NCBI GenBank assembly: GCA_964640155.1
Contig: CAZXEQ010000002.1
Location: 322,342-386,341, forward strand
Length of the DNA stretch: 64,000 bases
Source of the DNA: an uncultured bacterium
GTDB lineage: Bacteria; Auribacterota; JACPWU01
Direction of reading: 5' to 3'
Shown here: positions 1 through 64,000 of the stretch, one piece after another
Position numbering within the stretch: position 1 is the first letter of the stretch
Layout: each line of letters opens with the position of its first letter
Notes under the pieces: generated by a model
Seen by the model: the letters and a program-made list of their open reading frames with translations, nothing else
What the model was told of the DNA's origin: nothing
Database searches by the model: none
Made by a program: the position numbers and the translations under genes

Positions 1-207
1 CCTTTTTCTAAAGACCCAGGGAAAAGAGAATCTGATAAATATTGCAGTTTTTGCTTTAATAACGGAGAGCTCTGTTACAAGGGCAATGATCTCAAAGAGT
101 TTCAAAAAGTATGCCATGAGAGCATGCTTGAAAAAGGCCTGAATAAGTTCGTGGCAAAATTTTTCACATTTTGTATTCGATTTGCCCCACGGTGGGAGAA
201 AAAGTAA
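1..207 (+). CDS. 5'-truncated ORF, C-terminal fragment with Cys-rich zinc-ribbon-like motif (CSFCF...CYKG...C)
   Basis: Open frame 1 from window edge to TAA at 205-207; Cys spacing suggests zinc ribbon; no N-terminus in window. Confidence 0.3.
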   Translation, partial: PFSKDPGKRESDKYCSFCFNNGELCYKGNDLKEFQKVCHESMLEKGLNKFVAKFFTFCIRFAPRWEKK

Positions 208-377
208 ATCTAGAGCAAAAAATTCTGTGTCACTTTATCTCATTCCATTTATGAATGCGAAAAGTGCTTTTTTATGTAAAATTTAAAAGCTAAGATTAAA
301 AATGGTTACAACAAATCAGAATCAGAAGAAAAGCGAACAAAGTGTAGAGATGATCAAAAATAATTAAAGGAGATTTT

Positions 378-737
378 ATGCGCTACGTTGATGGATATGT
401 TTTACCCGTACCTAAGAAAAATTTGAAAGCCTATATACAAATGGCACAAATGGCTAGAAAAGTTTGGCGAGAGCACGGGGCTCTTGAATACGTTGAATGT
501 ATGGCTGATGATGTGAAGTCAGGCAAGTCCACGTCTTTCCCGCAAAGCGTAAAGCTAAAACCTGGCGAGATTGTGATTTTCGCGTACGTTGTATTTAAGT
601 CGCGCGCTCATCGTGACCGTGTCAATAGTAAGGTCATGAAAGATCCGAGAATTGCAAACATGTGTGATTCGAAAAAGATGCCTTTTGACGGGATGCGCAT
701 GTTCTGGGGTGGATTTAAGAGTATCGTTGAAGGCTGA
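378..737 (+). CDS. DUF1428 family protein
   Basis: 119 aa; YVDGYV.PVP...REHGALEYVEC..DDV...MPFDG.RM.WGGF pattern typical of DUF1428; AGGAG-like RBS upstream. Confidence 0.7.
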   Translation: MRYVDGYVLPVPKKNLKAYIQMAQMARKVWREHGALEYVECMADDVKSGKSTSFPQSVKLKPGEIVIFAYVVFKSRAHRDRVNSKVMKDPRIANMCDSKKMPFDGMRMFWGGFKSIVEG

Positions 738-826
738 GCAATTTTAAAAGCTTCTTGATTTGACGAATATGGTATTTTGAACTTTTGAATCCATAGATAT
801 TCAGATAGAGAAGGGGAATAAATGCT

Positions 827-1246
827 ATGCCGTTTGTGATAGAAAGAATCTTTGATGCTCCTGTAGAAGCCGTTTGGAAAGCCATTACTGACAAAGATCA
901 AATGAAACAATGGTATTTTGAACTGGCTGAGTTCAAGCCGGAAGTGGGATTTAAATTTCAATTTTTAGCTGGGAAAGATAACAAACAATATCTCCATCTT
1001 TGCAAAATAACAGATGTAATTCCTCAAAAGAAACTTGCCTATGATTGGTATTATGAAGTCTATGAAGGGAAATCGCATGTAACGTTTGAGTTATTTCCTG
1101 ATGGGAATAAAACAAAATTAAAACTTACCCATGAGGGACTTGAAACTTTTCAAACAGACAATCCTGATTTTGCAAAGGAAAGCTTTGCTGAAGGATGGAC
1201 TTATATCATTGGGACTTCTCTTAAGAATTATTTGGAATCGAAGTAA
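827..1246 (+). CDS. SRPBCC / AHSA1-like (START-fold) domain protein
   Basis: 139 aa; N-terminal RIFDAPVEAVWKAITD..QWY motif characteristic of Aha1/SRPBCC family. Confidence 0.65.
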   Translation: MPFVIERIFDAPVEAVWKAITDKDQMKQWYFELAEFKPEVGFKFQFLAGKDNKQYLHLCKITDVIPQKKLAYDWYYEVYEGKSHVTFELFPDGNKTKLKLTHEGLETFQTDNPDFAKESFAEGWTYIIGTSLKNYLESK

Positions 1247-1294
1247 GACAAGAATCGGATAGAACTCGATAAATGGTCAGTTACAATAGGTTCT

Positions 1295-2134
1295 ATGAAA
1301 AATAGAGAGGGACTACTTATTCAAGAAAAGATGGTGAAAGCTTGTCGATATATTGAAGAGAAAGAGAATTTGCCAAGTTTATCGAATGTCGCTCAGCCTG
1401 TCAATTTAAGCCCTACCTATTTTCAGAAAGCTTTCACAAAAGCCTTAAGTATTTCTCCTCGTCATTATGCAGATGCCATTCGCTTCGATCGTTTGCGTGA
1501 AGGATTGCAACAAGGCCATGATATTAATCATTCACTCTATGATGCTGGATTTGGAGCGAATAGTCGCCTATATGAATTTGCCCATCAGTATTTAGGCATG
1601 ACCCCAAAAACGTATCAAAGAAAAGGCCAAGGAATGGTTATTAGCTACACAATTGTGAATTCTCCTTTAGATTATTTGCTTCTGGCTGCGACAGAAAAAG
1701 GCATATGCTCGGTTAAATTAGGCAATGATAAAAGAGAATTAGAGCAGGAATTTCAAAAAGAATTTCGATCAGCACAGTTAATTGAGAATGATAAATATTT
1801 AAAAAAATGGACTCAAATTCTGATTAATTATTTGTCGGGGCGTAAACCATGGCCTATTTTGCCCTACGATGTTCAAGCAACTGCTTTTCAAAGACGCGTG
1901 TGGGAAACCTTACGAGCGATTCCTTCTGGAAAAACTTATCACTATTCTGAATTGGCAAAGGCAATAGGACAACCTACTGCTGCACGAGCAGTTGCGCGTG
2001 CCTGTGCTACAAATCCAGTTGCGCTTGTGATTCCTTGCCATCGTATTGTGCCTAAATCGGGTGGAATAGGGGGATATCGTTGGCATCACGATCGTAAACA
2101 AAAGTTGTTGGCACGCGAAAAAGCAATACAATAA
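1295..2134 (+). CDS. Ada-like protein: AraC-type HTH fused to methylated-DNA-protein-cysteine methyltransferase (Ogt/MGMT)
   Basis: C-terminal PCHRIV active-site motif and YSELA..IGQPTAARAVA pattern of O6-alkylguanine alkyltransferase; N-terminal AraC-like HTH region. Confidence 0.8.
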   Translation: MKNREGLLIQEKMVKACRYIEEKENLPSLSNVAQPVNLSPTYFQKAFTKALSISPRHYADAIRFDRLREGLQQGHDINHSLYDAGFGANSRLYEFAHQYLGMTPKTYQRKGQGMVISYTIVNSPLDYLLLAATEKGICSVKLGNDKRELEQEFQKEFRSAQLIENDKYLKKWTQILINYLSGRKPWPILPYDVQATAFQRRVWETLRAIPSGKTYHYSELAKAIGQPTAARAVARACATNPVALVIPCHRIVPKSGGIGGYRWHHDRKQKLLAREKAIQ

Positions 2135-2148
2135 TAGAAAGGAAGATC

Positions 2149-2610
2149 ATGAAAACTCTTATTCTTTTACTGGTATTTTTAGGTTCAACATTTCCATCGT
2201 TTGCATATCGAGAGAGGTTTACAAAAGTAATCCATGCCGAGCTTCAATTTGAAGCCGGGGATAAAGTGAAGCTTTCGATGGATCGTACTTCCTTGAAATC
2301 TCTAGAGCTTATTGCTACACAAGGGTCTTCTTCTGTTCCTAAAAAAGATCTTGAAGGTATTGCATATCCGAAATTGGATAATATTGCAGTTTTATTTGGA
2401 ACTTATGGGGATAGGAATGGAGAGTTGAAAGGGGTTGAATATAAATACATTCGCTTGAATTATGGCTCCGAAGAAGATAAAGCGTTTGGTGAATATCCTT
2501 CGGTCTCTTTTTTCTTTTACAATGGAAAATATCATCATCGAGATATTACGAGGAAAGTGTCAGACGCTTCTTGGCAAATAAATTCATCAGAAAAAGATAA
2601 AACAAAGTAG
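2149..2610 (+). CDS. hypothetical secreted protein
   Basis: 153 aa ORF with N-terminal hydrophobic signal-peptide-like segment; no recognised domain. Confidence 0.45.
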   Translation: MKTLILLLVFLGSTFPSFAYRERFTKVIHAELQFEAGDKVKLSMDRTSLKSLELIATQGSSSVPKKDLEGIAYPKLDNIAVLFGTYGDRNGELKGVEYKYIRLNYGSEEDKAFGEYPSVSFFFYNGKYHHRDITRKVSDASWQINSSEKDKTK

Positions 2611-2642
2611 AACTTATAATATTAATATAAGGAAGAGCTCCT

Positions 2643-3194
2643 ATGAAACGAACAATTTTGTTGTTTGGCTTATTTTTATTTTCTGTGAATTGTTTTGTTT
2701 TTTCAAATCTCAAAGATCAAAAATTAAATTTTAAAAATACTGAATATTTTCATCGTTGGTCACAAAACGGACAACATGAATTTACACCCAAAGGGCAAGA
2801 AGATTTAGAAAAGTGGTCCGACATGGTCACAATCAATGTTTATTCTGATGCTAAAGATGGAGATGGGTTGGCTTCTATTGCCAATGCGGTGCTCGGAAAT
2901 TATCAAAACGCTGGGGCAAAGATTTTAAAGACAGATTCTGTCCCAAGAACAGCACAAAAAGAGGCTGAGCATTTTATTTCAGCCATATTTCCCCAACCTC
3001 GTTTTATAGAAGTAGTTTTTGCTCATTTGAAGATGGTGGACGGAGTGGGCTGTGCCGTGATTTACTCTCATCGCATTTATGGTGAAAAGGCTGGCAATGA
3101 AGCGAGTGCTTGGTTAAGAGATAATGGACAAGCGACAGAGCAAGCTTTGATGAGTTGGGAGGCTATGCCATCTTTAGCAGACTGGAGAAATTGA
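2643..3194 (+). CDS. hypothetical secreted protein
   Basis: 183 aa ORF with signal-peptide-like N-terminus; tandem with neighbours. Confidence 0.45.
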   Translation: MKRTILLFGLFLFSVNCFVFSNLKDQKLNFKNTEYFHRWSQNGQHEFTPKGQEDLEKWSDMVTINVYSDAKDGDGLASIANAVLGNYQNAGAKILKTDSVPRTAQKEAEHFISAIFPQPRFIEVVFAHLKMVDGVGCAVIYSHRIYGEKAGNEASAWLRDNGQATEQALMSWEAMPSLADWRN

Positions 3195-3207
3195 TAGGGA
3201 GATATTT

Positions 3208-3636
3208 ATGTTCCAAAGAAAAATGATTTTCAAATTAATTATATTATTATTCGTGAGTCATATGCCCTTTTTATCATTACAAGCGGACATGCATGACAAT
3301 AAAATTCAAGAGAAAGAGGAGCCTATGGGAAAATCTGAATATGCACAAACTCTTCCCAAGGGCGGTTGGTGGATCGGATCTTCTGAAACGCCTGATAAAT
3401 ATCAAGAAGCAATGCAAGTGGTTGAAGAACTCCTAAAAAGTAGAGATGAAGATCCGTATGAGTTTTATGTGACGGTCACAGAAAAAGACAAGGATATTAT
3501 TATATTTCATCTTTGGCATAAAGATGCTTTTAAACCAGAAAATAGAAGAGTTATAGGAAATCCTGGTGGACGTTGTCGAGATATCCAATATCACAGTAAA
3601 ATGAAGAGAATTATAAACCAGTTGTTTTGGCAATAG
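3208..3636 (+). CDS. hypothetical secreted protein
   Basis: 142 aa ORF with signal-peptide-like N-terminus. Confidence 0.45.
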   Translation: MFQRKMIFKLIILLFVSHMPFLSLQADMHDNKIQEKEEPMGKSEYAQTLPKGGWWIGSSETPDKYQEAMQVVEELLKSRDEDPYEFYVTVTEKDKDIIIFHLWHKDAFKPENRRVIGNPGGRCRDIQYHSKMKRIINQLFWQ

Positions 3637-3648
3637 CAAAAGAAGAGT

Positions 3649-4578
3649 TTATTTCCAAAACTTTTTTAACCACTTTGCAGTTCCAGAAATTTCAACAGAC
3701 TCTGCAAATTTAACAAGATCCGGAATTTTTTTGACTTCATCGAGCCCAATCACTTTTCCACTTGTGAAAATAGGTGCAAGGCGATGGTAGTTATCTCCTA
3801 GCATTTGACGACATTGATAATCCGTTACACCACTCACGCCTTCCATAAGGATATTAATAATAGGTTTAACCCATTGGGCATGTCCCCAATCAAGTTCTTT
3901 TTTCTCAATGCGCATGAGAGATTGGCCTGTTCCTAATGAAAGAAGAACAATTTTTTCTGGAGAAGGTGGATTTTTGATGGCTCGTCGGTCTTGGGTTTGC
4001 GCCAAAGCAGCCATGCCGGGACTATTGGCACAAACACCTCCATCGATATAACCGTCCACGGATGGGAAATAAGTGGGAGCTGCACTGGTGTAAAGCGCAA
4101 TTTTATAAATGAGCTGTTCTCCATCACTGTCAGAGCCAGGGAAGTTATGAAAAAATTTTGGAGCCCAAGATCGTTTGTTGGGATCTGGATTTTCATTGTC
4201 CAGATCAAAAGTTGGAATTAGAACGCGTTTTTGTAAATTTGCTAATTTAGTTTTTCCAAAGATTCTTTTGAGTTCTTTAGATAAATTTTTATTGTCATAT
4301 TGGGCCCCCGTGATATTTCCCATATCTTTGAGATTATCTAGCCATGAATCATCAAAAATTTCTTTTCCTTTGCTCTCGTATAAACTCCGAAGTTCAGAAA
4401 GAGAGAGCCCGTGAGCAAGTCCCAATGCAATAATCCCTCCTGTGGAGGTTCCAGCCAATAAATCTATCTTGTCAAGCCAACCAGGCATTTCTTTTTCTAA
4501 ACGCTCAAGTAGAATTAGAGATAGCAACCCTCGAATACCTCCTCCGTCTAGAGATAATATTTTATAAAAAGGTTTCAT
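3649..4578 (-). CDS. patatin-like phospholipase family protein
   Basis: GGGIRG oxyanion-hole motif, GTSTGG (GxSxG) nucleophile elbow, DGG catalytic Asp motif. Confidence 0.85.
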   Translation of the reverse strand: MKPFYKILSLDGGGIRGLLSLILLERLEKEMPGWLDKIDLLAGTSTGGIIALGLAHGLSLSELRSLYESKGKEIFDDSWLDNLKDMGNITGAQYDNKNLSKELKRIFGKTKLANLQKRVLIPTFDLDNENPDPNKRSWAPKFFHNFPGSDSDGEQLIYKIALYTSAAPTYFPSVDGYIDGGVCANSPGMAALAQTQDRRAIKNPPSPEKIVLLSLGTGQSLMRIEKKELDWGHAQWVKPIINILMEGVSGVTDYQCRQMLGDNYHRLAPIFTSGKVIGLDEVKKIPDLVKFAESVEISGTAKWLKKFWK

Positions 4579-4734
4579 ATCTTAAACTCCATTTCGAAAA
4601 GGTTCAAAATTTCTTCAAATATGTATTTATAATAATATACCATTTGTTGCTTCCTGATGAGCTCAATGTGATAATAGTGATATTATTTAGAAAATCTTCT
4701 TAGAATAAAATAATACAGATCAGGATTTTGAAAA

Positions 4735-5163
4735 ATGATGAAAAGACCTTTTGTGATTAATTTTATAAGAGTTCTTACGTGGATTAAAATATTTCTGATT
4801 TGCTTTATTTTAGGCTTAACGGTGTTGTTTGCTGTATATATTCCTCAAAGCAATTTTTTCGGGAATTTTAGAAGAGGATGGATGCAAGCAGCCTTTGGTC
4901 AGAATTGGCAAGAAACAACCTCTTATACCTTAGGACAATTTACAGGAACTCTTATTTTCCCTCTCATCATTTCTATTCTCACTCTTTTATTCATCAGAAA
5001 ACGAATTTTTTATGGTTTGGTTGTGATATTGTTGATTAATATTTTAATGAGTTTGAAGGGAGTTTTAGCTACTTGTGTAGCGGTTATTTTATTTCTCGTT
5101 TTTATTCTAAATAAAAAAGCAAAAAATTATATGAAAAGAATAGATTTGCCCAAGGTAGAATAG
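4735..5163 (+). CDS. hypothetical integral membrane protein
   Basis: 142 aa, several hydrophobic helices; no recognised motif. Confidence 0.4.
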   Translation: MMKRPFVINFIRVLTWIKIFLICFILGLTVLFAVYIPQSNFFGNFRRGWMQAAFGQNWQETTSYTLGQFTGTLIFPLIISILTLLFIRKRIFYGLVVILLINILMSLKGVLATCVAVILFLVFILNKKAKNYMKRIDLPKVE

Positions 5164-5206
5164 AATGAGATTACTTCCTAAAAGTTAAAATGAAAGAACT
5201 CTTTTT

Positions 5207-5665
5207 ATGGAAATGAGTCGCATTATTCAGCTGATTCAGCAAGTGCTAGCCCCTGTCGTCATGGTTTCGAGTACGGCTTTACTTCTATTAGGGCTACAAA
5301 ATAAATTCTCAAATTTGGCGAGTCGTTTTCGAGTGTTGAACCATGAAAAACGACTTTTGCTTGCAAAAACAAGTCGTGAAACGCTAGAGGAAAATAGATT
5401 TCATAACTTGGTAGCTCAAGTCGATCATCTTATGAAACGAGCACGTTATGTGAAAAACGCAATTGTCTTGAGTTATCTGGGCATTGTTTTCTTTACAGGG
5501 ACGTCGGTTCTCATTTTTCTAAGTGCTTTTGCATCTTTTATGCCTCAGCTTTTAACTATAGGGATTTTTATGATGGGTCTTTTATGTATTTTTATTGCAT
5601 CAATCCTTATGATTTTAGAAGTGAACTTATTTCATAAGATTATTAGTTTAGAGTCTGAGTCTTAG
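5207..5665 (+). CDS. hypothetical membrane protein (DUF2721-like)
   Basis: 152 aa with hydrophobic segments at both ends around a charged central region; family assignment from memory only. Confidence 0.45.
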   Translation: MEMSRIIQLIQQVLAPVVMVSSTALLLLGLQNKFSNLASRFRVLNHEKRLLLAKTSRETLEENRFHNLVAQVDHLMKRARYVKNAIVLSYLGIVFFTGTSVLIFLSAFASFMPQLLTIGIFMMGLLCIFIASILMILEVNLFHKIISLESES

Positions 5666-5745
5666 TCTGTAAAAATTAAGGGTTTATTTTTTATGCCAAT
5701 AGGCTTTATAATAGGCCAAAGTTTTATTCAGGGACCCCAGACCGA

Positions 5746-6117
5746 ATGATTTTCTTCTGGAATAAGAACAGTACAAAAAATCGACGTAAAAAAGAACGTG
5801 TTTCTTTTCACGTTCCTGTAAAGATACTTGTTCCTTCTCTGGCTTCTATTCGTGGAGAAGCATATGTAGAGGTTCATGGGAAAAATATCAGTGAAGGTGG
5901 TATCCTTGTTGAGGCCAAGCGCAGTTATCCAAGGCTTGTTCCTTGCAGAATTAAAATTGACGGTCCTGGAGAATCGCAAGGGGCCGTTTTAGATGGAATG
6001 ATTATTTGGGCTGATGAGAATAGTAAGGTAGGAAATTGGGAAGTAGGAATTGCTTTTATTAATTTGCGTGAAGAAGAGAGAATGTTTCTCCATCAAATCG
6101 TTCTTCAATCCCAGTAA
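5746..6117 (+). CDS. PilZ domain protein (putative c-di-GMP binding)
   Basis: RRKKER (RxxxR-like) followed by NISEGG (D/NxSxxG) motif typical of PilZ. Confidence 0.55.
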   Translation: MIFFWNKNSTKNRRKKERVSFHVPVKILVPSLASIRGEAYVEVHGKNISEGGILVEAKRSYPRLVPCRIKIDGPGESQGAVLDGMIIWADENSKVGNWEVGIAFINLREEERMFLHQIVLQSQ

Positions 6118-6199
6118 GAATCTTTTGTAAAGGTGGTTAATTCTAGTTTCAATTTAACCCTACGATCTATACCCTAATCCCTATTCCCTGCTTTTAAAT

Positions 6200-6284
6200 G
6201 GAGAGGTGCGTGAGCGGCTGAAGCGGCACGCCTGGAAAGCGTGTAAACTGAAAGGTTTCGGGGGTTCGAATCCCCCCCTCTCCG
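6200..6284 (+). tRNA. tRNA-Ser (anticodon GGA)
   Basis: Cloverleaf with long variable arm, anticodon loop cuGGAaa, T-arm GGTTCGAATCC; acceptor ggagagg/cctctcc. Confidence 0.85.
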
Positions 6285-6346
6285 AGATTTACTTCTATTT
6301 GGGACACAAATCTTATCGGATACTTAATGGAACTTGTCATTTCCTT

Positions 6347-6976
6347 ATGAAGAAAATAGAGGATCCAACAACCTTACACCATTTATCTTTGCAGGCTAAG
6401 AAGTATCTGAGTGCATTTACAGATCGATCCATAAGCAACATGCTACCCTTTGTAGCTCCAAAAGTTCTTGAAAAATTAGGTGGAGAAGAAAATTTTGAAC
6501 AGTGCATGAAGCAGATTTTTTCAGAAGCTGATGGGAATTTAGATAAGGCAGCAATGCTTGATATCACAATTCAAGATCCTAAAGAAATATGTTCTATAGA
6601 TAGTAAGTTTATAAGTATATTGAAAAGCGAAGTTCCTTTTGTATTAGAAGGAAAATTGCTTGGGATAATCAATGGGATTACTATCGCTCTTTCGTCTGAT
6701 AAAGGTGAACACTGGGTATTTGTTGAAGGTACAGAAAATGGATTATCCTTACTTGATGAGAAAGAACAGGAGACGTTGGAACAAATAGGCCTCCCTAAAC
6801 CATCTTTTAAACCTGTGAAAGGTAGAAAAAGAATATACAAAGACCAATCAAGCATGCAAAGACATATGTTACTTATGACGTTATCAATTATGAAGCCGGA
6901 AATGGTTGCGGACAGTGCGTTGGATTTACGTAAATTTGTACAGCAATTGTTTAAGAATGCAAAACCATATGAATAG
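6347..6976 (+). CDS. hypothetical protein
   Basis: ORF 6206-6976 trimmed to first Met downstream of the tRNA (MKKIED...); no recognised domain. Confidence 0.4.
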   Translation: MKKIEDPTTLHHLSLQAKKYLSAFTDRSISNMLPFVAPKVLEKLGGEENFEQCMKQIFSEADGNLDKAAMLDITIQDPKEICSIDSKFISILKSEVPFVLEGKLLGIINGITIALSSDKGEHWVFVEGTENGLSLLDEKEQETLEQIGLPKPSFKPVKGRKRIYKDQSSMQRHMLLMTLSIMKPEMVADSALDLRKFVQQLFKNAKPYE

Positions 6977-7062
6977 ACAAATCAAAGAGGAATGTCGGCA
7001 CAAAAAAGTAAAACGTCAACTTCTGTATATTTTATCAACCTTTTTACATCTAGGGATTAATA

Positions 7063-8781
7063 TTGAGATTTAAAATCAGTATATTTTTATCGATTTTTAT
7101 TTTAGGAGTTTTTACATTATCTATGGCCGAACCTTATTCTATTACTGCAAAAATAAAAATTTCTAAGAATGCTTTTCAAAAATATCTCAAGAGTCAGTCT
7201 GTATCTAGAGATGCCTATTCTGATTGGACGGATATGGATAAGAGCATCACCAAGGATTGGATAAAAGATATTAGAAAGAGCGAAGGGAAAGATTTGGATA
7301 AAGGTACAAATGCAGACTATTTTGCAGGAGTTTTGATCGATATTATCAATACACCACTTCAAGATATCTTTATATTTAAATATTTAGAAGAGGAGCAAAC
7401 TATTTTTTATTATCGCATGATCAATCATGATTGGTATGTGTTTGTAAGAAGCGAGTTGACAGCTCTTCGAGAAATTTCAAAGTACAAAGACATTGTAACA
7501 GAAGATATGGTTGTAATTTCTAATTATCCTTATGCAGATGGATTTAACAGCAATTTTGCTATTTTAAAAATATTCAAAGAGAAAAGTCATTTCATAAAAA
7601 ACGATACTTCTATTAAAGAAATAACCCGTTCATATGCATCTTCAATAGATGATTATTTTAATCAACTTGGTAAAAAATACAAAGATCCCAGTGTTGGAGA
7701 TTATTTTAAAGATAAAAAGTTTATTGAACCTATCATCAGGAATAGATATCTCTCATTATTAAAAAGAATAGAAAAAGAGGAAAAACCCTCAAAAATTGCG
7801 ACTGCAACTTCAGAAAAACCATTTTATCTTTGTGGTAATTTTTATACAGATGGGAAAAATGTTTATACTCATGCAGTTATCGAATATCGAATGGTAGAAA
7901 AAGTGGTCAAAGATGCAGATCCCTATAGCTTTAAGCCTTTAAAGGATAATTATTATATAGATAAAAATTTTGCTTATCATTTTTATCAAAAAATAGAAGG
8001 TAGTCACGGTCCGACTTTTAAGGTTTTACCTGGAACTGACGGTGTTTATTGTCTAGATAAAAATTATTTATATTACAGTGGTAACCTACTCAAAGATGTT
8101 GATGTCAAAAATTATAAATTGATTAAAAATGCCTTTGTTATTTCAGGCCATCACGTTTTTATTTATGGGGAAAAGGCAGATTTCTTGGATGGAGAAACTT
8201 TTGAAGTTTTGTCGTCATATTATTTCAAAGATAAAAAAGGTATCTATGGATTAAATGTTTATCCTCTCGATAAAGAATTGGTAAAAGATAGTCTTGAAAT
8301 TAAAGAGGCGGATAAAGAGACGTTTGAAGTTGTTTTTGATAATTTTGATACTGACTATGCTGGTGGAGAGCATTGTGCTTATGCCAAGGACAAAAATAAT
8401 GCGTATTTCAAAAATGCTGTTTTAAAAGGAATTGATCCTGAAAACTTTAATTATAAAGGTAAGGGATACTTGATTGATGGCCAGAATATCTATTACCTTA
8501 ATAAACGGATTCAAGGAAGTGATGCAAAGACGTTAGATATTGATTTGCCTTTCTATTTTGCCAAAGACAAAAACAAGGCTTATTACTGCGGAATAGAATT
8601 GCCGAATGTAGACATTAAAACGTTCAAAGTTTTGCCCAACAGCGCTTATGCCCGAGATAAAAACAAAATATATTATATGAGTAAAGCGATGGTAAATGTG
8701 GATATTGACTCCTTTGAAGTCGTTACTTGGAATCAGGCAAAAGATAAAAAATCAAAAATTTATATGGATGAAAGAATCTAA
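7063..8781 (+). CDS. DKNYY-repeat family protein, secreted
   Basis: 572 aa, signal-peptide-like N-terminus; repeated motifs YAKDKNNAYF, FAKDKNKAYY, YARDKNKIYY, LDKNYLYY. Confidence 0.6.
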   Translation: MRFKISIFLSIFILGVFTLSMAEPYSITAKIKISKNAFQKYLKSQSVSRDAYSDWTDMDKSITKDWIKDIRKSEGKDLDKGTNADYFAGVLIDIINTPLQDIFIFKYLEEEQTIFYYRMINHDWYVFVRSELTALREISKYKDIVTEDMVVISNYPYADGFNSNFAILKIFKEKSHFIKNDTSIKEITRSYASSIDDYFNQLGKKYKDPSVGDYFKDKKFIEPIIRNRYLSLLKRIEKEEKPSKIATATSEKPFYLCGNFYTDGKNVYTHAVIEYRMVEKVVKDADPYSFKPLKDNYYIDKNFAYHFYQKIEGSHGPTFKVLPGTDGVYCLDKNYLYYSGNLLKDVDVKNYKLIKNAFVISGHHVFIYGEKADFLDGETFEVLSSYYFKDKKGIYGLNVYPLDKELVKDSLEIKEADKETFEVVFDNFDTDYAGGEHCAYAKDKNNAYFKNAVLKGIDPENFNYKGKGYLIDGQNIYYLNKRIQGSDAKTLDIDLPFYFAKDKNKAYYCGIELPNVDIKTFKVLPNSAYARDKNKIYYMSKAMVNVDIDSFEVVTWNQAKDKKSKIYMDERI

Positions 8782-8835
8782 AGTATAAATTTTTTTGATC
8801 TAGAACGTTTCTTTTAACCTACACATCATCTAACC

Positions 8836-9189
8836 ATGAAAAAAGATCAGTTGTTTCATGATTATGTTATTCATGAGGTTTTGAAAAACGTTGCTGATAT
8901 TACCAGCCGTGCCATGTTTGGAGGTTGGGGCATTTACAAAGATGGCATTATTTTTGCAATTATCGCTGATGGTGAACTCTATTTTAAAGTGGATGATAGT
9001 AATCGTGTTAATTTCGAAAAATTTGACAGCCATCCGTTTGTCTATTCTCAGGGCAAACATAAACAGACCACGATGTCTTATTGGTTATTGCCAGAAGAAA
9101 TTATGGAAGACGAGCTAGAGCTTACTCGATGGGTAGAGGGTTCGGTAAATGTAAGTAAGCAGAGCAAGAAAAAGATAACTTTGCAATAG
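8836..9189 (+). CDS. TfoX N-terminal domain protein
   Basis: 117 aa; RAMFGGWGIYKDGIIFAII.DGELYFK pattern typical of TfoX/Sxy N-domain. Confidence 0.6.
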   Translation: MKKDQLFHDYVIHEVLKNVADITSRAMFGGWGIYKDGIIFAIIADGELYFKVDDSNRVNFEKFDSHPFVYSQGKHKQTTMSYWLLPEEIMEDELELTRWVEGSVNVSKQSKKKITLQ

Positions 9190-9305
9190 AATTTTTCTTA
9201 AACATACAGCACATGAATCAATATTGAAGACAGAATTTATTTTATGATCTATCTCATAGAGCCTGGCAGTCTTTTCCTTTAAGCTTTCTCTCAAAGGAGT
9301 GAAAT

Positions 9306-11534
9306 ATGCCTCAAAAAATTATTGTTGTGGGTGGGGTTGCTGGAGGAGCAAGTGCTGCTGCAAAGGCCAGACGTGTCGATGAACATGCTGAGATTATTAT
9401 TTTTGAAAGAGGGAGGTATGTCTCTTTTGCAAATTGTGGTTTGCCTTATTATGTGGGGGGCGCAATCTCCAAGAGAGAGGCTCTTCTACTTCAAACTCCA
9501 GAAAGTTTTTGGAAACGTTTCAGAGTTAAAGTGTATATCCTCCAGGAAGTTTTAAGTGTGGATCGTCCCAATAAAAAAGTGAAAGTTAAAGATCTTGCAA
9601 CATCTCATGTCTTAGATTTTTCTTATGATAAATTGATTCTTGCGACTGGAGCAGGTGCGATCATTCCCCCACTTCCAGGAATTCAAGCCTACAATATTTT
9701 TACCGTCAAGACAGTTCCAGATTCTGACAAAATCAAAGAATATATCTCGAAATATCATCCAAAGCGTGTTGTTGTTGTGGGAGGAGGTTTTATTGGACTT
9801 GAATCCGCAGAGGCTTTAAAAAATCTAGGTTTACAAGTGACTTTAGTAGAGGCATTGCCACAGATTCTCCCTCCTTTTGATCCGGATATGGCTCGCTTTG
9901 TTGCCGATCAGATGACCAATGCAGGGATTGATTTGGTATTGGGAGATGGGATCAAGTCTTTTCAGGGAGCAGCATTAGCCAATGAAGTTGAATTACAGAG
10001 TGGGCGAAAACTTCCCATGGATTTTGCCATTCTTTCGATTGGTGTTCGGCCAGAATTAAAATTGGCACAGGACGCAGGTTTGATGATCGGTCATTCAGGC
10101 GGGATCTCTGTAAATGAATATCAACAGACATCGGATCCCAATATTTATGCAGCGGGAGATGCTGTTGAGATTGTGCATCTTGTGACAGGAGAAAAAACAA
10201 GAATTCCTCTTGCAGGTCCGGCCAATAAACAAGGGCGTGTGGCTGGAGCTAATGCGGCCGGAGGACATCTTGTTTTCCCTGGAGCTGTAGGAACGGCAAT
10301 TGTTGAATGTATGGGAATTACAGCTGCAAAAACAGGCCTTTCGGAAAGGGAAGCAGAAAAAAATGGATTGAAATTTTATTCGTCTCAAACCCATTCTTTG
10401 GATCATGCAGGTTATTATCCTGGAAGTAGTCTGCTCCATATGAAGATGATTGTAGAAATAGAAACAGGGCGTTTGCTAGGGGCCCAGGTGATAGGTGAAA
10501 AAGGAGTGGATAAACGCATTGATGTATTAGCGACAGCTCTTTTTTGTAAGATGAAAGTCAGCGACGTTGAAAATTTAGATTTGGCTTATGCTCCTCAATT
10601 CTCTTCAGCTAAAGACCCAGTGATTATGGCGGGTTTTGTTGCATCCAATATTCAACGTGCCGAGTTCAAAGGAATCACTTGTCAAGCTCTTCAAGAAAAA
10701 CTTCAGAAAAACAAAGATATTCAAATTGTGGATGTTCGCACTCGCGAAGAAGTTGCAAGTGGCTCGATACCTCAAGCTATTCTTATCCCCCTGGATGAAT
10801 TGCGAGAATGTTTGGATAAATTAAATCCGGAAAAAGAAACAGTGGTTTATTGTAAAGTAGGATTAAGAGGATATTTAGCTGCTAGAATATTGGAGCAAAG
10901 TGGATTTCATCACGTATTTAATTTGACAGGAGGACTTTTGTCCTGTCCGAGTCATGAAAAAGCTTTTCATGACATCGGGGGGAAAAATCCTGTTTCGAGT
11001 GTGAACGTTCATGAATTAAAAGCAATGGTTGAAAACAAGTCATGCCTTGTTATTGATGTGAGAGAAAAAGATGAGTTTAGATATGAATTCATTCCTCAGA
11101 CAAAAAATATTCCTTTAAGTCAGCTGAACTTGGAGAAGAATCAGTTGTCCAAGGAAACTCCTGTTTATGTGATGTGTCAAGCCGGAGCACGTTCCCGCGT
11201 GGCTGTTGATCAGTTGAGATCTTGGGGTTTTACAAGTCCCATTCTTGTCGAAGGAGGGCTTCAGGCTTGGAAAAATGCAGGTTTTTCGATCAAAAAAGTA
11301 GGGCCTCTTCCTCTCATGCGCCAGGTCCAAATTGTTGCAGGAGTATTGATTTTGATAGGCTCTTTATTACCAGGATTTAAAGGTATTGCAATTTTTGTAG
11401 GGGCTGGGCTTGTTTTTGCAGGAGCAAGTGGCTGGTGCGGTATGGCCATGTTGTTACAAAAGATGCCTTGGAATCAGCGTTTTTCGAAAAACATAAGCTG
11501 TGATACCCAGAACTCTCCTTGTTCAAAGAATTAA
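9306..11534 (+). CDS. CoA-disulfide reductase-like FAD/NAD(P) oxidoreductase with two rhodanese domains and C-terminal membrane segment
   Basis: N-terminal GGVAGGASAA dinucleotide motif, second VVGGGFIGLE motif, single redox Cys (SFANCGLPYY), two rhodanese-like regions, hydrophobic C-terminus. Confidence 0.8.
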   Translation: MPQKIIVVGGVAGGASAAAKARRVDEHAEIIIFERGRYVSFANCGLPYYVGGAISKREALLLQTPESFWKRFRVKVYILQEVLSVDRPNKKVKVKDLATSHVLDFSYDKLILATGAGAIIPPLPGIQAYNIFTVKTVPDSDKIKEYISKYHPKRVVVVGGGFIGLESAEALKNLGLQVTLVEALPQILPPFDPDMARFVADQMTNAGIDLVLGDGIKSFQGAALANEVELQSGRKLPMDFAILSIGVRPELKLAQDAGLMIGHSGGISVNEYQQTSDPNIYAAGDAVEIVHLVTGEKTRIPLAGPANKQGRVAGANAAGGHLVFPGAVGTAIVECMGITAAKTGLSEREAEKNGLKFYSSQTHSLDHAGYYPGSSLLHMKMIVEIETGRLLGAQVIGEKGVDKRIDVLATALFCKMKVSDVENLDLAYAPQFSSAKDPVIMAGFVASNIQRAEFKGITCQALQEKLQKNKDIQIVDVRTREEVASGSIPQAILIPLDELRECLDKLNPEKETVVYCKVGLRGYLAARILEQSGFHHVFNLTGGLLSCPSHEKAFHDIGGKNPVSSVNVHELKAMVENKSCLVIDVREKDEFRYEFIPQTKNIPLSQLNLEKNQLSKETPVYVMCQAGARSRVAVDQLRSWGFTSPILVEGGLQAWKNAGFSIKKVGPLPLMRQVQIVAGVLILIGSLLPGFKGIAIFVGAGLVFAGASGWCGMAMLLQKMPWNQRFSKNISCDTQNSPCSKN

Positions 11535-11608
11535 TAATCAATTTTTGTTTAAAAAATCTTTTGAATTGTTGTTCTTTTCTAATCTTCTAACATTTATAAT
11601 TACTCCCT

Positions 11609-12583
11609 ATGACCATCCCTCAAAAATTCTCTCAAGAAAAACTTAGCTCTCTTCTTCAAAATGCTTTCAATAAGAGAAAGCGGTTGTTAAATATTACAAA
11701 TGCAATCCGATTGGTGAATGGACAGGGAGATGGTTTAAAGGGATTGGTGATTGATCGATATCATTCTCATTACATGGTTCAGGTTTATGATGATCAATGG
11801 GCCTCACGTTTGGAAGAGATAAAAAAGATTATTTTGGATGAAGAACATCCTGAGTTTTTAATCTTTAAAGAAACCTCCTCAGAAAAATCAGATCAAAATA
11901 GTTTTTATCGGGACTTAACATTTATGCAAGCAAGTTCTAAAACCATTGTTGCTGAAAATGGTCTAAAATTTGAGGTTGATCTTGATGATGGCATAAATGC
12001 AGGCCTTTTTTTAGACATGCGTGCGAATCGTCAAAAAATACGAGAGATTGTAAAAGGAAAAGAAGTCCTTAATTGTTTTGCCTATACTTGTTCTTTTGGA
12101 GTTTATGCTCGTGCAGGAGGTGCCCTCAGAGTTGTGAATGTAGATATCAGTCAAAAAGCTCTCGACAAAGGGAAAAAGAATTATGAATTAAATCATCTTT
12201 CTCTGTCTGAAAACGAATTTGTAAAAATGGAGACGATAGAATATTTGGAAAGAGCCATCATTAAAAAAAATGTATTTGATGTTGTCATTATTGATCCTCC
12301 TTCTTTTGCAAGATATGATGGGAAAGTCTTTTCTGTAAGAGAGAAAATGGGACGATTGATCGAATTTGCAATGAGGATTCTGAAGCCCTCAGGATATTTG
12401 TTAATCGCAACGAATTTTTCAGAATTTTCTCTTACGATGCTTGAAAATGAGATAAAAGATAGACTGAGATTTCTGGGGAAAAAGATAAAACAGGTGGATG
12501 TTTTAGGACAAGACAGTGATTTCCGTGGAAGTGGAACCATGAAGGAAAGTTATTTGGCTGCAGTTCTCATAAATTTAGTATGA
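11609..12583 (+). CDS. class I SAM-dependent rRNA methyltransferase (RlmI/RlmK-like)
   Basis: 324 aa; C-terminal VIIDPPSFAR motif and overall layout typical of RlmI-type m5C methyltransferases. Confidence 0.65.
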   Translation: MTIPQKFSQEKLSSLLQNAFNKRKRLLNITNAIRLVNGQGDGLKGLVIDRYHSHYMVQVYDDQWASRLEEIKKIILDEEHPEFLIFKETSSEKSDQNSFYRDLTFMQASSKTIVAENGLKFEVDLDDGINAGLFLDMRANRQKIREIVKGKEVLNCFAYTCSFGVYARAGGALRVVNVDISQKALDKGKKNYELNHLSLSENEFVKMETIEYLERAIIKKNVFDVVIIDPPSFARYDGKVFSVREKMGRLIEFAMRILKPSGYLLIATNFSEFSLTMLENEIKDRLRFLGKKIKQVDVLGQDSDFRGSGTMKESYLAAVLINLV

Positions 12584-12677
12584 GATGAAACATTTTGATA
12601 GAATAATGGGCTTTAGAGGGGTGTAATTATTAGACGGGTTTTTTGATCTTTAGAATACGATAGATGAGGTTTTTTTA

Positions 12678-12764
12678 GGAAGGGTGGCTGAGTGGTTGAA
12701 AGCGCGGGTCTCGAAAATCCGTTTCCGAGCAATCGGAACGTGGGTTCGAATCCCACCCCTTCCG
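12678..12764 (+). tRNA. tRNA-Ser (anticodon CGA)
   Basis: Long variable arm, anticodon loop cuCGAaa, T-arm GGTTCGAATCC, acceptor ggaaggg/cccttcc. Confidence 0.85.
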
Positions 12765-12787
12765 ATTCTAAAATTTTTTGAATATAT

Positions 12788-12898
12788 GGTAGGGATTCGA
12801 AGGGTACCCGAGCGCGTCCTGTGGACGATGAAGCGAGGGACCCCGGCTCCGGAGGAACGAATGAAATGAGTGGGGTAGGAGGAATCCCACCCCTTCCG
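12788..12898 (+). repeat. tRNA-downstream element copy 1 (starts GGGATTCGAAGGG, ends with duplicate of tRNA-Ser(CGA) 3' end)
   Basis: Shares 5' motif and CCGGAG...AACGAA...TAGG...AATCCC 3' module with the three other copies; terminal ggaatcccaccccttccg repeats the tRNA 3' end. Confidence 0.5.
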
Positions 12899-13044
12899 TC
12901 AGACTACGCTTCTGGGGGGACTTTGTCTGGCAGTGCCAGGCATGTAATCTTTTAATTTAAGAAGTAGGTGAGAGGGATCTATTAACTAAGTTATTCAAGT
13001 TGTGTTAAGATGTCCGCTAAACATTTAGTTTAAAGGAGGTTATT

Positions 13045-13425
13045 ATGGAAGGAATGGTTACACGAAAGGTGGAATTAAGAGGAATTGGATTTTTTTCAGT
13101 ATTTAAGATTTTTTTCTCAATCATATTGTTTTTTTCATTAGTTTTTCTTATCCTGTTTGATCTTTTTGGCTTTCAAATTGTGGGGACTTTGGCTGGATGG
13201 ATAGGGGATATCAGACAGCTTTTTGTTGATTTGCAAACAAAGTTTCCAAGTATTTTTGATAACAAGATATTATTTTCTTTGTTTCAATCTTTGTTATTAG
13301 GACTTATTTTAGGGCTGTTTATTGGTATTGCAACAGGCATTTTCAACCTTTTTGTAGCTCTTTTAGGTGGATTGAGTATTAAAATTAGAGAGAAGACCCC
13401 CGAGAAAAAAACATCATATCTTTAA
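13045..13425 (+). CDS. hypothetical membrane protein
   Basis: 126 aa, strongly hydrophobic; no recognised motif. Confidence 0.4.
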   Translation: MEGMVTRKVELRGIGFFSVFKIFFSIILFFSLVFLILFDLFGFQIVGTLAGWIGDIRQLFVDLQTKFPSIFDNKILFSLFQSLLLGLILGLFIGIATGIFNLFVALLGGLSIKIREKTPEKKTSYL

Positions 13426-13520
13426 AACTAGGGGATGGGGAGTAGGGCATAGGGTTTAGGGGAGGTAAGTATGAAAGTATTTTATCCCTGAATTTTAAGC
13501 TCTACTCTCTATTTTTGTCG

Positions 13521-13594
13521 CGCCCGTAGCTCAGCTGGATAGAGCACTTGCCTACGAAGCAAGGGGCCACAGGTTCAAATCCTGTCGGGCGCAC
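13521..13594 (+). tRNA. tRNA-Arg (anticodon ACG)
   Basis: gcgcccgTAGCTCAGCTGGATAGAGC D-arm, anticodon loop cuACGaa, T-arm GGTTCAAATCC, acceptor pairing gcgcccg/cgggcgc. Confidence 0.85.
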
Positions 13595-13632
13595 GAATTC
13601 ACGAGTGCAATAATTACTTGAGTCATTAACGG

Positions 13633-13727
13633 CAGGATTTGAAGGGAGGGCCGGGTGGCCGACTTGTAGGTCGAAGACCGGAAGGCACCAAATCCTCTCT
13701 CCGGAGACGGGCATGCTGTCGGGCCCC
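13633..13727 (+). repeat. tRNA-downstream element copy 2 (shorter or degenerate)
   Basis: GGATTTGAAGGGAG...GGGTGGCCGAC motifs shared with copies 3 and 4; ends near a partial match to the tRNA-Arg 3' end (tgtcgggc). Confidence 0.4.
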
Positions 13728-13751
13728 AAACTTTATATGAAGTGTGAATGT

Positions 13752-14228
13752 ATGATACAAGAGACTCCTATTGATGAAAAAGATATAAAGTATATGACTG
13801 AAGCTTTGAAAGAAGCTCAGTATGCTTTTGATGATGGAGAAACACCTGTAGGAGCTTGTATTGTGTATGAAGGGAAAATTATTGCACGCTCTCATAATCA
13901 AGTGGAGCTTTTAAGAGATTCTACGGCTCATGCTGAGATGATTGCCATGACTCAAGCTGCCGATTTTCTGAATAACTGGCGATTGTTAAATTGTACACTT
14001 TATGTGACAAAAGAGCCTTGTTTGATGTGCACAGGTGCGATTTTGCTTTCAAGAATTCCTCGGCTTGTTTTTGGTGCTTTTGATGTGAGAAATAGGGGAT
14101 TAAGAGATTTAATTCATCCAGGTTATGAACCAGAAATGAAACAATTAAATATAGTGCAGGGAGTTTTAGAAGCAGATTGTCAATTTCTTTTGAAAGAATT
14201 TTTTAAGAAGGCTAGAGAAAAATCATAG
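13752..14228 (+). CDS. tadA: tRNA-specific adenosine(34) deaminase
   Basis: HAEMIAM and PCLMCTGA zinc-binding motifs; ~155 aa; start moved to Met (MIQETP) downstream of the repeat-overlapping ORF start at 13713. Confidence 0.85.
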   Translation: MIQETPIDEKDIKYMTEALKEAQYAFDDGETPVGACIVYEGKIIARSHNQVELLRDSTAHAEMIAMTQAADFLNNWRLLNCTLYVTKEPCLMCTGAILLSRIPRLVFGAFDVRNRGLRDLIHPGYEPEMKQLNIVQGVLEADCQFLLKEFFKKAREKS

Positions 14229-14282
14229 GTTGTAAATTAGTTTTTTATTTCGAATTACGATATACGAGATACTATTTTTGAA

Positions 14283-14371
14283 GGAGAGGTGGCTGAGTGG
14301 CCTAAAGCGACGGCTTGCTAAGCCGTTGTACTGTTAATTCAGTACCGGGGGTTCGAATCCCCCCCTCTCCG
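14283..14371 (+). tRNA. tRNA-Ser (anticodon GCU)
   Basis: Long variable arm, anticodon loop uuGCUaa, T-arm GGTTCGAATCC, acceptor ggagagg/cctctcc. Confidence 0.85.
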
Positions 14372-14445
14372 AAGTTTATTGGTAGCTTTAAAGTTAGCGG
14401 AAAGCAGCTTGAGCAAGAGGTCCATGTCGGTTATTGGGATTCGAA

Positions 14446-14564
14446 GGGAGGCCTGACATAGCATAATGCAAATCATGCACTGCATGATTTGCGACTGTTA
14501 GGAGGGCCGGGTGGCCGACCGGAGTGAGTGTAACGAACGTAGGCGCCGAATCCCCCCCTCTCCG
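14446..14564 (+). repeat. tRNA-downstream element copy 3
   Basis: GGGATTCGAAGGGAG start, internal hairpin (gcaaatcatgca/tgcatgatttgc), GGGTGGCCGACCGGAGTGA module, ends with cgaatccccccctctccgaagttta duplicating the tRNA-Ser(GCU) 3' end and flank. Confidence 0.5.
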
Positions 14565-14571
14565 AAGTTTA

Positions 14572-15261
14572 TCAAATCCATCCGGCAAAGAAAGCCACAC
14601 GTCCTTCTATATTCATTTTATAATTTTTGAAATTTTGGCTCAGAACTTTCTCCAAATCAGTCGCAGAATCTTTCTGATTTCCAAAAATTCCCTTCTTATT
14701 ATAGAGATTCATTAATTTTCTTCCTAGAAAGTTGTGTTCAATCCCTCCTCCCAAAATAGTTGTTCCAAAAATAACTCCTTGGGAACCCATCAAAGGTTTT
14801 AAGTGTTCAAAAACCTTTGCTTTATCTTGCATGTTTCCTGGAAGACAATGAAGAAGATATCCAAGTCCTATGGATGTGAAGTTTTTCTCATTCAATGGAA
14901 TGGGCTTGAGAACGTTTGCAACAAGTGTTTTAGGACGATACCGAGCAATGCGTCTGGTGGTGACCTCTAGACAATGAGGATTTAGATCCAAAAGAGTCAA
15001 AGAGAGATGCTGTGACGGGAATTGGCATTTATCTAAAAAGTAACCAGTTCCTACACCCACTTCTAAATGATGATCCGTTACATGATTGTTGTAAAAATCT
15101 AAAATTTTTTTTGTAGAACATTTCCATGCAAAATGATTTGAAAGTCCTAAAACAAAAAGATCATAGAGAGATAATACAAGCTTGGTATATACTGCTGCTC
15201 CAGAGTTTTCAGATGTATGTGTAGGGGCCATATGAACCTGGTTTTTCATGCAAGATAACAT
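14572..15261 (-). CDS. class I SAM-dependent methyltransferase
   Basis: LEVGVGTGYF glycine-rich SAM-binding motif I. Confidence 0.65.
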   Translation of the reverse strand: MLSCMKNQVHMAPTHTSENSGAAVYTKLVLSLYDLFVLGLSNHFAWKCSTKKILDFYNNHVTDHHLEVGVGTGYFLDKCQFPSQHLSLTLLDLNPHCLEVTTRRIARYRPKTLVANVLKPIPLNEKNFTSIGLGYLLHCLPGNMQDKAKVFEHLKPLMGSQGVIFGTTILGGGIEHNFLGRKLMNLYNKKGIFGNQKDSATDLEKVLSQNFKNYKMNIEGRVAFFAGWI

Positions 15262-15296
15262 CTTTGTATGGGTAAGAAAATAAAAAGCGATTTTTT

Positions 15297-16106
15297 ATGA
15301 CTTCTTTACAGAATATAAGTATTCTTAACAATTTTCTCAAATTTTTCAACATTTCTTCAAGTTTAAATGAAACTATGTTACTCGAGGCTGTTGTAAAGTC
15401 TTTTTCAAAGCTTCCTTATGAGAATCTGACAAAGATTATTTGTAAAGCAGAGGAAGGGACCCCCCAACGTGCCAGAAGAAATCCACAGAGAGTTTTAGGG
15501 GATCACTTTGATTTCGGAACAGGTGGAACTTGTTTTTCTTTAACTTCTACGCTTTTATGTTTGATTCGTTCACTCGGTTGGCAAGCGGAGCCTATTTTGG
15601 CGGATCGGCCTTATGGGCCCAATACGCATTGTGCCTTGCTGATTTGGATAGAGGGTAAACCCCATCTTTTAGATCCAGGTTTTCTTATTTTGAAACCTGT
15701 GTTTGTAGGTTTTGAAGAAGATCTTTGTTTGGAAACTTCTTTTAATCAAATGATCCTTTCTTCGCATGACAACCGCTTGAATCTTGCAACTCTTGAAAAA
15801 GGACAAAAGAAATTGAGAATGACCTATAAATTAAATCCTGTAGAGAAAAGCGAATTTTTAAAGGTTTGGGATGAATCTTTTGATTGGGAGATGATGCGAT
15901 ATCCTCTTTTGACAAAGATTGTAGAAAATCATCAGATTTATTTGAGAAAGACCCGACTACAAAATCGTTTTGCCAATGAGGCTCATCATTATGAATTAGC
16001 CGAAACAGAACTTTTAAAGAAAATTTCTCAAGAATTTAAAATTGCACCCATCATTGTTTCTAAAGCTTTAAATATTTTAAAGACCCAAGGAGAGCTTTGT
16101 GGCTAA
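15297..16106 (+). CDS. arylamine N-acetyltransferase (NAT) family protein
   Basis: GGTCFSL...IRSLGW catalytic-Cys region and THCALLIWIEGKPHLLDPGF matching the NAT Cys-His-Asp triad context. Confidence 0.6.
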   Translation: MTSLQNISILNNFLKFFNISSSLNETMLLEAVVKSFSKLPYENLTKIICKAEEGTPQRARRNPQRVLGDHFDFGTGGTCFSLTSTLLCLIRSLGWQAEPILADRPYGPNTHCALLIWIEGKPHLLDPGFLILKPVFVGFEEDLCLETSFNQMILSSHDNRLNLATLEKGQKKLRMTYKLNPVEKSEFLKVWDESFDWEMMRYPLLTKIVENHQIYLRKTRLQNRFANEAHHYELAETELLKKISQEFKIAPIIVSKALNILKTQGELCG

Positions 16107-16623
16107 GACAAGTTTTCCAACTCCCGTGAAGCTTTTCGTGGCAGTGCTTTGGACTAATTCTGATGTTTTGAATAAAGCTTACAAAGTGCTTCAAGAAAAA
16201 TGGGGATCTTTTGATTTTGAGGGACAAGATCATGCATTTGATATCACTGATTATTATGAGAATGAAATGGGGAAAAATCTTAAACGCAGATTGATTGCTT
16301 TTGAGAAGCTTGTTTCACCTGAAATTCTTGCGGGGGCCAAAATTCTTTGCAATGAAGTTGAAGAAAAGCTTAAGATTGAAAATAAAAGGCAAATCAATTT
16401 GGACATTGGATATTTAGACCATAACAAAATTGTTTTGGCTTCTGCCAAGGGTGCTGGGCAAAAGATTTATTTAAGAGATGGGATTTATGCAGATTTTATT
16501 GCCCGTTTTGGGAAAGGGCATTATCGGCCTTTTGAATGGTGTTTCCCTGATTTTAAAGATGGGAGATATGATAAAGAGCTTTTACAGATTCGAGAGAAAT
16601 ATTTAACACAATTGAAGAAATAA
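16099..16623 (+). CDS. hypothetical protein (possibly DUF4416-like)
   Basis: 174 aa; 8-nt overlap with upstream NAT-like gene suggests co-transcription; family from memory only. Confidence 0.45.
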   Translation: MAKTSFPTPVKLFVAVLWTNSDVLNKAYKVLQEKWGSFDFEGQDHAFDITDYYENEMGKNLKRRLIAFEKLVSPEILAGAKILCNEVEEKLKIENKRQINLDIGYLDHNKIVLASAKGAGQKIYLRDGIYADFIARFGKGHYRPFEWCFPDFKDGRYDKELLQIREKYLTQLKK

Positions 16624-16630
16624 TATAGGT

Positions 16631-16769
16631 AAATTGTCCAACAGAGTGTTCAGGCACGTTCATTTACCCCGGCGAGGTAAATGAACTCAAGGGAGATCTT
16701 GCTCCCCTGATGTCCATCGGGGTCCTTGCTCGCTTGATCTCTAGTGGTCTTCACTCTCCGTTGGACAAT
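16631..16769 (+). ncRNA. candidate structured RNA upstream of dnaX (identity unresolved)
   Basis: Long-range inverted repeats aattgtccaacagagtg / cactctccgttggacaat enclosing nested hairpins (gttcatttacc...ggtaaatgaac; cccctgatgtccatcgggg); lies where SRP RNA often sits relative to dnaX, but the SRP domain IV motif was not seen. Confidence 0.3.
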
Positions 16770-16909
16770 AGACAAGTTGAGTGTCCAAATCTCATATCCA
16801 TGTGCAACAATTGTCTGTAGATAGAATGCGATGAATAAGAGTTACCTCTTGATCCTATGAAGGTTTATCGGTTAAAGTTAGTCCTGTAAATTTCTGTAAG
16901 GAGAACAAA

Positions 16910-18553
16910 GTGAGTTATCTTGTTTTAGCGCGTAAATGGAGGCCCCAAACTTTTGAAGAAATCGTGGGCCAGCCCCATGTGGTGACAACATTAAAAAATG
17001 CGATTACGATGAATCGTGTTGCGCATGCCTATCTTTTAAGTGGGCCCAGAGGAGTGGGTAAGACCAGTACTGCTCGTGTTTTTGCAAAAGCACTTAATTG
17101 TAAAAAGGCAATAACACCAGAGCCCTGCAATACTTGCGTGAATTGTACAGAAATTGCAGCTGGCTCCAGCATGGATATTTTAGAAATTGATGGTGCTTCT
17201 AACCGTGGAATTGATCAAGTACGGGAGCTTCGAGACAATGTTAAATTTGCTCCTGCCTCTGGACGCTTTAAAGTGTATATCATTGATGAAGTTCACATGC
17301 TGACTCAAGAAGCTTTTAATGCTCTTTTAAAAACTTTGGAAGAACCTCCAAGTCATGTGAAATTTGTTTTTGCAACTACAGAAATTCATAAAGTTCCTGC
17401 GACCATTCTTTCCCGATGTCAGAGATTTGATTTAAGAAAGATTTCTACAAGCCAGATTTTGAATCATCTCAAAGAAATGGTGAAGAAAGAAAAAGTAAAA
17501 GCCGATGAAAAAATTCTTTTTGCAGTTGCTAAAATGGGAGACGGCAGTCTTCGAGATGCAGAGAGTTTGCTTGATCAGCTCATTTCGTTTTCCGAAGGCC
17601 ATATCAAATATGAAGAAGCCATGGATATTTTGGGTTGTGTCCCGCGAGAAAAAGTTCTTCAGCTGGTTGTGGCTTTAAAAGAAGGGGACTGGGAAAATCT
17701 TTTTGAAAATATTCGTAAAATGGATGAAGAAGGTAAAGACTTGAGTGTATTTGTGAGAGAGTTAGGGGCTCATTTAAGAGATCTTTTGATCCTTCAAATG
17801 GATTCAAAGCAGGTAGCCTTGGTTGAATTAAGCCCAGAAGATTTAGAGGAAGGTAAGCGGCAAACTCAATTCTTTTCAAGAGATCAACTTTTGCAAATGT
17901 TGGAAGTAACATTAGAAGCAGAAGATCGATTTAAAAATGCTTTATCAAAACGCTTTTTGCTCGAAGCTTTGTCAGTTCGGCTTTTTTTGATTGGACAGTC
18001 GATATCACTAGAAACATTGATTTCAAAAATAGATACTTTGGGGAATCTTCCTGCTTCTATCGCTCCCTCTGTAAAAAATAAACAAGAATCTCCAGTGGAA
18101 ACGCTAAAAAAAAACGAATCTTTTAGTATAACTCCTCGTACAAATAGTGTAGCTCCTGGTCATAAGCATACCGAAACCTGGGGGAAATTTTTGGTGGACA
18201 TCGGTGGGCGTAAACCCCTTTTACACGCATATCTAAGAGAAGGAATGTTCCAATCAGACGGGATTCGTCTTCAATTGATTTTTCCACAAGATAAAGCCTT
18301 TTTTCTAGATTCCTTAAAAGCACCCGAAAATCAAAAAGTGATTCGCGAGGGGATTCAAAAAACTTTTGGGAATGAATTTTCATTGGAATTTGTTTTAGGT
18401 TTCAAGAGCCCAATACAAAAGATGCAAGAGCAACCGAACAAAGTTTCAGAGCCAAGTGTTGTTGTGTCATCTGACATGGCGATTCAAGATGACCCTATCG
18501 TACAAAAGGCACTTGAAATTTTCGAAGGAAAAATTACGGAAATCAAAAAGTAA
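16910..18553 (+). CDS. dnaX: DNA polymerase III subunit gamma/tau
   Basis: GPRGVGKTS Walker A, clamp-loader motifs (SRCQRFDL); GTG start after GGAGAA RBS. Confidence 0.9.
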   Translation: MSYLVLARKWRPQTFEEIVGQPHVVTTLKNAITMNRVAHAYLLSGPRGVGKTSTARVFAKALNCKKAITPEPCNTCVNCTEIAAGSSMDILEIDGASNRGIDQVRELRDNVKFAPASGRFKVYIIDEVHMLTQEAFNALLKTLEEPPSHVKFVFATTEIHKVPATILSRCQRFDLRKISTSQILNHLKEMVKKEKVKADEKILFAVAKMGDGSLRDAESLLDQLISFSEGHIKYEEAMDILGCVPREKVLQLVVALKEGDWENLFENIRKMDEEGKDLSVFVRELGAHLRDLLILQMDSKQVALVELSPEDLEEGKRQTQFFSRDQLLQMLEVTLEAEDRFKNALSKRFLLEALSVRLFLIGQSISLETLISKIDTLGNLPASIAPSVKNKQESPVETLKKNESFSITPRTNSVAPGHKHTETWGKFLVDIGGRKPLLHAYLREGMFQSDGIRLQLIFPQDKAFFLDSLKAPENQKVIREGIQKTFGNEFSLEFVLGFKSPIQKMQEQPNKVSEPSVVVSSDMAIQDDPIVQKALEIFEGKITEIKK

Positions 18554-18554
18554 T

Positions 18555-19154
18555 ATGAGTTATAAGCTAGATGCTTTTCAAGATTTAATAGATGCTTTTA
18601 AGCTTTTCCCGGGTATTGGTACGAAAACTGCTGAACGCATGGCCCTTCATTTATTGAAGGCTCCTCTTCAGAAAACCAAAGATTTTTCAAGAATGGTCCA
18701 GGTTGCGCGAGAGCGCTTGAGATTTTGTTCAGAGTGTTTTCTCTTTACTGAGAAAAATCCATGTGCTGTATGTCAGGATTCTGAAAGAGATAGAAATATC
18801 ATTTGTGTTGTGGAGGAGGCTAAAGATGCTTTTGTCCTTGAGAGATCTGGGGGATTTCAAGGACTTTATCATGTTTTAATGGGGAAAATTTCTCCTTTGG
18901 ATGGAATTGGTCCTGATGAATTAAAAGTCATGGAACTTTTAAAGCGTGTTCAACAACTGAAGCCACGAGAAATTATTTTGGCGACAGGAATGGATGTAGA
19001 AGGAGAAGCAACAGCGCTTTATTTAGGGAAGTTGTTGTCAACGGAAGGGATTGTTATTTCTCGAATTGCTTATGGAATCCCTGTGGGAATGGGCTTAGAC
19101 TATGCAGATGAATTGACTTTGACTAGAGCTTTGGAAGCAAGAACAAGTCTTTAA
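18555..19154 (+). CDS. recR: recombination protein RecR
   Basis: HhH motif PGIGTKTAERMA, C4 zinc finger CSECFLF...CAVC, Toprim region; ATG 1 nt after dnaX stop. Confidence 0.9.
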   Translation: MSYKLDAFQDLIDAFKLFPGIGTKTAERMALHLLKAPLQKTKDFSRMVQVARERLRFCSECFLFTEKNPCAVCQDSERDRNIICVVEEAKDAFVLERSGGFQGLYHVLMGKISPLDGIGPDELKVMELLKRVQQLKPREIILATGMDVEGEATALYLGKLLSTEGIVISRIAYGIPVGMGLDYADELTLTRALEARTSL

Positions 19155-19238
19155 AAGAAGGGATTTCATTGCATTTGGATCAGACCTGTGTTACTAAAGA
19201 TGCTTGTTCTACTGTAGAGGAAAGGAAGTAAGAGTTCT

Positions 19239-21176
19239 ATGGCTAAAAAGAAAAAAGGTTTCCCAAAAGAAATGATGCAAGGTAAGCCCTTTAAGCCAGC
19301 GATGTTTTGGATTTTATTAGGCGCAGCCCTTCTCTATCTTTTTAATATTAATAATATTGCTAAAAAGGGTGTGGATCATCCTTCCTATAGCCAATTCTTT
19401 GAGTCCGTGAAAAGTGGCAATGTGCGTGGAGTTGATCTTATGGGCGATATTGTTCGGGGTGAATATCAAAATGGACAACGGTTTTTACTCAACATTCCTA
19501 AGGAAGACAGTGCGTTATTGGCTGCGTTAAGAGAGAATGTTCGAGATTTTAATATTCGCTCGGAAAATAACCTTTGGGCCAGCCTTCTTTTTTCATTAGC
19601 CCCTATGGTGCTCTTTATTGGGTTTTTATGGTTTTTTGTTTATCGTCAAATGAAAGGGGTTGGAGGCGGTGCGCTCAGTTTTGGAAAATCTCGAGCCAAA
19701 CTTTTGACCAAAGATCGGGAAAAAATTACTTTCAAAGATGTTGCAGGTGTAGATGAGGCGAAAGAAGAACTACAGGAAATCATCGAGTTTTTAAAAGACC
19801 CTAAAAAATTTCAGAAATTAGGCGGACGTATTCCCAAAGGCGTTTTATTAATGGGACCTCCAGGTTCAGGGAAAACACTTCTTGCGAAATCGGTTGCGGG
19901 TGAGGCAGATGTTCCTTTTTTTACCATTAGCGGGTCAGATTTTGTGGAGATGTTTGTGGGTGTAGGGGCTTCTCGCGTTCGTGATCTTTTTGAACAGGGG
20001 AAGAAGCATGCCCCCTGTATTATTTTTATTGATGAAATTGATGCAGTGGGTCGCCATCGTGGAGCTGGTATTGGTGGCGGACATGATGAGCGTGAACAAA
20101 CGTTGAACGCTATTTTGGTGGAGATGGATGGATTTGATACACAAGAAGGCGTGATCATCATGGCGGCTACCAACCGACCTGATGTATTGGATCCAGCTCT
20201 TTTGAGACCAGGTAGATTCGATCGACAAGTGGTTGTAGATTTACCGGATCTTCATGGACGTTTGGGCATTTTAAAGGTGCATACCAAAAGAGTGGTTTTG
20301 GCTCAAGATATTGATCTTTCTATCATTGCACGTGGTACGCCTGGTTTTTCTGGAGCAGATTTGGCTAATTTGGTGAATGAAGCGGCTCTTTTGGCTGCAC
20401 GACATGGCAAGAAATCCATTAGCTTGCCGGAAATGGAAGAAGCCAGGGATAAGGTGCGTTGGGGGCGTGAACGAAAAAGTCGAAATCTTTCTGAAGAAGA
20501 TAAAAGGATTACTGCCTATCACGAATCTGGACATGCCTTGGTTCTGCATTTGCTTCCAGAAACAGAACCTTTACATAAGGTAACGATTATTCCTAGAGGT
20601 GTCGCTTATTTGGGAGCTACCATGCAGCTTCCAGAAAGAGATAAATACACAGAATCTAAAAAAGAAATCTTAGGCCAGATTACAGGTATGATGGGGGGTC
20701 GTGTAGCTGAAGAAATTATGTTTGGAGAAATTACTTCGGGTGCGTCCAATGACATCAAAAACGCAACAACACTCGCCCGAAAAATGGTATGCGAATGGGG
20801 GATGAGTGATAAGTTAGGCCCTATGACTTTTGGCGAGCATGAAGAACATATTTTTTTAGGTAGAGAAATTTCAAGATCTGTTGATTATTCGGAATCCACA
20901 GCCATTGAAATTGATCGTGAGGTACGTCGCATCATTGATGAATGCTATCAGAGAGCCAAAAGCATTATTATAGAAAATAAAGACAAATTGATTGCCCTGG
21001 CTGAAACTTTAATCAAAAGAGAAGTGATGGAAGGCAAAGAAGTTGATGCGATTATCTCTGGGAAAGTAGTTCCTCATATCGAACCTTCTGCAAATCCTTA
21101 TGACCGGATTTTAAAGAAGCGGTCTCAACAAGATGTACAGGCGATTCATGAACCCCAAACCGAGTCTGCCCCCTGA
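19239..21176 (+). CDS. ftsH: ATP-dependent zinc metalloprotease FtsH
   Basis: N-terminal TM segments, AAA Walker A GPPGSGKT, Walker [10 protein letters not shown], zinc protease motif HESGHAL. Confidence 0.93.
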
Positions 21177-22014
21177 AGTAAAATCTATTTGGAAAATTAA
21201 AGATCGAACGTTGACCTTTTCTCGGCGTCCTCTCATCATGGCTATTCTCAATGTTACTCCAGACTCTTTTTCAGATGGAGGGCGATTTTTAGATAGAGGA
21301 AAAGCAATTGAGCAGGCAATGATATTGGTTAAAGAAGGTGCGGATATTTTGGACATTGGAGGGATGTCAACACGTCCAGGTGCAGAGGAAATCCCTGTAG
21401 AAGAAGAACTGAGGCGTGTGATTGAAGTAATTCAAGCTTTGAGTTCTCAAATTAAAATTCCTATTTCTATTGATACCTATCGAGCGCAGGTTGCTGAACA
21501 GGCTTTAGCAGCGGGTGCCCATATTGTGAATGATATTGGGGCTTTAGGCCTAGATTCTAGAATGGCTTCTGTTGTGAGGGACATGGGGGCAGGTCTTATT
21601 CTGATGCATATGAGAGGAACTCCCCAGACCATGCAAAAAGACTTACATTATGAAGATTTACTAGAAGAGGTTTCGAAATTTTTAAAGAATCGTTTACAAG
21701 TTGCTCGAGAAAATGGAATTAGTGAGGAGCAAATGGTTGTGGATCCCGGTCTTGGTTTTGGAAAAAGTTTCGAGCAAAATTTAGAAATCTTAAAGAATCT
21801 AGAGTTCTTTCATCAGATGGAACGTCCTCTTCTTGTAGGCCCTTCCCGAAAATCATTCATTGGCCAAATCTTGCAGAATACTCCTGAAAAAAGGCTCTGG
21901 GGGACACTTGCTTCTGTCACGGCCTGTTTTTATCACAGAGCAAATATTCTTCGTGTTCATGATGTGCTCCCTGTTTTTGAGTTTTTAAAAGTCCTTTGTG
22001 AAATTGAGAAATAG
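21133..22014 (+). CDS. folP: dihydropteroate synthase
   Basis: ILNVTPDSFSDGG pterin-binding signature; overlaps 3' end of ftsH so true start is probably an internal Met. Confidence 0.85.
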   Translation: MYRRFMNPKPSLPPEVKSIWKIKDRTLTFSRRPLIMAILNVTPDSFSDGGRFLDRGKAIEQAMILVKEGADILDIGGMSTRPGAEEIPVEEELRRVIEVIQALSSQIKIPISIDTYRAQVAEQALAAGAHIVNDIGALGLDSRMASVVRDMGAGLILMHMRGTPQTMQKDLHYEDLLEEVSKFLKNRLQVARENGISEEQMVVDPGLGFGKSFEQNLEILKNLEFFHQMERPLLVGPSRKSFIGQILQNTPEKRLWGTLASVTACFYHRANILRVHDVLPVFEFLKVLCEIEK

Positions 22015-22030
22015 GTTTTGCTATAAAAAT

Positions 22031-22150
22031 ATATTCTTTAAGTAAGAAGCGGGTCCTGACGCTTGGCAGCCTCACCATACTTATGAAAAATTGCGCGCGG
22101 TGGGGCTTCCCCGCCAAGCGTCACCCATATCTATAAAGAACATACTTTTA
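22031..22150 (+). repeat. palindromic repeat element (RPE-like) copy A, intergenic folP-cdaA
   Basis: Aligns to the other six copies (gggtcctgac...aaaaattgcgcgcgg.ggggc..ccccgcc.agcgtcaccc); most diverged copy. Confidence 0.6.
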
Positions 22151-22244
22151 ATAAGTTCAACCGGAAAAGTAGATTTTTGAATTTTCCGTTATCTCTTTCG
22201 AATCAAAATGAAGTAAAATCTTTTTAACAACAAAGCGAGATTTT

Positions 22245-23042
22245 ATGTCAAGCATCATTCACTTTATAGCTACTTCTTGGCGACCCGTCATAGAAGTCTC
22301 TATTTTAGCTGTCTTCTTTTACTATCTTTTTGGTTTTATTCAAGGGACACGTGCGGTTCAAGTGCTTAAGGGATTGGTCATTTTGTTGGCTATTTTCTTT
22401 GTAGCGCAACGATTAGACTTAAGTATTGTTAATTGGATTTTAGGGCGTGTCTTTCCTGTGGCAGTCATTGCACTTATTATTCTCTTTCAGCCAGAATTAA
22501 GAAAAGTATTGGCAGGGTTAGGGGGGAATCCCTTTATTCCAAGTCTCGGAAGAAATGAAGCGGTACTGGATATGATTGCAGAAACGTGTGAAATTCTCTC
22601 AAAAAAAAGAATTGGAGCCTTGATTGCCATTGAAGATGATGTAGGGCTTAAAAATTATGTGGAGAGTGGAATAAAGATTGACGCCCTTGTTTCTCAAGAA
22701 CTTTTGATTACGATTTTTTTTCAGAAAACACCCCTTCATGATGGAGGAGTGATTATTGAAGGGGAGCATATTTCAGCTGCTGCTTGTCTTTTCCCTTTAA
22801 CGCAACAGCCTCATATTCAAAAGTCTGTAGGTACGAGGCATCGTGCAGCCTTAGGACTTTCTGAAGAAACCGATGCGGCTGTGATTGTTGTGTCTGAAGA
22901 AACAGGCAGAATCTCTGTTGCTTTGGATGGGAAATTTGTTGAAGATCTAGATCAAGAAACTTTAAAGAAACTTCTCAAAGTTCGGCTTATTGGAGATCAA
23001 TCAAAAAAGGGTTGGTTTTATACGAGAAGAAAAAAGCTATGA
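22245..23042 (+). CDS. cdaA: diadenylate cyclase CdaA (DisA_N/DAC domain)
   Basis: N-terminal TM helices, LHDGGVII and TRHRAALG motifs of DAC domain. Confidence 0.8.
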   Translation: MSSIIHFIATSWRPVIEVSILAVFFYYLFGFIQGTRAVQVLKGLVILLAIFFVAQRLDLSIVNWILGRVFPVAVIALIILFQPELRKVLAGLGGNPFIPSLGRNEAVLDMIAETCEILSKKRIGALIAIEDDVGLKNYVESGIKIDALVSQELLITIFFQKTPLHDGGVIIEGEHISAAACLFPLTQQPHIQKSVGTRHRAALGLSEETDAAVIVVSEETGRISVALDGKFVEDLDQETLKKLLKVRLIGDQSKKGWFYTRRKKL

Positions 23043-23980
23043 ACATTCCATCTTGGTTGCATCATAATTTTTTGCTCAAAATTTCCTCGGTGCTTTTATC
23101 CATTGCGGTATGGACCATGGTGCGAGGAGAAGTGAGGACGACTAAAGTTTTTCATCGAGTGAACTATCAACTGGAAATTCCTTCTTCCATGGGTGTCGTT
23201 GAAAAAAGTGTTCGCTTCCTCAAGATTACTCTTACAGGCCCTCGAGATGTCATGAGAGAGACATTAAAGAACTCGATTCGTATTGTTCATCGTTTAAAGG
23301 GAATTCAAGGACCAGGCGCTGTTCAATTTCAATTGTCTTCGAAGGATTTTGCATTACCATCAGGGGTGGAACTCTTAGATGTTTCGCCTAGGTATTTAAG
23401 AGTAGTTTTAGATCGTTTGATTGATAAAGAGTTAAAAGTAAAACCTCAATTTGTAGGAAATCCAGGACAGGGTTTTCAAATGAGAGAACACTCTGTGAAT
23501 CCTACGATTGTAAAGGTGAGGGGTCCGGAAGGAAAGTTACAAAAATTAACAGAAATTGAGACACAACCTATTCTTTTGACTGGGAGAACACGTTCTTTTA
23601 TTCAAACTGTTGCTTTGAAACCTCTTTTAGAAGAAATTCACCATCAAAAGGTTCAGTATGTGGATGTGTATGTAAAAATTCAAACACAGTTATCTAAAAA
23701 AACATTTGAACATGTGCGATTGATGACATTACAAGGGAGCAAAGGGGAACCCGTCCATTTCGAACCTGCTACTGTGAAAGTGACTTTGGAAGGTCCGGGT
23801 GATTTCTTGGAGAAAATAAATGATACCGATATTCGAGCTTATGTAGATGTTGCAGATTTAAAGTCTGGGAAATATCAACTTCCAGTCAATATATTACCTA
23901 TTCAAGGTACTTCTGTTGTGAATGTAGACCCTCATGTTGTAGAAGTGGAAGTAATTGGAGCATTGGAGACTGTTTCATGA
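23039..23980 (+). CDS. cdaR: CdaA regulatory protein CdaR (YbbR-like)
   Basis: Immediately downstream of and overlapping cdaA, N-terminal TM, repeated beta-rich YbbR-like segments; start set at internal Met (MNIPSW). Confidence 0.65.
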   Translation: MNIPSWLHHNFLLKISSVLLSIAVWTMVRGEVRTTKVFHRVNYQLEIPSSMGVVEKSVRFLKITLTGPRDVMRETLKNSIRIVHRLKGIQGPGAVQFQLSSKDFALPSGVELLDVSPRYLRVVLDRLIDKELKVKPQFVGNPGQGFQMREHSVNPTIVKVRGPEGKLQKLTEIETQPILLTGRTRSFIQTVALKPLLEEIHHQKVQYVDVYVKIQTQLSKKTFEHVRLMTLQGSKGEPVHFEPATVKVTLEGPGDFLEKINDTDIRAYVDVADLKSGKYQLPVNILPIQGTSVVNVDPHVVEVEVIGALETVS

Positions 23981-25335
23981 TCTTAAAATTATTTGGAACA
24001 GATGGTATTCGGGGTGTAGCCAATACAGAGCCCATGACTGTTGAGATTGCATTACAATTGGGCCGAGCAGCAGCTCATGTTTTTGGAAATGAATCTAGGC
24101 GACACAGCGTTGTCATCGGAAAAGATACAAGACTTTCTGGTTACATGTTTGAAAGCGCTTTAGCAGCAGGCCTTTGCTCAATGGGCGTCGATGTATTACT
24201 TCTGGGGCCTCTTCCAACACCCGGAGTTGCTTTTATTACAAGGAGTTTAAGGGCAGATGCGGGGATTGTTATTTCTGCAAGTCATAATTCTTTTGAGGAC
24301 AATGGGATTAAATTTTTTTCAAACGAAGGATTAAAACTTCCTGAAGAATTAGAGCGAAAGATAGAATCTTTGATTTCTGAAGGAACCATTACGCATATTC
24401 GACCTACAGCACATCATGTAGGTAAAGCTTTTCGTATTGAGGATGCTTTGGGACGTTATGTGGAATTCGTCAAAAATTCATTCCCTAAGGGGATGACGTT
24501 GGATGGTTTGAAAATTGCCTTAGATTGTGCGAATGGAGCAGCCTACAAAGCTGCTCCTCTGGTGCTTCGAGAACTTGGAGCAAAACTGACTGTGGATCAT
24601 AATCAGCCAGATGGAATGAATATTAATAAGAATTGTGGTTCTTTATATCCTGAGCAGATTTGCCAAAAAGTTGTCAGAGAGCATGCGGATGTGGGAATTG
24701 CTTTAGATGGAGATGCAGATCGTGTCATTTTTTCTGATGAGAAAGGTCGAGAAGTGGATGGCGATGATATTATGGCCATTTGTGCAAAAGATTTCTTTAA
24801 AGATTCGACACGCAAAAAGCTTCTTGTGGCGACGGTGATGAGTAATTTTGGTTTGGATAAATTGATTGAATCTTTGGGAGGACAATTGATTCGTGCTCGC
24901 GTGGGGGATCGTTTCGTCATCGAAGAAATGCTTAAGCATAATGCTTATTTTGGAGGAGAACAGTCAGGTCATATTATTTTTAAAGATTTTACAACAACGG
25001 GAGATGGTCTTATTACGGCCTTACAAATTTTAAGAATTATGGTTGAAACTGGGAAAAAACTTTCAGAATTATGTCAACCTTTCGAAAGATTTCCTCAGAT
25101 TCTGCTAAATGTGAAAGTGAGAGAAAAGAAAAATCTTGATGAAATTGCTTCTGTACAAAAAGCTATTACACATGCCAATGAAATCTTGCAAAAACGTGGG
25201 AGAACTTTTGTACGCTATTCTGGAACAGAGCCTATTGCGCGTGTGATGGTTGAAGGAGAAAATCAAGGTCAAATTCAGGAACTGGCACAAAATATCATTA
25301 CTGCGATTAAAAAAGAAATAGGGGAAAAACCGTAA
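23977..25335 (+). CDS. glmM: phosphoglucosamine mutase
   Basis: LFGTDGIRG start, active-site SASHNSFEDNGIKFF, GDGDADR metal-binding loop; start overlaps cdaR stop (ATGA). Confidence 0.9.
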   Translation: MILKLFGTDGIRGVANTEPMTVEIALQLGRAAAHVFGNESRRHSVVIGKDTRLSGYMFESALAAGLCSMGVDVLLLGPLPTPGVAFITRSLRADAGIVISASHNSFEDNGIKFFSNEGLKLPEELERKIESLISEGTITHIRPTAHHVGKAFRIEDALGRYVEFVKNSFPKGMTLDGLKIALDCANGAAYKAAPLVLRELGAKLTVDHNQPDGMNINKNCGSLYPEQICQKVVREHADVGIALDGDADRVIFSDEKGREVDGDDIMAICAKDFFKDSTRKKLLVATVMSNFGLDKLIESLGGQLIRARVGDRFVIEEMLKHNAYFGGEQSGHIIFKDFTTTGDGLITALQILRIMVETGKKLSELCQPFERFPQILLNVKVREKKNLDEIASVQKAITHANEILQKRGRTFVRYSGTEPIARVMVEGENQGQIQELAQNIITAIKKEIGEKP

Positions 25336-25409
25336 TACGTGATGACGTACTGTGAAAGAATTTATCAAACTAAACGCAGGACGAAATACGCATCACGCAT
25401 GACAAATGT

Positions 25410-26138
25410 ATGATTCATCTAGGCATTAATATTGATCATATTGCAACTTTAAGACAAGCTCGACAGGGAGTGGAACCAGATCCTGTATGGGCTGCTTCTA
25501 TTTGTGAACTTGCGGGAGCTTATAACATTACGGTTCATTTGCGTGAAGACCGTAGACATATTCAGTCTCGAGATTTGGTTCTTTTAAGAGAAACCGTTAA
25601 AAGTAAACTCAATCTTGAAATGGGAAATAATTCTCAAATTCTTCGTGAGGCTCTTGCAGTAAAACCTGATCAAGTGACTTTGGTCCCTGAACGACGAGAA
25701 GAATTGACCACAGAAGGTGGGCTAAATGTTATTAAACATCGGTCTTCTTTATTAAGTTCGATTCAAAAACTTCAGAAAAAAGGGATTGAAACGGGTGTTT
25801 TTATCGAACCAGATGAAGATCAGGTGAAGGCTTCTTCTGAGATAGGCGTGAGCTTTGTTGAATTTCATACAGGTCGTTTTGCAAATGCAAAAAATCTAAA
25901 AGTTCAAGAAAAGGAATTGATTTTATTGTGCCAGGCCGCTGAAGAAGCACATGGCTTAAATTTACATGTTCATGCAGGGCATGGGCTCAATTTTTTGAAT
26001 ATTCATCCCATCAAGAAAATGCCTTATCTTGAGGAGGTTAATATTGGACATGCTATTATCAGTCGAGCGGTATTTATGGGACTTCAAAATGCTGTTCAAG
26101 AAATGTTGAACCTTCTTCGTGTCCCTAGTCCATTATGA
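25410..26138 (+). CDS. pdxJ: pyridoxine 5'-phosphate synthase
   Basis: LGINIDHIATLRQAR N-terminus and EFHTG motif typical of PdxJ. Confidence 0.88.
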   Translation: MIHLGINIDHIATLRQARQGVEPDPVWAASICELAGAYNITVHLREDRRHIQSRDLVLLRETVKSKLNLEMGNNSQILREALAVKPDQVTLVPERREELTTEGGLNVIKHRSSLLSSIQKLQKKGIETGVFIEPDEDQVKASSEIGVSFVEFHTGRFANAKNLKVQEKELILLCQAAEEAHGLNLHVHAGHGLNFLNIHPIKKMPYLEEVNIGHAIISRAVFMGLQNAVQEMLNLLRVPSPL

Positions 26139-26506
26139 AAATTTTAGGCATGGGGTTGGAAATTTTGGATCATCAAGTCTGGGATCAAAAGATTTCTAAG
26201 AAAAGAGAAATTTTTTTAAAAAATAATTTTACACCCTCAGAGAGAAAATATTGTGAGCAAAAAAGAAATTCTAATATGCACTATGGAGTCCGATGGGCTT
26301 GCAAAAATGCGCTCATTCAAGCGTTGCAACTTTCAAAAAAAAATAAAGTTTTTAAAAATATTGAAATAAAATCAAATTCTTCAGGTGTTCCAAAAATTCA
26401 TTTAAACTCTAAGATCTTTCAAGATAAGTTTAAAATTAAAGAAATAAAGTTAAGTCTTTCACATTCAGATGCTTATTCTGTTGCTGAAGTGATTGTTTTT
26501 GGATAA
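26135..26506 (+). CDS. acpS: holo-[acyl-carrier-protein] synthase
   Basis: 123 aa, overlaps pdxJ stop; N-terminal ILGMGLEI and C-terminal SLSHSDAYSVAEVIV pattern. Confidence 0.7.
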   Translation: MKILGMGLEILDHQVWDQKISKKREIFLKNNFTPSERKYCEQKRNSNMHYGVRWACKNALIQALQLSKKNKVFKNIEIKSNSSGVPKIHLNSKIFQDKFKIKEIKLSLSHSDAYSVAEVIVFG

Positions 26507-26517
26507 AGGAATTCAAG

Positions 26518-28092
26518 ATGAAAATTGTTTCTTCTGCACAGATGAGAGATTTGGATCGAAAAGCTATTCAGAATCATGAGATCACTGCTTTGACCTTGAT
26601 GGAAAGAGCGGGGACTGGAGTCGCAAATTTAGTTTTAAAATTATTAGAAGAAAATCATTGGTCTCGTAAAGTTGTTTTTTTTTCAGGCAAAGGAAATAAT
26701 GCAGGAGATGCTTTCGTTGCTGCAAGATTACTCGATGAAAAAGATGTTAAAACTTTGACTTTGGTTTTAGCTTCATTTGATCAAGTTAAAGGGGAAGCTA
26801 AAGAAAACTTAAAAAAATTGCGTTCACGTACGAATCAGGTTTTAGAAATTAAAACACGTGAAGATTTGATACGAATCTTGCACGAATTTTCAGATTGTTC
26901 AATAGGTATTGATGGAATGGTTGGAACAGGGGTTAAGGGGACCACTTTACAAGGTTTATTTGCTGAAGCAGCTGATATTCTCAATGAACTTCCCCTTCGA
27001 TCTGTTGTAGCTATTGATATCCCCAGTGGATTAAATCCTGATACAGGTTTGGTTGAAGGTCCTACAGTTAGAGCAGACCATACCTTAACTTTGGGTCTTC
27101 CTAAAAAAGGGCTTCTTATTCAAGATGGTTTAGAGTGGGCAGGACAGATTCATGTTTTAGACTTAGGATTTCCTAAAGATTTATTAGAAGAACTTGTAAG
27201 TCGTGAATTTCTTTTGACTCCAGATGCATTAAGTCCTTTACCTCAAAGAAATCGAATCAGTCATAAAGGCATCTATGGACATCTTTTTATTTTGGGGGGA
27301 TCTCCTGGTTTAACAGGGGCTCCTTGTCTAGCGGCTCTATCTGCTTTGAGATCGGGTGCAGGTCTTGTTACAGTGGGGATTGCTCAAAGTTTGAACTCTA
27401 TTTTAGAGATCAAACTTACGGAGCCCATGACGTTTCCTTTGCCAGAAAACCCAATTGGATATATAGGCACAAGAGCTTTAGATTCGATCCTTACTTTTTT
27501 AGAACGATGTACGGCGGTTGTTATTGGGCCAGGGCTAGGAAGAGAGAAAGAAACAGTGGAGATGCTGCATCAATTATTTTTAAAATTAGAAATTCCTGTA
27601 GTGATTGATGCCGATGGTTTAAATGCACTTGCACAGGACATTTCTATTTTAAAGAAAATGAAAGCGCCTGTCATTTTAACTCCTCATCCTGGAGAAATGG
27701 CTCGTCTTATGGGGGAGAAAATTTCAGAAATTCAATCTCATCGTTTGGAAATTGCAAAGGACTTTGCAAAAGACTATCAAATCACTCTTGTTTTAAAAGG
27801 GGCAGGGACTGTGATTGCATCTGCCGAAGATTCTATTTTTGTGAATGTGACAGGCAATCCTGGAATGGCAACAGGGGGAATGGGGGATATTTTGGCAGGT
27901 ATTATTGGAGGGTTTTTAGCTCAAGGTGTGAGTCCTTTAGAATCAGCCAAGGCAGGTGTCTATCTTCATGGCATTTGTGGAGATGAAAGCAAAAAGAAGT
28001 ATGCAGAAGAAGGTTTACTTGCAAGTGATCTTTTAAATTTTATTCCGTCTGAACTCAAACAATTAAAACAAACCAGAAGGAAAAAAACATGA
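26518..28092 (+). CDS. nnr: bifunctional NAD(P)H-hydrate epimerase / ADP-dependent dehydratase
   Basis: N-terminal YjeF_N (GKGNNAGDAFVAAR) plus C-terminal carbohydrate-kinase domain (GGSPGLTGAP; GNPGMATGGMGDILAG). Confidence 0.85.
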   Translation: MKIVSSAQMRDLDRKAIQNHEITALTLMERAGTGVANLVLKLLEENHWSRKVVFFSGKGNNAGDAFVAARLLDEKDVKTLTLVLASFDQVKGEAKENLKKLRSRTNQVLEIKTREDLIRILHEFSDCSIGIDGMVGTGVKGTTLQGLFAEAADILNELPLRSVVAIDIPSGLNPDTGLVEGPTVRADHTLTLGLPKKGLLIQDGLEWAGQIHVLDLGFPKDLLEELVSREFLLTPDALSPLPQRNRISHKGIYGHLFILGGSPGLTGAPCLAALSALRSGAGLVTVGIAQSLNSILEIKLTEPMTFPLPENPIGYIGTRALDSILTFLERCTAVVIGPGLGREKETVEMLHQLFLKLEIPVVIDADGLNALAQDISILKKMKAPVILTPHPGEMARLMGEKISEIQSHRLEIAKDFAKDYQITLVLKGAGTVIASAEDSIFVNVTGNPGMATGGMGDILAGIIGGFLAQGVSPLESAKAGVYLHGICGDESKKKYAEEGLLASDLLNFIPSELKQLKQTRRKKT

Positions 28093-28565
28093 AAATAAAT
28101 CATTTTTTTCTAAATACTTTTCTTCTTATATGTACTCTATATGTTATGGGATGTGGAGGTTCTCCGAAAGAAAAAATTAGTCAACATCGTGTGGGAGAAA
28201 AGATTTTGATGGATGACATCGCCTTCACCGTGACTGCGGTTTCTCGTCATCCACAACCTTCCTCTGAATTTTCCGGGCCCGGAGGCCAAGAACAGCTGGT
28301 TATAGATATTGCAGTGATCAATGAAGGAAAGCACCCCGCCGTTTTTAAACTGGAAGAAATTTCTTTAAAAGATGCAAATGGTAAAGTTTATCAAGGAACT
28401 CCAGCAGGAGGACCTGGAAGTCTTTTAAGTACAGGTCGTTTTTTGGCTATGGGAGATAAAATCATAGGGTCATTGCTTTATCAGATTAGTCCGGGAACGA
28501 AGGGTTTGGTTTTGAAGTATGAATGTAAGAAGTTAAAGAAGACATGCTTCATTAAATTGGATTAA
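28089..28565 (+). CDS. hypothetical lipoprotein
   Basis: Signal peptide with lipobox-like VMGC; overlaps nnr stop. Confidence 0.5.
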   Translation: MKINHFFLNTFLLICTLYVMGCGGSPKEKISQHRVGEKILMDDIAFTVTAVSRHPQPSSEFSGPGGQEQLVIDIAVINEGKHPAVFKLEEISLKDANGKVYQGTPAGGPGSLLSTGRFLAMGDKIIGSLLYQISPGTKGLVLKYECKKLKKTCFIKLD

Positions 28566-28589
28566 TGGCGCCGCAATAATCCTGGTGTT

Positions 28590-30182
28590 TTAATCATAAA
28601 GGCAAACCAGTCTTGCCTCAGAGGTTTGATTAGAACTTCTTCGCATTAGATCTCCAAAGGAAAGTGTTGTCATTTGTTTGCCTAGAAAAATACCATCATC
28701 AGATATCTCAAAAGCTTCACAACCTCCAGGTTCAGAGTATTTCCACTTTAATTGACCCGTTTTTTTATCAAGGCACTGAAGTCGCATAGCTTCTCCAAGG
28801 GTTCCCATATCTAAAAGATTCATCGTCGGTCTATTTTCTAACAAATATAGAGAATTATTTTTGAAAATAGGTTTCCCTGAGCAAAAATCTTTTTGCCATT
28901 TTACTTTTCCATCTAAATTTGAAATGCCATATAGGCGATTGACAGAAAAAATATCCTCAATGTTAGTTGCCAGAGGAGACTGAACGAGACATAACATCTG
29001 CTTTAAAGAGGGAGACAATTTCTTTTTAGTTTTAAAACTTCCCAAGGCATAAATCATTTTAGGTGCAATCTCCAATTTTTCTCGGGTAATCCCAATAGCC
29101 ACTTTCCACAACTTTTTCCCATCGGACTTTCGATAGCAACTCAAGTTACTGCCAGAAAGAACCAGTGGATTTCCTTCTGAGGTGAATTGTATTTGTTCAG
29201 GTATACGCTCTAAGGGACGTTTCCACAGAAGCTCTCCTTGTAGATTGAGAAAAAGTAAATTTCTTTTTTCTACAAAAAGAATGCCATGAGACTGAATTAA
29301 GGGTTGTACAGGTGTATTTAGATTGAGAGAGAAAGCTTTTTGCCAAAGTCTTGATCCTGTTTTAATTCCAATGGACTGAATGTTTATTTTTTTTGAATTT
29401 TCATAATCAACAATGAATAAATTTTCTTCCAAAAATACCATTTGAGTCGGTGTTTTGAGCTTGAGCATAATCACTTTTTCTTGAAGAAAAGAAGATATGT
29501 TGAGCTTGATCAATTGAAAAGAAACAGGCTGCATGGTAATGCCACTCTCGCTTTGCTGTGAGCGTGGTATTTTGCTTAAAAGCCATAGATGAGACTTAAC
29601 TTTCAAGGGGGCTTGCGGCATGCTTTCAGGGGCTTGAAAATGGAGCATAGGTTTCCCCGTAAGGATATCGAGGCCATATAGATTTTTTTTGTCTGCAAAA
29701 ATGACTGTTTTATTTTGAATTTCTAAAAATGAGAATAGGGGCAAATGAGAGGGAGATTGAAACTCCCAAAGAAATTTTCCATCTTTTATTTGATAGGCTT
29801 TGGCTTGGTTAGATGAAAAAAGAGCGTAAGAAATAGGGTTCTGGGATTTTAGAAAAAAGGGGGCTTCATTCAAGGTCGTTTCCCAGCGAACTTTCCCTGA
29901 AACGTCCGAAGATTTTAAGATGATCCAAAAAGTTAATATTCCTATAATAAGAGAAGGAATAATCCACACAAGAGTGATGGCAAAATGATTAGCTTGTCGA
30001 TCTAAAATTGAGAGTTTTTGTTTTTGATGAGAAGTTAGAATGGGGGCAATTTTCTCTTGGGCATCTTGTTTACATCGATCACTGCAATAATAACCAAATT
30101 CCTGAATGCATTCAGGACAAATATTTTTCCCACAAAGAGTACATTCTCCAACTGTTTTCAGATGATGTGTCAGACAGGCCAT
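28590..30182 (-). CDS. membrane-anchored PQQ-like beta-propeller repeat protein with N-terminal zinc ribbon
   Basis: N-terminal CxxC...CxxC, single TM helix, then repeated G.L.W.K motifs (LLWKRPLE, KKLWKVAIG, GKVKWQKDF, GQLKWKYSE). Confidence 0.5.
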   Translation of the reverse strand: MACLTHHLKTVGECTLCGKNICPECIQEFGYYCSDRCKQDAQEKIAPILTSHQKQKLSILDRQANHFAITLVWIIPSLIIGILTFWIILKSSDVSGKVRWETTLNEAPFFLKSQNPISYALFSSNQAKAYQIKDGKFLWEFQSPSHLPLFSFLEIQNKTVIFADKKNLYGLDILTGKPMLHFQAPESMPQAPLKVKSHLWLLSKIPRSQQSESGITMQPVSFQLIKLNISSFLQEKVIMLKLKTPTQMVFLEENLFIVDYENSKKINIQSIGIKTGSRLWQKAFSLNLNTPVQPLIQSHGILFVEKRNLLFLNLQGELLWKRPLERIPEQIQFTSEGNPLVLSGSNLSCYRKSDGKKLWKVAIGITREKLEIAPKMIYALGSFKTKKKLSPSLKQMLCLVQSPLATNIEDIFSVNRLYGISNLDGKVKWQKDFCSGKPIFKNNSLYLLENRPTMNLLDMGTLGEAMRLQCLDKKTGQLKWKYSEPGGCEAFEISDDGIFLGKQMTTLSFGDLMRRSSNQTSEARLVCLYD

Positions 30183-30322
30183 GTTGGGGATGCGTTAAAA
30201 ACCGCTAAAGTTCCACATGTATTTTATTGCAAGAATCATGAGAAGGGTAACGATCAGAATAAAAATAAAGGCTTTCAAGTACATGAGAAACTCCTTTATT
30301 CCTGAATAGAGTAGATGAATAA

Positions 30323-30805
30323 TTAAGCTTTGTAAGCCTTAACAGAGAGCAGCTTAAACTTTTTAGAACTACCAGGCAAAATGACAGTAGCTTCTTCGCC
30401 GGCTTGTTTTCCAATTAATCCTTTGGCCAAGGGAGATTGAAAAGAAATAATGCCATTGTCTGCATCAGAGTCTTCAGGTCCAAGAATAGTATAAGTAAAC
30501 TCCTCCTTTGAGGATAAGTCTTTTACATGGATAACGGTTCCGATGCTGACACGATCGCCAGGAACACGTAGATCTTCAATGAATTGAACGGACATAAGGG
30601 TTTCTTTGATATTGCCAATCTCCGTCATCACCAGGGCTTGTTTTTGTTTGGCCATTTCATATTCAGCATTTTCTCGCAAATCTCCTTTTTCTCTGGCCAC
30701 GGCGATTTCTTTGGAGAGCTCAATGCTTTCAACTTGCGATAAATGCTCAAGCCGCTCATGAAGTTTTTGATGCGTTTTCTTGGTCATGTAATGAGGCATA
30801 ATCAC
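30323..30805 (-). CDS. greA: transcription elongation factor GreA
   Basis: N-terminal coiled coil with AREKGDLRENAEY and C-terminal FKBP-like domain (SFQSPLAKGLIGK); true start may be Met-7 (MTKK). Confidence 0.85.
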   Translation of the reverse strand: MIMPHYMTKKTHQKLHERLEHLSQVESIELSKEIAVAREKGDLRENAEYEMAKQKQALVMTEIGNIKETLMSVQFIEDLRVPGDRVSIGTVIHVKDLSSKEEFTYTILGPEDSDADNGIISFQSPLAKGLIGKQAGEEATVILPGSSKKFKLLSVKAYKA

Positions 30806-30875
30806 AAAGTATAGAATTTGTGATGAATCTTTTCAATGATTTATAACAATGTTTGCTCAATAGATATTGTAATTA

Positions 30876-30998
30876 AAAGTGTGTACTTTTAAAAAAGTGG
30901 CAGGGCCTGACACTCGTCATCCCCACCGTGCTCATAAAAAATTGCGCGCGGCGGGGCTCCCCGCCGAGTGTCACCCGTATTATAAAGGACACACTTTT
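30876..30998 (+). repeat. palindromic repeat element (RPE-like) copy B, intergenic greA-pbpC
   Basis: Terminal inverted repeats aaagtgtgtactttt / aaaggacacactttt, internal GC-rich hairpin gcgcgcggcggggctccccgccgag. Confidence 0.7.
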
Positions 30999-31008
30999 AT
31001 ACATGCTA

Positions 31009-33210
31009 TCACTCAACATGAATATTCACTTTTGCTGAAGCGCCTGTTTCGTCTGTAACGTAAATCTCATGCAGGCCAGGTTGAGGAATCCAAAAAAGAG
31101 CTTTTTCTGGACGGGTTTTCCCTATGAGAAGCCCATTCACAAACCACCATCGCCAGGAATGAGGCGATCCTCCTATAGACTGAAGAGGTAGTTTTTGATT
31201 TTTTTGAAAAGAGGGGGCGTCTAAGAAAAATTTTTGATTTGAAGAAATAGAAGAAATGGTTAGTTTAGAAATATCTTTTTCAAGTTCAATAGATTTTGCT
31301 AAACCTTCGTCCTGGATTTGAGGCCATGGTTTATTTTTCGGCTTTAAGCAAGATAGAAGTTTTAAAGTCAAGGGTGCTGCCAAAGTTTGTCCAACTAATT
31401 CATGAGAGCCTTTCCCAAGAGAGTTTCCAAGCCATGTTACAAGTGTGTATTCATGTGTTACTGCTACACACCAAGCATCTTTGTGTGCACTGCTTGTGCC
31501 TGTTTTCCAGGCAGGATTAAATGGAATGGCTTCAGGACAAACAGCGTAAGTTCGTTTGGGATCACTTAAGGCATTCAGTACTTGCCAGCATGCTTTTTGA
31601 GATAATATATTTTGATGGTGTGAATAAAAGTGCGGTCCTTTAAAAAGTGGCGGGTCCTGCCACTCGTCAGCCCCAACGTGCTCACTAAAAGTTGCGCGCG
31701 ATGGGGCCCCCCGCCGAGTGTCACCCGCATCTGTAAAGGACACACTTTTATCTACAGGATTTACATTTTGTGTGGCAGTGTCAGTATTAGATGTTAAAAG
31801 AGGAATATAAGTGACAGGCAGATGAATTCCTCCTCGCCCCAGTGTTGCAAAAGCTTCTGCAAGTTCTATAGGAGAAGCCTCGGCTCCTCCTATAGCTAAA
31901 GAAAGGCCATATCGATCTGGAAATTGCTCCAGTCTTTTAAATCCTAAACTTTGTAAAATTCCAACTACGCGAGCGATGCCTATTTTAGAAAGTAAAATCA
32001 TGGCGGGGATATTTCGACTTTGAGCAAGTGCTTCTGCCGCACACATAAAGCCTCTAAAAGTATGATCAAAATTGCTAGGGGTGTAGCCCTCCCAGCTCAA
32101 AGGAAGGTCTTTTAAAATTGTTGTGGGGGTGCAAATTCCTGCTTCAAAAGCGGCTGCGTAAATAAATGGTTTTAATGTAGAACCTGTTGAATAGTAACGG
32201 TTGGATAAATCTAAATTATTTGCATCGTCACATAAATTAATCGAGGCCAAACACTCAGAAGTTTGTGTGTTTAAAAGAACAAGTGAAAGAGCGTTGATCT
32301 GAGAAGATTTTAACTTTTCGAATTCTTGTTTGGCTATGAGGGTTAACTGCTCTTGAATATCTTTATCTAAAGAGGTTTTAAATTTTCCTTGTTGAAATTT
32401 TTCCTTTAAGGTCAGTAAGATGGGCAGAATTCCTGATTTTTTTTCTTGTGGCAGAGCTTGCCATGTGGCTTGAATAGGTTCTTCAATAGCGCGTGCGTAA
32501 TCTTGCTCAGAGATCATTTTTTCTGATAACATTCGAAACAAAACGTGATTACGTCTCTTAAGTGCACGTTCTATAAAACGATCTGGGCGATAGCGATTGG
32601 GACTTTGAGGAAGGCCTGCCAAAAGGGCAGCTTGGCTTAAAGAAAGATTGCGACATGAAATTCCAAAATATCTCCAGCTTGCAGCACCTACCCCGATTAA
32701 ATTCCCTCCCAAAGGACATCGATTGAGATATTCTGTCAAAATTTCATTCTTACTCATTTTTCTTTCTAATTGATAAGCACGAATAGATTCAATCAGTTTG
32801 GATGAGAAAGTCCGTGGTTTTGGATAACGTAAATGTTCAACTTGCATGGTAAGAGTGCTTGCGCCACGTATGATTTTCATGGCTTTAAAATCTTGCCAAA
32901 GAGCAGCAGCAACGCCAATCCAGTCCACTCCATGGTGTTGATAAAAACGATGATCTTCGACGGCAACAATTGCTTTAAAAAGATAAGGGCTTATTTCTTC
33001 TTCTTTTAATGGAAAATACCATTCATTTTTTTCTGAAACAAAAGCCCCCAAAGGCTTTCCTTCTCGATCTTCTATCCAAAGGCTGGGTGGAGGTTTTGGA
33101 GTGGGAGGATAAGACCAGGAGTAAACTGCAATAGAAAACGAAATACAAATAAAACTGAATACGCTAATAATTCCCAGTATGAAAATTTTGAAAGAATGTT
33201 TAATGGTCAT
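31009..33210 (-). CDS. pbpC: penicillin-binding protein 1C (transglycosylase/transpeptidase)
   Basis: N-terminal TM, glycosyltransferase motifs (EDHRFYQHHGVD; RGASTLTMQ), transpeptidase STGSTLKP; start overlaps stop of upstream A2M gene. Confidence 0.88.
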   Translation of the reverse strand: MTIKHSFKIFILGIISVFSFICISFSIAVYSWSYPPTPKPPPSLWIEDREGKPLGAFVSEKNEWYFPLKEEEISPYLFKAIVAVEDHRFYQHHGVDWIGVAAALWQDFKAMKIIRGASTLTMQVEHLRYPKPRTFSSKLIESIRAYQLERKMSKNEILTEYLNRCPLGGNLIGVGAASWRYFGISCRNLSLSQAALLAGLPQSPNRYRPDRFIERALKRRNHVLFRMLSEKMISEQDYARAIEEPIQATWQALPQEKKSGILPILLTLKEKFQQGKFKTSLDKDIQEQLTLIAKQEFEKLKSSQINALSLVLLNTQTSECLASINLCDDANNLDLSNRYYSTGSTLKPFIYAAAFEAGICTPTTILKDLPLSWEGYTPSNFDHTFRGFMCAAEALAQSRNIPAMILLSKIGIARVVGILQSLGFKRLEQFPDRYGLSLAIGGAEASPIELAEAFATLGRGGIHLPVTYIPLLTSNTDTATQNVNPVDKSVSFTDAGDTRRGAPSRATFSEHVGADEWQDPPLFKGPHFYSHHQNILSQKACWQVLNALSDPKRTYAVCPEAIPFNPAWKTGTSSAHKDAWCVAVTHEYTLVTWLGNSLGKGSHELVGQTLAAPLTLKLLSCLKPKNKPWPQIQDEGLAKSIELEKDISKLTISSISSNQKFFLDAPSFQKNQKLPLQSIGGSPHSWRWWFVNGLLIGKTRPEKALFWIPQPGLHEIYVTDETGASAKVNIHVE
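31627..31750 (+). repeat. palindromic repeat element (RPE-like) copy C, in frame inside pbpC
   Basis: Reverse complement translates without stops as KSVSFTDAGDTRRGAPSRATFSEHVGADEWQDPPLFKGPHF within the PbpC ORF. Confidence 0.7.
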
Positions 33211-36200
33211 GAATGTGAATGGGTTGCAATTTTCATTGTTTCATTGTCACGACTGATGCTGTTAATTGAAATATCATACATGCATTCAGCTTTTACAGGG
33301 GGAACAGTAAAAGTTCCAGGAGTCACAGCCCTGGCTAGATAAGTATATTGTGCTTTCCCTTTGTCTAACATTTTTCCGTAGAGCACAAGACGATCATCAC
33401 GAATATCGATATGACTATCCATAAATGTAGTTTGAGTAGGGTCTTTGAGAATAGAAGCTGAAGTTGCAAGCCTTGGATTTTCAATTTCAAGTCCAGCGGG
33501 AAGCAAATCTTCAATGACCATATTGTCATAACCCAAAGGACATTCTAGATGTATCTCTACTTGTATCAAGTCTCCACTACAAATTTTATCTAGGGCGATT
33601 GCGTGTCCCTGTTGATCAAGATATCTTTTTCTCACACTTATCCCATGATCTTCATTTAAAGGAGGCTCTTTGGCAAGGCCTGTGATGCTCCATGCAACAT
33701 AGCCCTTTGTTTTTTCAGCTCCTGAGATTTTAACTGAAAATTCTTTCCCATTCAGAAATTTATTTGAAGAATTCCAGAGAAGAGAATCTCCATTCCCTGT
33801 TTCAGAAATTTTCTCTGTCCCCGCCCAAAGTTCGGCTGATGTAAAAGGTTCTCCAAAATCTGTTTCCTTTAAATAAGACCCCAGTGCAAGAAGAGCAAAA
33901 GCATGATCTTGCGTACTTTGCCATTTTTTTTCGCCGCCGGCTTGGGCAAGTTCTTTAACCAATTTGGGAAGGGCTGGATTTTGTGGATCAAGTTCAATCA
34001 GACTTTGAATTAAAATAGCTTGATCTCGAATAGGGGACCCAATGTTTCCAGATAGGTCTCTGTTTTGGCGAGGGTGAGGTAGATTCTGAGGAATTAACTT
34101 TAAGGCCAAATCTCGTCTGCCAGAATAAAGCCAGGCCAGGGCAAGATAAAAGCGAGTTGAAGGATGGATGCTAGAGGAGATAGAAGTTGGGAGAGTGGAA
34201 GGTCTTTGAAAAATATCTTCCAGACGTGACATCATGGATCTCTGGGGATATCCCGCTTTAGCAAGAACAAAACAGGCATAAGCCTGAATCTCTAAAATAT
34301 TGGGTTGATCAGAACTTTCGTTTAATAATTTTCGAACATAATTTAAAAGTCGATCGCGAAAATCAGTTGGAATAGAGAAGCCGGCGTTTTCTGCTTCGGT
34401 GATAAAATGTGTTGCATAAACACTGGCCCAGCTCCAGCTCTCAGTATAGCCAGGCCACATAGCAAGTCCCCCTTCAGCTGTTTGCATACTGATCAAACGA
34501 TTAAGAGCTGTTTCAACTCTTTGATGAATGTATTGAGTATTAAATGGTTCTGGGAAAATCTTCTCTCCTAGTTTTTGCAATCCAATGAGAGGAAAGGTGG
34601 TGCTAACCGTTTGTTCGGCACATCCATGGGGGTATTCATTGAGATAATCCAAAGCCTTTGTCAGATTTAAAGTGGGAAATGGAGTTACGTGAATATTCAA
34701 CTGTGTTGTTCCCTCAATCCATTTTTCTGGAATTCTGATTTTAAAATCTTGATGGGGTTTAAGGGTTGCATATCCTCCTTCAGAAATTGAAGGACAGGCA
34801 GGACGAATAGGGAATATGAGATTTTGCTGATATTCTTGTCCATTGAGTTGCGCTTTGATTTTAAGACGAGCTATTCCCATTTTATTCTTAGCTTTCAAAG
34901 GAATGGTGATCACGGTTTGAGCGTTATCGGGAATGGAGTTTGTAGTAAAATTGATTTTTCTTTCGGAGGAGTGTGGAAAATAAACAGGACTTTTATTGTC
35001 TAGTTCTATTGAGAGGTTAGCAATGCCTTCACTTCCCGTATGATTGAAAATGACAATCGGTATTTCAAAATGATCATTATTTGCAGCAAAGCGAGGAGTA
35101 GTACTTTGTAACATGAGAGGAGATTTAACAAAAATGGGCTTAGATGCTGATCCAAAAAATTTTTTAGAATGAGCAATGGCCATGACTCGCAATTGACCTG
35201 TGAATTCTGGAAGACGAAAATCAACTTTTACGTTTCCATTTTCGTCACAGCGAAGTACTTTTGAAACAAGTGCAACATTTTTCATACGTTGTATAGACAA
35301 TGGAGTTAAATGACGTGGCTCATAACCTCCATCTCCTCCCACCGAACTTTTAGGATTTATTTTTGGAATCTCTGGGAAAAGTTCTCCATAAAGATCTGAA
35401 ACAAATACGTTCAAAGCTCGATTTCGATGAAAGAATGAAAAAGGATCTGGGGGTGAGAAATTCGTGAGTTGAAGAATCCCTTCATCTACGATTAACAAAG
35501 TGACCCTTGCATTTTTAGCAGGTTTATTTTGAGGGGTTAAAACTTTTGCTTCAACACGGATTTTGTTTTTGGGCAGGATTTCTTTTTTTGTTTGAATCTT
35601 TATTTTCAGCTTTTGATCGTTATTGTTGATCGCAAGGCGAGTCACGCCAAAAGCACGATGGATTTTCCATGGAGCCTTGGAATGGACGGGCTGAATCACC
35701 GTCGCACTTACATAGGCATTGGGACGATAGCTTTCTAAAATATCAATCGGAATAGATATATGAGATTGTGTCATGGTCAGAACTTTGTGAAAGAGAACAT
35801 TCTCTGTTTCTATCGTTAAAAGAAGTTGCCCTGGGAAAGGACTGCGAACAATGACTTGCGCTTGACCTCCAACTTTCAAAGAGGACGAATATCTATTAAA
35901 GTGCGTCTTTTTAAAAAGAAGTGGGTCCTGCCGCTCGTCAGCCCCATCGTGCTCAGTAAAAGTTGCGCTCGATGGGGCCCCCCGCCGAGCGTCACCCACA
36001 TTTTTAGAATCATTTTTTAATTCTTTGCCCATAGGAATAATTTCAATTTGTAATTGCTCTGGGTTCTCTCGAGAGACTGAATCCTCCCAGCCATTTTCAC
36101 TGCTCACATAAAATCCATGTGAAGTGAAGCTGCCTGTTTGAGAATCTTTGATAGCAATCACATAAGACCCTTCACTGGGAGGAATGATTTCAAAATGTCC

Positions 36201-38948
36201 TTTCTCTTGTTCTAAAATTGCATAAGAAGAAGATGCTTTTTCCAGTATACGTGTTGAGTCATAATGATAGCTCCCATCGCGATAGGTCATGATATTGTTC
36301 CAAGTCTCACGAAAAAGTTGTATCTCCATTTGTTTCGAAATCTTGGCTATTTGCCCATGCCCAGAAACACATGCAATATCAAAAACATACGGAGAACCGG
36401 GCTGAGCTTTTTGATTTTGTTGAGGACGTATGCCGACATAATATGGAACAGTATCAATGAAAACTCTTTTTGTGGCACTGACAGCCCTACCGCCCATTTC
36501 TTGAACACTTCCCAGAACAGTTAATTGCCAGGGACCCGTATACGAGGGGGTTTCTTTTATAAGAGAGTTCGGGGGGTGATTGAGAAGAAGAGAAAGATCT
36601 ACTTTCCATTCACCTTTGCCTTTCTCATTTAATTTAATCTTAGGCGACTCAATCGATTGTCCTTGGGGAAGAATACCTCCAAGTGTTTTAAAAGCATTGG
36701 CAGAATCTGTGAAAGTCCATTCTTTCCAATGTTTGGGTTTGAATGGTGCAGGATCGAGACGACTTGAAAGTGTTGCATCTGTTCCTGAAGCAGGTTGTCC
36801 AAAAAGATAGTTTGCTGCAATATGAACTGAAAGAGATTGTGAGGATAAAGTATAGCGATCATGGCGAATATTTTTTAAATTTAAAGCAACTTTCATTCTA
36901 TCGGGAATAAATTCCTCAACAAAAAAAGAAGTTGTTCCAAATGTTTTAGCATCAGCATCTTTTGATTTTGGAAGGCCAATGGATACAGTCCAATTTCCAG
37001 TGGGAATATCTTGAGGTAATTTGACAGAAAGGTAAACCATTCCAGAACTGTCCACCTTGGCCATGTGTCCTTTCCAATTTCTCCCATCGGGCCTATAAAA
37101 TTGACACCAGACAGGAAATTCTTCGGGGGTACTTAAATGAGGCCCTCGAATGATTGCCCAGAGATGGACTTTTTCACCGGGTCTATAGGCTCCACGTTCA
37201 GAGTAGACAAAAGCTTCATAGGCTTTGGATGAATAAGGACTCCCAGAAATATCAAAATGAGAATAGGAAAGTTCGCTTGTTCTTAAATCTAACCATGTCA
37301 AATGGGCGGGCTCTGTGGCAGCGTTAAAATTTGCAACTACTACGACAGGTTTCTCATCGTTAGAGGTTTCAATGGTATTGATTTTAATAATACCATTTTC
37401 ATCAGAAATTCCTTCTCCCAAAAGTTGATTCTTATTGGAAAATAAGCGAATGCGTACATGCTCCATGGGTTTACCTGTACTTAAAGACAGAGTCCAAACA
37501 AAAAGACCATGAGGGAATCTCTTGGCCACTAAACCAATGTCAGATAATGTAACAACCGTTGTATCGGATAACTCCCAGGCATATCCTTGATTCTCATTCT
37601 CGGCTTTGATTTGAATTTCATAAACCCCATTTTGCTTGAGATTTTCAGGCAGGAGCTCATCCAAGGATAAATGAATATCCTGAACTTTATTTTTCTCCAT
37701 TTCTAATTTAAGAGATTTTTGTGCGATTACTTGACTAAAATGATGAAGACCCATCCATTGATTCTCATAAACCGTGTTTCTCCAATGGACAATATTATTC
37801 TCATACATTTTTGTGAGAGTGATTTGAATGTTTTGAACATTGATAGCGTGAGCTAGAATCATTCGATTCCCTTTAGCTCCCAAAAACCCATGATCCTGTT
37901 CAAACCACACAGAAGCCTTACGATCTGGGATAAAAACACTAAAGAGATCTTCCTGAGGATAATTTTTCGAATCATTTTTGATGCGAGGTGCATTTACTTT
38001 CAATGCATATCGGTTTCCAGGGATAAAATCTGCCTCAAGACTGACTCCAAACCATTCTCGAATCAGTGTGAAGGGTAAAATAGGTTCAATAGAAAGAATT
38101 TCTTTTAAAATTTCTATATCGACATCATTATTGAAATAAAGTTGCAGTCTAATTTTTCCTTTTGAAGAAGAATAAGGTTCTACTTTTGTAATCATTAAGT
38201 GGCGGTTAAGGGTCAATTGCGTTTCATAAAGATTGGTTAATCCTAAAGGCCCACTAATCCCACATAGTCCTTCTCGAATCCTTACAATCACTTGAAGATA
38301 AGAGGATATATTTTGATAGAGAAAAGGAGTGGGCTCTGTCATCACGCGTATCACATTTGCGGTTACGCCTTCATAAAGGCGAAAAGGGATTTTTTGATGA
38401 ACCAGAGATTCAATCTCCAGAAATTTTGCAACTTCAGTTGGAAGCATTTTGTCGTTAAATTCAATTTCAATCATAAACTGATTTTTTTCGTCAAAGGCTG
38501 CTTGGCGTACAGATAAAATTTGCAAGGCTGGGGTTTTGACGGTTGCAGAATACGACTGATTCAGTAAAAACCCTTCCTTGGACTTTAAAGAATGAAGAGG
38601 AAAAGTAAAAGTAAAGGCTGTTGCTTTGGGGAGGTCTTTCTGGGGTGTAAAAGTAAGCTTTCGAGTGTTCACCCATTCCCAATGTCCAGGGATGAGGTAA
38701 GACGCATCGCCTGAACTCTTGATGATGACTTTGGATGAAACATCTTCACAAACCATATCTAAATTAAATTCCCAGGATAAAACAGGCCGTGTTCCTGTCT
38801 CAATATTGTTTCCTGGGTTAAAGCGTTCTATTTTAAGAACATTGAGCGTTTTTAATTGATAAGCATGATGAAATGCTGCCCAGGCAAGAATATTTGTAAT
38901 TGCAAAACAAAAAACGGTTATCCAAAATCGTTTGTGTAACATGAACAT
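33207..38948 (-). CDS. alpha-2-macroglobulin family protein (bacterial A2M, thioester-containing)
   Basis: 1913 aa, N-terminal signal/anchor, thioester motif GCAEQ, large MG-domain architecture; genetically coupled to pbpC. Confidence 0.9.
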   Translation of the reverse strand: MFMLHKRFWITVFCFAITNILAWAAFHHAYQLKTLNVLKIERFNPGNNIETGTRPVLSWEFNLDMVCEDVSSKVIIKSSGDASYLIPGHWEWVNTRKLTFTPQKDLPKATAFTFTFPLHSLKSKEGFLLNQSYSATVKTPALQILSVRQAAFDEKNQFMIEIEFNDKMLPTEVAKFLEIESLVHQKIPFRLYEGVTANVIRVMTEPTPFLYQNISSYLQVIVRIREGLCGISGPLGLTNLYETQLTLNRHLMITKVEPYSSSKGKIRLQLYFNNDVDIEILKEILSIEPILPFTLIREWFGVSLEADFIPGNRYALKVNAPRIKNDSKNYPQEDLFSVFIPDRKASVWFEQDHGFLGAKGNRMILAHAINVQNIQITLTKMYENNIVHWRNTVYENQWMGLHHFSQVIAQKSLKLEMEKNKVQDIHLSLDELLPENLKQNGVYEIQIKAENENQGYAWELSDTTVVTLSDIGLVAKRFPHGLFVWTLSLSTGKPMEHVRIRLFSNKNQLLGEGISDENGIIKINTIETSNDEKPVVVVANFNAATEPAHLTWLDLRTSELSYSHFDISGSPYSSKAYEAFVYSERGAYRPGEKVHLWAIIRGPHLSTPEEFPVWCQFYRPDGRNWKGHMAKVDSSGMVYLSVKLPQDIPTGNWTVSIGLPKSKDADAKTFGTTSFFVEEFIPDRMKVALNLKNIRHDRYTLSSQSLSVHIAANYLFGQPASGTDATLSSRLDPAPFKPKHWKEWTFTDSANAFKTLGGILPQGQSIESPKIKLNEKGKGEWKVDLSLLLNHPPNSLIKETPSYTGPWQLTVLGSVQEMGGRAVSATKRVFIDTVPYYVGIRPQQNQKAQPGSPYVFDIACVSGHGQIAKISKQMEIQLFRETWNNIMTYRDGSYHYDSTRILEKASSSYAILEQEKGHFEIIPPSEGSYVIAIKDSQTGSFTSHGFYVSSENGWEDSVSRENPEQLQIEIIPMGKELKNDSKNVGDARRGAPSSATFTEHDGADERQDPLLFKKTHFNRYSSSLKVGGQAQVIVRSPFPGQLLLTIETENVLFHKVLTMTQSHISIPIDILESYRPNAYVSATVIQPVHSKAPWKIHRAFGVTRLAINNNDQKLKIKIQTKKEILPKNKIRVEAKVLTPQNKPAKNARVTLLIVDEGILQLTNFSPPDPFSFFHRNRALNVFVSDLYGELFPEIPKINPKSSVGGDGGYEPRHLTPLSIQRMKNVALVSKVLRCDENGNVKVDFRLPEFTGQLRVMAIAHSKKFFGSASKPIFVKSPLMLQSTTPRFAANNDHFEIPIVIFNHTGSEGIANLSIELDNKSPVYFPHSSERKINFTTNSIPDNAQTVITIPLKAKNKMGIARLKIKAQLNGQEYQQNLIFPIRPACPSISEGGYATLKPHQDFKIRIPEKWIEGTTQLNIHVTPFPTLNLTKALDYLNEYPHGCAEQTVSTTFPLIGLQKLGEKIFPEPFNTQYIHQRVETALNRLISMQTAEGGLAMWPGYTESWSWASVYATHFITEAENAGFSIPTDFRDRLLNYVRKLLNESSDQPNILEIQAYACFVLAKAGYPQRSMMSRLEDIFQRPSTLPTSISSSIHPSTRFYLALAWLYSGRRDLALKLIPQNLPHPRQNRDLSGNIGSPIRDQAILIQSLIELDPQNPALPKLVKELAQAGGEKKWQSTQDHAFALLALGSYLKETDFGEPFTSAELWAGTEKISETGNGDSLLWNSSNKFLNGKEFSVKISGAEKTKGYVAWSITGLAKEPPLNEDHGISVRKRYLDQQGHAIALDKICSGDLIQVEIHLECPLGYDNMVIEDLLPAGLEIENPRLATSASILKDPTQTTFMDSHIDIRDDRLVLYGKMLDKGKAQYTYLARAVTPGTFTVPPVKAECMYDISINSISRDNETMKIATHSHS
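35898..36010 (+). repeat. palindromic repeat element (RPE-like) copy D, in frame inside the A2M gene
   Basis: Encodes VGDARRGAPSSATFTEHDGADERQDPLLFKKTHF inside the A2M ORF, homologous to the peptide encoded by copy C. Confidence 0.65.
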
Positions 38949-39008
38949 TCTCCAAAATCCAAAGTTTTTTAGTTAGAAATAGTAGGAAAATAATCTCACA
39001 TATAAACT

Positions 39009-39156
39009 TAAGTCCTCGGGCTTTTCACCGTCCTTTAGGATGAGGTAAGAAACGGGGCCTGCCACTCGTCAGCCCTACCGTGCTCATGAAAAATTGCGCG
39101 CGGGGCGGGGCTCCCCCCGCCGAGTGTCACCCGTATTGTAAAGGACACACTTTTTT
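39009..39156 (+). repeat. palindromic repeat element (RPE-like) copy E, long variant
   Basis: Core as other copies plus 5' extension gtcctcgggcttttcaccgtcctttaggatgaggtaagaaacgg shared with copy G. Confidence 0.7.
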
Positions 39157-39368
39157 ACACACGATCGGGAAAATTTTCTTAAAAACACTTTGAGATTTTC
39201 GAGAAGCAGGGTCAAGAAGAAAACAGAAGTGATTTATAAAATACGAAGTAACTCGCTGAAGGAGAGAAAGTAGGGATAAAATTTTTTTGAAAAATTATTT
39301 TACAATTAAAAAAACTTGAAGATTTTTCTAAATCTCAAGCTCGAAGTTTAAGGGATTTCTCAAAAGGA

Positions 39369-40508
39369 TTAAAGCTTTCTTACTTTGACATGAGCTTCTT
39401 CTAATAAGCGTAGACTTACATCCCCTACAGAATAGGCATGACTATAAACAACTTCTTTGATGCCACTATTGATAATCATTTTGGTACACATCAGACAAGG
39501 TGAAAAAGTAGAGTAAATTGTAGAGTCTTTAATGCTGACCCCATGATAAGCCGATTGTGTGATCGCATTTTCTTCAGCATGTGAGCATAAACATTCATCG
39601 AGCTGAGTCCCTTGTTGGGAGAAGCTGTTGCATCGTAGACAACCTCCATCCATACAATTCTTAGTACCACGGGGCGTTCCATTATAGCCCGTGGCAATGA
39701 TGCGTTTGTCTTTAACAATAACCGCCGCGACTTTTCGTTTGATACAATTGCTGCGTAAGGCAACTACTTTAGCAATTCCTATAAAATAATCATCCCAGCC
39801 AGGTCGACTAGAATTTGTTCCATATTTTTTTAATACCTCAATCACTTGTTCGTAAATTTTTTCAAGAGATCCTGCATTCATTAAAGAAGTATCTGAAATG
39901 GCTTGTGTTTGGTCTAGTTGTTGATGGTTAGGATTTTGAGATGAACGTTCTGCGTTTTCCAGACGTATAAATTCTTCTAGAGTCTGAGGGTCATTCTCTC
40001 TTCCTCGGGCTTTGATTCGCTCAAAACGTAGTTCCAGAGGAGCATCAATAAAAAGCAGAATAAAATCTTTTCTTTTCTTGAGGGATTTAGCTTCTTCAGG
40101 ATTGCGGATAGAATCTACAACATAATTTTTATCAACATCTAGAGTAGACGAAATCTTATCTGCTAAAACGGAAGGTCCAAACTGACTACGAAGTTCATTC
40201 CCAACTTGAATTAAATTTTCGCGTGTGATTTGAGTCCGTCGATTTTTGAGTTCATCTCGAAGAACATCCGAAAGCGAGGAATAAATAAACCCCCGTTGTT
40301 TTAAAAATTCTGCGATAACTCCTTTGCCTGAGCCATTTCTTCCAGTGAGTCCAATAATCACAAGATTAGAATCCTTTCTTATCAATTCTACTTTCTCGAT
40401 AGATTCTACTATGAGGCGAGTTGTTGGACAACCATTGTTTAAACTAAAAGCGAGAACGATTTTATAATTAAAAGTGTGTACTTTTAAAAAAGTGGCAGAG
40501 CCTGCCAC
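39369..40508 (-). CDS. P-loop nucleotide kinase / dCMP-type zinc deaminase fusion protein
   Basis: N-terminal IIGLTGRNGSGKG Walker A (CoaE/dNMP-kinase-like), C-terminal deaminase with CSHAEENAI and SPCLMCTKMI zinc motifs; the annotated Met start lies inside repeat copy F so the true start is uncertain. Confidence 0.7.
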   Translation of the reverse strand: MAGSATFLKVHTFNYKIVLAFSLNNGCPTTRLIVESIEKVELIRKDSNLVIIGLTGRNGSGKGVIAEFLKQRGFIYSSLSDVLRDELKNRRTQITRENLIQVGNELRSQFGPSVLADKISSTLDVDKNYVVDSIRNPEEAKSLKKRKDFILLFIDAPLELRFERIKARGRENDPQTLEEFIRLENAERSSQNPNHQQLDQTQAISDTSLMNAGSLEKIYEQVIEVLKKYGTNSSRPGWDDYFIGIAKVVALRSNCIKRKVAAVIVKDKRIIATGYNGTPRGTKNCMDGGCLRCNSFSQQGTQLDECLCSHAEENAITQSAYHGVSIKDSTIYSTFSPCLMCTKMIINSGIKEVVYSHAYSVGDVSLRLLEEAHVKVRKL

Positions 40509-40596
40509 TCGTCAGCCCCACCGTGCTCATGAAAAATTGCGCGCGGCGGGGCTCCCCCCGCCGAGTGTCACCCGCATATATAAAGTACACACTTTT
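40471..40596 (+). repeat. palindromic repeat element (RPE-like) copy F, overlapping the 5' end of the kinase-deaminase ORF
   Basis: Near-identical to copy B (aaagtgtgtacttttaaaaaagtggcag.gcctg...). Confidence 0.7.
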
Positions 40597-40831
40597 CTAC
40601 ACATCATCGCAAGAACTTCAATTAGAATATTTTAATTTTACTTTAATGATTTTTTAACCTTTCTACTGAGATAATGCCTCTGTTAAAAAAGGCAGCATTG
40701 TTTCAGAGATAAAAAAATCTTTTCTTCAAATAGGGGGTTATGGTATATTTTGCGCACCTTACTCATCATGTGGGATGATGAGAGGATGTAGTTCAAAGTT
40801 AATTATTTAAATCAAACCAAGGAGATCAGTA

Positions 40832-41398
40832 ATGAAGAAGTTATTAGCGATTGCCCTTCTTTGCTTAGGCGTAGCAGGTTATGCCAAGGCTGATGAAGGT
40901 TCAGCATGTGTGCTTCATGGTTTTTATCTTGAACCAACTGTAGAAGCTTTTATTCCTTTCAATGATGATTTGGATTCTACAGTTTATGCAGGCGGTAAAG
41001 GTGGATATCAGTTCAACGAATGGTTTGCTGCTGAAATCGAAGCAGGTTGGGCAAACCCAGATCTTGCTGATGTAGGTGATGTCTCCACAGTACCTTTGCT
41101 TTTCAATGCCCGCATTAATTTATGGCCTGGCGTTTACTGTGTTGATCCTTATGTATTCGGCGGTATTGGTATTGCTTTCAATGAACTTGATGGCGTTCCA
41201 GCCGGTGTTGAGATTGATGACAGCTTTGCAGGTCAAATTGGCGCAGGAATTGAATACCATATCAACGAATCTCTTTCAGCTCAGCTTGAGTTGGATTTCT
41301 ACTTTAACAGCCCCGATTTAAACGTCCCTTTATTAGATGAAGAGGATGTTGAATTAAATGCTTTCCGTATCGGTGGCGGTATTACTTGGAGATTCTAA
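40832..41398 (+). CDS. outer membrane beta-barrel protein (OmpW/OmpA-like small porin family)
   Basis: Signal peptide, alternating hydrophobic beta-strand pattern, C-terminal aromatic ITWRF typical of OMP barrels. Confidence 0.6.
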   Translation: MKKLLAIALLCLGVAGYAKADEGSACVLHGFYLEPTVEAFIPFNDDLDSTVYAGGKGGYQFNEWFAAEIEAGWANPDLADVGDVSTVPLLFNARINLWPGVYCVDPYVFGGIGIAFNELDGVPAGVEIDDSFAGQIGAGIEYHINESLSAQLELDFYFNSPDLNVPLLDEEDVELNAFRIGGGITWRF

Positions 41399-41428
41399 TT
41401 TCTCAAATTTGAGAAATTATTTTTTAAA

Positions 41429-41456
41429 GGGCGGGATTATTCCCGCCCTTTTTCTT
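41429..41456 (+). terminator. rho-independent terminator after the OMP gene
   Basis: Perfect hairpin gggcggga-ttat-tcccgccc followed by tttttcttttt. Confidence 0.65.
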
Positions 41457-41770
41457 TTTAGAGATTTTTCAGAAAAAGGGTGTTCTTTGTAATGCGGATG
41501 ACACTTGTCGGTGGGACTGACAAGTGGTAGGAACCACTATTCCTACAAAGAATACACTTGCTATAATTAATGTTTATTTACATTCTTTAAATTGGTATTC
41601 TTATCCAGTATTAGCTTCGCCCTTGGAGGGGAGCCAACGGGCCTATCCAACATTGTGAGAAAAACATTCAAATCCTATTAAAGGGATATTGAAAGTTTTT
41701 CTTTCTCTAGATTTTGGCCCTGTCAGTATTCGAATGTCCAACGTGTGTCTTGGGGAGCCATAAAGCTATT

Positions 41771-43078
41771 ATGAAAGCGCCAAAAGTTTTAGTGGTAGAT
41801 GATGAACAGGGAATACAAGAATCATTAAAAATGATTTTAAAAGAAGATTATCATGTCTTCACTGCTCCAAATGGTGAAGAGGCTTTTAAAGTTTTAAGTC
41901 AAGAATCTCCAGATTTGGTTCTCCTCGATGTTTTATTGCCTGGTATGGGTGGTATTGAAATTTTAAAAAAAGTAAAGGTTTCTAACCCGCAAACTCAAGT
42001 CATCATGGTGACAGGACAGGGGAAATTAAAAACAGCGGTAGAAGCTATTAAACTAGGTGCTTTCGATTACATTCATAAACCTTTTGATATTGAAGAATTA
42101 CGCAGAGTGGTCAAAAAGGCCATTGAACAAAGAAAATTTAAAGAGAGTGTTGATTTTCTAAAAGTAGAAGCCAAGCGCTCTTCCCAATTTGATGGAATTG
42201 TAGGATTTAGTCAAAAGATGAAGGACTTATTTGAAATCATCTCTCGTGTGATGAATTCGAATTCGAATGTTTTAATTACAGGAGAAAGTGGCACGGGAAA
42301 AGAATTGGTAGCTCGAGCTCTCCATTACAATGGTGTGAGAAAAGAAGGCCCTTTTGTGGTGGTTCATACTTCGGCGATTCCAGATAAACTCTTGGAAAGT
42401 GAACTTTTTGGCCATGAAAAAGGTGCCTTTACAGAAGAATTTCGACGTGTAGGTGGCATAGAATCGATTCATGTAGATGTTCGCTTTGTGGCTGCGACCA
42501 ATAAAAATTTAGAAAAGGCAATTCAATCAAATGACTTTCGAGAAGATCTATATTATAGATTGAGTGTGGTTCCTATCGTATTACCTCCATTGCGGGACAG
42601 AAGAGAAGATATCCCCTTGCTTGTTTATCATTTCCTTGAACGCAATCGTGCAAATAATAAAAATACGAAGGTAGAGGGATTTTCTCAAGAAGCTTTAGAT
42701 GCTTTAAGCTCTTATGATTGGCCCGGAAATGTTCGAGAATTACAAAATGTTATTGAAAACCTTGTTGTTATGAGCGATCGATATTTGATACAAATCGAAG
42801 ATCTTCCTCAAACCATTCGTATGAATCAATTGCAAAAAACTTTTTTTAATCGCAGTTCCCAAAATGGGGCTTCTTTGGAAGAAGTGGTTGCTGCTTTTGA
42901 GAAACAATTGATTTCTGAAGCCCTGCAAAAATGTAATGGTGTTTATACGCGAGCGGCTAAGCTCTTGGGAACAACGAGGCGTATCTTAAAATACCGTATT
43001 GATCAATTACAAATTGTGATTGAAAAGCGTAGACGACGAGTCTCTAAAATTAAAGAAGCAGTCCCTGTTTCTTTGTAA
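41771..43078 (+). CDS. sigma-54-dependent response regulator (receiver + AAA+ + Fis-type HTH), apparently lacking the Walker B region
   Basis: Receiver domain (VLVVDDE...LLDVLLPGMGG), Walker A GESGTGKE, ESELFGHEKGAFTEE (GAFTGA variant), R-finger FREDLYYRL, sensor II WPGNVREL, C-terminal HTH; start set at internal Met (MKAPKV). Confidence 0.8.
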   Translation: MKAPKVLVVDDEQGIQESLKMILKEDYHVFTAPNGEEAFKVLSQESPDLVLLDVLLPGMGGIEILKKVKVSNPQTQVIMVTGQGKLKTAVEAIKLGAFDYIHKPFDIEELRRVVKKAIEQRKFKESVDFLKVEAKRSSQFDGIVGFSQKMKDLFEIISRVMNSNSNVLITGESGTGKELVARALHYNGVRKEGPFVVVHTSAIPDKLLESELFGHEKGAFTEEFRRVGGIESIHVDVRFVAATNKNLEKAIQSNDFREDLYYRLSVVPIVLPPLRDRREDIPLLVYHFLERNRANNKNTKVEGFSQEALDALSSYDWPGNVRELQNVIENLVVMSDRYLIQIEDLPQTIRMNQLQKTFFNRSSQNGASLEEVVAAFEKQLISEALQKCNGVYTRAAKLLGTTRRILKYRIDQLQIVIEKRRRRVSKIKEAVPVSL

Positions 43079-43267
43079 ACATTTTTGTACAATCTTGTAT
43101 TTCTCGCCATTTTTGTTCATTCATATGCAAGTGCAATATCTTATCAGCATCCATCTCCTCACTTCTTAACTTGTTATGATTTAAATAGTTAAGACTATTT
43201 TTGTTGTTATTTTTATTTTTGGCATAAAACTTGATTATCCATAGGATGAGTGCTTCCTCGTTCAAAT

Positions 43268-43312
43268 CCCGCGGAAGGTAGGCAAAAACCTGCTTTCCGT
43301 GGGAATTTTTTT
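43268..43312 (+). terminator. candidate rho-independent terminator
   Basis: Stem cccgcggaagg / cctgctttccgtggg (with G-U pairs) followed by aattttttt. Confidence 0.4.
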
Positions 43313-43325
43313 GATATCCCTAATA

Positions 43326-43475
43326 AAAAGTGTGTCTTCGGACTTTTCGCCACCTTTAGGATTATATAAGAAACGGGTCCTGCCACTCGTCAGCCCCACC
43401 GTGCTCATAAAAAATTGCGCGCGGTGGGGGGCCTCTCCGCCGAGTGTCACCCGTAGTGTAAAGGACACACTTTTT
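43326..43475 (+). repeat. palindromic repeat element (RPE-like) copy G, long variant
   Basis: TIRs aaagtgtgtc / aaaggacacac; 5' extension cttcggacttttcgccacctttaggat shared with copy E. Confidence 0.7.
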
Positions 43476-43580
43476 GCGCACGATTGATTTTCCTCATTGG
43501 TCCTCAAATTCTACAGTTCTGGTCCCTATGACGTGAGTATGCATAAGAAAAAGTTTGAGGGTATTTAAAATTCGGATAGA

Positions 43581-44045
43581 ATGTTCCACATGTTTGGAAA
43601 AAGAATATTTCAAAAACCTGAGCAGCATGTTTCGGCAGGGGGGTTGGTTTATCGCCCACAAACTGCTGGAGCTATACAAGTTGTTTTAATTTCTCGTCTC
43701 GGGGGTAAGGTGTGGTGTCTGCCTAAGGGGCATGTTGAGAAAGGTGAAACCTTTGAGCAAGCTGCCCAAAGAGAAGTGAAAGAAGAAACAGGACTTGTGG
43801 CGGAGGTTGTTTCTCCCTTGGGGGATGTGCAGTATGGATATTATGACAAATGGGAGAAAAAGAAAATTTCTAAAACCGTTCATTTTTTTCTCCTACTTTA
43901 TAAAATGGGGGATGTCGATAACCATGATCGTGAAGTAGATGAAGCCAGATGGTTTTCAATTGAAGAAGCTTTGACAAAAATAACTTACTCAAGTGAAAGA
44001 GGCGTTTTTGAAAAAGCGATTAAAGCGTTAGAAAAGAATTTGTAA
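43581..44045 (+). CDS. NUDIX hydrolase
   Basis: Nudix box GHVEKGETFEQAAQREVKEETGL. Confidence 0.8.
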   Translation: MFHMFGKRIFQKPEQHVSAGGLVYRPQTAGAIQVVLISRLGGKVWCLPKGHVEKGETFEQAAQREVKEETGLVAEVVSPLGDVQYGYYDKWEKKKISKTVHFFLLLYKMGDVDNHDREVDEARWFSIEEALTKITYSSERGVFEKAIKALEKNL

Positions 44046-44152
44046 GTTCTGCATATTTAAATTAGATCTTAGCATTTTTTACGAATAGCATCTTCAGTGT
44101 TGAGGCTAAAAACTTTTTTTGTTAATGTCTCTGGTCGAAATTTAGAATTTAC

Positions 44153-44224
44153 GCTGGTGTAGCTCAACGGTAGAGCACCTGATTTGTAATCAGGCGGTTG
44201 CGGGTTCAAATCCCATCACCAGCT
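44153..44224 (+). tRNA. tRNA-Thr (anticodon UGU)
   Basis: gctggtgTAGCTCAACGGTAGAGC, anticodon loop uuUGUaa, T-loop TTCAAATCC; one apparent T-stem mismatch. Confidence 0.7.
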
Positions 44225-44277
44225 GTTTCTTTGTGCAGTAGGAAATTGCAAAGGAATCTCACAGACTTGAAGAGCTG

Positions 44278-44412
44278 ATGGGAGGATTTGAAGGGAGCTC
44301 CGACGCCTTTATGATGCTGATCATGCGGTGCATGATCAGCGACGTCTAGTCGGAGCGGGTGGCCGACCGGAGTGAACGAAGTGAACATAGGCGCCAAATC
44401 CCATCACCAGCT
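44278..44412 (+). repeat. tRNA-downstream element copy 4
   Basis: GGGAGGATTTGAAGGGAG start, long hairpin (gctccgac...gatgctgatcatgc-ggt-gcatgatcagc...gtcggagc), GGGTGGCCGACCGGAGTGA module, ends with caaatcccatcaccagctgtt duplicating the tRNA-Thr 3' end. Confidence 0.5.
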
Positions 44413-44486
44413 GTTTTTTTATCATTCATAAAATAACCTCTTGGTTTTTTCTGATCCGTAGTAAAATGTGAAAGGGATTTATCTAC

Positions 44487-45719
44487 ATGCAAATCACATT
44501 TATTTTTCTCTCTCTTATTCTAGGTGTTTTTTTGGGATTGGCTTTGGCAGGGCTTTTACGCTGGTTCAAAACGAGAACAGCTTATGAATTAGCAGAAGAA
44601 TTATATCGCCAGAATGAAACGATGAGAAAGAGTGAAGTGGGGGAACTCATTCAAAATCTAAAGGCGAATTTTGGCAGCCTCTCTCTTGAAGCTTTATCTA
44701 AGTCTACCGAAGAATTACTTAAACTTGCTCAATCTAAGTTTCAGTCTGAAAGAGAATCTTACACAAAAGATCTTGAAACAAAAAAAGGATTAATTGACCA
44801 ACAGCTGACGAACATGAATCAGGAATTGGAAAAAGTTACTGATTTGATGAAAACCTTGGAGAATGATCGTGTTCAAAAATTTGGACAATTAGAATCTCAG
44901 CTAAAAAATCAAAATGAACAAGTATCAAAATTATCTCAAACAGCACAAACTTTGAAAGAAGCCTTAGCCGGTACTAAAACCAGAGGACAATTAGGAGAGA
45001 AGCTTGCTGAAGATGTTTTGCGTTTGATGGGTTTTATCGAAAATGTCAATTATCAAAAACAACGCATGATTGAAACAGAGGGAACAAAACCAGATTTCAC
45101 GTTTCTTTTACCAAAAGATCTTAAACTTAACATGGATGTTAAATTCCCCTTAAGTAGTTACTTGAGGCATCTTGAAGCCCCGTCTAAAATAGAAAAAGAC
45201 CAGCATTTAGCGCAATTTTTGAAAGATGTTCGAGCTAGAGTCAAAGAGATTACGTCGCGTGATTATATTAATCCAGCGCAAAATACTTTAGATTACGTCC
45301 TTCTTTTTATCCCTAACGAGCAAGTTTATGCTTTTATTCAAGAGAACGATGCCAGCATTTTTGATGATGCTCTTAAAACCAAAGTTGTTTTTTGTTCTCC
45401 TTTAACGCTCTATGCCATTCTTGCTGTAATCCGGCAGGCCATTGATAATTTTGCTCTTGAGAAAGCATCTAAAGAAATGCTGTCTTTATTTGGAGCTTTT
45501 AGAAAGCAATGGACGGAATTCGTAAAGAAGATGGAAACCTTAGGTAAAAAAATTGATGATGCTCAAGAAACTTTTGCATCTTTGATGAGTACACGACAAA
45601 GAGAATTAGAAAAACCTCTCAATAAAATTGAAGAATTAAGAAAAGCAGAAGGTTTGCCTTTAGCGACAATCGAAGAGATAAAAGAACCTCTCTTACTATC
45701 AGAAGTAAAAGAGTCTTGA
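44487..45719 (+). CDS. rmuC: DNA recombination protein RmuC
   Basis: N-terminal TM, long coiled coil, C-terminal RmuC-type domain (TRGQLGEKLAEDVLRLMGF...). Confidence 0.75.
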   Translation: MQITFIFLSLILGVFLGLALAGLLRWFKTRTAYELAEELYRQNETMRKSEVGELIQNLKANFGSLSLEALSKSTEELLKLAQSKFQSERESYTKDLETKKGLIDQQLTNMNQELEKVTDLMKTLENDRVQKFGQLESQLKNQNEQVSKLSQTAQTLKEALAGTKTRGQLGEKLAEDVLRLMGFIENVNYQKQRMIETEGTKPDFTFLLPKDLKLNMDVKFPLSSYLRHLEAPSKIEKDQHLAQFLKDVRARVKEITSRDYINPAQNTLDYVLLFIPNEQVYAFIQENDASIFDDALKTKVVFCSPLTLYAILAVIRQAIDNFALEKASKEMLSLFGAFRKQWTEFVKKMETLGKKIDDAQETFASLMSTRQRELEKPLNKIEELRKAEGLPLATIEEIKEPLLLSEVKES

Positions 45720-46002
45720 AAGAACCGTACGTCTTTGAAAAATTATCTTGTCAAAAATAAGTGATTTAAGTTATAGTACCCCTACATGATTTAATTTTAA
45801 TCAAAGCTCTTAAGCGTAAAGAGCAGGTCGCTCTTTCTGCGTTTGGGTTTTGTTTTATTTTTACGGTTTAATTACAGTGTTCTGGCGTGAACCGCATCGT
45901 TTTCCTGTGGTGTTGCACTCCGGTAGAATCTGTAGCACAATCGGCAGTTGGATAATAGAACAGGGAATGCTTTATGTTTTTCCCTTGTTAATTTGGTATG
46001 CA

Positions 46003-46084
46003 GGGCAGGTACCAAAGCGGCCAACTGGGCCAGACTGTAAATCTGGTGGCTATGCCTACGAAGGTTCGAATCCTTCCCTGCCCA
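46003..46084 (+). tRNA. tRNA-Tyr (anticodon GUA)
   Basis: Acceptor gggcagg/cctgccc, D-arm CCAAAGCGGCCAACTGG, anticodon loop cuGUAaa, long variable arm, T-arm GAAGGTTCGAATCCTTC. Confidence 0.8.
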
Positions 46085-46174
46085 TAAAAGTAGGGTTTAG
46101 GGCATAGGGATAAGGGTTGAGAGATACGTTTTTCTCTAAACCCTAGACCCTATACGCTAAGTCCTGAGTTTAAT

Positions 46175-46245
46175 GCGGGAGTAGCTCAATGGTAGAGTTC
46201 CAGCCTTCCAAGCTGGCCATGCGGGTTCGATTCCCGTCTCCCGCT
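46175..46245 (+). tRNA. tRNA-Gly (anticodon UCC)
   Basis: gcgggagTAGCTCAATGGTAGAG, anticodon loop cuUCCaa, T-arm GGGTTCGATTCCCG. Confidence 0.85.
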
Positions 46246-46304
46246 CGAAAAACTCGAGCAGGTGAGACGAGATGTATAAGGTAATATAAGCCCTGATTTT
46301 AACT

Positions 46305-46377
46305 GCCGAGATAGCTCAGCCGGCAGAGCACGTCCTTGGTAAGGACGAGGCCACGGGTTCGATTCCCGTTCTCGGCT
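46305..46377 (+). tRNA. tRNA-Thr (anticodon GGU)
   Basis: gccgagaTAGCTCAGCCGGCAGAGC, anticodon loop uuGGUaa, T-arm CGGGTTCGATTCCCG. Confidence 0.85.
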
Positions 46378-46475
46378 AAGTTATGAGGCTTAGAATAAAT
46401 TTAGAAACAAACGGGATTTGAATTTTTTAAGACGTGGAAATATTAAGAAGAACTTGAATAGGGGAGAAAAACAAA

Positions 46476-47672
46476 ATGGCTAAGGAAAAATTTGAGAGAA
46501 AGAAACCACATGTAAACGTGGGAACGATTGGACACGTAGATCATGGTAAAACGACATTGACCGCAGCATTGACCAAAGTACTGTCAAAGAAGGGTCAAGC
46601 CAAAGAAATCACCTATGCCGACATCGCCAAAGGCGGAGTCGTGCGAGATGACTCAAAGATTGTAACCATTGCCGTATCACACGTAGAATACGAAAGCACC
46701 AATCGACACTATGCGCATATCGATTGTCCAGGACATGCCGACTATGTCAAAAACATGATCACTGGAGCAGCCCAAATGGATGGAGCCATTCTAGTGGTAA
46801 GTGCAACTGATGGACCCATGCCCCAAACAAGAGAACACATCTTATTGGCAAGGCAAGTCGGAGTACCTAACATCGTCGTATTCTTAAACAAATGTGACAC
46901 CGTAGATGATCCAGAACTATTAGACCTCGTAGAACTAGAAGTAAGAGAACTATTAACACAATATCAATTCCCCGGAGACAAAACTCCTATCGTCAGAGGA
47001 AGCGCATTAAAAGCACTACAGGGAGACACGAGCGAACTGGGAGAGCCATCCATTGCTAAACTACTAGAAGCATTGGACAGCTACATTCCAGAACCCAAAA
47101 GAGAAATCGACAAACCCTTCCTCATGCCCGTAGAAGACGTATTCAGCATCACTGGAAGAGGAACCGTAGCAACGGGAAGAATTGAAAGAGGCATCGTAAA
47201 AGTAGGAGAAACCCTAGAAGTCGTAGGACTCAAACCCACTAAAAACGTCGTCGTCACTGGAGTAGAAATGTTCCGAAAAGAACTAGACCAGGGACAAGCA
47301 GGAGACAACGTAGGAGCCTTGCTTAGAGGAGCAGAAAAAGACGACATCGAAAGAGGACAAGTCTTAGCGGCACCCGGAAGCATCAAGCCGCATACCAAAT
47401 TCAAAGCAGAAGTCTATGTCTTGAGCAAAGAAGAAGGAGGAAGGCACACACCCTTCTTCAATGGATACAGACCTCAATTCTACTTCAGAACAACGGATGT
47501 GACTGGAGTGGCGAACCTAGCAGGTGGAATAGAAATGGTAATGCCTGGAGACAACACGGCATTAGAAGTAGAGTTGATCAGTCCAATTGCAATGGACAAG
47601 GGCTTAAGATTTGCAATCCGAGAGGGAGGCAAGACCATCGGAGCAGGTAGAGTTACTGATATTATTGCGTAA
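46476..47672 (+). CDS. tuf: elongation factor Tu (copy 1)
   Basis: [11 protein letters not shown]1 motif, [12 protein letters not shown]; 398 aa; nucleotide-identical to copy at 62231-63427. Confidence 0.95.
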
Positions 47673-47722
47673 ATTAAATACAGGGAGCATGGAATAGGAT
47701 TTAGAACTATTCCTGATTTTAT

Positions 47723-47872
47723 ATGAGAGAAATGATTATTCTCGCGTGCACGGAATGTAAAGACCGAAATTATTGTACTTATAAAAATAAGAAAACGACT
47801 CAAAATCGGTTAGAAAGAAATAAGTTTTGTAGACATTGCCGCAAGCATACGTTGCACAAGGAGACGAAGTAA
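47723..47872 (+). CDS. rpmG: 50S ribosomal protein L33
   Basis: 49-aa [52 protein letters not shown] with CxxC...CxxC zinc ribbon; not in the supplied ORF track; conserved position before secE-nusG. Confidence 0.8.
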
Positions 47873-47964
47873 AAGCGTCGTTTGTTTCTCGCATTTTGTT
47901 TCGTTCAATAATTTTAGTCATAAAAACGAATTACGAATAACAACATACGAGAGACGGTTTTTGA

Positions 47965-48038
47965 AGGCCAGTAGCTCCAATGGCTAGAGCGGCGGTCTCC
48001 AAAACCGCATGTTGCAGGTTCAAGTCCTGCCTGGCCTG
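47965..48038 (+). tRNA. tRNA-Trp (anticodon CCA)
   Basis: aggccagTAGCTCCAATGGCTAGAGC, anticodon loop cuCCAaa, T-arm GCAGGTTCAAGTCCTGC. Confidence 0.85.
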
Positions 48039-48101
48039 GATATTAGAGGGTTAGAGGGCTTGAGTGGTTTTTAAAAATATTTTTATTTAAAAGGTTGAAG
48101 C

Positions 48102-48296
48102 ATGGCAAATCCTGTAAGAAAGTTAGCTAGTTTTTTTGTAGATGCACGACAGGAATTAAAAAAAGTGTCTTGGCCGACTTTAGATGAGTTAAGGGATTCA
48201 ACGATTGTTGTCATTGTTTCAATTGTCTTATTAGCAGCTTTTATTGGAGCAGTTGATTTTCTTTTATCAAAAGTGATTGAAGTTGTGATTCGTTAA
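48102..48296 (+). CDS. secE: preprotein translocase subunit SecE
   Basis: 64 aa, single C-terminal TM, ELKKVSWPT motif; conserved position upstream of nusG. Confidence 0.85.
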   Translation: MANPVRKLASFFVDARQELKKVSWPTLDELRDSTIVVIVSIVLLAAFIGAVDFLLSKVIEVVIR

Positions 48297-48318
48297 GGGA
48301 GAGCATAAGAGCATTGTT

Positions 48319-48846
48319 ATGGCACCTAAATGGTATGTAGTTCATACATTATCTGGTCAGGAAGCAAGAGTTAAAGAGCAACTAGATAAAAAGATTGCGA
48401 TGGAAGGCATTCAGGAAAAGATCACAAACGTCCTGGTCCCGATTGAAAATGTTTCTGAAATCCGATCAGGGAAGAAAAAAATTACAAAAAGAAAATTTTT
48501 CCCAGGATATATCCTTGTTGAAATGGATATGAATGATGATACCTGGTATTTAATAAAAAACACTCAAGGCGTGATTGGTTTTGTAGGTGCAGGAACTCCT
48601 GTCGCTTTGATGGAATCAGAAATTCAAAGCATTTTGAATCAGATTGAAGAGAAAAAAGAAAAGGTTAAACCCAAAGTTATTTTTGAAAAGGGTGAAGCGG
48701 TCAAAGTGAATGATGGTCCGTTCGTCAATTTTACAGGGACTGTCGAAGAATTAGATCCAGATCGAGGCAAGCTTAAAGTCATGGTTTCTATTTTTGGAAG
48801 AGCAACTCCAGTTGAGCTTGAATATTGGCAGGTGGAGAGATCTTAA
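48319..48846 (+). CDS. nusG: transcription termination/antitermination factor NusG
   Basis: WYVVHT.SGQE NGN-domain start and C-terminal KOW motif (GEAVKVNDGPF). Confidence 0.92.
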   Translation: MAPKWYVVHTLSGQEARVKEQLDKKIAMEGIQEKITNVLVPIENVSEIRSGKKKITKRKFFPGYILVEMDMNDDTWYLIKNTQGVIGFVGAGTPVALMESEIQSILNQIEEKKEKVKPKVIFEKGEAVKVNDGPFVNFTGTVEELDPDRGKLKVMVSIFGRATPVELEYWQVERS

Positions 48847-48891
48847 AGAGCGTATATTGCATCTTGAAGTTCGTTATAAAGGAATAAGACA

Positions 48892-49317
48892 ATGGCAAAA
48901 AAAGTAACGGCATTGATTAAATTACAAGTTTCAGCAGGTCAAGCAAATCCTGCTCCTCCGATTGGTCCAGCCTTGGGTCAGCATGGAGTTAATATTATGG
49001 AGTTTTGCAAACAGTTTAATGCAAAAACTCAAGATAAAGCAGGATTGGTGATTCCTGTTGTGATCACTGTTTTTCAGGATAGAACATTTACTTTTATCAT
49101 GAAATCACCCCCTGTTGCTACGCTTCTGAAGCGAGCGGTCGGGATTGCAGTTGCATCTGGAAAACCTAACAAAGAAAAAGTAGGGAAAGTGACCTTAGCT
49201 CAGGTAAAAGAAATCGTGAAGCAGAAAATGGAAGATTTGAATACCAAGAGTGAAGATGCTGCAATGAAAATGGTCATGGGGACGGCTCGAAGTATGGGCA
49301 TTGATATTGCAAGTTAA
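48892..49317 (+). CDS. rplK: 50S ribosomal protein L11
   Basis: [28 protein letters not shown] signature. Confidence 0.93.
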
Positions 49318-49343
49318 ACATACCCAAAGTTAGAAGGTTCTTT

Positions 49344-50048
49344 ATGAAGACACATTCGAAAAGATTTGAAGCAGGAAAAAAATTGGTTGATTCAGAAAAA
49401 TTATACTCTGTTGCAGAAAGCGTTTCTGTATTGAAAAGTTTTCCAAAAACAAAGTTTGATGAGACAGTAGATTTATCTATTAAATTGGGCGTAGATCCTA
49501 AGCAAACAGATCAACAAGTCCGTGGTACTGTTTCCCTTCCTCATGGAACGGGGAAAAAAGTACGTGTGGTTGTTTTTGCAAAAGGTGAATCAGCCAAACT
49601 TGCAAAGGAAGCAGGAGCAGACCATGTAGGGTTAGACGATTTGGTAGAAAAGATTAATAAAGGTTGGTTTGACTTTGATGTGGTGATTGCTTCTCCAGAA
49701 ACCATGAGAGAAGTAGGAAAGCTTGGAAAAGTATTAGGTCCTAAGGGATTGATGCCAAGCCCAAAGACGGGAACAGTTACCCTTGATGTTGACAAAGCTG
49801 TTAAGGAAGTTAAAGCCGGACGTGTTGAGTTTAAAATGGATAAAAGTGGAAATTTACATTTACCGATTGGAAAAATTTCTTTTGAAGAAAAAGCTTTGGT
49901 TGAAAATGCTTCTGCCGTTTTAGATGCGGTTTATCGATCAAAGCCTTCCACAAGCAAAGGTAGTTTTATGGAAGGGTGTACCATTTCGTCAACCATGAGT
50001 CCGGGAGTTCGCATTCGTACGAGAGGTGGTGAGTCAGATGAGGCCTGA
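49344..50048 (+). CDS. rplA: 50S ribosomal protein L1
   Basis: L1 family sequence ([16 protein letters not shown]...[13 protein letters not shown]). Confidence 0.93.
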
Positions 50049-50571
50049 GAAAGTTTGGATAGTCGATAACCTTAAAAGTGTTTCTAAAGATAAGCCTGTT
50101 ATCGTTTTAACAGACTACACGGGTGTTTCTGCAATTGCGCTTGGAAAACTCAGGGCGCGTTTGAAAGAAGTTTCCGGATCTTATCTTGTTGTTAAAAATC
50201 GTTTGTTTAGATTCGCAGCTAAGGAAGTTTTAGGAGAGGAATCTGTTACAAAAGTTTCTGGGTCTACCGGAGTGGCTTACAGTGACGATCCTGTGAGTCT
50301 TGCTAAAGTCTTGAAAGATTTTTCATCTGAAAATGAAGCTTTCAAGTTGAAAATGGGCTTCTTAAAAAATCGTGTTTTGGATAAGGCTCAAATACTAGAG
50401 CTTTCAAAAATTCCATCCAAGCCGGTTTTAATTGCTCAACTGCTTGGGATTCTCAAGCGCCCCATGTCAGATTTAGTATACGTCTTGAAATCACAAATTT
50501 CAGGCTTGGCCATTGCATTAGAGGCCATTAAGGAACAAAAACAAAAGGCCGAACAAAATAAGGCTTCATAA
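50038..50571 (+). CDS. rplJ: 50S ribosomal protein L10
   Basis: L10 family; conserved rplA-rplJ-rplL order; start ambiguous between 50026 and 50038. Confidence 0.85.
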   Translation: MRPEKVWIVDNLKSVSKDKPVIVLTDYTGVSAIALGKLRARLKEVSGSYLVVKNRLFRFAAKEVLGEESVTKVSGSTGVAYSDDPVSLAKVLKDFSSENEAFKLKMGFLKNRVLDKAQILELSKIPSKPVLIAQLLGILKRPMSDLVYVLKSQISGLAIALEAIKEQKQKAEQNKAS

Positions 50572-50631
50572 AGATAAATCTATAAAAAAGAAAACAATCA
50601 AGATAAAGAAAGAATATAGGAGGAAGAAAAC

Positions 50632-51012
50632 ATGCAACAAATGATCGAGCAAATCGAAAAAATGACAGTATTAGAGCTTTCAGAGTTAGTGAAGGCTTTG
50701 GAGCAAAAGTTTGGTGTAACAGCTCAAGCCCCAGTCATGGGCGTTGCTGTCGCAGGTGCCGCTGGTCAAGCAGGTGGTGCAGCAGCTGCAGTAGAAGAGA
50801 AAACAGAGTTCACTGTTATTCTTGCCAATGCTGGCGATAAGAAAATCAATGTCATTAAAGAAGTAAGAGCCATTACAGGATTAGGCTTAAAAGAAGCGAA
50901 AGATTTAGTTGAGGGAGCTCCAAAACCATTGAAGGAAGGCGTTGCCAAGAAAGAAGCTGAAGAGATCAAGGCAAAGCTTGAAGCTCAGGGTGCAAAGATC
51001 GAACTCAAGTAA
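50632..51012 (+). CDS. rplL: 50S ribosomal protein L7/L12
   Basis: Ala-rich hinge, C-terminal domain [24 protein letters not shown]. Confidence 0.93.
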
Positions 51013-51212
51013 TCTAGAGTTTTTAAAGACGAGTTTTGAATACAGAAATTAAGAATCATTCATAAGAAGAAGTGGTTCGTATGTTGGATTAAGTTGTTTT
51101 GATTAAACAATATACGAGTCCCCAATCTGCTGCCCTCCAGGTCAGATGATTAATCTGTAGGCTCAAAAACTTTAAGACTGACGACTCGCGACTTTTATTA
51201 TAAAGGAAGGTT

Positions 51213-54200
51213 ATGGCCACAAAAACAAAGACAGAGTTAGGGGAATTTGAAGGGAAGAATATTCAAGAGATTTTAGAGCTTCCTAATTTAATTCAAATTC
51301 AAACAAAATCTTATTATGACTTTTTGCAGGCGGAGGTTTTGCCTGAAGAGCGTGAAAATGTTGGACTTCATGCTGTTTTTAATGAAGTTTTCCCAATTCA
51401 AAGTTACGATGAAAACTTGTCTTTGGAATATCTAGGATATTCTTTAGGGGCTCCTAAATATGACATTCTTGAGTCTCAGAGAAGAGGCCTTACCTATTCA
51501 GCTCCTTTGAATGTTACTTTCCGGTTAAAAGAAGGTGACACTGTTAAAGAAGAAACCGTTTATATGGGCAATATCCCCTTAATGACGGATACAGGTACTT
51601 TTATTATCAACGGTGCTGAACGTGTTATTGTCAGTCAGTTGCATCGTTCTCCAGGTGTTTTCTTCGAGCATGAAATCCATGCTGGAGGAATGACTTTATA
51701 TGTCGCTCGTATTATTCCTTATCGTGGAACGTGGATTGAATCCCAATTTGATATTAATGACGTCATTTATGTCTATATGGATAGGCAGAAGAGACGACGA
51801 AAAATTTTAGCAACAGCATTCTTGAGAGCTTTAGGGTATTCCTCAGACAAAGATATTTTGTCTCTTTTCTATGAAGTTGAAGAAGTCAATATTGATAAGA
51901 AGCTCGATCCTTCGACCATTAAAAATCGAATTCTTGCTGATTCTGTGGTTGAGACAAGTACAGGGGCAGTGATTGAAAAAGCAGGTCACAAAGTTTCCAA
52001 AGCCTTGCTTGATAAAATGGATATGTTAGGTCTTAAGAAGCTTTCATTATTAAAAGATGCAGCAGAAGAAGATCCTATGATTAAGATGATTGTGCGTGAT
52101 GCGACAGATTCTACAGATGCTGCTTTAAAAGAAATTTATCGCAGACTGCGACCCGGAGATCCTCCGACTGTTTCTAATGCTAGAACTTTGATTAAAAGGC
52201 TTTTCTTTGATTCAAAGCGCTATGATTTGGGCCGCGTAGGGCGATATAAATTAAATCAACGTCTGGGTCTTTCCATGACGGATGCGCGTCTTCGTAATAC
52301 AGTTCTTGAAAAAGAAGATGTGGTTGAGTCCCTTCGGTATTTGCTTGATTTACGAAAAGGAAAAGGCCAAACGGATGATATTGATCATTTAGGAAATCGT
52401 CGTATTCGTTCCGTAGGCGAGCTTTTGATGAATCAATGTCGTGTAGGTTTAGCAAGAATGGAAAGAGTGATTCGTGAAAGAATGAATCTTTTTGACTCAG
52501 AGGCAGAAATGTTGACGCCTCATAAATTATTGAATCCAAAAGGTCTTTCCGGTGTGATCCGTGATTTCTTTGGTCGCAGTCAGCTTTCTCAATTTTTAGA
52601 TCAAACCAATCCTTTGGCTGAGCTAACGCATAAGCGTCGTCTTTCAGCTCTTGGACCAGGCGGGTTGAATCGAGATCGTGCAGGATTTGAAGTCCGTGAC
52701 GTTCACACCAGTCATTATGGGCGTATTTGTCCTATTGAAACACCTGAAGGTCCAAACATTGGACTTATTTCATCTTTGTCCACTTACGCTAGAATCAATG
52801 ATTATGGGTTTCTTGAAACGCCCTATCGAAAAGTAGTGGATGGTTGTGTGACGGATAAAATTGTTCATGTCACTGCAGATTTGGAAGAAAATAATGTAAT
52901 CGCTCAGGCCAGTGCGAAATTGGATGAAAAAGGGCGCTTTCTGGAAGAATGGGTTCAGGTTCGCCATAAAGGTGAATTCATGAAAGTAGAACCTGCTCGA
53001 GTCGATTATATGGACGTGTCACCTCTTCAGTTGGTGAGTGTGGCTGCAGGGTTGATTCCTTTCTTGGAACATGATGATGCAAACCGAGCTTTGATGGGAT
53101 CGAACATGCAACGTCAGGGAGTTCCTCTTCTTTCAACAGAAGCTCCTCTTGTTTCAACAGGATTAGAACATCGTGCTGCGAAGGATTCGGGGGTTGTGGT
53201 TGTTGCTCGTAATTCTGGTGAAGTTACCTATTCAGATTCTTCTGAGATTGTGATTGGAGATCAAGTTCACCCTCTTAAGAAATTCTTAAGGTCTAATGCA
53301 GGTACAACGGTGAATCAGAGACCTTTGGTTAAAAAAGGTGACAAGGTTAAAGCGGGACAAGTGATTGCAGACGGTATGGCGACAAAAGGTGGGCATTTGG
53401 CTTTGGGGCGAAATGTGTTGGTCGCCTTTATGCCATGGGAAGGATATAACTTTGAAGATGCTATTTTGATCAGTCAAAGATTGGTCAAAGAAGATGTATA
53501 CACCTCTATTCATATTGAGGAATTTGAAATTGGAGCTCGCGATACTAAGTTAGGTAAAGAAGAAATTACCCGTGATATTCCCAATGTCGGTGAAGAAGCC
53601 TTAAAAAATCTTGGCGAAGACGGCATCATTCGCATTGGTGCTGAAGTAAAGCCAGGGGATGTTTTGGTTGGAAAAATCACACCCAAAAGTGAAACAGAAC
53701 TTTCTCCAGAAGAGCGCTTGCTCAGAGCCATTTTCGGCGAAAAAGCGGCAGATGTAAGAGACACTTCTTTGAGAGTGCCCAGCGGTACTGAAGGCATTGT
53801 TATTGATGTGAAAGTATTTTCCAGAAAAGAAAAAGCTGCTGGGGATGAAGAACAGGCCGAAGAGAGATCCAAAGTTCGTCGCTTGAATGATGATTATCGT
53901 AAGAAATGTGCAGATTTGAAGAAAACGGCTTTTACTAAAATTCGCGATATTTTGTTAGATGTTAAATTGGCAGTGGATATTGTCAATTCTGAAACAGGCG
54001 AAATTGTAATTCCTCGTAACAACAAAGTTAGTAAAGCCATGCTCGATAAATTAGAAGAGATGGAATATGAATCAATCGAGATGGAAAAATGTGTTGAGCG
54101 AGATAGAATGAAAATGGCTCTTTGGGAATATCGCAATAGCTTAGATGCTGTTCAAACCATTCATAGCATGGAAATTGAGAAATTGAAAAAAGGCGACGAG

Positions 54201-54944
54201 CTTGAACCCGGCGTGATTAAGAAAGTAAAGGCATATGTTGCAACTAAACGAAAGCTTTCTGTCGGTGATAAAATGGCCGGTCGTCATGGAAATAAAGGTG
54301 TTATTGCAAAAGTAATTCCTGAAGAAGATATGCCATTTTTGGCAGATGGAACACCCGTAGATATGGTGTTGAATCCTTTGGGTGTGCCCTCCAGAATGAA
54401 CGTGGGACAGGTTATGGAAACCCATTTGGGAATTGTTGCTAGAACATTAGGAATGAAAATTGTGTCTCCTGTGTTTAGAGGTATTAAAGATGCTGATATC
54501 CGTGCTTTGTTAAAACAAGCAGGTTATCCTGAAACTGGCAAAATGATTCTTTATGATGGAAGAACAGGAGAGTCTTTTGATCAAGATGTCGTAGTGGGAT
54601 ATATTTATATGTTGAAGTTGGCTCATTTGGCAGCAGATAAGATTCATGCCAGAGCCATTGGTCCTTACTCTTTGGTGACACAACAGCCTTTGGGTGGTAA
54701 AGCCCAATTTGGTGGCCAGAGATTTGGAGAAATGGAAGTTTGGGCTTTAGAGGCCTATGGAGCAGCTTATACATTGCAGGAAATTTTGACAGTTAAATCT
54801 GATGATGTGGCAGGTCGAACCAGGATGTATGAATCCATTGTCAAAGGACAAAATGTATTAGAAGCTGGAACTCCAGAATCATTTAATGTTTTGGTGAAAG
54901 AAATCCAAAGTCTTGCTTTGGATATTCGGGCCGAAAAAGACTAA
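51213..54944 (+). CDS. rpoB: DNA-directed RNA polymerase subunit beta
   Basis: 1243 aa with conserved beta-subunit blocks (e.g. [18 protein letters not shown]; NMQRQ). Confidence 0.97.
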
Positions 54945-54972
54945 CAGCTCAGGCGACTTCTTAATAAGGAGA

Positions 54973-57900
54973 ATGAATCAAATGTCAGAACTAGATTTAG
55001 AGAAAAAAGCAATATTGGGTTTCGATGAAGGTCCTTTGTTCAGCAAGATTTCTATTCGTCTTGCCCCAGGGGAAATAATTAAAGAATGGTCAAAAGGAGA
55101 AGTAAAAAATCCAGAGACCATTAATTATCGTACTTTCAAGCCTGAAAAAGGTGGTCTTTTCTGTGAAAGAATTTTTGGTCCTACCAAAGATTGGGAATGC
55201 AGTTGCGGTAAATACAAAAGAATTAAACACAAGGGCGTGGTGTGCGATCGTTGCGGTGTAGAAGTCACACAAGCTCGTGTAAGACGTGAACGTATGGGGC
55301 ATATTGAACTTGCGGCTCCTGTGGCGCATATTTGGTTTTTTAAAGCGATGCCGAGTCGTATCGGTAATATGTTAGGTATTTCTACGCGATCTTTGGAAAG
55401 AGTTCTTTACTATGAAGATCATATTGTGACAGATCCTGGAAATACTGCTTTAGAGCTTCAACAACTTTTAACGGAATCTGAATATCGTCAAGCACAAGAA
55501 ACGTATGGTAAGGGTTTTACTGCTAAGATGGGTGCAGAGGCTATTAAAGAACTTTTGAAAAAAATTGATCTTTCAAAGCTTGCGACTCAATTAAGAGCAG
55601 AGCTGAAGAAAACAAAAAGTCAGCAAGCGAAGAAAAAAATCAGCAAACGCTTGAAGATTGTCGAAGGTTTTCGTAGATCAGCCAATAAACCAGATTCAAT
55701 GATTTTAGATGTGGTTCCTGTGATCCCGCCTGATTTAAGACCTTTAGTTCCTTTAGAAGGCGGTCGTTTTGCTACGTCTGATTTGAATGATCTCTATCGA
55801 CGTGTGATTAACCGAAATAATCGTCTGAAAACCATTTTGCAATTAAAAACGCCGGATGTTATTGTTCGCAATGAAAAGCGCATGCTTCAGGAAGCAGTGG
55901 ATGCTCTTTTTGATAATGGAAGACATGGGCGTCCTGTGTTGGGTTCAGGAAATCGTCCTTTAAAATCATTGGCAGAAATGCTGAAGGGTAAACAGGGGCG
56001 TTTTAGGCAAAACTTACTCGGTAAACGTGTGGATTATTCAGGCCGTGCGGTTATTGTGGTGGGCCCTGAATTGAAGCTTCATCAATGTGGACTCCCAAAG
56101 AAAATGGCTTTAGAGCTTTTTGAGCCTTTTATCATTCGTCATTTAAAAGATTTGGGGCATGTTCATACGATTCGAAGTGCAAAAAAAATGATTGAGTCGG
56201 GTGCGCCCGAAGTATGGGATATTTTGGAAACAGTGACGAAGGACCATCCGGTTCTTTTGAATCGAGCTCCAACGCTGCATCGTTTGGGAATTCAAGCTTT
56301 TGAGCCTGTCCTTGTTGAGGGAGAAGCGATTCGTGTTCATCCTCTTGTTTGTACAGCCTTTAATGCTGACTTTGATGGTGACCAGATGGCGGTTCACGTG
56401 CCTCTTTCTGTTGAAGCTCAGTTGGAAGCGCGTTTGCTGATGCTTTCATCCAATAATGTGTTTTCTCCTTCAAGTGGAAAACCCGTTTTAACACCTACGC
56501 AGGATATTATTTTGGGTTGTTATTATTTAACGAAGAGTCCACGCCCAAATTCTAAAGTGACAAAATCATTTTCAAGTGTGGATGAAGTGATGTTGGCCTA
56601 TTCAGAAAAAGTCATTAAAATTCATGATTTGATTAAAATCCGTATTGATGGCAAATCGATTGAGACCACATGTGGACGTGCAATTTTCAACGAAAGTTTG
56701 CCCAAAGAGTTATGGTTTGTGAATCATGAAATTGATAAAAAAGCCCTTTCTAAGTTGATCATCCGTTGTTATGAAAAAGTAGGGCATCAACGAACGATTG
56801 AAACTTTGGATCGCCTTAAACAGTTGGGTTTCCATTCTGCGACGAAGGCCGGTATTTCTATTTCAGTGTCCGACATGATGATTCCAAAAGAGAAAGATGG
56901 AATTATTCAAGCTGCGCACAAAGAAGTTGAAAAAGTTGAAAAGCAATATCGTGCAGGGTCTATCACAGAAGGTGAACGTTATAATAAAATTATTGATATT
57001 TGGACACATGCGACCGATGGTATTTCTGAAGCCTTGTTTAGAGGCCTTGAAGATAATCGTGAGAATAGAGGTATTAATCCTCTCTTTATCATGGTGGATT
57101 CAGGCGCCAGAGGTTCTAAACAACAGATTCGTCAGCTTTCAGGAATGCGTGGTTTGATGGCGAAGCCTTCAGGAGAAATTATTGAAAGCCCCATTACATC
57201 AAACTTTAAAGAAGGCTTGAGCGTGTTGGAATACTTTATTTCAACGCACGGAGCTCGTAAAGGTCTTGCCGATACAGCCTTGAAAACAGCCGATTCAGGC
57301 TATTTAACGCGTCGATTGGTGGATGTCGGACAAGATGTCATTATTACTGAGATGGATTGCCGAACATTGAATGGAATTGAAGCTCGTCCTATTTTTGAAG
57401 GTGACGAAGAAATGGTCACTTTGCGCGAAAGAATTTTTGGACGCGTAAGTTTGGATGATGTATTTAATCCTATTACCAAAGAAGCGGTGGTTCATGCCGA
57501 TGAAGAAATAAATGAAAAAGCTTGTGAGAATGTTGAGAAAATGGGTCTTGAAAAACTCAGAATCCGATCTGTTTTAACTTGTGAGTCTCTTCGAGGAATT
57601 TGTGCCAAATGTTATGGTCGAAATCTTTCAACAGGAAAGCTTGTGGATCTTGGAGTTGCAGCGGGAATTATAGCAGCCCAATCGATTGGAGAGCCTGGAA
57701 CGCAGTTGACCATGAGAACGTTCCATATCGGTGGAACGGCCAGTCAGATTTTTAAACAACCCCAGATTGCTGCAAAAAATGACGGGACTTTGCGTTATAA
57801 CGAAGCCAAAGTCGTTGTTAATAAAGAAGGCAATCACATTGTTCTAAATAAAACAGGAACGGTGTCTGTTGATAGTGACGATGGACGAGAGCTTGAGAAG

Positions 57901-59046
57901 CATACTTTAGTCGTGGGTGCTGTGGTTAGCATTCCTCCTGGAGGTAAGGTGAAGAAGGGGGAGATCTTTATTCGATGGGATCCATACAATATTCCTATTT
58001 TGACAGAACAATCAGGTTATATTCGATTCCACGATATTATTGAAGGTTCCACCATGAAAAAAGATCTTGATCAATCCACGGGATTGATCGGGACGATCAT
58101 CATGGAGCACAAAGAAGATCTACATCCTCAAATTATCGTAACTGATAAGGATGGAAAAGAAATTTACGGATATTATTCTATTCCAGCTGGAGCTCACGTT
58201 GTAGTGAGTGAAGGGGATCATGTTGAGGGAGGAAGTTTATTAGCAAAAACACCTCGAAAAGTTTCAAAAACAAAAGATATCACTGGAGGTCTTCCACGTG
58301 TGGCTGAACTTTTTGAAGCGCGTCGTCCTAAAGATGCCTCTGAAATTGCAAAAATTGATGGAGTTGTGGAATTCAGAGGAACGTTCAAAGGTAAGCGTTT
58401 ATTAATAGTGAAGGATGAAATTACAGGTATTGAAGAGGAGCATCTTATTCCTCACAAGAAACATTTGACAGTTTATAAAGGGGATCGTGTTAAGAAAGGC
58501 CAGCAATTAACGGAAGGCCCAATTGTTCCTCAAGAAATATTACAAGTGTGCGGACCAAAAGAATTGCAAGAATATCTGGTCAATCAGATCCAAGAAGTGT
58601 ATCGTCTTCAGGGAGTTGAAATTAACGATAAGCATATTGAAATTATTATTCGTCAGATGCTGAGAAAGGTTTCAATTACAGATCCAGGAGATACGGATTT
58701 TCTTTTCAATGAACAAATTGATAAAATCCGTTTTCGACAAGAAAATGAACGCGTGATTAAGAATGGTGGAACGCCTGCAGAGGCTTCTCCTCTTCTCTTG
58801 GGAATTACCAAAGCTTCATTAACAACAGAGAGCTTTATTTCGGCAGCATCGTTCCAAGAAACAACACGTGTCTTGACGGAAGCCGCTTCAGAGGGCAAAA
58901 TAGATTATTTACGCGGGTTTAAAGAGAATGTCATCATGGGACATCTTATCCCGGCTGGAACAGGCGCTACGACATATCGCGATATTAAAGTTGTTAAAGG
59001 TAAGTCAGAAGAGCTTGCGATATTAGAAGAGTCTGGAAAAATATGA
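54973..59046 (+). CDS. rpoC: DNA-directed RNA polymerase subunit beta'
   Basis: Zinc-binding CxxC region, [12 protein letters not shown] catalytic motif; start placed at ATG after AAGGAG RBS rather than the overlapping upstream Met. Confidence 0.95.
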
Positions 59047-59067
59047 AATTGATGATAGGGAGTTTTT

Positions 59068-59457
59068 ATGCCAACAATTAATCAATTGGTAAGAAAAGGG
59101 CGTCGTAAGCCTGTGTATCGAAGTAAAAGTCCTGCTCTTGTGGGTTCTCCTCAAAGACGAGGGGTATGTTTGGTTGTTAAAACGATGACACCTAAAAAGC
59201 CAAACTCAGCACTTCGTAAAATTGCTCGTGTACGTTTAAGCAATGGTCAAGAAGTGACGGCCTATATTCCGGGCATCGGACATAATTTACAAGAACACTC
59301 GATTGTTTTAGTTCGTGGAGGACGTGTCAAAGATTTACCAGGTGTTCGTTATCATATTGTACGAGGAACATTGGATGCTCAAGGCGTTGCGAATCGTGGT
59401 CAAGGTCGCAGCAAGTACGGAGCTAAGGTTCCTAAGCAATCCGAAAAGAAAGCGTAA
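59068..59457 (+). CDS. rpsL: 30S ribosomal protein S12
   Basis: [12 protein letters not shown] start, [10 protein letters not shown] motif. Confidence 0.96.
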
Positions 59458-59469
59458 AAGGATAGAGTC

Positions 59470-59937
59470 ATGAGAAGAAGACAGGCGATTAAAAGAAAAT
59501 CATCACCCGACATTCGTTATGGCAGCTTAGCTGTGACAAGATTTATTAATACGATTTTACGATGCGGGAAAAGAAGTTTGGCAGAACGTATTTTTTATAA
59601 CGCTCTCTCGAAAGTAAGCGAGAAGGTTGGGAAGCCTCCGATGGATGTTCTTGAAAAGGCTTTGAATCACGTGAAGCCTATCATTGAAACAAAGTCGCGA
59701 AGAGTGGGCGGTGCTACGTATCAAGTGCCCGTTGAAATTACTCCTGAGCGCCAGATTGCATTGGCCAGTCGTTGGATTATTGATTATGCAAAAGATCGTA
59801 AAGGTGTGGCCATGGAAGATGCTTTGGTTCAAGAGTTAGTAGATGCTTACAACAATACAGGTGCGGCTCTCAAGAAAAGAGAAGATACGCATAAAATGGC
59901 AGAATCCAATCGGGCTTTTGCTCATTATAGATGGTAA
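59470..59937 (+). CDS. rpsG: 30S ribosomal protein S7
   Basis: S7 family sequence; conserved rpsL-rpsG order. Confidence 0.95.
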   Translation: MRRRQAIKRKSSPDIRYGSLAVTRFINTILRCGKRSLAERIFYNALSKVSEKVGKPPMDVLEKALNHVKPIIETKSRRVGGATYQVPVEITPERQIALASRWIIDYAKDRKGVAMEDALVQELVDAYNNTGAALKKREDTHKMAESNRAFAHYRW

Positions 59938-59969
59938 TTTAAACAAAGCTTAAAGGTTCAGAAAAAGTT

Positions 59970-60083
59970 ATGAAAGTAAGAGCTTCGATTAAAAGATTAT
60001 GTGTGAAATGCAAAATTGTTCGTCGTAAAGGACGACTTTATATTATTTGTTCGGATTCTCGACACAAACAAAGACAAGGATAA
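59970..60083 (+). CDS. rpmJ: ribosomal protein L36-like (zinc-ribbon type)
   Basis: 37-aa [40 protein letters not shown] matching the L36 pattern (C-x2-C...C...H); not in the supplied ORF track; unusual position between rpsG and fusA. Confidence 0.7.
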
Positions 60084-60124
60084 ATTAATCCGAAAATAAA
60101 AATTTGGATTTTAAAAGAGATTTT

Positions 60125-62194
60125 ATGGCAAGAGAATACCCTTTAGAAAAAACAAGAAATATTGGAATTTCTGCGCATATTGATGCAGGTAAAACCACGA
60201 CGACAGAACGTATCCTCTTTTATACTGGAAAAGTTCATAAAATTGGAGAAGTTCATGATGGTGCAGCTACCATGGATTGGATGCCTCAGGAGCAAGAACG
60301 AGGTATTACGATTACGGCTGCTTGTACAACCTGCTTTTGGAGAGGAATGCGTGTTAATATTATTGATACGCCAGGACATGTGGACTTCACGATGGAAGTT
60401 GAAAGATCTTTGCGTGTTTTGGATGGAGCTGTGATTGTTTTTTGTGGCGTTGGAGGTGTAGAGCCTCAATCTGAAACGGTTTGGCGTCAGGCGGAACGTT
60501 ATGTCGTTCCACGTATTACTTTTGTTAACAAAATGGATCGTATTGGTGCAGATTTTTTTACTGCAGTAGCTGAGATGAAAGAAAAATTAGGAGCGCATGC
60601 TGTTCCTATTCAAATTCCCTTGGGATCCGAAGACCAATTAAAAGGCGTGATTGATCTTGTTAAAATGAAGGCCATTGTTTTTGATGAAGAATCAAAAGGT
60701 CAAAAATTTGAAGAAGTTGAAATCCCAGCAGAGTATGCAGAAAAGGCTAAAGAATGGCATCACAAGTTGATTGAAGGTTTGGCTGAAAACGACGAAGCTA
60801 TTTTAGAACAGTTCATTGAAGGAAAAGAGCCAACGATTCCAGAGATCAAAGCATCGATTCGAAAAAGTTGTATTGCTGTAAAATTATTTCCAGTAGTGTG
60901 TGGCTCTGCTTTTAAAAACAAAGGTGTTCAGCAAATGTTGGATGCTGTCATTGACTATCTTCCAAGTCCCTTGGATAAACCTCCTGTCATAGGGAAAGAT
61001 CCTGTGACGCATGCAGAAATAGAAAGAAGTACTGGGGATGAAAAACCTCTCTCTGCTTTGGCTTTTAAAATTATGAGTGATCCCTTTGTAGGAAAATTAA
61101 CTTATTTTAGAGTTTATTCAGGCGTTCTTTCCAAAGGTTCTTATGTTTATAACAGTGTAACAGGTCGTAAAGAAAGAATTGGAAGACTTTTAAGAATGCA
61201 TGCGAATCATCGCGAAGACATCGATGAGGTTGGTTCTGGAGATATTGCAGCTGCGGTGGGTATTAAAGAAACACTGACAGGTCAGACTATTTGTGATGAA
61301 GAAAATCAGGTTATTTTAGAATCGATGCATTTCCCAGAACCTGTTATTTCTATGGCCATTGAGCCAAAGACGCAAGCGGATCGCGACAAGCTTTCTATTG
61401 CTTTAGGACGTTTATCTGAAGAAGATCCAACTTTTAGGGTGACTTCGAATCCAGAAACAGGTCAAACCATTATCAGTGGAATGGGAGAGCTTCATTTGGA
61501 TGTTTTAAGAGACAGAATGTTTAGAGAATTTAAGGTTGAGGCCAATGTTGGCGCTCCTCAAGTCGCTTATCGTGAAACCATTGAGAAGCCTGCAGAAGCT
61601 GAAGGAAAATATATTCGACAAACGGGAGGTCGTGGACAGTATGGACATGTCTATGTTGAAATTGAACCTCTTGAGCGTGGCAAGGGTCTTGAATTTGTTG
61701 ACAAAATTGTAGGAGGCGTTGTTCCTCGAGAATATATTTCTTCCGTTGAGACCGGTATCGTCAACGCTGCAAAAGGCGGAATTCTTGGTGGATATCCAGT
61801 GGTAGACCTTCAAGTAAGATTGGTGGATGGTTCTTATCATGAAGTGGATTCGTCAGATATTGCATTCCAAATTGCAGGTTCATACGCTTTTAAAGATGCA
61901 GTCAAAAAGGCATCCCCGATTCTTCTAGAACCCATTATGAAAGTAGATGTGCTTACGCCTGAAGATTATATGGGAGATATTATTGGAGATTTAAACTCCA
62001 GACGTGGACGTATCAATGATATTGAAACTCGTACGAAGAGCAAAGTAGTTCATGCGGATGTTCCTTTGTCTGAAATGTTCGGATATGCGACAGCAATACG
62101 GTCCTTGACAAAGGGACGTGCAAGTTATTCAATGGAGCCCAGTCATTTTGAAAAGGTTCCCAGAAATATTTCTGAAAAGGTGTTAGCAAAATAA
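60125..62194 (+). CDS. fusA: elongation factor G
   Basis: [13 protein letters not shown]1 motif and five-domain EF-G architecture; start set at ATG (MAREYP) rather than the upstream TTG used by the ORF track. Confidence 0.95.
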
Positions 62195-62230
62195 ATTTTG
62201 ATTTAAATTTTTAATCATAGGAGACAATCC

Positions 62231-63427
62231 ATGGCTAAGGAAAAATTTGAGAGAAAGAAACCACATGTAAACGTGGGAACGATTGGACACGTAGATCATG
62301 GTAAAACGACATTGACCGCAGCATTGACCAAAGTACTGTCAAAGAAGGGTCAAGCCAAAGAAATCACCTATGCCGACATCGCCAAAGGCGGAGTCGTGCG
62401 AGATGACTCAAAGATTGTAACCATTGCCGTATCACACGTAGAATACGAAAGCACCAATCGACACTATGCGCATATCGATTGTCCAGGACATGCCGACTAT
62501 GTCAAAAACATGATCACTGGAGCAGCCCAAATGGATGGAGCCATTCTAGTGGTAAGTGCAACTGATGGACCCATGCCCCAAACAAGAGAACACATCTTAT
62601 TGGCAAGGCAAGTCGGAGTACCTAACATCGTCGTATTCTTAAACAAATGTGACACCGTAGATGATCCAGAACTATTAGACCTCGTAGAACTAGAAGTAAG
62701 AGAACTATTAACACAATATCAATTCCCCGGAGACAAAACTCCTATCGTCAGAGGAAGCGCATTAAAAGCACTACAGGGAGACACGAGCGAACTGGGAGAG
62801 CCATCCATTGCTAAACTACTAGAAGCATTGGACAGCTACATTCCAGAACCCAAAAGAGAAATCGACAAACCCTTCCTCATGCCCGTAGAAGACGTATTCA
62901 GCATCACTGGAAGAGGAACCGTAGCAACGGGAAGAATTGAAAGAGGCATCGTAAAAGTAGGAGAAACCCTAGAAGTCGTAGGACTCAAACCCACTAAAAA
63001 CGTCGTCGTCACTGGAGTAGAAATGTTCCGAAAAGAACTAGACCAGGGACAAGCAGGAGACAACGTAGGAGCCTTGCTTAGAGGAGCAGAAAAAGACGAC
63101 ATCGAAAGAGGACAAGTCTTAGCGGCACCCGGAAGCATCAAGCCGCATACCAAATTCAAAGCAGAAGTCTATGTCTTGAGCAAAGAAGAAGGAGGAAGGC
63201 ACACACCCTTCTTCAATGGATACAGACCTCAATTCTACTTCAGAACAACGGATGTGACTGGAGTGGCGAACCTAGCAGGTGGAATAGAAATGGTAATGCC
63301 TGGAGACAACACGGCATTAGAAGTAGAGTTGATCAGTCCAATTGCAATGGACAAGGGCTTAAGATTTGCAATCCGAGAGGGAGGCAAGACCATCGGAGCA
63401 GGTAGAGTTACTGATATTATTGCGTAA
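62231..63427 (+). CDS. tuf: elongation factor Tu (copy 2)
   Basis: Identical in nucleotide sequence to 46476-47672 as far as I can read it; canonical fusA-tuf-rpsJ position. Confidence 0.95.
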
Positions 63428-63499
63428 AAAAGTTTACGATTTTCAGTGTAAAATTCACAGCAAATGGTAGACTGCTAACTTAAAAGTTATAGGGAAGTC

Positions 63500-63802
63500 A
63501 TGCAAAGGATTAGAATTAAGCTTAGAGGATATGATCAAAGAGTTTTAGATCAATCAACAACTGAGATTGTAGATACGGCAAAGAGAACGGGTGCTTCTAT
63601 TAAAGGCCCCATTCCGTTACCTACTCAGATCGAGAGATTTACTGTTTTAAGATCTCCTCATGTGGATAAAAAATCTAGAGAACAGTTTGAGATTCGAACG
63701 CATAAACGGCTTTTGGATATTGTAGATCCGACGGCAAAAACAATTGATGAGTTGAAAAGGTTGAATTTGCCAGCCGGAGTTGATATCAATATTAAGCTCT
63801 AA
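63500..63802 (+). CDS. rpsJ: 30S ribosomal protein S10
   Basis: [12 protein letters not shown]...[14 protein letters not shown]10 signature. Confidence 0.95.
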
Positions 63803-63891
63803 AAATCGAAAAAAAATAAAAACTCTTGAATTAAATCTCAAGAGAAGCTATTCTTTTTTGCTTTTTAGGGAACTTTTTAAGGGGATTAAAA

Positions 63892-64000
63892 ATGTCGATC
63901 GGTATGTTGGGTAAAAAAGTAGGTATGACAAGAATATTCAATGAAGCAGGTAAGGCTATTCCTGTGACAGTGATTGAAGCAGGTCCTTGTAAAGTTACAC
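63892..64000 (+). CDS. rplC: 50S ribosomal protein L3 (3'-truncated at window edge)
   Basis: ATG at 63892 then [33 protein letters not shown], typical L3 N-terminus; runs off the window. Confidence 0.8.

Follow-up and report, generated by a model that had tools for sequence, protein, structure and literature searches.

A MITE family with apparent in-frame insertions in a bacterial alpha-2-macroglobulin gene and the adjacent pbpC gene

A segment of the alpha-2-macroglobulin (A2M) gene found in the window, the 64,000-nucleotide stretch of DNA from an uncultured bacterium analyzed here, is best explained as a copy of a mobile element of ~148 bp, a non-autonomous DNA transposon (MITE), that survives passively in a linker of the protein without selection on the frame in which it is read. 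The probability of this reading is put at about 85%. Fifteen family members were found, 8 of them in the window and the other 7 in related assemblies; 2 of the 15 lie inside genes, one in A2M and one in the adjoining gene for penicillin-binding protein 1C, pbpC (Table 1).

RESULTS

An intact A2M gene contains a copy of a dispersed repeat

The A2M gene lies in a window of ~38% GC, and its product retains the GCAEQ thioester motif as well as the RDDR and ECMY motifs and can be aligned to the A2M structures of E. coli and Salmonella. A preceding sequence-only reading had reported a repeat translated inside this open reading frame (ORF) at positions 35898 to 36010. The repeat was confirmed, given that the 1,913-aa gene is intact and that an nhmmer profile of the family matches 35897 to 36019 at E=9e-36, the A2M copy itself being among the 7 copies from which the profile was built. 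The copy also matches a pattern with 26 specified bases that occurs 7 times in the window and not at all in shuffles. The reported right boundary did not hold; the conserved core extends to 36019, placing position 36010 inside the element. Residues 983 to 1021 of the protein read NVGDARRGAPSSATFTEHDGADERQDPLLFKKTHFNRYS, the 34-aa peptide quoted for this copy is derived from window positions 35898 to 35999, and GAPSSATFTEHDGADER is one peptide of the insert segment.

Comparison with orthologs supports the view that this segment is a repeat insertion and not ancestral A2M sequence. The best ortholog, encoded in the related locus L002, shows 58% identity (the next ones, ~41%); its sequence runs from KIKISP straight into VRVGEKTEVVIRSPF, and 55 residues of the window protein are missing. 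At the same site, 27 other orthologs carry between 0 and 90 unrelated residues, and none carries the repeat segment. In the ortholog alignment, the site is hypervariable in length.

The insert lies between two Pfam domains, bMG6 (residues 839 to 948) and A2M_BRD (residues 1022 to 1161). In an AlphaFold2 model of residues 835 to 1170, computed with 39 homologs (mean pLDDT, 83), the element-encoded residues 987 to 1020 form a coil of pLDDT <50 that joins two confident beta-sheet domains. A location within the protease bait region was considered and rejected: the bait region of the E. coli protein ECAM (residues 923 to 942 [PMC4498604]) aligns ~160 residues downstream, so that, unlike the ECAM bait, the insert of the window protein lies outside this region. 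Both genic copies of the repeat probably occupy length-tolerant, disordered surface segments. As judged from the intact ORF, the peptide encoded by the A2M insert would be translated, and the earlier proposal that the element is tolerated when translated agrees with its being read through by this ORF.

The outer inverted-repeat arms of the A2M copy are degraded. Inspection of its flanks revealed no confident target-site duplication; the pair AGGACGAAT and AGGAATAAT (7 of 9 positions identical) was rejected as a candidate because the spacing is not a multiple of three.

Table 1 Repeat copies and host genes in the window
Feature	Position	Strand	Details
A2M gene	33207..38948	-	1913 aa, intact; domains bMG3, MG2, bMG5, bMG6, A2M_BRD, A2M, bMG10
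pbpC (penicillin-binding protein 1C)	31009..33210	-	733 aa; 4-nt overlap with A2M stop
A2M repeat copy, conserved core	35897..36019	+ (family orientation)	gene reads - strand, residues ~983-1021
pbpC copy, 148 bp	31614..31761	+	core 31626-31749; inside pbpC
Canonical copy, 148 bp	30863..31010	+	greA-pbpC intergenic; duplication GCTCAATA / ACTCAACA
Diverged copy	22014..22161	+	starts at last base of folP-like TAG stop
Long-arm variant copy	39005..39167	+	~60 nt upstream of A2M start codon; left end approximate
Canonical copy, 151 bp	40458..40608	+	perfect 15-bp inverted repeats; duplication GCGAGAAC / GCAAGAAC
Long-arm variant copy, intergenic	43313..43487	+	directly after terminator-like hairpin
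Short degenerate copy, internal deletion	41474..41563	-	sole - strand copy in window

The repeat has the structure of a MITE

Repeat search and alignment located copies at ~22029, 30880, 31630, 35901, 39032, 40475, and 43353, and the nhmmer profile added an eighth, degenerate one on the other strand (41474 to 41563). The full element measures 148 to 151 bp, with a long-arm variant of 175 bp, and is thus within the MITE size range (less than ~300 bp, without a transposase gene). In the canonical copies, the core is bounded by a perfect 15-bp terminal inverted repeat, AAAAGTGTGTACTTT and AAAGTACACACTTTT, that continues for ~12 nt beyond the core to GAT...ATC termini, making an imperfect inverted repeat of ~27 bp in total. 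A canonical copy folds over its whole length into a GC-rich hairpin (-57 kcal/mol; z = -7.7); every copy forms a single long hairpin, with the outer stem missing from that of A2M.

Immediately beyond the termini, 11 to 12 nt outside the conserved core, is a direct repeat of 8 to 9 bp. For 9 copies, the summed match between left and right flanks was 55, against 34.7 ± 3.0 in a null of 5,000 mispaired controls in which the left flank of one copy was combined with the right flank of another. Matches of at least 7 of 9 positions were found in 5 of the 9 copies, which did not occur once in the controls. At two measured sites, the pbpC copy and the copy at 30863 to 31010, element and duplication together amount to 156 bp, that is, 52 codons.

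With Rfam 15, only tRNAs scored above the gathering threshold, and over a stretch holding two copies there was no match at E ≤ 1; plasmid and phage collections contained no match to the element. Among the window ORFs adjoining the copies, none was identified as a transposase; across the window and the retrieved loci, neither a transposase nor a parent insertion sequence sharing the ends of the element turned up. Two other identities were rejected: REP/BIME sequences are extragenic units of 20 to 40 bp with GTAG/CGTC heads, whereas the present unit is ~148 bp long and occurs inside genes, and a terminator consensus scan flags none of the copies. Size, inverted repeats, duplication, and filled and empty sites all fit a non-autonomous DNA transposon, and the element is accordingly classified as a MITE.

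The copies are oriented along the plus strand in 7 of 8 cases, whatever the direction of the genes. In two intergenic copies, one end coincides precisely with the stop codon of a gene, and the protein end is kept each time. The pbpC stop codon TGA (31009 to 31011) consists of a flanking T and the GA of the copy's GAT terminus, the stop before insertion presumably having been TAA, as in the relative L001; the last base of the TAG of a folP-like gene (22012 to 22014) is the first base of the copy that follows. Terminator-like hairpins (41426 to 41451 and 43267 to 43304) immediately precede the copies at 41474 and 43313, an arrangement that could stem from preferential insertion where transcription units end. 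On the minus strand, a 379-aa ORF (39369 to 40508; kinase-like AAA and cytidine deaminase domains) has a GTG start inside the copy at 40458 to 40608. Its Pfam domains start only at residue 52; translation therefore probably begins farther downstream, and the copy is probably not a genic insertion.

Filled and empty sites in relatives

Protein affinities ally the host to Chlamydiae-like bacteria; the best PbpC homologs are a protein of GCA_041906865.1 (75% identity) and one labeled Chlamydiae bacterium (61%). A contig of GCA_041906865.1, L001, is syntenic with the window over the end of A2M, pbpC, greA, a BamB-like gene, and a DUF4352 gene. Three sites of the A2M-pbpC-greA locus are filled in one of the two sequences and empty in the other. 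The copy at 30863 to 31010 is missing from L001, as is a 53-residue stretch of PbpC that holds the repeat; conversely, L001 carries a copy in its A2M-pbpC spacer (601 to 725), where the window has no copy and the genes overlap by 4 nt. In the window, the greA-pbpC-A2M locus (30863 to 39167) contains 4 copies in 8.3 kb, and with the different, fifth site filled in L001, it looks like a local insertion hot spot.

Additional intergenic copies were found in another contig of GCA_041906865.1 and in four SRA-derived assemblies (SRR32051687, SRR35975716, SRR8893623, and SRR31893870). DNA patterns from the right half and the center of the element gave no match among the GTDB r220 representatives or the JGI metagenome contigs in any of the four scans; the family therefore appears to be restricted to a little-sampled clade. 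Annotated short ORFs of 44 to 83 aa in the relatives (L003, 2063 to 2233; L004, 315 to 506; L005, 4170 to 4421; L006, 2598 to 2732) are mostly translated intergenic copies and likely represent spurious database proteins.

The A2M and pbpC copies look like separate insertions

The pbpC copy is flanked by an 8-bp duplication, TATATTTT at 31606 to 31613 and TACATTTT at 31762 to 31769; in the closest pbpC ortholog (P0067; 75% identity), the site is empty. Its strand of reading and its core phase are those of the A2M copy (GDTRRGAPSRATFSEHVGADEWQDPPLF versus GDARRGAPSSATFTEHDGADERQDPLLF). The homology between the two encoded peptides noted in the sequence-only reading is well founded, with 91% DNA identity across a common 85-nt core. 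The further statement that strand and frame are the same applies to the core; in the right arm, the phase differs by a 1-nt indel. Read in the genic frame, the two cores differ by 2 synonymous changes and 6 non-synonymous ones (pN/pS, ~1).

The pbpC copy is nearest to a copy in another assembly, L004 (91%), followed by those of L003 and L005a (85%) and then by the A2M copy (81%), which is the most diverged of all (67 to 81%). These contrasts in nearest relative and in divergence point to separate insertions, as had been proposed, and to different ages for the two. A derivation of both segments from local duplication or gene conversion is very improbable. The genes are adjacent, the copies are 4.3 kb apart, and the A2M copy has its nearest relative in that of pbpC (81% overall, 91% in the 85-nt core). 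However, the pbpC copy is nearer to copies in other assemblies than to that of A2M, the flanks differ, those of the pbpC copy including an 8-bp duplication of its own, and the features common to the two, ACTAAAAGTT and CGATGGGG, mark a subfamily that is present in relatives as well.

Several frames of the element are open

To describe the coding capacity of the element, its frames were labeled by phase at the invariant TTGCGC motif, and stops were counted over 13 copies. On the plus strand, frame a is stop-free in 8 of the 13, frame c in 4, and frame b in 2; on the minus strand, frame d, the one read in both genes, is stop-free in 6, frame e in 5, and frame f in none. In each genic copy, 4 of the 6 frames (a, c, d, and e) lack a stop, compared with an average of 1.5 open frames in intergenic copies, an excess for which survivorship in a single frame is not a sufficient explanation. 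The family is somewhat stop-poor, its open frames numbering 25 where shuffles gave 16.1 ± 3.3, although the copies are not independent of each other.

In the canonical intergenic copies of the window, frame d is closed by a TAA in an A-run of the left arm. The genic copies and several intergenic copies of relatives have one A fewer, which takes this TAA out of frame d; given those intergenic copies, the variant with an open frame d existed outside genes. The shared reading strand of the two genic copies follows for the most part from 7 of the 8 window copies lying along the plus strand and both genes along the minus strand. The same frame would then arise by chance in roughly one in two or three such pairs, and only two cases are at hand.

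Further genic insertions were sought with a protein profile that stacks frames d, e, a, and b (c and f were left out) and that gave 35 to 60 bits at ~85% identity in a local simulation. Among 1.84 billion representative proteins, it recovered A2M, four short ORFs that lie on intergenic copies (in frame d twice and in a and b once each), and three unrelated repeat proteins, and no further genic case. This search had low power, the library being clustered at 50% identity, and it missed pbpC itself, probably because clustering hides insert-bearing proteins behind insert-free representatives. Likewise, concatenated peptides of four element frames had no match among 5.8 billion proteins, a search in which the A2M and PbpC proteins of the window were also missed.

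Alternative explanations for the genic copies

The sequence-only reading suggested that the element is tolerated, or selected, in one translatable frame. In its full form, this is the view that the repeat is a coding element whose insertions are kept or favored in one frame, with the peptide GD.RRGAPS.ATF.EH.GADE.QDP.LF as a selected module. It can draw on the shared strand and core phase of the two genic copies, on four intergenic copies in relatives that are also stop-free in frame d, on the membership of both hosts, which are envelope proteins, in one operon, and on the stop-poor character of the family, subject to the non-independence of the copies. The frame census weighs against it: the other frames proved equally open, 4 of the 6 being open in the genic copies themselves, the opposite-strand frame a is open more often than d, and the canonical copies of the window have a TAA in the genic frame. 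Moreover, the cases number just two and come from neighboring genes of the same orientation, in a region where 7 of 8 copies point one way; pN/pS is near 1, the peptide is modeled as disordered, and the low-power search of representative proteins added no genic case. Frame selection is therefore considered unlikely.

Even less probable is a role at the RNA level, in which the hairpin would act in the operon mRNA as an attenuator, RNase site, or stabilizer and translation would be incidental. The hairpin is highly stable whichever strand is folded, the alignment fold includes 6 pairs in which at least one sequence is changed on both sides, and other bacterial MITEs, Correia and ERIC, affect mRNA processing (PMC2229807). 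Nevertheless, these pairings are explained by the DNA palindrome needed for transposition, Rfam offers no match even at E ≤ 1, the terminator scan flags none of the copies, the copies have no consistent orientation relative to the flanking genes, and the outer stem is gone from the A2M copy. Passive survival of a MITE within a tolerant linker remains the reading that best accounts for these observations.

Other features of the window

A second repeat family (14372 to 14580, 44225 to 44410, and 13595 to 13700) lies directly 3' of tRNA-Ser(GCT) and tRNA-Thr(TGT) and, in part, of tRNA-Arg(ACG). Its core is GGGCCGGGTGGCCGACCGGAGTG...GTAGGCGCCRAATCCC, and its end duplicates the 3' end of the tRNA (14346 to 14378 versus 14539 to 14571), which resembles the duplicated attachment site of a small integrated element. 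The window also includes a pair of genes the size of EF-Tu (398 aa each), one (46476 to 47672) after a tRNA cluster upstream of rplK-rpoBC and the other (62231 to 63427) after a 696-aa gene downstream. The pair shares 100% identity over the first 300 nt, an indication of gene conversion.

DISCUSSION

The history that best fits these observations begins with a MITE that would have been moved by a transposase among uncultured bacteria of a Chlamydiae-like clade, one copy entering the A2M linker between the bMG6 and bait-region domains and another entering a variable loop of pbpC. At the typical length of 156 bp, if it applies, the downstream frame would be preserved whatever the position of insertion, because element and duplication together span 52 codons, and survival of the ORF would then be set only by stops in the phase read. 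With about a third to half of the orientation and phase combinations free of stops, a sizeable share of genic insertions would be non-truncating. Gene-breaking insertions would be purged, and those in length-tolerant, disordered linkers would persist, the extra ~50 residues being a near-neutral passenger. Rickettsia palindromic elements (RPEs), as well as ERIC, Correia, and YPAL elements, have been described as acting in this way (PMC2229807, PMC10969869). A tentative extension, which we regard as possible although doubtful, is that this is a coding-compatible MITE that arose independently of the RPEs and was shaped by selection for survival inside the genes of a compact genome of the intracellular type, yielding a multiple-of-three length and three to four open frames. 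If so, complete genomes of the clade would be expected to encode many more proteins that translate the element in several frames.

In-frame insertions of MITEs and RPEs in conserved genes are documented (PMC2229807, PMC10969869), and the present repeat is a new family of this known kind. It is RPE-like, going by the description of RPE-1 to RPE-3 (Ogata et al. 2000, 2002) as summarized in those two articles: a palindromic repeat of 100 to 150 bp in a bacterium of the intracellular type, with intergenic copies along with in-frame copies in intact genes, at sites compatible with the fold and with an apparently neutral effect. The likeness is one of description, and the family is treated as an analogue of the RPEs, not as a member, given that those belong to Alphaproteobacteria (Rickettsiales) whereas the host here is Chlamydiae-like. 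Furthermore, the target duplication of RPEs is listed as unknown (PMC2229807, Table 1), in contrast to the 8-bp duplication and the filled and empty sites found here, and nearly half of the RPE-1 to RPE-3 copies are genic, compared with 2 of 15 in this family.

Similarities extend to ERIC/IRU (127 bp), the 107-bp Correia/NEMIS element, and YPAL, which are likewise small, with inverted repeats, a whole-length stem-loop, and target duplication. ERIC, Correia, and YPAL also have contiguous open frames and are occasionally fused in frame to host genes (Delihas 2007/2008; PMC2229807). These are elements of Proteobacteria with TA or short duplications, whereas the present family has GAT...ATC ends, an 8-bp duplication, and a combined length of 156 bp, a multiple of three. 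In the literature, no report was found of in-frame insertion of a palindromic element in Chlamydiae.

The host genes themselves conform to a known arrangement. According to Budd et al. (2004), as cited in PMC4498604, A2M and PbpC form a gene pair for periplasmic defense and repair; as in that pair, the genes are adjacent in the window and the thioester motif is kept, with ECAM and SaA2M (4RTD, 4U48) as available structures. The repeat leaves the understanding of A2M and PbpC function unchanged, although the annotated A2M and PbpC proteins each gain ~50 low-complexity residues from it. Its significance lies rather in extending the presence of selfish DNA within genes that encode proteins, best known in Rickettsia, to a Chlamydiae-like lineage, and in the added mechanistic detail of defined termini, an 8-bp duplication, and filled and empty sites that are unusually clear.

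Follow-up and report, generated by a model that had tools for sequence, protein, structure and literature searches.

The gene on the minus strand between 39369 and 40508 of the window, which is the whole stretch of 64,000 nt analysed here, is enclosed by two copies of a repeat, called E and F, and copy F reaches into the beginning of its longest open reading frame. This raises the question where the protein starts, and whether the repeat has provided the start codon, the 5′ leader or the promoter of the gene. An earlier note on this DNA had described E and F as flanking a single gene, which is indeed the case. Taken as a whole, the locus is very probably best explained by two independent insertions of a MITE-like element around an ordinary gene that is started at a GTG at 40361.

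Repeat finding and nhmmer revealed seven full copies of the repeat in the 64 kb window, all of them on the plus strand, as well as one internally deleted copy. The full copies are 148–175 nt long and reach a density of seven copies per 21.5 kb. Within the whole window the 47-nt core of the repeat occurs four times at up to three mismatches, compared to zero expected occurrences. The terminal inverted repeats consist of the arms AAAAGTGTGTaCTTT and AAAGgACACACTTTT, their outer parts GAT..TGTGTA and TACACA..ATC are also paired in the predicted fold, and the end sequence of the repeat is GATnnTGTGTAnnAAAAGTGTGT. They surround a G+C-rich core hairpin in which 5 of the 27 core pairs exhibit compensatory changes. 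The alignment of the copies shows that E and G have a left end which is unlike that of the others.

The copies are bordered by 8-bp target-site duplications. These were assessed by a permutation test in fixed register instead of a free search for direct 8-mer repeats around each copy, which yields many 7/8 matches by chance in the AT-rich flanks. In the fixed register 40 of 56 positions match versus 19.6 for permuted pairs, and this value is reached by only 4 of 5040 permutations. Seven of the eight positions are identical in copies C, E and F, and six in copies B and G. The duplications are imperfect (7/8), and lone 7/8 matches are common in the AT-rich flanks found here.

Both copies at the deaminase gene, 151–175 nt in length, are real, but the limits proposed for them earlier were too short. 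Copy E is a long variant of 175 nt (38992–39166, plus strand; nhmmer E = 1.2e-37), delimited by the alignment of the copies, and, like copy G, carries about 24 additional nt in its left arm. Its left target-site duplication AGGAAAAT (38984–38991) matches the right one, GGGAAAAT (39167–39174), at seven of eight positions in the register of the other copies. Copy E follows the stop codon of the deaminase gene at a distance of 202 nt and precedes the start codon (38948) of an alpha-2-macroglobulin-like gene by 43 nt. Copy F comprises 151 nt (40458–40608, plus strand; nhmmer E = 7.4e-42) between the duplications GCGAGAAC (40450–40457) and GCAAGAAC (40609–40616), again with a 7/8 match. It consists of nested inverted repeats, GAT..TGTGTA..AAAAGTGTGTAC and GTACACACTTTT..TACACA..ATC, around the G+C-rich core hairpin. 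The RNA fold predicted for 40466–40600 has −57 kcal/mol on the plus strand (z = −7.3) and −62.9 kcal/mol on the minus strand (z = −8.0). Copy F precedes the true start codon by 96 nt and occupies part of a divergent intergenic region which the deaminase gene shares with an OMP gene.

The most instructive comparison is that with an orthologous locus, L001, which encodes a protein of 91% identity in the same gene order of OMP, deaminase and alpha-2-macroglobulin. At this locus about 160 nt are lacking exactly at the positions of F and of E, and the flanks align. The empty site of E contains a single GAGAAAAAT, and the empty site of F reads GTACAAAC. The identity of the flanks amounts to 88.8% in the proximal, 93.5% in the distal and 80.5% in the 3′ block, compared to 59.5% at third codon positions. 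Since the target duplications of E and F differ from each other, the two copies go back to independent insertion events. We also considered a composite transposon or gene cassette that is bounded by E and F. It is rejected because the orthologue has the gene at the same place without either copy, because the duplications are different and because there is no match between the left flank of E and the right flank of F. As each copy has a duplication of its own and the syntenic gene has neither copy, the bracketing of the gene reflects the local density of the repeat and not a unit.

The enclosed gene encodes a P-loop kinase-like domain followed by a zinc-binding dCMP/cytidine deaminase domain. 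The Pfam families AAA_18 (38.8 bits), AAA_17 (37.2 bits) and dCMP_cyt_deam_1 (PF00383; 89.6 bits versus a cut-off of 25) are all found above their cut-offs, the former two at residues 52–179 and the latter at residues 238–356 of the open reading frame. The zinc and catalytic motifs H-A-E and P-C-x-x-C (H310, A311, E312 and P337, C338, C341 in the numbering of the open reading frame) are invariant in the 18 sequences aligned. The C-terminal 150 residues match dCMP deaminases of the PDB (2hvv, 4p9c) with E = 7e-26, and the N-terminal domain matches AdkA/UPF0200-like kinases (3h0k, 3lw7) with E = 2.5e-8. In its C-terminal domain and both motifs the protein therefore resembles ComEB-type dCMP deaminases, which in contrast do not possess the kinase domain; its substrate would be dCMP or dCTP. 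There are at least 120 homologues of about 330 aa, covering 87% of the open reading frame of 379 codons among the best 120 listed, and the orthologues are 60–90% identical among MAGs labelled Chlamydiota and Omnitrophota. Five loci were examined, of which L001 is syntenic, while L002 and L005 to L007 have housekeeping neighbours; the contexts are varied and include YchF, Dus, DnaA and aconitase genes. The gene thus appears to be conserved and vertically inherited, and its locus an ordinary one.

Where this protein starts is less obvious from the open reading frame itself. The earlier note had assigned its first ~13 codons and its Met to copy F. The location inside F was correct, whereas the supposed Met is a GTG and not an ATG. 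Counted from this first codon (40508–40506), 13 codons lie within the element when the inner edge of the inverted repeats (40470) is taken as its limit, or 17 up to the full edge (40458). The sole nearby ATG, at 40530, belongs to another frame, and no in-frame ATG precedes the P-loop motif GLTGRNGSGKG, as had been stated. Two options were left by this, namely a start supplied by the element or one at a codon other than ATG shortly before the P-loop. The second is strongly supported by a GTG at 40361–40359, from which translation yields MIIGLTGRNGSGKG.

The support comes from an alignment of the N-termini of 18 sequences, namely the window's open reading frame and 17 homologues, 13 of which are short (329–349 aa) and four longer. 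All 13 short homologues begin with MII, LII or MIV in front of GLTG, at the position of codon 50 of the open reading frame, which is the GTG at 40361. The four longer ones without exception carry extensions that are unrelated, with an internal MIIGL at the same place. The codon equivalent to 40361 is ATG in L002, L005, L006 and L007 and GTG in L001, and every orthologue has an in-frame stop 1–19 codons upstream of the conserved start. At L001 this is a TAG 10 codons upstream. The orthologue without the repeat, a comparison which had been proposed as a check, retains both the gene and the 88-nt start-proximal region from the left duplication of F to the real start. Three 1-nt gaps separate this proximal block from its counterpart at L001, which makes it non-coding. 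A start supplied by the element is hence not supported: the extension of 49 codons (40362–40508, minus strand), which covers the candidate promoter, the 5′ leader and the edge of F, has no counterpart in any homologue and is broken at L001 by the TAG and the 1-nt indels.

Judged by these alignments, the real coding sequence is 39369–40361 on the minus strand (330 aa, GTG start at 40361–40359, stop codon at 39371–39369) and not 39369–40508, and the extension is an artefact of the calling of open reading frames. It exists because no in-frame stop falls between the GTG of the element and the real start. A Shine-Dalgarno-like AAGGA (40372–40376, minus strand), as read from the DNA, lies 10 nt upstream of the GTG and is conserved at L001. 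The spacing of 10 nt is rather long. A TTG at 40385, corresponding to a protein of 338 aa, would be possible as a start here. It is less likely, as it is not conserved and its frame is closed by the TAG at L001.

One could still regard the protein of 379 aa as a genuine isoform that is N-terminally extended from the GTG at 40508 and in part encoded by the element. The frame is open from 40508 onwards, an automatic gene caller has annotated a public contig with this form, and the reading frames of two other genes of the window run through members of the same repeat family. Copy C lies in frame within a PBP1C-like gene and adds ...GDTRRGAPSRATFSEHVGADEWQDPPLFK... to the protein; copy D lies in frame within an alpha-2-macroglobulin-like gene, adds ...GDARRGAPSSATFTEHDGADERQDPLLFK... 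and is present in the second genome (L001) too. In both cases the host reading frame stays open. However, the frame entered from 40508 differs from the one which is open in C and D, and 40508 is preceded by the G+C-rich hairpin, not by a Shine-Dalgarno sequence. The extension is common to no homologue, and at L001 the 88 nt before the real start, conserved as non-coding DNA, contain a stop and indels that break the frame. The public call rests on a contig of 1415 nt that is truncated inside F. We consider such an isoform to be extremely improbable. A look-up of exact proteins found the 379-aa form on record, and neither the 330-aa nor the 338-aa form. The two products would differ in size (~43 kDa for the 379-aa form and ~37 kDa for the 330-aa form) and by the peptide MAGSATFLKVHTFNYK..., which is specific to the former.

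Copy F might nevertheless have been co-opted as promoter or as part of the 5′ UTR, so that transcription begins in or upstream of F and translation still at the GTG at 40361. A promoter-like TTAAAA-17-TAAAAT (40487–40459, minus strand) at the gene-proximal edge of F does face the gene, and outward promoters are known from MITEs of other bacteria, such as the Correia elements of Neisseria. On the other hand, the number of promoter-like matches in this AT-rich region (four, compared to an expectation of 5.3 in shuffled sequences) is not above chance. The left end of E and G is a different one, and the family as such is therefore not characterised by an outward promoter. A candidate for the native promoter is a second promoter-like sequence, TTGTCC-17-TAGAAT (40403–40431, minus strand), which the consensus scan gave in the stretch that separates F from the start codon. 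Both of its hexamers are identical at L001, with three substitutions in the spacer. L001, without the element, keeps this site intact, together with the leader that follows the insertion point. The gene can therefore do without F, and the suggestion that F serves as promoter or 5′ UTR is not borne out. We regard a co-option of this kind as quite unlikely; most likely the deaminase gene is transcribed from the conserved TTGTCC-17-TAGAAT. A scan for terminators was negative for E and F alike. The G+C-rich hairpin was also rejected as a terminator: 6–7 nt separate the stem from the T-run on the minus strand, and strong termination is unlikely because two copies are read through inside open reading frames.

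The domain order of the protein also invites a reading as AvcID-like toxin-antitoxin or anti-phage dCTP deaminase system, in which the upstream repeat encodes an inhibitory RNA. Defensive dCTP deaminases combine an N-terminal kinase-like P-loop domain with a C-terminal zinc deaminase domain in the same order (bioRxiv 10.1101/2021.04.26.441389), and the inhibition of AvcD by the non-coding RNA AvcI sets a precedent (PMC10511110). The similarity to the profiles is significant, with E = 2.3e-39 for the NCBIfam family "anti-phage dCTP deaminase" (NF041025) and E = 6.8e-56 for the PADLOC dCTPase. Nevertheless, with 135.5 bits the protein falls far short of the curated NF041025 cut-off of 400, and the PADLOC match spans only positions 145–489 of 630. 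The protein of 330 aa is shorter than the studied anti-phage enzyme with 576 aa and than the >350 aa required by the family definition of that study (bioRxiv 10.1101/2021.04.26.441389). Nor is there a gene-specific upstream RNA: the 64 kb contain 7–8 copies of the repeat, including two within other genes, and the repeat is missing upstream of the 91%-identical orthologue. At the five loci examined the family lies outside defence islands in its varied housekeeping neighbourhoods, and its 60–90% identity across MAGs labelled Chlamydiota and Omnitrophota is unlike that of sparse defence genes with fast turnover. A defensive function of the locus therefore seems highly improbable to us.

The preferred explanation, that of independent insertions next to an ordinary gene, would then imply the following course of events. 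A small non-autonomous MITE-like element has probably spread in the genome of this lineage, presumably mobilised by a transposase supplied in trans, and E and F would have landed separately in the intergenic regions on both sides of a conserved kinase/deaminase fusion gene. Transcription would start from TTGTCC-17-TAGAAT between F and the start codon, and translation from the GTG at 40361, directly before the P-loop, by use of the AAGGA. Copy F would contribute neither start codon nor coding sequence and would be absent from the deaminase mRNA.

The repeat shares with MITEs such as the Correia elements the small size, the many dispersed copies with terminal inverted repeats and target-site duplications of fixed length, the lack of a transposase gene, the presence or absence at orthologous sites, the mostly intergenic position near the starts and ends of genes and the ability of the whole element to fold into a long hairpin. 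Correia elements duplicate TA, in contrast to the 8 bp found here; the likeness is one of description, and no sequence relationship is claimed. It also differs from MITEs by its single orientation on the leading strand (7/7 full copies in the window) and by its occurrence in one other MAG only. Rickettsia palindromic elements (RPE) are palindromic repeats which coding sequences can accommodate in frame. Copies C and D resemble them in behaviour; the host is a PVC-group lineage, and E and F, unlike RPEs, lie between genes and contribute to no protein. REP/BIME sequences, which are imperfect palindromes of 20–40 bp without target duplications, were rejected, as the elements measure 151–175 nt and have 8-bp duplications.

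Beyond the source genome the repeat is known, from the collections scanned, only in one related MAG, which contains further copies. A two-block pattern of the repeat matched a single contig among 185,579 species genomes, from the same MAG as L001, and had no match in JGI metagenomes. Three matches to a 22-mer (two metagenomic, one viral) were rejected as copies; the alignment by nhmmer is restricted to the 22-mer, which identifies them as chance matches. In the window nhmmer gave no additional matches to the ends alone, and an autonomous element that shares them was not detected there. At the gathering threshold Rfam detected only tRNAs in the whole window, and a permissive scan of 38900–40900 gave two chance-level matches (E = 0.3 and 0.83) far below the gathering cut-offs; by this comparison the repeat does not appear to be a known RNA family. 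Literature searches on palindromic elements in Chlamydiae and on Auribacterota returned nothing relevant, and no published description of the repeat was found in searches that did not name MITEs. We therefore take it to be an undescribed MITE-like family of an uncultivated PVC-group bacterium.

Some features could point to more than selfish DNA, namely the compensatory changes in the core, the one orientation and the in-frame retention in two cell-envelope genes, in one of them across two species. A structure-constrained, strand-biased element with a role at the level of the host is in our view unlikely. If it were true, E and F might act as RNA or DNA modules (hairpin terminators or insulators, mRNA stabilisers, an outward promoter) which rewired how the deaminase gene and the alpha-2-macroglobulin/PBP1C operon are expressed, and mobilisation as single strand might explain the orientation bias. 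Copy E could affect that operon because it is only 43 nt upstream of the operon's start codon.

The main value of the analysis is a correction: the apparent start supplied by the element is an artefact of the calling of open reading frames, and a public gene catalogue already lists the resulting 379-aa product. The existing knowledge of MITEs or dCMP deaminases remains unchanged by it. The copies in the PBP1C-like and alpha-2-macroglobulin-like genes would add a further case of selfish DNA in coding sequence of the Rickettsia type outside Rickettsia. The repeat may be used as insertion-polymorphism marker between close relatives. It also fragments short-read assemblies, as public contigs of the same strain terminate within repeats: L011 corresponds to positions 39115–40529 and L004 to positions 40561–43396 of the window.

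The region 38949-40831 consists of two intergenic spacers and, between them, one minus-strand gene for a kinase-deaminase protein. As stated in the earlier note, copies E and F of the repeat flank this single gene; both lie in the spacers around the minus-strand ORF 39369-40508 (379 codons, first codon GTG), the longest one, and reading its sequence bears out that there is no in-frame ATG ahead of the P-loop. The note also let copy F supply the first Met of this ORF. The first codon (40508-40506) is indeed located inside F, but it is a GTG and not a Met ATG; the closest ATG, at 40530, is out of frame. The copies described there are real, but the elements extend slightly further: empty-site comparison and flank alignment place E at 38992-39166 (175 nt) and F at 40458-40608 (151 nt), both on the plus strand.

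Codon 50 of the ORF is a GTG (40361-40359), which is preceded by AAGGA at 10-nt spacing. A search of a 5.8-billion-protein collection revealed 5129 proteins at E <= 1e-10, and the best 120 of these are almost all 329-335 aa long and cover 87% of the query, namely residues 50-379. In an alignment of the ORF with 17 homologues, all 13 short proteins (329-349 aa) start with MIIGLTG (or LII/MIV) exactly at codon 50, while the extensions of the four longer ones are mutually unrelated and each of the four still has M or I in that column. The codon matching the GTG is ATG in four orthologous loci (L002, L005, L006, L007) and GTG in the fifth (L001), and all five carry an in-frame stop 1-19 codons upstream of the start. 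The sole other start candidate in the window, a TTG at 40385, is absent from L001, in which this frame is closed. The homologue N-termini, the orthologue start codons and the upstream stops therefore assign the real coding sequence to 39369-40361 of the minus strand (330 aa). Of the two alternatives considered before, the non-ATG start just upstream of the P-loop agrees with these data, whereas a start codon supplied by F does not, as homologues begin at codon 50 and orthologues have stops upstream. The extension of the ORF by F is accidental. This artefact is already present in a public catalogue: an automatic gene caller reported the 379-aa form on L011, a short-read contig ending inside E/F.

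The comparison with an orthologue lacking the repeat, which the earlier note had asked for, is provided by L001 (contig JAYRIK010000241 of MAG GCA_041906865.1, labelled Candidatus Auribacterota), whose protein is 91% identical. The gene order is that of the window, with an OMP beta-barrel gene, the divergent deaminase gene and an alpha-2-macroglobulin-like gene, and both gene and order are kept without E or F. The spacers are shorter in L001 (309 and 256 nt) than in the window (470 and 420 nt), and the difference is exactly the missing F and E, with flanks that align on both sides. Third codon positions of the deaminase gene are only 59.5% identical between the two loci. Spacer DNA diverges far less: the 88 nt that separate the start codon from the left target duplication of F are 88.8% identical, the block from F to the OMP gene (40617-40831) 93.5% and the 3' spacer (39175-39368) 80.5%. 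Because the start-proximal block shows three 1-nt gaps relative to L001, where the gene's frame also contains a TAG, it is conserved as regulatory DNA and is not coding sequence. Among the features of the OMP-side block are conserved hairpins, e.g. CTCATCATCCCACATGATGAG; it may contain a small RNA, sites for regulators or an extended leader sequence.

It was also proposed that F provides the promoter or 5' UTR of the deaminase gene. Downstream of F, the start-proximal block contains a promoter-like TTGTCC-17-TAGAAT (40431-40403, minus strand), and L001 has both hexamers in identical form, with three substitutions in the spacer between them; we infer that this is a candidate native promoter. 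A promoter-like site at the edge of F also points towards the deaminase gene, and a promoter scan found no more such sites in the region than in shuffled sequence. F could influence transcription of the gene, but this is the less likely reading.

Repeat search, MAFFT alignment and an nhmmer profile of the window established seven full copies, all on the plus strand, which span 22024-43475: A (~22024), B (~30874), C (31614-31761, ~31625), D (~35887-36030, ~35896), E (~39003), F (~40469) and G (~43325). The 47-nt core occurs four times at <=3 mismatches, versus 0 expected. E and G share a left arm longer by ~24 nt. The element ends in nested inverted repeats, and copy F folds over its whole length into a single long hairpin (-57 and -62.9 kcal/mol for the two strands, z about -7 to -8). 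The best conserved part is a 90-nt G+C-rich core forming an imperfect hairpin; at 5 of its 27 pairs, changes on both sides preserve pairing, such as G-C in place of A-U in three copies and U-A in place of C-G in two. The window also has an eighth copy of ~85 nt with an internal deletion (41465-41565, minus strand), opposite in orientation to A-G. This copy has kept its arms together with the outer core stem (CACTTG...CAAGTG, a compensated variant) and is missing the central G+C-rich hairpin.

The elements are flanked in fixed register by 8-bp direct duplications (left/right: F, GCGAGAAC/GCAAGAAC; E, AGGAAAAT/GGGAAAAT; C, TATATTTT/TACATTTT; B and G, 6/8 matches each). Over the seven copies 40/56 positions match, versus 19.6 with flanks paired at random, and only 4 of 5040 permutations of the pairing reach that value. 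MITEs are defined as small, multi-copy elements that end in inverted repeats, are flanked by target duplications and are missing from orthologous sites. By its size, copy number, ends, duplications and empty sites the repeat family fits this class. Since their duplications differ, E and F are independent insertions; that they are the ends of a composite unit is ruled out by the same difference and by the gene having been in place before both. Two MITEs have inserted beside a conserved gene, and one of them, F, lengthened the ORF by accident. The earlier observation is real and the biology is ordinary.

The ORF matches AAA_17/AAA_18 P-loop kinase-like domains (residues 52-179) and dCMP_cyt_deam_1 (residues 238-356) over the Pfam cut-offs. 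Its N-terminal half matches AdkA/UPF0200-type kinases (3h0k, 3lw7) and its C-terminal half solved dCMP deaminases (2hvv, E = 7e-26); zinc and catalytic motifs are invariant in the alignment with the 17 homologues. Defensive dCTP deaminases such as AvcD have the same domain order, and their profiles match (bioRxiv 10.1101/2021.04.26.441389; PMC10511110). Against membership in that family, the protein scores 135.5 bits with the anti-phage dCTP deaminase profile, whose curated cut-off is 400, the PADLOC match is restricted to the middle of the profile, and its 330 aa compare with 576 aa of the studied defensive enzyme and the >350 aa demanded by the published family definition (bioRxiv 10.1101/2021.04.26.441389). 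The gene is also syntenic between the two genomes, its orthologues neighbour YchF, Dus, DnaA and aconitase genes, and the homologues listed, found in MAGs with Chlamydiota and Omnitrophota labels, share 60-90% identity. We read the protein as a conserved nucleotide-metabolism enzyme with the architecture of the defence family but outside of it. For practical purposes an AvcI-like function of F can be ruled out, since the element has many copies genome-wide and F is absent from the closest orthologue.

The repeat family has no match in Rfam. A scan of 185,579 species genomes turned it up just once more, on a second contig of the MAG containing L001, and JGI metagenomes and IMG/VR gave zero hits; three 22-mer matches therein are due to chance according to nhmmer. 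Logan assemblies of SRR19881398 and SRR8893623 contain L011 and a further contig, L004, identical to window 39115-40529 and 40561-43396, respectively, which independently confirms the window sequence. L011 ends inside E/F and L004 inside F/G, showing that assemblies break at the repeat.

Taken as a whole, the repeat family is more interesting, with its in-frame copies, its uniform orientation and E near the alpha-2-macroglobulin-like start. Copies C and D, in the minus-strand ORFs 31009..33210 and 33207..38948, are read through in frame, similar to the Rickettsia palindromic elements. C splits the transpeptidase domain of a PBP1C-like protein (...GDTRRGAPSRATFSEHVGADEWQDPPLFK...), and D is located between the bMG6 and bait-region domains of the alpha-2-macroglobulin-like protein (...GDARRGAPSSATFTEHDGADERQDPLLFK...), where it is also found in frame in the orthologous gene of GCA_041906865.1 (L001 6363-6508). 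Copy E (38949-39166 region) ends only 43 nt upstream of the alpha-2-macroglobulin-like ATG, so this gene must either have its promoter within E or upstream of it, or share a transcript with the deaminase gene. On the minus strand E would then probably belong to the 5' leader of the alpha-2-macroglobulin-like gene, and the idea of the element as a 5' UTR may fit this gene better than the deaminase gene.

The orientation of A-G is uniform regardless of the direction of the adjoining genes. With seven copies this bias (~1 in 64) is only suggestive; it might point to mobilisation that is linked to replication or proceeds via single strands. GC skew is positive over the entire window (1-64000), and the plus strand is therefore probably the leading one.

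Directly after the OMP gene, at ~41432-41461, a perfect G+C-rich hairpin with A- and T-runs on either side (AAAAAGGGCGGGATTATTCCCGCCCTTTTT) looks like a bidirectional intrinsic terminator. A separate 92-nt repeat occurs at 14463-14554 and 44311-44402 in copies 77% identical, each ~90 nt downstream of a tRNA gene (tRNA-Ser 14283-14371 and tRNA-Thr 44153-44224). Two 398-codon ORFs (46476-47672 and 62231-63427) are 100% identical over their first 300 nt; their setting among tRNA genes and further large ORFs makes them candidates for a tuf (EF-Tu) gene pair kept alike by gene conversion.

Follow-up and report, generated by a model that had tools for sequence, protein, structure and literature searches.

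A compact bacterial fusion of an NMP-kinase-like domain and a dCMP-type deaminase that appears closer to fungal Dcd1 than to anti-phage dCTP deaminases

The gene described here, a kinase-like and dCMP deaminase fusion located on the minus strand at 39369..40361 of the window (the whole 64,000-nucleotide stretch of DNA from an uncultured bacterium that was analysed), encodes a protein of 330 aa that we interpret, with a probability of about 0.7, as a housekeeping-type dCMP deaminase of the Dcd1/ComEB kind fused to an NMP-kinase-like domain. This reading draws on the architecture, motifs, fold, family relationships, synteny and purifying selection that we observe, and predicts from comparison with relatives both an enzymatic activity and a housekeeping role: most likely, the protein deaminates dCMP to dUMP under allosteric control and serves the supply of thymidylate.

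The first-pass annotation had described a two-domain protein encoded by an open reading frame at 39369..40508 of the minus strand, and that frame is indeed present, its translation containing IIGLTGRNGSGKG, HAEENAI and PCLMC; the two-domain description stands, but the extent of the gene had to be revised. The corrected gene begins with a GTG preceded by AAAGGA and ends with TAA, and all homologues likewise start with MIIGLTG and are about 330 aa in length. The 49-codon N-terminal extension of the reported frame (40362..40508, minus strand) has no counterpart among the homologues compared, and because its GTG start lies inside a palindromic repeat element and the extension is absent from all homologues, we regard it as spurious. 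Identity to the gene of a 91%-identical, syntenic relative (L008) amounts to 92, 96 and 60% at codon positions 1, 2 and 3, respectively, and therefore the fusion gene is under purifying selection.

The zinc dCMP deaminase domain occupies residues 186-330 (39369..39806, minus strand, with the stop codon) and is recognised by Pfam, fold and sequence matches alike: the Pfam model dCMP_cyt_deam_1 scores 89.6 bits against a cut-off of 25 (residues 238-356 in the numbering of the reported frame), the top fold matches are the solved dCMP deaminases 2hvw, 5c2o, 1vq2, 4p9c and 2w4l, with S. mutans 2hvw/5c2o reaching a TM of 0.8 against the model at 36% identity (Foldseek), and the S. mutans dCMP deaminase 2hvv is matched in sequence at E 1e-25. 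Its catalytic zinc/proton-shuttle motif HAE lies at residues 261-263 (39573..39581, minus strand; H261 and E263 invariant) and its zinc-binding motif PCLMC at residues 288-292 (39486..39500, minus strand; P288, C289 and C292 invariant), while the allosteric-site motif GYNG at residues 225-228 (39678..39689, minus strand) is invariant in the compact family, as we shall call the window protein and its homologues of similar length. The latter motif conforms to the G(Y/W)N(A/G) pattern of the dCMP deaminase allosteric site, which is common to the single-domain dCMP deaminases and the window protein (PMC12088426). Motif counts were made over 120 close (compact) homologues, 115 members of the yeast Dcd1 family and 119 defence proteins, and G[YW]N[AG] is present in 120/120, 115/115 and 0/119 of these, respectively, the defence proteins carrying GCND instead. 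The single-domain dCMP deaminases (ComEB; S. mutans 2HVV/2HVW/5C2O; T4 1VQ2; cyanophage S-TIM5 4P9C; human DCTD 2W4L) have the fold and catalytic motifs in common with the window protein, at TM 0.64-0.87, 29-36% identity and sequence E values of 1e-25 to 5e-12, but, unlike it, they are devoid of an N-terminal kinase domain. ComEB-type proteins from plasmids and phages are 39-45% identical, and the score with the ComEB equivalog model TIGR02571 (122 bits) is under the cut-off of 219; judged by these comparisons, the domain is of the dCMP-deaminase type and is not a ComEB equivalog.

The N-terminal part of the protein (residues 1 to about 182; 39816..40361, minus strand) is an NMP-kinase-like P-loop domain according to both Pfam and Foldseek. 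The generic Pfam models AAA_18 and AAA_17 exceed their cut-offs over residues 52-179 in reported-frame numbering and are the only kinase-type models to do so; ADK (20.9 vs 26.8), Cytidylate_kin2 (17.3 vs 28) and cyt_kin_arch (20.4 vs 102) do not pass, and the CoaE model and PRK08356 (74 bits) also remain under their cut-offs. Among the kinase matches found by Foldseek in the PDB, the best is the AMP-bound SSO1041/UPF0200 protein 3lw7, followed by CoaE and then by UMP/CMP kinases; the domain folds like 3lw7/3h0k (TM 0.82-0.84), and like the NMP kinases it has a P-loop of the form GxxGxGKG, a motif resembling the NMP site (SxxDxxR) and a short LID rich in arginine. We know of no function assigned to UPF0200, which, like UMP/CMP kinase, adenylate kinase and CoaE, stands alone, whereas the N-terminal domain of the window protein is fused to a deaminase. 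The Walker A motif, GRNGSGKG, can be read from the sequence at residues 7-14 (40320..40343, minus strand), and the corresponding pattern GxxGxGK[GST] occurs in 115 of the 120 close homologues but in none of the 119 defence proteins or the 115 members of the yeast Dcd1 family. Within the compact family, K13, D32, R35, R58, D83, R86, R112, R115, R119 and R121 are invariant, as are the NMP-kinase signatures GxxGxGKG, SLSDxxR, DSxR and the LID motif RxxRxxxRxRxxD, which would correspond to adenylate-kinase residues when equated with them by reading the motifs rather than by structural superposition.

The invariance of all NMP-kinase signature residues raises the possibility of a true bifunctional enzyme, in which NMP-kinase phosphotransfer on dC nucleotides, in either direction between dCDP or dCTP and dCMP, hands dCMP to the deaminase, and which, where Dcd is absent, would replace it as a dCDP/dCTP-to-dUMP converter. 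The AMP bound by the closest structural neighbour (3lw7), the weak matches to archaeal (d)CMP kinase and adenylate kinase, the persistence of the fusion down to about 33% identity, and the joint depletion of dCMP, dCDP and dCTP, with accumulation of dUMP, that the related defence enzymes cause in vivo are all consistent with such an activity. However, the substrate is not readable from sequence, the AF2 model of the fusion (pTM 0.60) gives an unreliable inter-domain geometry, yeast Dcd1 functions with a degenerate P-loop, and AvcD reportedly uses dCTP itself as the substrate for deamination (PMC10511110); we regard the bifunctional enzyme as a tentative proposal, with the odds somewhat against it.

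The two-domain layout and the length of the window protein are matched in the fungal Dcd1 systems (S. cerevisiae YHR144C, 312 aa; Elasticomyces KAK5709870.1; Blyttiomyces KAJ3330337.1), which are eukaryotic, whereas the window protein is bacterial. Dcd1 is a housekeeping enzyme: about 40% of the dUMP in yeast comes from it, and its deletion lowers dTTP and raises dCTP (PMC7145683). The generalisation in the first-pass annotation that housekeeping dCMP deaminases are usually single-domain fails for fungal Dcd1. Profile comparison of the compact family with the yeast Dcd1 family by hhalign gives a probability of 100 and an E value of 4.4e-64 over 298 columns that cover both domains; in BLASTP, residues 1-330 of the window protein align to residues 1-328 of the Elasticomyces dCMP deaminase at 34% identity (E 1e-55), and the deaminase domain of yeast Dcd1 is 47% identical to that of the window protein (E 2e-46). 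The yeast protein used for these comparisons, P0394 alone, was found by a sequence search with a probe to which it is 98% identical. Yeast Dcd1 and the window protein have in common the motifs RPxWDxYF, ATGYNGTPR, NCxxGGCxRCN and CLCxHAEENA, and the GYNG allosteric motif is kept in both. The NMP-kinase-like site, in contrast, is complete in the window protein but not in yeast Dcd1, which has no Walker A (0/115) and is missing a segment of about 30 residues that matches the NMP-binding region. Since the Dcd1 P-loop is degenerate in this sense, kinase chemistry is not needed for dCMP deaminase function as such.

This observation also lends itself to a different account of the N-terminal domain, in which the P-loop domain is non-catalytic and serves as a nucleotide-sensing or oligomerisation module, adding a second allosteric layer to an ordinary dCMP deaminase, presumably in parallel with the degenerate N-domain of fungal Dcd1. 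The fungal homologues have retained the domain after losing Walker A and the NMP-binding segment, the P-loop domain of DcdV is required although its function is described as unknown, and the deaminase domain of the window protein by itself resembles complete single-domain enzymes. The catalytic-type kinase residues, however, are all invariant across bacterial phyla, a stronger constraint than nucleotide binding alone would require, and for a domain of this kind, as for the bifunctional enzyme, we see the odds as somewhat unfavourable.

The first-pass annotation had also pointed to a kinase plus cytidine deaminase architecture in anti-phage dCTP deaminases, and correctly so, as P-loop kinase and cytidine deaminase domains are combined in these proteins, both domains being needed (Tal 2021, bioRxiv 10.1101/2021.04.26.441389; Severin 2021, bioRxiv 10.1101/2021.03.31.437871), and the homology of the window protein to them extends through both domains, with HAE and PCxxC kept in either family. 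An enzyme of this AvcD/DcdV type would remain inactive until infection and then deaminate dCTP and dCMP, starving the phage of dC nucleotides. The similarity is considerable: the PADLOC dCTPase model (PDLC02373) matches the window protein with 188 bits (E 7e-56), antiphage_deaminase (NF041025) is its top-scoring NCBIfam match, and hhalign aligns the compact family with the defence family at a probability of 99.9 (E 7e-32) over 317 columns and both domains. The score with NF041025, however, is 135.5 bits for the window protein and 147-156 for its relatives against a cut-off of 400, whereas the defence reference, the 499-aa protein QMO34151 of E. coli plasmid CP057903, scores 498.9 as a control; the latter is 25% identical to the window protein in BLASTP (E 5e-17). 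The defence proteins, at 499-576 aa, are extended at the N-terminus, carry inserts of about 20 aa in the kinase and about 40 aa in the deaminase domain, and finish with a C-terminal tail. The window protein has none of these features; its alignment with the defence proteins stops before the tail, and its 330 aa are under the limit of the family definition given by Tal et al. (length >350 aa; bioRxiv 10.1101/2021.04.26.441389). Two of the substitutions that abolish the sensitivity of DcdV to DifV, K511E and Q514R, are near the DcdV C-terminus and probably fall in this defence tail. Furthermore, the defence proteins carry a variant P-loop, GxxGSGxK[TSG], which the canonical Walker A pattern of the window protein does not match, and have GCND in place of GYNG, and Severin et al. 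describe the defence family as having no conserved allosteric site (bioRxiv 10.1101/2021.03.31.437871). By these comparisons the window protein is an evolutionary relative of AvcD/DcdV rather than a member of the family, and the compact family appears nearer to fungal Dcd1 (hhalign E 4e-64) than to the anti-phage dCTP deaminases (E 7e-32), although a dCTP-directed activity may be common to the window protein and the defence family.

The defence systems are further characterised by an antitoxin sRNA, AvcI/DifV, of 152-174 nt that is encoded immediately 5' of the gene and co-transcribed with it, and a 174-186 nt element occupies the AvcI position 5' of the gene in all three defence-type controls. 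In the compact family, the upstream gap has a median of 86 nt and is shorter than 150 nt in 51 of 73 cases, and therefore an RNA of the AvcI type would not fit 5' of the gene in most members. The window gene itself has an upstream gap of 470 nt, or 309 nt once the repeat is subtracted, but its gene-proximal half is not conserved in an 81%-identical relative (L091). Rfam, searched at the gathering threshold over the whole window and at E <= 1 over 38900-40900, returned tRNAs and two chance-level matches only; the conserved block upstream at 40609-40831, folded as RNA, gave z values of -0.4 and -1.4 on the two strands, with no structural signal, and a promoter/terminator scan of 38900-40900 found sites no more numerous than in shuffled sequence. 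An unstructured, lineage-specific RNA may nevertheless reside in the upstream gap of the window gene.

The genomic surroundings of the gene have a housekeeping character and are conserved within lineages. The gene had been taken to sit alone on the minus strand, yet the genes immediately downstream (A2M-like, PBP1C, GreA and BamB-like) are encoded on the minus strand too, and its neighbours in the window comprise an outer-membrane protein, a sigma-54 regulator, NUDIX, RmuC, A2M, PBP1C and GreA. No defence system was found in the window with the PADLOC models; individual PADLOC matches of neighbours (the sigma-54 regulator to RtcR/PspF, RmuC to DRT-associated RmuC, and NUDIX to PDC-S07), considered as a candidate defence island, were dismissed as generic domains because no partner genes are present. 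Relatives in the lineage of the window (77-91% identity) keep either the sigma-54 regulator/outer-membrane protein side or the GreA/BamB-like/DUF4352 side, and two at 77-78% identity (L001 and L004/L009) occupy different contexts that are still housekeeping. Elsewhere in the family, the 25 Omnitrophota loci have ispH directly after the gene and an M48 peptidase, a ferredoxin and an uncharacterised gene before it, the 15 Acidobacteriota loci have an acyl-CoA dehydrogenase upstream, and Nitrospinota have a conserved gene order of their own. The defence-type controls, on the contrary, adjoin IS elements, an integrase, a resolvase or a relaxase, and AvcD/DcdV show a sparse, strain-variable distribution. 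The window comes from a PVC-group bacterium; MAGs carrying the labels Auribacterota or Chlamydiota are its nearest relatives, no named cultured chlamydia is among the named top matches, and the neighbour-joining tree tracks phylum labels; overall, the compact family of about 330 aa is large and mostly vertically inherited, encompasses Omnitrophota, Acidobacteriota, Nitrospinota, Planctomycetota and the PVC group, and extends to fungi in the form of Dcd1.

The score below the cut-off, the lack of the inserts, the retained GYNG, the housekeeping synteny and the closer affinity to Dcd1 therefore lead us away from nucleotide-depletion defence, the first of the two roles put forward by the first-pass annotation: comparison by HMM and structure, together with the context in relatives, reveals a syntenic gene of housekeeping affinity with neither defence genes nor mobile elements as neighbours, and we consider an anti-phage function very improbable. 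The second suggestion, an unusual salvage enzyme, came nearer the mark.

Under the preferred reading of a housekeeping-type dCMP deaminase, the zinc-dependent deaminase domain would convert dCMP to dUMP for thymidylate synthesis and would probably be controlled by dCTP and dTTP via the retained GYNG allosteric site. The short-LID NMP-kinase-like P-loop domain to which it is fused appears to have all of its usual catalytic residues conserved, and our preferred guess is that it would equilibrate dCDP + ADP <-> dCMP + ATP beside the deaminase, whose irreversible deamination would pull ribonucleotide-reductase products toward dUMP. It is about equally possible that the kinase domain does no more than bind nucleotides and has a regulatory role.

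These relationships link three groups that are usually treated apart, namely the bacterial compact kinase-deaminases, fungal Dcd1 and AvcD, and suggest from sequence comparison that the defence toxin was recruited from an enzyme of nucleotide metabolism. AvcD could have been derived from the compact family by gaining the inserts and the RNA antitoxin and losing the allosteric site, and Dcd1 could have been derived from it by P-loop decay. As a bolder and rather speculative proposition, the compact family, with its thousands of members, might be an uncharacterised bifunctional enzyme whose active NMP-kinase domain would pass dCMP derived from dCDP or dCTP to an allosterically controlled deaminase, thereby providing a third bacterial route to dUMP, and could at the same time be the housekeeping stock of AvcD and Dcd1; a literature search for described kinase-dCMP-deaminase fusions besides AvcD/DcdV found nothing relevant. 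With its textbook NMP-kinase site, the compact bacterial family is the most tractable place to learn what the P-loop does, including in AvcD. The kinship also has a practical side, as the PADLOC dCTPase model matches the housekeeping-like compact family at E 1e-56 to 1e-64, and members of the family could therefore be miscalled as anti-phage; the two families are cleanly told apart by protein length, by GYNG versus GCND, by the 5' element and by the NCBIfam cut-off.

The gene had been noted to be flanked by repeat elements, and copies of a palindromic dispersed repeat are indeed found on both sides, in the upstream (40461..40610, minus strand) and the downstream (39021..39175, minus strand) intergenic regions, although they do not delimit a cassette: a mobile cassette bounded by the two repeats was considered and ruled out, since the gene order is unchanged in L008, which lacks them. 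Both copies are missing in L008 as clean indels of about 160 nt, and they are recent insertions, the upstream one not being part of the function of the gene. Metagenome contigs scanned for the exact pattern of the upstream palindrome gave no match. The upstream copy folds with an MFE of -64 kcal/mol (z -6.0), and the repeat family is dispersed in at least seven copies within the window.

On the minus strand of the window, the first-pass annotation had placed a kinase-deaminase gene at 39369..40508, and its two domains hold: IIGLTGRNGSGKG, HAEENAI and PCLMC are all present in the translation of this ORF, and Pfam places a P-loop kinase-type domain (AAA_18/AAA_17) at ORF residues 52-179, followed at 238-356 by a dCMP/cytidine deaminase zinc domain that scores 89.6 bits (cut-off 25). 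Judged from the sequence, however, the start of that ORF is wrong and the gene is 39369..40361 (330 aa), because all homologues are about 330 aa long and start with MIIGLTG and the GTG at 40508 lies within a GC-rich repeat element; the corrected gene has a GTG start, with AAAGGA before it. Codon positions 1, 2 and 3 are 92, 96 and 60% identical to those of the closest relative (locus L008, 91% protein identity), a pattern indicating purifying selection. In the conserved two-domain product, the zinc-deaminase, allosteric-motif and NMP-kinase-type signatures are all complete.

For the C-terminal domain, the S. mutans dCMP deaminase is a match at E 1e-25, and identity to ComEB-type proteins from plasmids and phages is 39-45%. 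In an AlphaFold model of the protein (pLDDT 83), the best PDB matches of the deaminase domain are the solved dCMP deaminases of S. mutans, T4, S-TIM5 and human, and the kinase domain is closest to the AMP-bound Sulfolobus protein SSO1041/UPF0200, with dephospho-CoA kinases and UMP/CMP kinases next in rank. S. cerevisiae Dcd1 (compared as database protein P0394) is 47% identical to the target across the deaminase domain (E 2e-46), and a representative search returned full-length fungal matches from Elasticomyces and Blyttiomyces that carry the annotation dCMP deaminase, the Elasticomyces protein being 34% identical over the whole length (E 1e-55). When the homologues of about 330 aa, here termed the compact family, were aligned with the yeast Dcd1 family by hhalign, both domains were matched with a probability of 100 (E 4.4e-64). 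Dcd1 is a housekeeping enzyme that accounts for ~40% of the dUMP in yeast, and cells without it have less dTTP and more dCTP (PMC7145683); the N-domain of Dcd1 lacks Walker A and a segment of ~30 residues, whereas that of the bacterial family is intact. The target is a Dcd1-like kinase-dCMP deaminase fusion, and we put the probability that it is a non-defence, Dcd1/ComEB-like enzyme at roughly 0.7. The deaminase domain would then convert dCMP to dUMP for thymidylate synthesis under the control of dCTP and dTTP. The role of the intact P-loop domain is a point of interest: it may interconvert dCDP and dCMP, and so feed the deaminase, or it may act as a nucleotide sensor only, two speculative extensions of the Dcd1/ComEB-like reading to which we give equal weight, each being conceivable rather than likely.

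A word-indexed search returned more than 5000 relatives of the target, the best 120 of which (59-91% identity) come from MAGs labelled Chlamydiota and Omnitrophota and are 329-376 aa long, except one of 424 aa. Representatives at 50% identity, searched exhaustively, included 20,818 matches with E <= 1e-3, 622 of them with E <= 1e-30, and the full-length architecture (~325-350 aa) was kept down to ~33% identity. A one-genome-per-species scan yielded 270 relatives, the best 80 of which (55-91% identity) belong to Omnitrophota, Acidobacteriota, 'Deltaproteobacteria', Nitrospinota, Planctomycetota, Nitrospirota, Gemmatimonadota and PVC-group MAGs; the collections searched lacked the window's own genome. 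Two relatives from the representative search, P0283 (284 aa) and P0286 (296 aa), have deaminase domains 62-63% identical to the target's and have lost the P-loop N-terminally (MIVVLMDSQ..., MILGLISLD...), so that P-loop decay occurs within prokaryotic members too, as in yeast Dcd1.

The first-pass annotation had offered nucleotide-depletion defence as a possible role, and its statement that anti-phage dCTP deaminases join a kinase to a cytidine deaminase is correct: the 576-aa defensive enzyme needs both its kinase domain, at the N-terminus, and its zinc deaminase, at the C-terminus, and belongs to a sparsely distributed family defined by size > 350 aa and defence score > 0.33 (Tal et al., bioRxiv 10.1101/2021.04.26.441389). 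Kinship and architecture shared with the defence enzymes are real, since a profile-profile match over 317 columns (probability 99.9, E 7e-32) makes the compact and defence families homologous in both domains; the match to the Dcd1 family is nevertheless much better, and the way in which AvcD is linked by evolution to housekeeping dCMP deaminases is of interest in itself. HMM scores speak against the target being an AvcD-type defence enzyme, which we consider very improbable: it reaches 135.5 bits on NF041025 (cut-off 400) and 188 on PADLOC dCTPase, as against 499 and 604 bits for the verified defence reference QMO34151 (E. coli plasmid, 499 aa), to which it is 25% identical. Defence proteins are also extended at the N-terminus, carry inserts of ~20 residues in the kinase domain and ~40 residues in the deaminase domain (the latter between GxNx and HAE), and end in a C-terminal tail; the compact family has none of these. 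The allosteric-site motif of dCMP deaminases, G(Y/W)N(A/G) (PMC12088426), is found in all compact (120/120) and yeast Dcd1 (115/115) proteins and in none of the defence proteins (0/119), which have GCND instead; the canonical P-loop GxxGxGK[GST] occurs in 115 of the 120 compact and none of the 119 defence proteins.

DcdV/AvcD (532 aa) is said to be without a conserved allosteric site, and its inhibitor is a co-transcribed RNA of 152-174 nt encoded immediately 5' (PMC10511110). All three defence-type control loci have an annotated or called 'ORF' of 174-186 nt lying 24-52 nt upstream on the same strand (L088 5685-5870; L089 3546-3722; L090 7775-7948), where the AvcI/DifV RNA antitoxin has been reported to lie; this 'ORF' can serve to mark the defence subtype by position. 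These controls adjoin IS21/IS110 transposases, resolvase, integrase or relaxase. In 73 relatives of the target the median upstream gap is 86 nt; it is < 150 nt in 51 of them, and overlap with the upstream neighbour occurs in several. Between the target and the divergent outer-membrane protein (OMP) gene, the intergenic DNA (40609-40831 and 40362-40450, repeat excluded) is 90-94% identical to L008 1843-2150, compared with 83-85% at the DNA level for the flanking genes and 60% at third codon positions, and contains a perfect 8-bp palindrome, CTCATCAT-CCCAC-ATGATGAG. In L091 (81% protein identity) only the OMP-proximal half is conserved, and this upstream region gave no match in an Rfam search and no significant fold. 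The conservation most likely reflects the OMP promoter and leader; an AvcI-like RNA 5' of the target finds no support in these results.

Genomic context was surveyed by calling ORFs in fetched loci (the target gene in 78), clustering neighbours and annotating recurrent clusters. In 25 Omnitrophota-type loci ispH/LytB directly follows the gene on the same strand, usually with an M48 peptidase, a ferredoxin and a conserved protein without known function before it and glutaredoxin or nitroreductase beyond; among Acidobacteriota, 15 loci have an acyl-CoA dehydrogenase upstream and 11 have a membrane protein of 87 aa downstream, and Nitrospinota have a conserved neighbour pattern of their own. Single-locus look-ups placed Dus, DnaA, EF-P, aconitase-family and NADH-dehydrogenase genes, YchF and GlpX near homologues. 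The sigma-54 regulator/OMP side of the window's arrangement is kept in L008 and L091, and the GreA/BamB-like/DUF4352 side in L092 (77% protein identity). Together with a neighbour-joining tree grouped largely by phylum label, these housekeeping neighbours and lineage-wise synteny amount to the housekeeping orthology at syntenic positions that the first-pass annotation had itself set against a defence role.

Nor does the gene stand alone on its strand, as had been claimed: downstream, a bacterial alpha-2-macroglobulin (33207..38948), PBP1C, GreA and a BamB-like protein are likewise on the minus strand. Divergently upstream lie the outer-membrane beta-barrel protein, a sigma-54 response regulator, a NUDIX hydrolase and RmuC, and farther off in the window are ORFs of tuf, rpoB and rpoC size and nine tRNAs; PADLOC models matched the target's neighbours through generic domains only. 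Repeats do flank the gene on both sides and belong to a dispersed palindromic family of at least seven GC-rich copies in the window (22037-22149, 30867-31003, 31625-31756, 35898-36001, 39021-39175, 40461-40610 and 43343-43484, with a fragment at 41474-41516), ~110-160 nt long; their terminal inverted repeats read AAAAGTGTGT...ACACACTTTT, and the fold of one copy has an MFE of -64 kcal/mol (z -6.0). L008 has the same gene order and lacks both flanking copies as clean ~160-nt indels; the copies are, on this alignment, recent intergenic insertions, and their serving as cassette borders was rejected. The family looks like a MITE- or RPE-type element actively spreading in the lineage. Two copies lie in frame within long ORFs, in both cases between Pfam domains, and resemble the in-frame Rickettsia palindromic elements: 31625-31756 in PBP1C (31009..33210, ~aa 485-528) and 35898-36001 in alpha-2-macroglobulin (~aa 982-1017, immediately ahead of the bait-region domain). 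The alpha-2-macroglobulin copy is shared with L008 (6399-6490).

In the sigma-54 response regulator (41714-43078), the Sigma54_activat model matched in two separate stretches, the first covering model positions 1-80 of 168 only, and part of the interior of the AAA+ core may be deleted or rearranged. Two 398-aa ORFs (46476..47672 and 62231..63427), one after a tRNA cluster and the other after a 696-aa ORF of fusA size, are probably duplicated tuf genes; a 300-nt stretch (46476-46775 and 62231-62530) is 100% identical between them, which suggests gene conversion. A 92-nt direct repeat of 77% identity (14463-14554 and 44311-44402) lies ~90 nt downstream of tRNA-Ser (14283-14371) and tRNA-Thr (44153-44224).

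Follow-up and report, generated by a model that had tools for sequence, protein, structure and literature searches.

Prophages, ICEs, and islands that integrate at tRNA genes insert in the 3′ part of the gene, in a fixed orientation, and leave the tRNA intact. Such integrase-mediated insertion classically leaves direct repeats of the tRNA 3′ end that begin in the T-loop and stop just beyond the gene, and these elements accumulate in tandem at one tRNA. Here, we describe a family of gene-less elements, ~110 to 250 nt in length, that lie just 3′ of bacterial tRNA genes in many phyla and have all of these features in common with tRNA-integrating elements. However, they carry neither an integrase nor any other gene, they add an inverted copy of the tRNA end and a three-way core that recurs across phyla, and they are rare in viral contigs. 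In its way of working, the closest parallel to the element would be a tRNA-integrating element of which only the attachment site is left.

Integron attC sites and the attP(+) site of CTX phage, a forked hairpin used by XerCD, are recombination sites that act as a folded single strand. The likeness of the family to these sites is one of logic only, whereby an imperfect inverted repeat folds the strand into a branched hairpin whose stem rebuilds the target duplex; in addition, structure is conserved over sequence, folding is strand biased, and arrays form beside the target. Unlike attC and attP(+), the element lacks a linked integrase, a cargo gene, and a core of the dif-like or GTTRRRY kind, its target is the tRNA T-arm, and strand exchange is conjectural here. 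MITEs and the REPIN, Correia, RPE, and bcr1 elements are likewise short, gene-less, multi-copy, and hairpin forming, with a presence that varies between relatives. In contrast to these, the terminal inverted arms of this family take their sequence from the target and change from tRNA to tRNA, the element is limited to one kind of gene, it is distributed across phyla, and neither a transposase relative nor a parent IS was found among the ORFs of ~240 loci.

Two structured RNAs also invite comparison. HDV-like ribozymes are ordered P1-P2-P3-L3-P3′-P1′-P1.1-P4-J4/2-P2′, with cleavage at the 5′ end of P1. HDV-like theta ribozymes sit 3′ of phage tRNAs and trim their 3′ end (PMC10879173). The present elements are also small, structured, and immediately downstream of tRNA genes, but their fold topology differs, they match no Rfam ribozyme, and they are chromosomal rather than viral. 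As in the tRNA-like domain of tmRNA, the 3′ end of the element is a tRNA acceptor strand, and its 5′ motif, GGAUUCGAAGGGA, resembles the conserved tmRNA 5′ segment, GGAUUCGACGGGA. However, the element has no T-arm, tag reading frame, or pseudoknots, and the motif is the complement of the adjacent tRNA's T-loop. A tmRNA-like identity was rejected, there being no ARAGORN or Rfam tmRNA match and the GGAUUCGAAGGG motif varying with the T-loop.

Results

An Intact Element Copy Behind tRNA-Thr(UGU)

The window, i.e., the whole stretch of 64,000 nt that was analysed, encodes a NUDIX hydrolase (43581-44045) and RmuC (44487-45719) on either side of tRNA-Thr(UGU), and positions 44225-44420 behind this tRNA constitute an essentially intact element copy (Table 1). 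The layout of the family is tRNA, spacer, 5′ arm, GAAGGG(AG), a variable hairpin (P2), a conserved junction, a second stem (P3), and a direct repeat of the tRNA end. Spacer sequence differs among the four copies compared in the window.

Table 1. Parts of the element at tRNA-Thr(UGU) and sister copies in the window
Feature	Coordinates	Strand	Description and basis
Promoter-like sequence	44119-44148		TTGTTA-18-TAGAAT, 5′ of tRNA-Thr; promoter scan
Host gene tRNA-Thr(UGU)	44153..44224	+	ARAGORN; Rfam tRNA model, 70.4 bits
Spacer	44225..44269	+	45 nt, tRNA-Thr to 5′ arm
P1 5′ arm	44270..44290	+	Imperfect reverse complement of the tRNA-Thr T-loop-to-3′-end segment, AAGAGCTGATGGGAGGATTTG; inverted repeats, family pairing profile
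Junction J12	44291..44296	+	AAGGGA; AA is the complement of T-loop U55 and U54
P2	44297..44356	+	Long irregular hairpin, 60 nt; fold, alignment and pair counts with three homologous copies
Junction J23	44357..44363	+	GGGUGGC; type-B signature
P3	44364..44393	+	CG(A)CC-N ... N′-GGCG stem around GGAGUGAACGAAGUGAACAUA; covariation, 42 copies
P1 3′ arm	44395..44420	+	Repeats tRNA positions 56-73 and the next 8 nt (gene trailer) in direct orientation
Sister copy, type B, after tRNA-Ser(GCU)	14372..14571	+	Model match 14425-14565, 70 bits
Sister copy, type B, degraded, after tRNA-Arg(ACG)	13595..13735	+	Model match, 52 bits
Sister copy, type A, after tRNA-Ser(CGA)	12765..12899	+	Model match, 14 bits

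The original prediction, made from the letters of the window, was of a Thr-linked element that repeats the tRNA end downstream and encloses a long perfect hairpin. Both the element and the repeat held up. The repeat, CAAATCCCATCACCAGCTGTTT(C/T)TTT, is 26 nt long, runs from T-loop C56 to 8 nt beyond the end of tRNA-Thr, and is identical at 25 of 26 positions between its two occurrences (44207-44232 and 44395-44420), the second of which terminates in a T7 run at 44414-44420. In contrast, the perfect stem of ~30 bp did not hold: the 23 bp of P2 fall into a basal stem of 8 bp, a segment of 3 bp, and an apical stem of 12 bp, with unpaired stretches of 6, 1, 1, and 3 nt between the paired segments, and its internal loops hold conserved GAC and GCGAC. 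Absent from the earlier description was an inverted copy of the tRNA-Thr 3′ end at 44270-44292, which is 76 to 78% complementary to both direct copies and pairs with the downstream repeat, so that the whole element is closed. Next to this arm lies GGG(AG), which no other element-specific motif of the family surpasses in conservation; it is constant in 4/4 window copies and 42/42 aligned type-B copies.

No credible coding sequence was found inside the Thr element, where the sole ORF of at least 50 aa is a 63-aa antisense frame. Small ORFs in P2 (MMLIMRCMISDV, MQIMHCMICDC) were considered as genes and judged to be a by-product of the CAUG palindrome. Rfam 15, including its tmRNA, HDV-like, hammerhead, twister, pistol, and hatchet models, detected only tRNA in the window and nothing above noise on the element at E up to 10. 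The same search of 36 other family loci, at gathering and permissive thresholds, gave only tRNA over the elements. Subthreshold sX4 matches were merely tRNA-Ser, and a Gut-1 match in one locus (L100) was a separate neighbouring motif.

A covariance model built from 42 related copies was run unfiltered over the whole window. The Thr copy scored 65 bits, with an E-value, rough as these values are, of ~2.5e-18, and three further copies were matched at tRNA-Ser(GCU), tRNA-Arg(ACG), and tRNA-Ser(CGA), the last of them divergent. This search found no orphan copies without a tRNA in the window, and the five other window tRNAs have no element copy. Copies of type B (Thr, Ser(GCU), and Arg in the window) follow the order GAAGGGAG, P2, C-GGGUGGC, CG(A)CC..GGCG, C, and those of type A (Ser(CGA) in the window) the order GAAGGG, P2, CCC(C)GG, P3. 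The Arg(ACG) copy has lost P2, and its direct repeat is interrupted by 20 inserted nt; the intact counterpart of this copy lies in locus L246. The architecture thought to be common to the Thr-, Ser-, and Arg-linked copies was confirmed by word counts, GGATTYGAAGGGW occurring five times against 0.66 expected and GGGTGGCCGAC three times against 0.2 expected.

Outer Arms Take Their Sequence from Each Host tRNA

Both outer arms track the T-loop variant of each tRNA. Where the T-loop is TTCAAGT the 5′ arm ends in ACTTGAAGGG, where it is TTCAAAC the arm ends in GTTTGAAGGG, and the repeats match. Common arms had been expected in all copies, which proved true of the junctions and the P3 stem, common in sequence, but not of the outer arms, which are copied from each host tRNA and so are not constant. 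The inverted arm spans the complement of U54 outward, while the direct repeat begins at C56 (present in 74% of copies) or R57. Arm pairing spans tRNA positions 57-66, and the sequence of the closing stem is that of the tRNA gene duplex, from the T-loop through the 3′ strand of the T-stem. Ungapped pairing between the arms was ~100% at positions 57-63, of which 57-62 are fixed by the search pattern and 63 is free (paired in 96%), then 66 to 73% at positions 64-66 and at background beyond ~68.

Identity of the repeat to the tRNA was ~100% through position 73, 75 to 78% at positions 74-76, and ~50% by position 80. In the window and its relatives, the repeat extends 6-10 nt into the gene's own trailer and not into CCA, which indicates copying from DNA rather than from mature tRNA; a retro-copy of mature tRNA was ruled out on this ground. 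The right end of the duplication is spread over ~10 nt past position 73, and this blurring argues against a target-site duplication of fixed length. Where the tRNA and the downstream repeat differ from one another, agreement of the inverted arm splits 14 vs. 9.

Covariation Across Copies Defines a Three-Way Junction

As a single sequence, the whole Thr element folds modestly better than its shuffles (z = -2.9), and it is the comparison of copies, rather than this sequence alone, that attests the structure. In a MAFFT alignment of 42 type-B copies, 93% of cells in the closing stem, the base of P2, and P3 were paired, compared with 39 to 51% in slid controls, in which partners were shifted by 1-3 columns. 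Changes on both sides were found in 12 of the 20 pairs, and none of 500 shuffles reached the observed values. Covariation of the closing stem is automatic because its arms derive from the tRNA, whereas that of P2 and P3 is not. In P3 of locus L219, for example, GU/AC replaces CC/GG and is fully compensated.

Compensatory change was also evident along P2, the hairpin for which such a comparison between copies had originally been proposed. Across four Chlamydiota copies (window Thr, window Ser(GCU), Arg of L246, and Ser(GCU) of L249), 97% of P2 cells were paired and 7 of 17 pairs had changed on both sides, and the GAC and GCGAC motifs of the internal loops were invariant. The two tRNA-derived arms pair, so that the tRNA-sense strand folds as a Y-shaped three-way junction. 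This fold was not recovered by RNAalifold from the raw MAFFT alignment of short type-A copies, and anchor-based structures were used instead.

The tRNA-sense strand was the better folder in 122 of 139 element interiors, with a mean advantage of 4.9 kcal/mol. This strand bias points to a single-stranded functional form, though it leaves RNA and DNA undistinguished; G-U pairs were slightly enriched on the tRNA-sense strand (5.7% vs. 4.7% on its complement).

The Family Is Linked to tRNA Genes in Many Phyla

We scanned for relatives with two patterns. The first scan, covering one genome per GTDB species, required a T-loop and then GGATTYGAAGGG 47-77 nt later, and returned at least 120 loci, a count to be set against chance matches of a few tens at most by our own informal estimate. 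Among the matches listed were CPR/Patescibacteria, Clostridia, Spirochaetes, Omnitrophota, Bdellovibrionota, Gammaproteobacteria, Acidobacteriota, and Planctomycetes, and the family is also found in Chlamydiota; most loci come from MAGs, and mis-binning may inflate this taxonomic breadth. In 96 of 125 pattern matches (the listed loci and the window), at least 12 nt of the tRNA 3′ end recurred within the 500 nt downstream, a feature that was not part of the pattern. The distance from 5′ module to repeat had a median of 102 nt and a range of 39-315 among the matches listed.

The second scan was of metagenomes, with a pattern of the window's subtype that did not require a tRNA, and again returned at least 120 loci. 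A same-strand tRNA lay no more than 260 nt upstream in 85 of the 109 listed matches with enough upstream sequence. The remainder were mostly chance matches in coding sequence or had a tRNA slightly farther off, and essentially all bona fide copies are 3′ of a tRNA. Host tRNAs among the matches listed represented 29 anticodon types, and the median gap from tRNA end to 5′ module was 25 nt. That one family occupies several tRNA identities, as had been proposed, was therefore upheld by these relatives as well as by the model matches at Ser(GCU), Thr, Arg, and Ser(CGA). Contigs carried 3-4 copies. Just one match to the tRNA-anchored pattern was found in 2.9 million viral contigs, and phage was rejected as the vector.

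All-against-all clustering of 2649 ORFs from ~240 loci yielded housekeeping clusters only and no conserved neighbouring protein. Reverse-transcriptase clusters were absent among these ORFs. Integrase-like ORFs were present in 6 of the ~240 loci; in the Thr locus no integrase or phage gene was found between or beside the repeats, and across the ~240 loci none was found consistently. A retron msr-msd was rejected for the Thr locus, whose neighbours are the NUDIX hydrolase and RmuC, with no reverse transcriptase. Small GIY-YIG ORFs adjoin tRNAs in ~10 loci, the window not being one of them.

Presence, Absence, and Decay Among Relatives

The nearest named homologues of the window TadA are in Chlamydiota MAGs. 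In locus L123, whose RmuC is 85% identical to that of the window, tRNA-Thr(UGU) lies 42 nt before rmuC and the element is absent. The element is also absent in L245 (TadA 83% identical), where tRNA-Arg(ACG) lies 62 nt before tadA. At tRNA-Arg of L246, which comes from a Chlamydiota MAG at greater distance (TadA 71% identical), the type-B copy is intact: its P2 is complete and its repeat measures 24 nt. Trailer alignments to the relatives were either not significant or ambiguous, with weak similarity. With flanks this diverged, an integrase-type crossover, a cut-and-fill target duplication, and recombination between repeats are all candidate mechanisms.

The window Ser(CGA) copy and the tRNA-Ser(GCU) copy of L246 belong to one subfamily and had 86% mean column identity across spacer, arm, and core, and each finishes with the 3′ sequence of its own tRNA. 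Given the TadA divergence between these genomes, such identity is surprisingly high for noncoding DNA. In the metagenomes, a subfamily with the spacer motif TCTTCYTTGAAGG was found on at least seven different tRNA 3′ ends; in subfamilies other than that of the Thr copy, spacer and element move together. Units of repeat, spacer, arm, and core also stand in tandem arrays, some of which contain nested insertions, and decayed copies exist, e.g., the window Arg copy.

Discussion

The family combines tRNA linkage, target-derived arms, and a constrained single-strand fold with presence/absence polymorphism, the occurrence of one subfamily on different tRNAs, arrays, and decay. We hold with moderate confidence that it is a miniature, nonautonomous mobile element specific for tRNA 3′ ends, acting as a single strand and served by machinery encoded elsewhere in the genome. 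Its nonautonomy is deduced from the lack of a conserved neighbouring protein in the ~240 loci clustered.

Spread would proceed via a DNA-level event within or at the T-loop-to-3′-end segment, after which the tRNA upstream would still be functional and a duplicate of its 3′ fragment would lie downstream. The single-stranded fold, whether ssDNA or transcript, would be the form recognized by the machinery encoded elsewhere, with the conserved junctions and P3 as its putative recognition or catalytic part and the tRNA-matched arm as the presumed source of target specificity. Copies would then persist, decay, disappear, or, through recombination between repeats, build up tandem arrays. How a new matching inverted arm might be acquired is a matter of conjecture; quasi-palindrome template switching is our candidate. 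At the Thr locus, the closing stem and U7 probably also end the tRNA-Thr transcript.

A host function is the main alternative and a serious one, to which we give somewhat less credence. The element could be a structured ncRNA useful to the host within the tRNA transcript (a tRNA-trailer RNA), in which the closing stem would give tRNA-like ends for processing or stability and the three-way junction would bind a protein or an RNA, copies multiplying among tRNA genes by ordinary duplication and gene conversion in place of a dedicated transposition. Elements always have the orientation of the tRNA and follow close behind it, and in the window no strong terminator stands between tRNA-Thr and the element, which itself ends in a stem and U7. 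The better folding of the tRNA-sense strand, the covarying helices, and the purine-rich junctions favour the same interpretation, as does a GUAGUGAAUGAC/GUCAGAGCC motif in clostridial copies, kink-turn-like in our own reading, that occurs on the tRNA-sense strand only. Structure is also kept at tRNA-Ser(GCU) in a genome whose TadA is just 68% identical. This copy and the deep cross-phylum conservation of junctions and structure fit a selected RNA function equally well, and the loss of an ancient RNA gene, instead of a gain, could account for the empty sites.

However, many loci of Clostridia, CPR, and Spirochaetes have a strong terminator, bidirectional in appearance, between tRNA and element, which leaves ~10-25 nt for a promoter. 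The enrichment of G-U pairs is slight, some copies are clearly decaying, and close relatives lack copies. Arrays, and the movement of one subfamily between tRNAs, are more typical of selfish DNA. The trailer-RNA and mobile-element interpretations are compatible and need not exclude one another.

A bolder version of mobility, which we think unlikely, is that of a nucleic-acid-guided mobile element that has no protein gene at all. Its 5′ arm would serve as a re-writable guide pairing with the T-loop-to-3′-end segment of the tRNA, and its core (GAAGGG(AG), GGGUGGC, and P3) would be catalytic or would recruit a ubiquitous host enzyme for site-specific insertion. Read on the other strand, this element's 5′ junction is CCCTT followed directly by CGAATCC; the step from CCCTT to C is the exact end of tRNA identity and is offset by 2 nt from the start of the direct repeat. 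CCCTT is the cleavage motif of type IB topoisomerases. Were this version true, it would describe a minimal, programmable tRNA-homing replicator common to many bacterial phyla.

It is very improbable that the element is a self-cleaving or tRNA-processing ribozyme of the kind that theta ribozymes represent. Its core is compact, conserved, and multi-helix, and its place directly 3′ of tRNAs resembles theirs (PMC10879173). Against this stand the lack of any Rfam ribozyme match on either strand at E up to 10, the single match in viral contigs, and the order of helices (5′ arm of P1, junction, long hairpin, junction, second hairpin, 3′ arm of P1), which cannot be threaded onto the nested double pseudoknot of HDV-like ribozymes. 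The spacer, where the HDV P1 strand would have to lie, is unconserved. The 3′ junction GGCGAAU resembles the HDV J4/2-P2 sequence, but its C is tRNA C56, which is missing in 26% of copies.

We give similarly little credence to the element being the scar of a larger integrated island or prophage, in which an internal deletion left attL- and attR-proximal DNA between direct repeats of the tRNA 3′ end. The repeats have the extent expected of integrase insertion, from the T-loop to just past the gene, and a few loci do carry integrase-like ORFs. However, the distance from 5′ module to repeat is small and uniform, one core with covarying helices recurs in hundreds of loci across phyla, and no integrase or phage gene lies between or beside the repeats of the Thr locus or recurs consistently in the ~240 loci clustered. 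An inverted copy of the tRNA end is moreover foreign to att scars, and viral contigs are almost devoid of the element.

A mere rho-independent terminator or chance palindrome behind the tRNA, suggested by the T7 run directly after the closing stem, can be set aside with near certainty: a terminator scan of the region found none, the tRNA end recurs in a second, independent repeat, in many family members the element is already preceded by a terminator of its own standing, and the simple terminator without conserved flanking modules in other copies that the original prediction had named as its counter-case is excluded by family-wide conservation, non-hairpin modules recurring in >200 loci and both internal hairpins and their junctions being conserved.

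Rfam gave no match and the literature searched held no description of such a tRNA-linked element, neither of which proves that it is undescribed. If the mobile-element interpretation that we favour, or its RNA counterpart, is true, many tRNA genes of bacteria as diverse as CPR, Chlamydiota, gut Clostridia, and Spirochaetes bear an unannotated passenger that would represent a new class of mobile DNA or of tRNA-linked RNA. Partial copies of tRNAs such as these can mislead the annotation of tRNAs and att sites, the calling of prophage boundaries, and assembly. The finding raises the question of how a gene-less sequence of 150 nt finds and copies the end of a tRNA, to which hundreds of covarying copies offer a ready comparative dataset for structure and function, and it may point to a compact, sequence-programmable mechanism of insertion.

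The tRNA-Thr(UGU) T-stem and the tRNA-Arg(ACG)-tadA locus

The T-stem of tRNA-Thr(UGU) (window 44201-44217) contains one C-A mismatch and one G-U pair (GCGGG/CCCAU). An identical stem is found in the tRNA-Thr(UGU) of L123, a relative whose site is empty; the element is therefore ruled out as the origin of both irregularities. At the tRNA-Arg(ACG) locus, the tRNA gene is followed by tadA (window 13520-14228 and related contigs L245-L249), whose product edits A34 of this very tRNA. This synteny is kept in five related contigs, with an element either present or absent between the two genes.

Variation within family copies and neighboring RNAs

Clostridial family members share a conserved GGUAGUGAAUGAC...GUCAGAGCC internal loop in P2, the long variable hairpin of the element, which has the look of a putative kink-turn on the tRNA-sense strand only (examples in the table). 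In several copies, including window 13691-13710 and those of L003, L105, and L116, the direct repeat is broken immediately past CRAATCCnn by 20 to 80 nt of unrelated, often hairpin-forming sequence, with a 7-nt duplication (ATCCTGC) flanking the insert in L003. The boundary between T-stem and acceptor seems to be a recurrent breakpoint in these repeats. Larger unrelated inserts, of about 200 to 300 nt, occupy P2 in the L229 and L079 members, the latter insert being flanked by duplicated AGCGATCCTGCGGATCGTT.

Other structured RNAs were found near family members. In L100, a Gut-1 RNA lies directly downstream of a member and that member's terminator, accompanied by a second, weaker match, and in L040, a Saccharibacteria contig, a LOOT RNA and a group I intron occur less than 1 kb from a member.

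Coordinates of RNA features and short repeats near tRNA genes and family members
Feature	Locus	Position	Strand	Remark
Member with P2 internal loop	L100	1080-1167	-	clostridial
Member with P2 internal loop	L013			clostridial
Member with P2 internal loop	L030			clostridial
Gut-1 RNA (RF01706)	L100	955-1031	-	66.9 bits
Gut-1, weaker match	L100	856-937	opposite to first Gut-1	
LOOT RNA and group I intron	L040	682-797 and 1291-1531	-	
TAGGGNW array	window	6172-6190	-	beside tRNA gene
TAGGGNW array	window	13429-13461	+	beside tRNA gene
TAGGGNW array	window	46091-46116	+	beside tRNA gene
TAGGGNW array	window	46134-46159	-	beside tRNA gene
ACGAWWWACGAKA-like tandem motif	window	14250-14269		just upstream of tRNA-Ser(GCU)
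ACGAWWWACGAKA-like tandem motif	window	47926-47952		just upstream of tRNA-Trp

Short repeats and a second element beside tRNA genes

Short arrays of the 7-nt repeat TAGGGNW (11 matches in the window vs. 1.0 expected) were found there only adjoining tRNA genes, namely upstream of tRNA-Ser(GGA), upstream of tRNA-Arg, and between tRNA-Tyr and tRNA-Gly. Similar heptad runs also flank tRNA-Arg in L246 and L247. The ACGAWWWACGAKA-like motifs may be of no significance, since their window-wide enrichment is weak (25 matches vs. 16 expected).

L246 also carries, in the region 940-1220, a partial duplicate of tRNA-Ser(GCU) that retains only the 5' part and ends within the T-loop (after GGGGGTTCG). Two small hairpins, together with AATCCC and a short GIY-YIG ORF, separate this broken copy from the intact tRNA that comes after it. 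The region is a second element aimed at tRNA T-loops, different from the main family. Small GIY-YIG ORFs adjoin tRNAs in about 10 of roughly 250 loci, and the L246 element is a possible lead to a nuclease.
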